In this document: piece after piece, positions 1-5,381 of the stretch | Numbering within the stretch: the first letter of the stretch is position 1 | Layout: every line of letters starts with the position of its first letter | From: a virus | Lineage: Duplodnaviria; Heunggongvirae; Uroviricota; Caudoviricetes | IMG/VR virus record: IMGVR_UViG_2534681647_000007 | Direction: 5' to 3' (one strand) | Length of the DNA: 5,381 nucleotides | Position numbers and translations under genes: made by a program | Notes under the pieces: model-generated | Seen by the model: only the letters and a program-made list of their open reading frames with translations | Told to the model about the DNA's origin: nothing | Database searches by the model: none

Positions 1-210
1 TTTCAGTGCATTAAAAATGGCGATGCCTTCAAAGACATCGCCACCCGGTGAATTGATATGGAGATTAATGTGGGTGATATCACCCAGTGCATTCAGTTCG
101 CTGACAAACTGCTTCGCGGTAACTCCCCAGAAACCAATCTCGTCATAAATATAAATATCCGCGTCACCCGGCCCCCCAGCTTGCATCCTGAACCAGGATT
201 TATTCTTCAT
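1..210 (-). CDS. Prohead (head maturation) protease, ClpP-like; N-terminal 70 codons only, gene continues beyond window start
   Basis: Hand translation of the minus strand from ATG at 210-208 gives MKNKSWFRMQAGGPGDADIYIYDEIGFWGVTAKQFVSELNALGDITHINLHINSPGGDVFEGIAIFNALK with no stop to the window edge. The block I-N-L-H-I-N-S-P-G-G-D-V-F-E-G-I-A-I-F-N is the classic ClpP/S14-type protease fold signature seen in phage prohead proteases. Position directly downstream of the portal gene matches lambdoid head-module order. The start overlaps the portal 3' end by 11 nt. Not in the ORF track because it has no in-window stop. Confidence 0.75.
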   Translation of the reverse strand, partial: MKNKSWFRMQAGGPGDADIYIYDEIGFWGVTAKQFVSELNALGDITHINLHINSPGGDVFEGIAIFNALK

Positions 211-1702
211 GCTGGCTTTCGGTGTCGCGCTGATACTGTCGTTCAGTTCCGGCACTGTTGCCTCCTTTGTCGTTGACGGGGTCAGTATCAAAGACCAGCC
301 CCAGTCTGCTGTTTTCATCAATTTCAGCCTTGCGGCGACGTTTGACCTCATCCGGATTGCGCCCACCGGCACGCACCCAGTCAGATTCTGTCGCTGCACC
401 ACCCCGGATCTGAATTCTCCAGGCTTCAGCTTCCTTAACCGGGTCGATCCACGGCATCACCGGACCGGAATACGTCGCGTTATATAGCGTTTTCATCTCC
501 ACATCCGCCGGAATTTTCAGCAGACCTGCCGCAACCACCATATTCAGCCATGTCCGGTACACCGGGCGGGTTACCGCGCCAATAAAACAGTCCTGCAGGA
601 TCAGGTAACCATCCGTGGACTCGACCAGCTCCTGCCGCTGGGCGCTGTAGGTGCCGTTATAGTTACGCGCCGCACTGGAAAAACTCAGACGACTGCCTGC
701 TGCCACTGCACGCAACTGGCCGTTGCGGAAAGTTTCAAGGTTGGGATTGGGACGGTCAGATTTGACCATGCCGATATCCTCGCCCTTGCGCAAATCGTCA
801 TAAATAATACCCGGGGTGATATGGACTTCCCGCTCGGTCTCTTTGATCCCCGGATCTTCATAGTCCTGTCCGTCACCTTTACGGATATACAGTCCCAGCG
901 CCGCAGCAATACGCGCCGCTGTCAGTTCCGCATCCTCATACTCCTTAAGGGCACTGATCCGCATCAGCACCCCCGATAACATGGATGAGCCTCGCGTCTG
1001 ATGCAGACGACGAGTGAACTTCAGGTGGATCATTTTTCCGGCAGCGATTTCTTTCGTATCACTCTGCCGGCCGCTGACCGGATAATTTTTATAAACCAGA
1101 TATTTTTTCGGTCTTCCCCACTCATCAAGAAAAACCCCCTGATTCAGTCCGGCGGATTCATCAGTGCGCATGGGAACAAAATCCGGCTCCATCGCCTCAA
1201 GCCAGAATGGCACTCCCGCCGTCCGTTCCAGACCGTTTCCCGCACCACTGACCATCTGCGCAAACACTTCACCATCCCGCAGCCAGGTCCGCAGCAGTAA
1301 ACGTTCAAGCACAGGACGGGTATACTGCCCTGTCACATCCGGACTCACGGACCATTCAGCCCACAAACGGCGGATATCCGCAGCCAGCTCAGCCGCCATT
1401 TCCCCGTTTTTTCGTAATGGCTGAGGCTCCACAATAATTCCCCTGGCACCAATCACCCGCTCTTCCAGCTTGTCAAACACACCAATCACCAGGTCATGAT
1501 TGATATCCAGAAAACGGGCCTGCTCCCGCAGGGAAACCGCACCGTATTTACTGAGCTGATCAGCAGAGCGATTTTCCCGCCGGGCTTTATGTGTCCGGGT
1601 CGGTTTCACCGCCTCATAGGCCATGATTAACGCCCTTGAACGCAGTCTGGCTGCTTTCCACCCGGGGGAAAACACGCCGATCACATCATCAATAATTGCC
1701 AT
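200..1702 (-). CDS. Portal protein (lambda gpB-like family)
   Basis: 500-aa ORF lying between a gpW-like gene and a ClpP-like protease gene, immediately downstream of a GpA-type large terminase, which is the lambda A-W-B-C order. Size is typical for lambda-family portals. ATG at 1702-1700 overlaps the gpW stop (TAATG), with a GAGG Shine-Dalgarno 5 nt upstream. Family assignment is by synteny, length and general composition, not by a computed alignment. Confidence 0.85.
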   Translation of the reverse strand: MAIIDDVIGVFSPGWKAARLRSRALIMAYEAVKPTRTHKARRENRSADQLSKYGAVSLREQARFLDINHDLVIGVFDKLEERVIGARGIIVEPQPLRKNGEMAAELAADIRRLWAEWSVSPDVTGQYTRPVLERLLLRTWLRDGEVFAQMVSGAGNGLERTAGVPFWLEAMEPDFVPMRTDESAGLNQGVFLDEWGRPKKYLVYKNYPVSGRQSDTKEIAAGKMIHLKFTRRLHQTRGSSMLSGVLMRISALKEYEDAELTAARIAAALGLYIRKGDGQDYEDPGIKETEREVHITPGIIYDDLRKGEDIGMVKSDRPNPNLETFRNGQLRAVAAGSRLSFSSAARNYNGTYSAQRQELVESTDGYLILQDCFIGAVTRPVYRTWLNMVVAAGLLKIPADVEMKTLYNATYSGPVMPWIDPVKEAEAWRIQIRGGAATESDWVRAGGRNPDEVKRRRKAEIDENSRLGLVFDTDPVNDKGGNSAGTERQYQRDTESQHEE

Positions 1703-1914
1703 TAAAACCTCGCCAGTTTAAATCCCGGTTTTCCCCGCCTGCGGCTCACCATCGCGGCAAGCCTGCGTTCCCACTCCTGACGTCCGGCGCGGATCTGAGA
1801 AAGGCTTTCCAGCGTCAGTTGCTGCCCGTTGAAGATGACAGACTTTCCCTCCAGTACGGCCATTTCCGCTTCACGGTACCGCTGTATCATTTCTCTGGCT
1901 TCTTCTGTGCTCAC
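1702..1914 (-). CDS. gpW-like head-tail joining (head completion) protein; GTG start preferred over the ORF-track ATG at 1938
   Basis: C-terminus MVSRRRGKPGF closely resembles the lambda gpW C-terminus (recalled as ...TQRRRGPAGFYV), and the size is about 70 aa like gpW (68 aa). A perfect AGGAGG Shine-Dalgarno (plus 1921-1926, cctcct) sits 6 nt upstream of GTG at 1914-1912, and that GTG overlaps the large terminase TGA stop (GTGA). The ATG at 1938 has no comparable ribosome-binding site and would add 8 residues absent from lambda W. Confidence 0.8.
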   Translation of the reverse strand: MSTEEAREMIQRYREAEMAVLEGKSVIFNGQQLTLESLSQIRAGRQEWERRLAAMVSRRRGKPGFKLARF

Positions 1915-4034
1915 AACCAGCCTCCTGATGTTATCCATGGATTATCTTCCGCACGCTCCGTCCGCAGTTTTTTCTTCCGGCGACGGCGTTTTTCTGCCCC
2001 GGCCGTCAGTTCCGGGGATACCGTTTCACCAGAACGCTCCTGCGGGAAGACGAGCCACGTTTCCCGCTGTGCCCAGTCCGGTGCGGAGGGCCAGCGGATC
2101 TTTTCGTAACCATGCAGAACGGCAAGCGCATCCGCATAAACCAGCAGGTCAAACGCTTCGTTAGCGCCCCTGCCCGGTTTTCGCCATTTTCCGTCACTGC
2201 CGCGCTCTTCATAGGTCAGCTCATCGTAAAACCACCGCCCCAGCCAGTCGGGAAAGTGGATATAGTTCGGCCCTGGTGTGTCACGCCACAGGGCATTATT
2301 TACACGATCCTTAAACGCATCCGTCTGAACCAGCCACAGCGCGACATCGCCACTGGCTCTGGCACGGCGGGCACTTCTGCCGGTATTATCCGGGAAGGTT
2401 CGGTTAATCAGCCTGTCACGGCGAAGTCCATCCCCCTTGAACAGAAACACCCTGTTGCCCAGTCCGTCACTCCGGCAACGACGCCAGAAACGATAGGCGT
2501 TATCTGTCACCCCGGCTTCCCCTCCCGTATCCACCGCCATGGCCATCAGACGCATGCGCACATCCGGATCAGAAGCCAGCGGCCATGTTTTATGGAACAC
2601 ATCCGTCAGCAACAAATCCCAGTCCTCCGGATATGCCGCCGGATCAACCGGCAGACTTTCACCGTTGGGACTGCAGCGCAGTGAATGCCGGATGTTGTAG
2701 CGATCAACAATCCAGCGTTCCCCCTGCTCTCCGTATCCGGTGATCTGCACAACAAAACGGCGATTTTTACCGCCCTGTACGTCAACCGTTGCCTCAATAA
2801 AACGCACACCATCCGGCACAGATCGCCGGGGAAACGGCTCGGCACGCTGTTCAAGCAGTTCACTTTTACGCTGTTCCGTGGCTGAACGGGGCAGATAGGG
2901 TCGTCCGATATCGGTGTTCACCACCGCTTTCAGGGTCTCTTCACTGCCGGTTCGCTCATACTCTTCTTCTGCCGCCAGCAGTTTAAAAATCAGTTGTTCC
3001 CAGGTCTGAAACGCCGCAGCTGGCCCCTCCATCCAAAATGACGCAATCCGGGAGTTTCGTGGCGTTCCGGTGATACTGCCGTCCGCCGCCGCCCGTTCAC
3101 CTTCACGAAGCCAGATCCCCTGGTTATTCAGTTCGCGTTTCTGCTCAGGGGCAATCAGCCCGCGACAATGCGGACACATCAGACGGGCAGCCTGACCGGC
3201 AGCCACAAAATCCGGGTTATTCCGGTATCCGGTCATGTTATCCATCACCGGCTGAAAATATTCCCCGCAGTGCGGACACGGCCAGTACCACCGGCGGCGG
3301 TCTCCCCGGTTATACAGTGACAGGATCCCCGTTGTTGGCGGTGCCTCATGTGCGCCACCACAACGCCATTTGGTATCGGTGATATCCCGCCCCGGTGAAC
3401 TCTCGACCAGGGTCATCCCCGAGGACATAAAGGTGGTGGTACGCTTTGAGGCCAGCGTGAAGGCATCCCCTTCCCCGTCCACATTTTCAGGGAAACGGTC
3501 ATAATCCGTCAGCGCCACACGACGGTAATCCGAAGAGGAAAAGACGGTGATCGACGGCCAGCCAATCTTCAGGAAGGAGCCGTCAAGAAACATTTTATCG
3601 TGGACGTTGTTGTCATTACGGGAAGGACTGAGGCGCTTGCTGACCTCCGGACTGTGGCGAAACGTCCTGGAAAGACGCGTTCTGGAATGCTCACGCGCCT
3701 TCGTCTCAGTCATCTGCACCACCAGCATATCCGCCGGATCACAGATGATGCCGTACACAATCCAGCCATCAATCAGCCCTTCGGTTTTCCCGGTTCGCGC
3801 AGGTCCCACAAACACCACCGCGTCATATTCACGGGCTGATAATGTATTAATGGGGTCAATCATATAGGGCGTCAGCGATGACTCCCACGGACCGGAAGTA
3901 TTGGCTCCCCGTGGAACCCGCATATAACGCCTGATGGCTTCCGCTACTGGTAACCGGCTGGGTGGGCGAAACAGCGAGGCCACTTCGCGCCAGATATCGG
4001 ATGCGCGGCTATGGCTCTCGTTCACCTGATTCAC
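1911..4034 (-). CDS. Terminase large subunit (lambda gpA family)
   Basis: 707-aa ORF. The N-terminal motif SLFRPP aligns with lambda gpA SLFRPEP at the same distance from the start. P-loop-like GPARTGKTE is present. Paired Cys motifs CPHCGEYF ... CPHCRG resemble the CPHCGEE region of lambda gpA. It lies directly downstream of a Nu1-like gene and a cos site. GTG start at 4034-4032 overlaps the small-subunit TGA stop (GTGA), with GAGG 7 nt upstream. Confidence 0.93.
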   Translation of the reverse strand: MNQVNESHSRASDIWREVASLFRPPSRLPVAEAIRRYMRVPRGANTSGPWESSLTPYMIDPINTLSAREYDAVVFVGPARTGKTEGLIDGWIVYGIICDPADMLVVQMTETKAREHSRTRLSRTFRHSPEVSKRLSPSRNDNNVHDKMFLDGSFLKIGWPSITVFSSSDYRRVALTDYDRFPENVDGEGDAFTLASKRTTTFMSSGMTLVESSPGRDITDTKWRCGGAHEAPPTTGILSLYNRGDRRRWYWPCPHCGEYFQPVMDNMTGYRNNPDFVAAGQAARLMCPHCRGLIAPEQKRELNNQGIWLREGERAAADGSITGTPRNSRIASFWMEGPAAAFQTWEQLIFKLLAAEEEYERTGSEETLKAVVNTDIGRPYLPRSATEQRKSELLEQRAEPFPRRSVPDGVRFIEATVDVQGGKNRRFVVQITGYGEQGERWIVDRYNIRHSLRCSPNGESLPVDPAAYPEDWDLLLTDVFHKTWPLASDPDVRMRLMAMAVDTGGEAGVTDNAYRFWRRCRSDGLGNRVFLFKGDGLRRDRLINRTFPDNTGRSARRARASGDVALWLVQTDAFKDRVNNALWRDTPGPNYIHFPDWLGRWFYDELTYEERGSDGKWRKPGRGANEAFDLLVYADALAVLHGYEKIRWPSAPDWAQRETWLVFPQERSGETVSPELTAGAEKRRRRKKKLRTERAEDNPWITSGGWL

Positions 4035-4507
4035 ATATCGGCCTCATCACAACAGTCAATGACTGCCTTTTCCAGTGTGTCGCGGATCTCATCAACCACA
4101 ATCTGTACTTCATTCAGTTGTGATGCAGTCCACCCCCTGTCCCTCTCCAGCCGGTCAGGCCAGGTTTCCAGTACCTGAACTATCGCTTTCACCACGACAG
4201 AAAAGGACCGCCTGACATCACTGACTGGCACAAGCTGAACAGTTTCATGCTGAAATTTAAGACGCTCGCGCTCGGACTGATACCATGCCTTACGAGCGTG
4301 AGGATCCATATCCTCATCTTCGGAAGATGGTGGTTTTTCCAGCAACGAAGTTATCAAATCCGTCAGGAGATACAGTTTTTTCTTTTCATTACTGCCTGGT
4401 GCAAGAGGAACATCCGCCATTCTGGCGGCAACAGTCTGCCGGTGCAGACCTGAAAGGGCTGCCAGTTGATTAATATTTAACTTCATATTTTTCAGCTCGC
4501 CGTCCAT
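4031..4507 (-). CDS. Terminase small subunit (lambda Nu1-like, N-terminal winged helix-turn-helix)
   Basis: 158-aa ORF. Residues 8-50, MKLNINQLAALSGLHRQTVAARMADVPL, follow the pattern of the lambda Nu1 N-terminus (MEVNKKQLADIFGASIRTIQNWQEQGMPVL). Sits about 190 bp downstream of a cosN-like element and directly upstream of, and overlapping, the large terminase. ATG at 4507 has a GGAGGG Shine-Dalgarno (plus 4514-4519) 7 nt upstream. An alternative start at ATG 4486-4484 would align exactly with the Nu1 start but has a weaker ribosome-binding site. Confidence 0.8.
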   Translation of the reverse strand: MDGELKNMKLNINQLAALSGLHRQTVAARMADVPLAPGSNEKKKLYLLTDLITSLLEKPPSSEDEDMDPHARKAWYQSERERLKFQHETVQLVPVSDVRRSFSVVVKAIVQVLETWPDRLERDRGWTASQLNEVQIVVDEIRDTLEKAVIDCCDEADM

Positions 4508-4519
4508 TTACATCCCTCC

Positions 4520-4692
4520 ACATAAACCGCAGAACAGAAGTGACTCTGTTTTTTTGTAAAGAAATGCCGCCATATAAAGATGTCGAACAAAAAACAACCA
4601 CAATCATCATCTTTTTAATACTAACAGCATTAAAAACAACAAGTTACCATCATGATGATGATGACGATAAAATCACAAAAATGCGCCTTTTT
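4520..4692 (-). promoter_or_regulatory. cosB-like region: AT-rich spacer between cosN and the small terminase gene, with inverted 9-mers flanking an AT-rich core
   Basis: Strongly AT-rich, non-coding, and located exactly where lambda cosB (R3-I1-R2-R1) lies. Exact inverted 9-mers ATCATCATC (4603-4611) and GATGATGAT (4654-4662) flank a 42-bp AT-rich segment, an arrangement like lambda R3/R2 around the IHF site I1. A 10-bp palindrome CATCATGATG is at 4648-4657. Binding-site identity is inferred. Confidence 0.35.
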
Positions 4693-4739
4693 CCGCGCCC
4701 GCCCGCCCCGTGTTCAGGCCCACCCCACCAGGAGGACCC
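4693..4739 (-). other. cos site core: cosQ (GGGTCCT, plus 4733-4739) and cosN-like GC block (plus 4693-4710)
   Basis: Minus-strand read CGGGTCCTCCTGGTGGGGTGGGCCTGAACACGGGGCGGGCGGGCGCGG compares with lambda, as I recall it, ACGGGTCCTTTCCGGTGATCCGACAGGTTACG-GGGCGGCGACCT-CGCGGG. The GGGTCCT heptamer is identical, the spacing to the GC block is 24 nt here against 23 nt in lambda, and the GC block begins GGGCGG. The distance to the small terminase start, about 190 bp, also matches lambda. Confidence 0.6.
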
Positions 4740-4746
4740 GCAAAAA

Positions 4747-4761
4747 TGATAATGGTTATCA
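4747..4761. promoter_or_regulatory. Fur-box-like 7-1-7 inverted repeat (TGATAAT-G-GTTATCA)
   Basis: Matches the Fur-box core TGATAATnATTATCA at 13 of 14 specified positions. Lies 8 bp from cosQ in a non-coding interval. No convincing -35/-10 pair overlaps it, so a regulatory role is uncertain; it may instead be a cos-associated palindrome. Confidence 0.25.
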
Positions 4762-4968
4762 TTTGCAACAAAATCCAGTTTCTTCCACCATCGCACCGGA
4801 CTGGCGACTATGAGGGGACAACACCGCGCTCCGTTAACGCGGTAAACCCCGGTGTGTATCGTTTTTGATTATCCCCGCACACTCTCGCAGAGGAGTCTCC
4901 CTGTCTGGCTGCGGTCTCTGTTAATGCAGGAATACGGTGACAATACCGCGCATGAATAATAAGGTCGC

Positions 4969-5193
4969 TCAACACACTGGCTGTAATGCAGCGGATACCA
5001 TGCGGCATTTAGCGGCATTCATCGTACACTCAACGGTTAGCTCTTCATTCGTGGCATTCACCTGAAAGGTCCTGGAGTGTAATTGCGTACATTTACCACT
5101 GAACGAACCTTCAACAAGAACACGACCACGCTGCAAAATACGGAACGGAATTGTTCCCTGAAAAGGCTTTACGGTTACCAATAATTTCTTCAT
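4969..5193 (-). CDS. Hypothetical small protein (74 aa, four Cys), in moron position between Rz and cos
   Basis: ATG at 5193-5191 is preceded by GGAGA (spacing about 6 nt) and lies 23 nt after the Rz stop, so it is likely co-transcribed with the late operon. Product MKKLLVTVKPFQGTIPFRILQRGRVLVEGSFSGKCTQLHSRTFQVNATNEELTVECTMNAAKCRMVSAALQPVC. The ORF-track version (4969..5211) begins at an upstream TTG. No recognisable family, signal peptide or transmembrane segment. Confidence 0.4.
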   Translation of the reverse strand: MKKLLVTVKPFQGTIPFRILQRGRVLVEGSFSGKCTQLHSRTFQVNATNEELTVECTMNAAKCRMVSAALQPVC

Positions 5194-5216
5194 GCATTCT
5201 CCGAATAACAAAAATA

Positions 5217-5381
5217 CTAGTTAATACACTGAGTGCGGATATATTCCTGAAGCATTCTCAATGCTGCCTGGTCGCTGATGATTCCGTCTCTGATACCGAG
5301 AACGTTTCGTCCAGCAACCGGAGAGAGTTCGACGGCGGCATCATTGCCCACGCCGGAGGTGCCGGTGGCTTCACGCACGGT
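5217..5381 (-). CDS. Rz: Rz i-spanin (inner-membrane spanin subunit), C-terminal 54 codons; gene begins beyond window end
   Basis: Hand translation of the minus strand from the window edge gives TVREATGTSGVGNDAAVELSPVAGRNVLGIRDGIISDQAALRMLQEYIRTQCIN, ending at TAG (plus 5217-5219). This aligns with the lambda Rz C-terminus as I recall it (...SVREATTASGVDNAASPRLADTAERDYFTLRERLITMQKQLEGTQKYINEQCR): the VREAT, SGV.N and YI..QC blocks are conserved. Confidence 0.8.
   Translation of the reverse strand, partial: TVREATGTSGVGNDAAVELSPVAGRNVLGIRDGIISDQAALRMLQEYIRTQCIN
5258..5381 (-). CDS. Rz1: Rz1 o-spanin (outer-membrane lipoprotein spanin subunit), C-terminal portion, embedded in the +1 frame of Rz
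   Basis: The +1 frame inside Rz reads PCVKPPAPPAWAMMPPSNSLRLLDETFSVSETESSATRQH, ending at TGA (plus 5258-5260). CVKPPAPPAWAMMPP matches the lambda Rz1 proline-rich core (CVKPPPPPAWIMQPPP). The embedded architecture is the same as lambda Rz/Rz1. Confidence 0.7.
   Translation of the reverse strand, partial: PCVKPPAPPAWAMMPPSNSLRLLDETFSVSETESSATRQH

What the first reader, a model, noticed from the sequence alone, without database searches (positions are those of the whole stretch)
4693..4739. Lambda-type cos site with a variant cosN sequence
The lysis-to-terminase intergenic region carries an exact cosQ heptamer (GGGTCCT) and, 24 nt away, a GC block CGGGGCGGGCGGGCGCGG. Spacing and distance to the small terminase gene closely follow lambda, but the GC block differs from the canonical 12-nt cohesive end GGGCGGCGACCT shared by lambda, 21, phi80 and 82. 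If this is cosN, the phage has a different cohesive-end sequence, which matters for terminase specificity and cosmid packaging compatibility.
Basis: partly seen in the sequence, partly recalled or inferred. Interest (0 to 1): 0.5.

Follow-up and report, generated by a model that had tools for sequence, protein, structure and literature searches.

The report
Lambda-type cos site, variant cohesive end
This is the DNA-packaging cut site (cos) of a lambda-like prophage of enterohaemorrhagic E. coli: it is built like lambda's site but has a different right half of the sticky end, a kind of variation already known in this phage group, so the finding is correct but ordinary.

Summary
On the minus strand, GGGTCCT lies at 4739..4733 and CGGGGCGGGCGGGCGCGG at 4710..4693, about 200 nt upstream of the small-terminase gene.

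The window is a VT1-Sakai/Sp15-type lambdoid prophage of EHEC. Its packaging genes read on the minus strand: TerS, gpA-family TerL, gpW, lambda-family portal.

The region is homologous to lambda cos:
- a shared palindrome plus cosQ (26/30 identical);
- a 24-nt spacer (lambda has 23);
- a cosB-like array: R3, an IHF-like site, inverted R2, then R1.

The deposited genomes of relatives cdtI and Tritos start exactly at the homologous GGGCGG.

In 201 related sites the left half is GGGCGG in 196. The right half takes 23 different forms. This is the asymmetry the Feiss laboratory already described for lambda-like phages.

The predicted cohesive end is 5'-GGGCGGGCGGGC (4708..4697). The right nick is uncertain by about 1 nt, because this variant carries one extra G relative to the commonest form.

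No virion ends were measured here.

Verdict: a new member of a known kind, of low interest.

The parts
4733..4739 (-). cosQ heptamer GGGTCCT (packaging-termination element)
   Evidence: Exact match to lambda cosQ at the homologous position. It lies within a 26/30-identical local alignment to lambda and is conserved in the related phage records (mEp213, mEp460, cdtI, CP-1639, PhiR40_1, Stx2 phages) but not in Fels-1. It is also present in the 201 IMG/VR sites tabulated, but those sites were retrieved with cosQ or cosN-left patterns and filtered on GGGTCCT, so that is not independent evidence.
4709..4732 (-). 24-nt cosQ-to-nick spacer ending in the CG that flanks the left nick
   Evidence: Lambda has 23 nt, the cdtI/mEp460 group 22 nt and the window's group 24 nt.
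4697..4708 (-). Predicted 12-nt 5' cohesive end GGGCGGGCGGGC (cosN core). The left nick is predicted between 4709 and 4708. The right nick, on the other strand, is predicted between 4697 and 4696, give or take 1 nt.
   Evidence: The left half GGGCGG and the preceding CG are identical to lambda. GGGCGG occurs in 196 of 201 related sites, while the right half takes 23 forms. The cdtI and Tritos records start at the homologous G. The register on the right side is ambiguous.
4677..4692 (-). A5-N6-T5 near-palindrome AAAAAGGCGCATTTTT between cosN and cosB (probable bend or I2-like region)
   Evidence: Conserved as CGCGGAAAAAGGC..TTTTT in both clades of relatives. Its function is inferred only.
4647..4666 (-). 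R3-like TerS-binding repeat CGTCATCATCATCATGATGG (bp 43-62 from the predicted end)
   Evidence: It forms a 9-nt perfect and a 22-nt 73% inverted repeat with R2. Its position matches lambda R3 at bp 50-65 (PMC9026076). It co-varies with the TerS N-terminus: CP-1639 and ASU11 have CACCATCACCACC and a 56-60% identical TerS.
4634..4646 (-). I1-like IHF site TAACTTGTTGTTT
   Evidence: 12/13 match to YAANNNNTTGATW. It is the only match with at most one mismatch in the cos region. It aligns with lambda TAACTTAATGTTT, which lies directly after R3.
4603..4617 (+). R2-like repeat (ATCATCATCTTTTTA), in the opposite orientation to R3 and R1
   Evidence: Inverted repeats I1, I3 and I4.
4573..4586 (-). R1-like repeat TCGACATCTTTATA
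   Evidence: 10-nt, 90% inverted repeat with R2 (I3). This is the weakest of the three repeats.
4031..4507 (-). Small terminase subunit gene (158 aa, DUF1441 / phrog_141)
   Evidence: Pfam DUF1441, E 3.8e-48. phrog_141 'terminase small subunit', E 6e-66, with a cross-hit to lambda Nu1's phrog_57 at 1.8e-10.
1911..4034 (-). Large terminase subunit gene (707 aa, gpA family)
   Evidence: Pfam GpA_ATPase 1.8e-81 and GpA_nuclease 6.2e-84. 24% identity to lambda gpA, E 1e-18.

Best explanation
The segment is the cos site of a lambda-like prophage (VT1-Sakai/Sp15 type) and reads 5'->3' on the minus strand.

Proposed mechanism, by analogy with lambda:
1. TerS (a DUF1441 winged-helix protein) binds the R3/R2/R1 repeats of cosB.
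2. IHF bends the I1-like site.
3. This anchors a pair of gpA-family TerL subunits on cosN.
4. TerL nicks the two strands about 12 bp apart, at CACG|GGGCGG on the minus strand and 12 (possibly 13) nt further on the other strand. The result is a 5' overhang, predicted to be GGGCGGGCGGGC.
5. Terminase stays on the cosB side, docks on the portal and translocates DNA.
6. At the next cos, the conserved cosQ GGGTCCT together with cosN triggers the terminating cut.

Shown here: sequence homology, element order and spacing, protein families, and the conservation pattern across relatives. Inferred: binding, nicking positions and overhang length.
For: - The window is 99.9% identical to VT1-Sakai and 99.8% identical to EHEC chromosomes.
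- Gene order is Rz ... cos ... TerS - TerL - gpW - portal.
- The lambda-window local alignment covers cosQ and its upstream palindrome, 26/30 identical, about 6.5 sd above the shuffle mean. A multiple alignment with lambda, mEp213, mEp460, PhiR40_1, CP-1639, Stx2_14040 and Fels-1 keeps most of cosQ, the ACG and GGGCGG core of cosN-left, the right-side CGCGG and the cosB repeats in register.
- Spacings are 24 versus 23 nt (cosQ to nick) and 201 versus 190 nt (nick to TerS ATG).
- In 201 related sites the left half is GGGCGG in 196, the right half has 23 forms, and the right flank is CG in 166. This matches the published functional asymmetry of cosN (PMC4669245).
- The cdtI and Tritos genome records begin at GGGCGGGAGCGT and end in ...CCACG.
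- The virion-derived 4F5 record is linearised 5 nt from that point.
- The record of the induced phage ASU11 lacks exactly 44 nt spanning cosN. This fits an artefact at the physical ends.
- cosB-like inverted repeats and a 12/13 IHF match are present. cosB type co-varies with the TerS N-terminus.
- Sp15, whose cos is 100% identical over 186 nt, is recovered as DNase-resistant packaged DNA (PMC2669165).
Against: - No virion-end data exist for this phage or for any member of its 24-nt-spacer clade.
- The window's cosN carries one more G than the commonest form in that clade. It accounts for 17 of 112 sites with the 24-nt spacer, against 55 of 112 for the commonest form (one search gives 14 and 53 of 108 from a narrower pattern).
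- In the 12-nt register the right flank is therefore GC instead of the conserved CG, and two-fold symmetry drops to 6/16, against 10/16 in lambda.
- TerS shows no BLASTP similarity to Nu1.
- Sp15 is otherwise a defective prophage.
- How the cdtI and Tritos record starts were chosen could not be checked, because the papers are not held.
Confidence: 0.85

Rival explanations
1. It is a lambda-type cos, but the cohesive end is not the 12-mer in lambda register. Because of the extra G, the overhang would be 13 nt (GGGCGGGCGGGCG, right nick before CG|GAAAAAGG, as in the majority variant), or 11 nt, or both nicks would be shifted by 1 nt.
For: The distance between the conserved CG flank and CGCGGAAAAAGG is 10, 11 or 12 nt in this clade. 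The 13-nt register restores the CG right flank and 10/17 symmetry, against 6/16 for the 12-nt register. Feiss proposes that the bottom-strand nick is positioned from cosB-bound TerS (PMC9026076).
Against: The stagger in lambda-like phages is described as 12 nt, and the two-fold arrangement of two TerL protomers on cosN suggests it is set by their geometry (PMC9026076; the geometric argument is inference). The spacing from cosN to R3 also varies by 1-2 nt among relatives, so the anchoring is not rigid. No end data exist.
Confidence: 0.25
2. It is a decayed, no longer cleavable cos relic in a defective prophage. The extra G would be a slippage mutation that impairs nicking.
For: It is a minority variant. 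The right flank is GC rather than CG. Sp15/VT1-Sakai has IS-disrupted head genes (PMC2669165).
Against: Sp15 DNA is packaged into DNase-resistant particles (PMC2669165). The same variant recurs in 17 of the 201 tabulated sites and in several Stx2 phage records. TerS, TerL, gpW and portal reading frames are intact. The right half of cosN is mutation-tolerant in lambda (PMC4669245).
Confidence: 0.08
3. It is not a packaging site at all. The GC block and flanks would be a transcription terminator, a structured RNA, a small coding region, or a pac site for headful packaging.
For: Some RefSeq and GenBank records annotate 'hypothetical protein' across the homologous region. A weak GCGC hairpin followed by T5 can be drawn.
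Against: No terminator-like site was found. Folding is no better than shuffles, z = 0.12. There is no Rfam match near threshold; the best is 20.5 bits against a gathering score of 90. TerL belongs to the gpA 5'-cos family, not a headful type. Conservation follows the lambda cos subsites rather than codons.
Confidence: 0.03

Closest known systems
Bacteriophage lambda cos (cosQ-cosN-cosB; 12-nt 5' end GGGCGGCGACCT)
   Same: The cosQ heptamer is identical and preceded by the same palindrome. The CG flank and GGGCGG left half are identical. Spacings are nearly the same (24 vs 23 nt; 201 vs 190 nt to the TerS start). The order R3, IHF site, inverted R2, R1 is the same. TerL is of the gpA family and the portal of the lambda family.
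   Different: All six positions of the right half differ in the ungapped register, and the right flank is GC rather than CG. The R repeats have an unrelated sequence (ATCATCATC type). TerS is DUF1441 and only remotely related to Nu1. TerL is only 24% identical.
cos of the cdtI / mEp460 / Tritos / PhiR40_1 group (records starting GGGCGGGAGCGT)
   Same: Same TerS family (33% identity over the N-terminal 89 aa aligned to cdtI's TerS). Same cosQ, the same CCYGGTGGGGTGG spacer motif, the same CG|GGGCGGG start and the same CGCGGAAAAAGGC..TTTTT tract.
   Different: The spacer is 22 rather than 24 nt. There are always 12 nt before CG-CGGAAAAAGG, whereas the window has 11. The cosB repeat sequence and the TerS N-terminus differ.
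Putative cos of mEp213 / LLS (GGGCGGCGCGCT; Feiss pers. comm. in PMC12315714) and Gifsy-1/N15 variants (PMC4669245)
   Same: They illustrate the same rule: cosQ and bp 1-6 are conserved, and bp 7-12 vary naturally. mEp213 also shares the upstream ATGATAATCATTATCA palindrome.
   Different: Their right halves stay closer to lambda (2-3 changes). The window's right half is G-rich and variable in length.
Salmonella prophage Fels-1 cos region
   Same: Closest cosB organisation (CATCATCATCATG ... TAACTCATTG ... AAAGATGATGAT) and a TerS 66% identical over the N-terminal region aligned.
   Different: Fels-1 has AGGTACT where cosQ GGGTCCT is expected, and a 22-nt spacer.

Membership tests
lambda-type cos site (5'-extended 12-nt cohesive ends) | cosQ heptamer GGGTCCT about 23 bp upstream of the left nick | tested here: met
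   Exact heptamer at 4739..4733, 24 nt before CG|GGGCGG. It lies inside a 26/30 alignment to lambda.
lambda-type cos site (5'-extended 12-nt cohesive ends) | Left nick context CG|GGGCGG (bp 1-6 conserved) | tested here: met
   Identical to lambda. GGGCGG occurs in 196 of 201 related sites.
lambda-type cos site (5'-extended 12-nt cohesive ends) | Right half bp 7-12 and right flank CG resembling lambda (CGACCT|CG) | tested here: not met
   0 of 6 positions match in the ungapped register, and the flank is GC. This part is documented as naturally variable and mutation-tolerant (PMC4669245), so it is a weak criterion.
lambda-type cos site (5'-extended 12-nt cohesive ends) | Partial two-fold rotational symmetry of cosN (10 of 16 bp in lambda) | tested here: inconclusive
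   6/16 in the 12-nt register and 10/17 in a 13-nt register. The majority variant of the clade gives 10/16.
lambda-type cos site (5'-extended 12-nt cohesive ends) | cosB with R3 - IHF site - inverted R2 - R1 between cosN and the TerS gene | tested here: met
   Inverted repeats lie at 4647-4666, 4603-4617 and 4573-4586, and a 12/13 IHF match at 4646..4634. This rests on sequence pattern only; binding was not tested.
lambda-type cos site (5'-extended 12-nt cohesive ends) | Large terminase of the gpA family encoded directly downstream | tested here: met
   Pfam GpA_ATPase and GpA_nuclease. 24% identity to lambda gpA over the full length.
lambda-type cos site (5'-extended 12-nt cohesive ends) | Small terminase homologous to Nu1 | tested here: inconclusive
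   There is no BLASTP similarity and the Pfam family is DUF1441, not Nu1. However, full-length reciprocal PHROG cross-hits exist: the window TerS hits phrog_57 at 1.8e-10, and Nu1 hits phrog_141 at 5.6e-8.
lambda-type cos site (5'-extended 12-nt cohesive ends) | Virion DNA with complementary 12-nt 5' overhangs at this position | not testable with these tools
   Only indirect evidence is available: the cdtI and Tritos records start at the homologous base, the 4F5 and ASU11 records show anomalies at cosN, and Sp15 DNA is packaged (PMC2669165).
headful (pac) packaging site | Headful-type large terminase and no conserved cos subsites | tested here: not met
   TerL is of the gpA family, and the cos subsites are conserved.

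The most novel reading that the evidence does not exclude
In this clade of EHEC prophages the G-rich right half of cosN varies in length (10, 11 or 12 nt before the conserved CGCGGAAAAAGG). Prophages that share the same cosB and TerS within one genome carry different length variants. If the right nick is placed from cosB, these phages would make cohesive ends of different lengths (12 versus 13 nt). Cross-packaging within the O157 prophage pool would then yield chromosomes with ends mismatched in length. That would be a natural test of whether terminase measures or reads its nick sites.
Probability: 0.15. Interest if true: 0.45.

Novelty: new member of a known kind. Interest (0 to 1): 0.2.

Why it matters
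Knowing the cos site fixes the true genome ends of a very common family of EHEC prophages, including Stx1 and Stx2 converting phages. That helps in orienting assemblies, interpreting virion sequencing, and predicting which co-resident prophages can be packaged by each other's terminase. The comparison also gives a clean natural illustration of cosN asymmetry: the left half is invariant and the right half is free, even in length. It holds although TerL is only 24% identical to lambda gpA. It does not reveal a new mechanism.

Tried and rejected
- The key survey of cosN variation (Vahanian et al. 2017, Virology 509:140) and the cdtI paper (Asakura et al. 2007) are not held. I therefore could not check whether this exact variant is already listed, or how the cdtI ends were determined.
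- No paper on phage ASU11 was found.
- Full-text searches for GGGCGGGAGCGT and GGGCGGGCGG returned only unrelated papers.
- The PhageTerm-based Stx-phage paper PMC7946995 and the Serratia phage paper PMC7556043 concern other cos types.
- A terminator scan, single-strand folding and an Rfam search gave nothing. This rejects the terminator and RNA readings.
- An IMG/VR contig ending at ...GAACAC (the truncated 30-nt entry; most likely L082, whose match lies 10 nt from a contig end) comes from an isolate-genome assembly. Its end is more likely an assembly break at a repeat boundary than a physical end, so I did not use it.
- The last row ("window shifted") used a wrong flank and should be ignored.
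- The heptamer alone is at chance level. Only the composite pattern and the alignment are significant.

Full report
**Observation**

All relevant genes in the window read on the minus strand:
- portal, 200-1702;
- gpW-like adaptor, 1702-1938;
- large terminase, 1911-4034;
- small terminase, 4031-4507.

On that strand GGGTCCT occupies 4739..4733 and CGGGGCGGGCGGGCGCGG occupies 4710..4693. The heptamer alone is at chance level: 1 found against 0.68 expected. GGGTCCT-N20-26-CGGGGCGG never arose in 200 shuffles. The best local alignment of lambda cos to the whole window on either strand is at 4762..4733. It is 26/30 identical and scores 38, against a shuffle mean of 22.6, sd 2.4 and maximum 34.

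**Source and context**

The window is 99.9% identical to prophage VT1-Sakai (Sp15 of E. coli O157:H7 Sakai). It is 98-99% identical to many Stx1- and Stx2-converting phage records and 99.8% identical to EHEC chromosomes. The intergenic region occurs in 1713 of 5426 complete E. coli genomes, with up to 11 places per genome.

Protein assignments:
- The 707-aa protein has Pfam GpA_ATPase and GpA_nuclease domains. The portal is of the lambda family. The 158-aa protein is DUF1441.
- PHROGs call the 158-aa protein a small terminase subunit (phrog_141, 6e-66) and the 78-aa protein a head-tail adaptor.
- TerL is only 24% identical to lambda gpA.
- TerS has no BLASTP similarity to Nu1. The two nevertheless cross-hit each other's PHROG over their full length, at 1.8e-10 and 5.6e-8, so they are remote homologues.

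Upstream, Rz is annotated in VT1-Sakai.

**Homology to lambda cos**

Lambda, from NC_001416, reads:
...GATGATAATCATTATCACTTTAC GGGTCCT (23 nt) ...TTACG | GGGCGGCGACCT | CGCGGG...

The window reads:
...AATGATAACCATTATCATTTTTGC GGGTCCT (24 nt) ...AACACG | GGGCGGGCGGGC | GCGGAAAAAGG...

A multiple alignment was made with mEp213, mEp460, PhiR40_1, CP-1639, Stx2_14040 and Fels-1. It keeps most of cosQ, the ACG and GGGCGG core of cosN-left, the right-side CGCGG, an A/T tract and a CATCATCATC-type block in register.

Taking 4708 as bp 1, the downstream elements are:
- R3-like repeat CGTCATCATCATCATGATGG at bp 43-62;
- a 12/13 IHF consensus match TAACTTGTTGTTT at bp 63-75, which aligns with lambda TAACTTAATGTTT;
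- an inverted R2-like repeat at bp 92-106;
- an R1-like repeat at bp 123-136;
- the TerS ATG at bp 202, against 191 in lambda.

This is the lambda order R3-I1-R2-R1 described in PMC9026076. The cosB type co-varies with the TerS N-terminus. The window and Stx2_14040 share both. CP-1639 and ASU11 have CACCATCACCACC and a TerS only 56-60% identical.

**Where the ends are**

- The deposited genomes of cdtI (AB285204) and Tritos (OV696610) belong to the same TerS family. They begin exactly at GGGCGGGAGCGT|CGCGGAAAAAGG and end in ...CCACG, which is the lambda-type nick.
- The virion-derived record mEp460_4F5 is linearised 5 nt from that point and is 3 nt shorter inside cosN than mEp460.
- The record of the induced phage ASU11 is 99.2% identical to the window over the terminase region. 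It lacks exactly 44 nt, GAACACG...GATTT, spanning cosN when compared with CP-1639. Both anomalies are what assemblies show at physical ends, but this is suggestive only.
- Sp15 has a cos 100% identical to the window over 186 nt. Its DNA is recovered as DNase-resistant packaged DNA (PMC2669165).

**Variation**

Two IMG/VR scans gave 201 related sites.
- The left half is GGGCGG in 196 sites and AGGCGG in 5.
- The right half takes 23 different hexamers.
- The right flank is CG in 166 sites.
- The cosQ-to-nick spacer is 22 nt in the cdtI/mEp460/mEp213 clade and 24 nt in the window's clade.

This matches the published statement that bp 7-12 vary naturally, while cosQ, bp 1-6 and the flanking CG are conserved (PMC4669245). 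A putative variant end, GGGCGGCGCGCT, has already been reported for mEp213 and LLS (PMC12315714).

Within the window's clade, the stretch between CACG and CGCGGAAAAAGG is:
- 10 nt in 75 of 108 sites;
- 11 nt in 28 of 108, of which 14 carry the window's exact form;
- 12 nt in 3 of 108;
- the remaining 2 sites are one 7-nt outlier and one that could not be parsed.

In the lambda register the commonest form gives CG|GGGCGGGCGGCG|CG, with 10/16 symmetry as in lambda. The window gives CG|GGGCGGGCGGGC|GC, with 6/16 symmetry. A 13-nt register, CG|GGGCGGGCGGGCG|CG, restores the flank and gives 10/17 symmetry. The left nick is therefore well supported, and the right nick is uncertain by about 1 nt. One host genome (IMG 2534681835) carries prophages with the same cosB but with 10- and 11-nt variants.

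**Rivals**

- No terminator-like site was found.
- Folding is no better than shuffles, z = 0.12.
- There is no Rfam match near threshold.
- The gpA-family TerL argues against headful packaging.
- A decayed relic is unlikely, given the intact packaging genes, the recurrence of the variant and the packaged Sp15 DNA.

**Mechanism**

The following is inferred by analogy with lambda and was not tested. TerS binds R3/R2/R1 with IHF bending at I1 and anchors TerL on cosN. Staggered nicks create a 5' overhang, predicted to be GGGCGGGCGGGC. Packaging proceeds toward the terminase and head genes. The conserved cosQ together with cosN terminates packaging at the next cos.

**Comparison and novelty**

This is a lambda-type cos. 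It is closest to the cos sites of the cdtI/mEp460, mEp213 and Fels-1 groups. [quoted passage not shown]

Variant right halves are an established feature of lambda-like phages, and putative cos sites of other Sakai prophages (Sp4, Sp14) have been compared with lambda before (PMC2669165). I found no open-access statement of this particular sequence. The main survey (Vahanian et al. 2017) could not be read.

Verdict: a correct identification and a new member of a known kind, of low interest. The one mildly novel lead is the length polymorphism of the right half.

Noticed in passing
window 4748-4766 (minus strand): A palindrome, GCAAATGATAACCATTATC, lies immediately upstream of cosQ. It matches the Fur-box consensus GATAATGATAATCATTATC at 16/19 positions. 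Lambda has GTAGATGATAATCATTATC (also 16/19) at the same place. The element is present in mEp213 and partly in cdtI, and absent in mEp460. Its function is unknown. It is not part of cosQ as defined in the literature I read.
   Followed up: partly
L028 418-437 and 2955-2974; also L077, L142, L179 (two matches ~2537 nt apart); L181 (two matches ~8650 nt apart): Some IMG/VR prophage contigs carry two cos sites of this clade. In L028, L077, L142 and L179 the two are about 2537 nt apart. In L028 they have different cosN and cosB variants and flank a 75-aa ORF and a 629-aa ClpP-protease/major-capsid fusion gene. A truncated TerL ORF (373 aa, starting within the gene) lies downstream. This could be a rearranged prophage or a cos-flanked cassette.
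   Followed up: partly
L011 (Salmonella phage Fels-1) about 270-300: Fels-1 has AGGTACT where cosQ GGGTCCT is expected, although cosN-left and the cosB organisation are conserved. Natural cosQ variation is said to be not apparent in lambda-like phages (PMC4669245).
   Followed up: no
L014 (phage ASU11, ON416862) about 430: The deposited 'complete genome' of the induced phage ASU11 lacks 44 nt (GAACACG...GATTT) that span cosN in its closest relative CP-1639. This is probably an assembly artefact at the virion DNA ends.
   Followed up: partly
L006/L007 (mEp460_4F5, LR595868) record ends: The record starts CCACGGGGCGGGAGCGCGG, 5 nt before the lambda-type nick. It is 3 nt shorter in the cosN right half than mEp460. 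This is either a real deletion or an end artefact.
   Followed up: no
window 4969-5193 (minus strand): A 74-aa ORF (MKKLLVTVKPFQG...) lies between the end of Rz (stop at 5217) and cos. It matches phrog_2571 of unknown function over only part of that profile (positions 100-172 of 291) and has no Pfam hit. The window-to-VT1-Sakai match covers only 93% of the window in two pieces, and Rz sits about 255 nt closer to cos in VT1-Sakai than in the window. This suggests the ORF-bearing segment is absent from VT1-Sakai, but that was not checked by direct alignment.
   Followed up: partly
IMG genome 2534681835: L028, L181, L182: Co-resident prophages in one genome share the same cosB (CGTCATCATCATCAT) but differ by one G in cosN (GGGCGGGCGGCG versus GGGCGGGCGGGC). 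A third site in the same genome has AGGCGGAGGGGC with another cosB type.
   Followed up: partly

Follow-up and report, generated by a model that had tools for sequence, protein, structure and literature searches.

The late regions of lambdoid phages carry cargo genes that are dispensable for lytic growth, the classic examples being bor and lom of phage lambda. The bor product is an exported lipoprotein; its gene is read from the other strand and is expressed during lysogeny. The Rz-to-cos interval, which holds bor in lambda, is a general cargo slot. Here we describe ORF74, a small gene in the same interval of a 5,381-nt stretch of viral DNA (hereafter the window), whose printed strand is antisense to all of its genes (Table 1). 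A preliminary description, made from the sequence, regarded ORF74 as a well-formed small gene with a good Shine-Dalgarno sequence, 23 nt after Rz. We confirmed the ATG start codon, the GGAG motif 5 nt upstream of it and the distance of 23 nt from the Rz stop codon. The 74-residue product (MKKLLVTVKPFQGTIPFRILQRGRVLVEGSFSGKCTQLHSRTFQVNATNEELTVECTMNAAKCRMVSAALQPVC) has a predicted pI of 9.7 and cysteines at positions 35, 56, 63 and 74. The protein is thus basic with four cysteines, as had been noted, except that the third of these had been placed at position 62. A non-coding interval of 461 nt separates ORF74 from the small terminase gene.

Table 1. Features of the window, and B partner genes in loci fetched for comparison (L numbers; coordinates are those of each locus).
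Feature	Location	Strand	Basis
ORF74 coding sequence, ATG start, 74 codons plus TGA	4969-5193	-	PHROG 2571 ('A' family); RefSeq WP_000735655.1
Shine-Dalgarno GGAG, 5 nt before the ATG of ORF74	5199-5202	-	Sequence
Rz (spanin gene), 3' end, runs off the window; stop TAG at 5217-5219	5217-5381	-	Pfam Phage_lysis, E 4e-8
Presence/absence cassette, ~260 bp (ribosome-binding site, ORF74 and a few bases)	4954-5216	.	Alignment against VT1-Sakai
Conserved non-coding stretch, probable cos region	4508-4953	.	Near-identical in VT1-Sakai
Small terminase gene, DUF1441 type, next downstream of ORF74	4031-4507	-	Pfam DUF1441, E 4e-48
Large terminase	1911-4034	-	
Small head-tail joining gene	1702-1938	-	
Portal	200-1702	-	
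B genes	L083:5265-5471; L096:3176-3391; L097:5341-5559; L101:5384-5605; L102:5294-5512		
B gene, mEp237 gp61	L103:2501-2722		

We compared ten divergent alleles, whose proteins differ by up to 40%. The ORF74 frame alone is free of stop codons in all ten, and the other five are broken by 1-10 stops in almost all alleles. Pairwise dN/dS has a median of ~0.36 in the ORF74 frame, as against 0.9-1.5 in the four frames that are not codon-aligned with it. The codon-aligned antisense frame has a similar value (0.38), which might be taken to indicate that the conservation reflects an RNA or DNA element, or a gene on the opposite strand, and not a protein encoded by ORF74. However, this value is the mimicry expected of a frame that is codon-aligned with ORF74, and the antisense frame is interrupted by 1-2 stops in 9 of the 10 alleles. 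The length is also held at 74 residues, an indel of five codons among the alleles stays in frame, the protein profile reaches relatives that, at 25% identity, still match in length and predicted fold, and no Rfam match was found. The frame analysis effectively excludes a non-coding explanation.

Within a clade of 22 near-identical alleles we counted 10 synonymous and 12 nonsynonymous variants, an excess of synonymous changes over the 23% expected under neutrality (P = 0.019). The gene is intact in every fetched locus that carries it, and, in nearly all of 88 loci, the 15 nt preceding the start include GGAG, GGGAGG or a similar purine run. Given the open frame, the dN/dS ratio, the in-frame indel, the synonymous excess and the conserved Shine-Dalgarno sequence, we are highly confident that ORF74 is a real protein-coding gene, and we conclude from these sequence comparisons that it is under moderate purifying selection with some fast-changing positions. 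Frame disruption or a lack of purifying selection in relatives had been named in the preliminary description as grounds for doubting the gene; instead, the frame is kept, dN/dS is well below one at ~0.36 and indels comprise whole codons.

The accessory nature of the gene is indicated by comparison with VT1-Sakai, in which the end of Rz and the small terminase are the same but ~260 bp are cleanly missing at the site of ORF74. In VT1-Sakai the Rz stop codon directly adjoins the conserved non-coding sequence found downstream of ORF74 in the window, so that the ~260 bp at ~4954-5216 form a discrete presence/absence unit. ORF74 shows the features of a moron, being inserted between elements that are adjacent in VT1-Sakai and having a deviating base composition (45% G+C, as compared with 54% for the window). 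The earlier proposal of accessory cargo in the Rz-to-cos slot is borne out, as VT1-Sakai shares both flanks and lacks the gene, and it is very likely that ORF74 is dispensable.

The sequences downstream of ORF74 vary. Copies identical to that of the window, in FRIK2069 and PPyecE_EH1910, are followed by YnfO, an HNH endonuclease and an unrelated Terminase_2, and at least four packaging modules occur downstream of ORF74 alleles (DUF1441 with GpA, Nu1 with GpA, HNH with Terminase_4, and HNH with Terminase_2). On the upstream side, a homologue of Rz ends just before the ORF in 84 of 88 loci from E. coli and Salmonella, and the spacing was 23 nt in all 35 loci in which it was strictly measurable. 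Given the adjacency to Rz and the variety of downstream modules, we conclude that ORF74 travels with the end of the lysis block and not with the packaging genes; the small terminase, to which it is not linked, is context only. The gene adjoins the presumed cos site upstream of the terminase genes and the window allele is basic (pI 9.7), as might be expected of a DNA-packaging helper that acts at cos with terminase. Yet the same gene precedes four unrelated terminase/cos systems, VT1-Sakai has the same terminase without ORF74, and the charge is not conserved among relatives (pI 4.4 to 10). A role in packaging is very unlikely, above all because of the four unrelated terminase systems.

In one lineage, represented by L090 (L089:4510-5004, L090:2470-2964), Rz is 164 rather than 155 residues long and overlaps the start of ORF74 by 4 nt (ATGA), which suggests translational coupling there.

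Downstream, the cassette is bounded by the conserved non-coding stretch that leads to the small terminase gene and that is nearly identical in VT1-Sakai, which lacks ORF74. This stretch is probably the cos/terminase-binding region. It contains a G+C-rich run (CCGCGCCCGCCCGCCCCG) at 4693-4710 and an imperfect inverted repeat of ATC/ATG triplets (4604-4625 and 4643-4664), and no Rfam family matched it. The last bases of Rz (ACTCAGTGTATTAAC, 5217-5240) resemble the last bases of ORF74 (AGCCAGTGTGTTGAG, 4966-4985). Such a short, imperfect direct repeat flanking the cassette may have mediated its loss or gain, or may have arisen by chance. We also considered a 66-aa ORF on the minus strand (4808-5008) that overlaps the 3' end of ORF74, and do not regard it as a gene: its start lies inside the cassette that is missing from VT1-Sakai, where the remainder is conserved, and the related locus L091 has a 1-nt indel within it.

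A consensus scan, which may miss weak or non-sigma-70 signals, found promoter-like and terminator-like sites for ORF74 at the level seen in shuffled sequence, and no minus-strand promoter-like site. The single terminator-like hairpin lies inside ORF74. As ORF74 shares its orientation with Rz, begins 23 nt beyond it and has no promoter or terminator signal above chance, late co-transcription of the two is plausible and would be the simplest reading.

At the DNA level, ORF74 matches lambdoid prophages of E. coli. We found it in 1,182 of 5,426 complete E. coli genomes (~22%), often in several copies (up to 6 per genome), and the genomic copies are always annotated as 'hypothetical protein'. The identical product in E. 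coli O157:H7 FRIK2069 is WP_000735655.1. Among Stx-converting phages it is found in those of the Stx1a, Stx2a and Stx2c types, and the partial record of phage H-19B breaks off inside it. A protein search returned 66 clusters from E. coli and Salmonella, at 56-100% identity and mostly of exactly 74 residues.

PHROG 2571, a family annotated as of unknown function, matches residues 1-73 of the product (E 2.8e-28); we refer to this family as A. No family match was found in Pfam (E <= 1), NCBIfam or PADLOC. The earlier remark that the product resembles nothing recognisable therefore holds for those three collections but not for PHROG and RefSeq, both of which list it as a hypothetical protein. The profile of the A family matched no PDB sequence (best E 0.8), and a scan of our genome collection with the alignment of close A members gave zero confirmed loci. 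Literature searches on mEp237, the accession numbers, the PHROG identifiers and the accessory-gene screen mentioned below gave nothing relevant to ORF74. Being a member of PHROG 2571 and identical to an annotated RefSeq protein, the gene itself is not new. The pairing of A with a second gene, the mobility of the cassette and the fold prediction, all presented below, were not found described in the literature searched.

An exhaustive profile search yielded 49 A representatives at E <= 0.001. These relatives, from Yersinia, Salmonella diarizonae and Scandinavium, reach down to ~25% identity, and most are 72-81 residues long. Across 88 distinct A sequences the conserved positions are M1, K2, V6, T7, F17, Q21, G23, V25, L26, D29, S32-G33-K34, Y43, V45, A47, V54, A68 and L70, and the cores of the predicted strands are conserved across the family. 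In contrast, the traits that had drawn attention in the preliminary description, namely the basic charge and the cysteines, are true of the window allele but vary across the family, in which pI varies between 4.4 and 10 and the number of cysteines between 0 and 5. Position 35 is cysteine in 50% of the wider family, with alanine or isoleucine next in frequency, and C35 is the sole invariant cysteine of the close subfamily. We thus consider the charge and the four cysteines, as judged from the alignment, to be a quirk of this lineage and not a family trait. A cysteine-based metal-binding or disulfide mini-protein was rejected on account of the unconserved cysteines, and nucleic-acid binding, suggested by the basic pI, on account of the range of pI. 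At three conserved polar sites the window allele carries a non-consensus residue (D29G, Y39H and Y43F).

Some longer proteins also contain an A domain, including one from Escherichia phage PhiR46_1 (L105:2201-3061) and the proteins P0074, P0068, P0073, P0088, P0094 and P0098. Several consist of A with a C-terminal extension of 40-110 residues, and the additional parts have no Pfam match. One longer A protein, encoded after Rz, has 286 residues, with a helical N-terminal part and an unassigned C-terminal part. Giant multi-repeat proteins that matched the A profile (with HYR-like repeats or a beta-propeller) were judged to be cumulative weak matches.

Most divergent A loci have a second small ORF downstream, here called B, that encodes 68-73 residues with the consensus MFV..LKADPDN.GWVLGW.VVR..PWHL.GVYAT...YGSHRLGSDDF, in which DPDN.GW..GW and YGSH..GSDDF are invariant. 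Between contexts whose A proteins share only 25-35% identity, the B proteins are 59-85% identical. B corresponds to PHROG 4280 (function unknown) and has no match in Pfam or PADLOC; one UniRef label for it, 'DUF2188', was not reproduced by our Pfam scan. Its distribution extends from the Enterobacterales to Pseudomonas and the Halomonadaceae. In phage mEp237 the two genes lie directly after the spanin gene, gp60 being A (E 8e-33) and gp61 being B.

Among 79 B loci on viral contigs, 55 have an A gene 31-74 nt upstream (40 distinct A sequences), and in the other 24 B is alone or follows unrelated genes. About 31 of the 55 A-B cassettes lie between lysis and terminase genes, 9 after a DUF6246 gene (at least some of these within a tail module) and 2 upstream of Rz; 11 fell in no slot class with the queries used. 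Distant A relatives (25-40% identity) follow the lysis genes in Yersinia, and another is in a tail module. A solo A of S. diarizonae follows the Q antiterminator, and an A-B pair of Scandinavium lies in the early region. These arrangements show that, in most temperate phages of the Enterobacterales, A is the leading and variable member of a mobile cassette of two genes. A DUF6246 gene is often directly upstream of A-B outside the lysis-to-terminase slot (L101:4804-4968, L102:4276-4947; the 9 of 55 above), which hints at a larger travelling unit.

No B homologue was detected anywhere in the window by tblastn, so ORF74 is not there part of an A-B cassette. The window allele represents a derived lineage without B, the form usual in E. 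coli, the pairing with B being ancestral. In two E. coli prophages (L085:5182-5397 and L086:5182-5397) the first ~15 codons of B have been lost, and what is left of the gene overlaps the 3' end of A; there, B is apparently in decay while A stays intact.

The missing partner raises the possibility that the window allele is a decaying remnant, the leftover half of a cassette, under relaxed constraint and no longer useful. The departures from consensus at the conserved polar positions D29, Y39 and Y43 would fit with this, as does a comparison with the L090 allele (window 4969-5193, L090 2961-3185), to which it is 81% identical: we counted 14 nonsynonymous codon changes and 1 synonymous. This ratio is incompatible with the family average omega of 0.35 (P = 0.001) and compatible with neutrality, above which it is not significantly raised (P = 0.10). 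The changes lie nearly all at high-entropy positions of the A family, and either a fast-changing binding surface under episodic diversifying selection or locally relaxed constraint would fit the pattern. Against decay, the ORF is intact in all fetched loci with its Shine-Dalgarno sequence conserved, and the window-type clade shows the synonymous excess reported above (P = 0.019). Copies without B are common, being found in 22% of complete E. coli genomes with up to 6 in a single genome, and other B-less lineages (L092 type) retain D29, Y39 and Y43. A and B each also occur alone in several lineages. We consider it improbable that the window allele is a remnant.

The preliminary description had proposed sensitive profile searches and structure prediction as a check. 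These gave a confident all-beta model but no significant structural or profile neighbour beyond PHROG 2571. Specifically, AlphaFold2 with a shallow alignment reached a pLDDT of 90.2, and a more diverse alignment returned the same model (pLDDT 91.3, pTM 0.77). The model has strands at residues 2-8, 11-21, 24-35, 39-45, 52-55 and 66-71 and a short helix at 60-63, and we predict that the product is a single-domain, seven-strand beta-sandwich. The sequence lacks a hydrophobic segment (the Kyte-Doolittle score over 19 residues peaks at 0.76), a signal peptide and a lipobox, the first cysteine being residue 35, inside a predicted strand. Given the absence of a hydrophobic segment and of a lipobox, we expect a soluble, cytoplasmic protein. 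We found no signature of catalysis or metal binding.

Beta-sandwiches of this kind occur in carbohydrate-binding modules and in Ig- or FN3-like domains of phage tail tips. ORF74 could therefore be imagined as a free-standing glycan- or envelope-binding member of that fold class, made late and binding surface or wall material, or virions; such binding might keep progeny off debris. FNIII-A_GpJ is the only Pfam family matched by several A relatives, weakly (4 of 26, best E 0.02). However, hhalign of the A-family profile against lambda J gave a probability of 0.2%, placing the family outside PF24801, and Foldseek found no match to the model at E < 0.06 in PDB or BFVD, with all scores in the generic beta-sandwich range. 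The resemblance to J is one of fold class only. Moreover, only one of the fetched contexts places A among tail genes and, as it has no export signal, the ORF74 product could reach the envelope only at lysis. We regard this role as distinctly improbable.

The main rival explanation, because of the tight adjacency to Rz, is that ORF74 is a lysis accessory, encoded after Rz/Rz1 since it modulates the final stage of lysis, at the level of the spanin, the endolysin or envelope disruption. Rz directly precedes the gene in 84 of the 88 E. coli and Salmonella loci, with a spacer of ~23 nt or, in one lineage, the 4-nt overlap. The Yersinia and mEp237 relatives also follow lysis genes, as do the ~31 of 55 A-B cassettes in the lysis-to-terminase slot. 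On the other hand, VT1-Sakai keeps a near-identical Rz region without ORF74, and relatives are also found after Q, in an early region and among the genes of tail modules. The ORF74 product has no membrane segment, signal peptide or lipobox, whereas the site of action of holins, antiholins and spanins is in or at the membranes. The general use of the Rz-to-cos interval for cargo, as by lambda bor, also offers an explanation of the position that does not involve lysis. We consider a lysis role unlikely, though it remains the principal competitor.

Given the analyses presented above, the best explanation overall, to which we give a probability of about 0.45, is that ORF74 is a real, non-essential cargo gene, located where the lysis segment of the late operon of an E. 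coli lambdoid prophage ends, that encodes an A-family beta-sandwich with a role in binding and conflict. ORF74 would be co-transcribed with S-R-Rz from the late promoter, and its product would then bind a macromolecule of the host or of a rival phage. The binding would serve counter-defence, exclusion or a similar conflict function, rather than lysis or packaging. The small size (74 residues), the all-beta model, the lack of a Pfam, NCBIfam, PADLOC or PDB sequence relative and of a hydrophobic segment, the conserved strand cores and the clustering of the changes between the window and L090 alleles at high-entropy positions point to a binding module over an enzyme. A conflict role is the usual, default expectation for small, patchy and fast-evolving phage cargo, and follows from no specific feature of the ORF74 protein. 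The binding and conflict mechanism, taken by itself, is accordingly put forward as tentative, and we would not bet on it at even odds. Several observations count against the best explanation as a whole: the D29G, Y39H and Y43F changes together with the loss of B, by which the window allele could be losing function; the nonsynonymous excess between the window and L090 alleles, which does not significantly exceed neutrality (P = 0.10); and the adjacency to Rz in 84 of 88 loci, which would also fit a lysis-related role.

A more speculative version, which we think unlikely to be correct in full, is that A and B form a new mobile module in phage-host or phage-phage conflict. In such a module a hypervariable beta-sandwich 'specificity' protein would act with a conserved partner, and the B-less A would be a functional solo derivative. 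If this two-gene reading were true, the pair might, for example, neutralize a defence system or exclude rivals, and the solo form of A, with a fold that has no close structural relative, would be present in about one fifth of E. coli genomes, including the Stx-converting prophages of EHEC. Obligate pairing of the toxin-antitoxin type was not observed, as A and B both also occur alone. Neither A nor B matched the anti-phage defence models of PADLOC, and no A-family member was present in a published accessory-gene screen (bioRxiv 10.1101/2023.04.06.535777).

Taken at its plainest, ORF74 is one more conserved hypothetical phage gene, common in the prophages of pathogenic E. coli, with no pointer to an unusual mechanism. 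In Stx-converting prophages its product would nevertheless be made in the same late burst that releases Shiga toxin and, if it affects phage competition, host defence or lysis, the spread of these prophages would be influenced. The A-B pairing provides a concrete, testable unit, as gp60 and gp61 of mEp237 are available in a cultured phage.

Overall, ORF74 resembles lambda bor (and lom) in occupying the Rz-to-cos interval, in being apparently dispensable and in being present or absent among close relatives. It differs from bor in its orientation, which is that of Rz, and no promoter signal of its own rises above chance. Its product has neither a signal peptide nor a lipobox and does not match the Bor/Iss family of Pfam (at E <= 1), and it is thus not a member of the Bor/Iss lipoprotein family. 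We found no sequence or profile relationship to CBM6/35/36, to PNGase F domains or to the FNIII-A and Ig-like domains of lambda J, the Pfam matches being below threshold; unlike these domains, which are parts of larger enzymes or fibres, ORF74 is a free-standing protein of 74 residues. Its small size, lack of enzymatic motifs, patchy distribution, mobility between slots and rapidly changing positions are shared with counter-defence and exclusion accessory genes. Within the A family, gp60 of mEp237 (YP_007111433.1) likewise follows a spanin gene and is ~30% identical to ORF74. It is acidic, has a 9-residue insertion after the first strand and keeps its partner B, whereas the window allele is basic, has four cysteines and stands without B.
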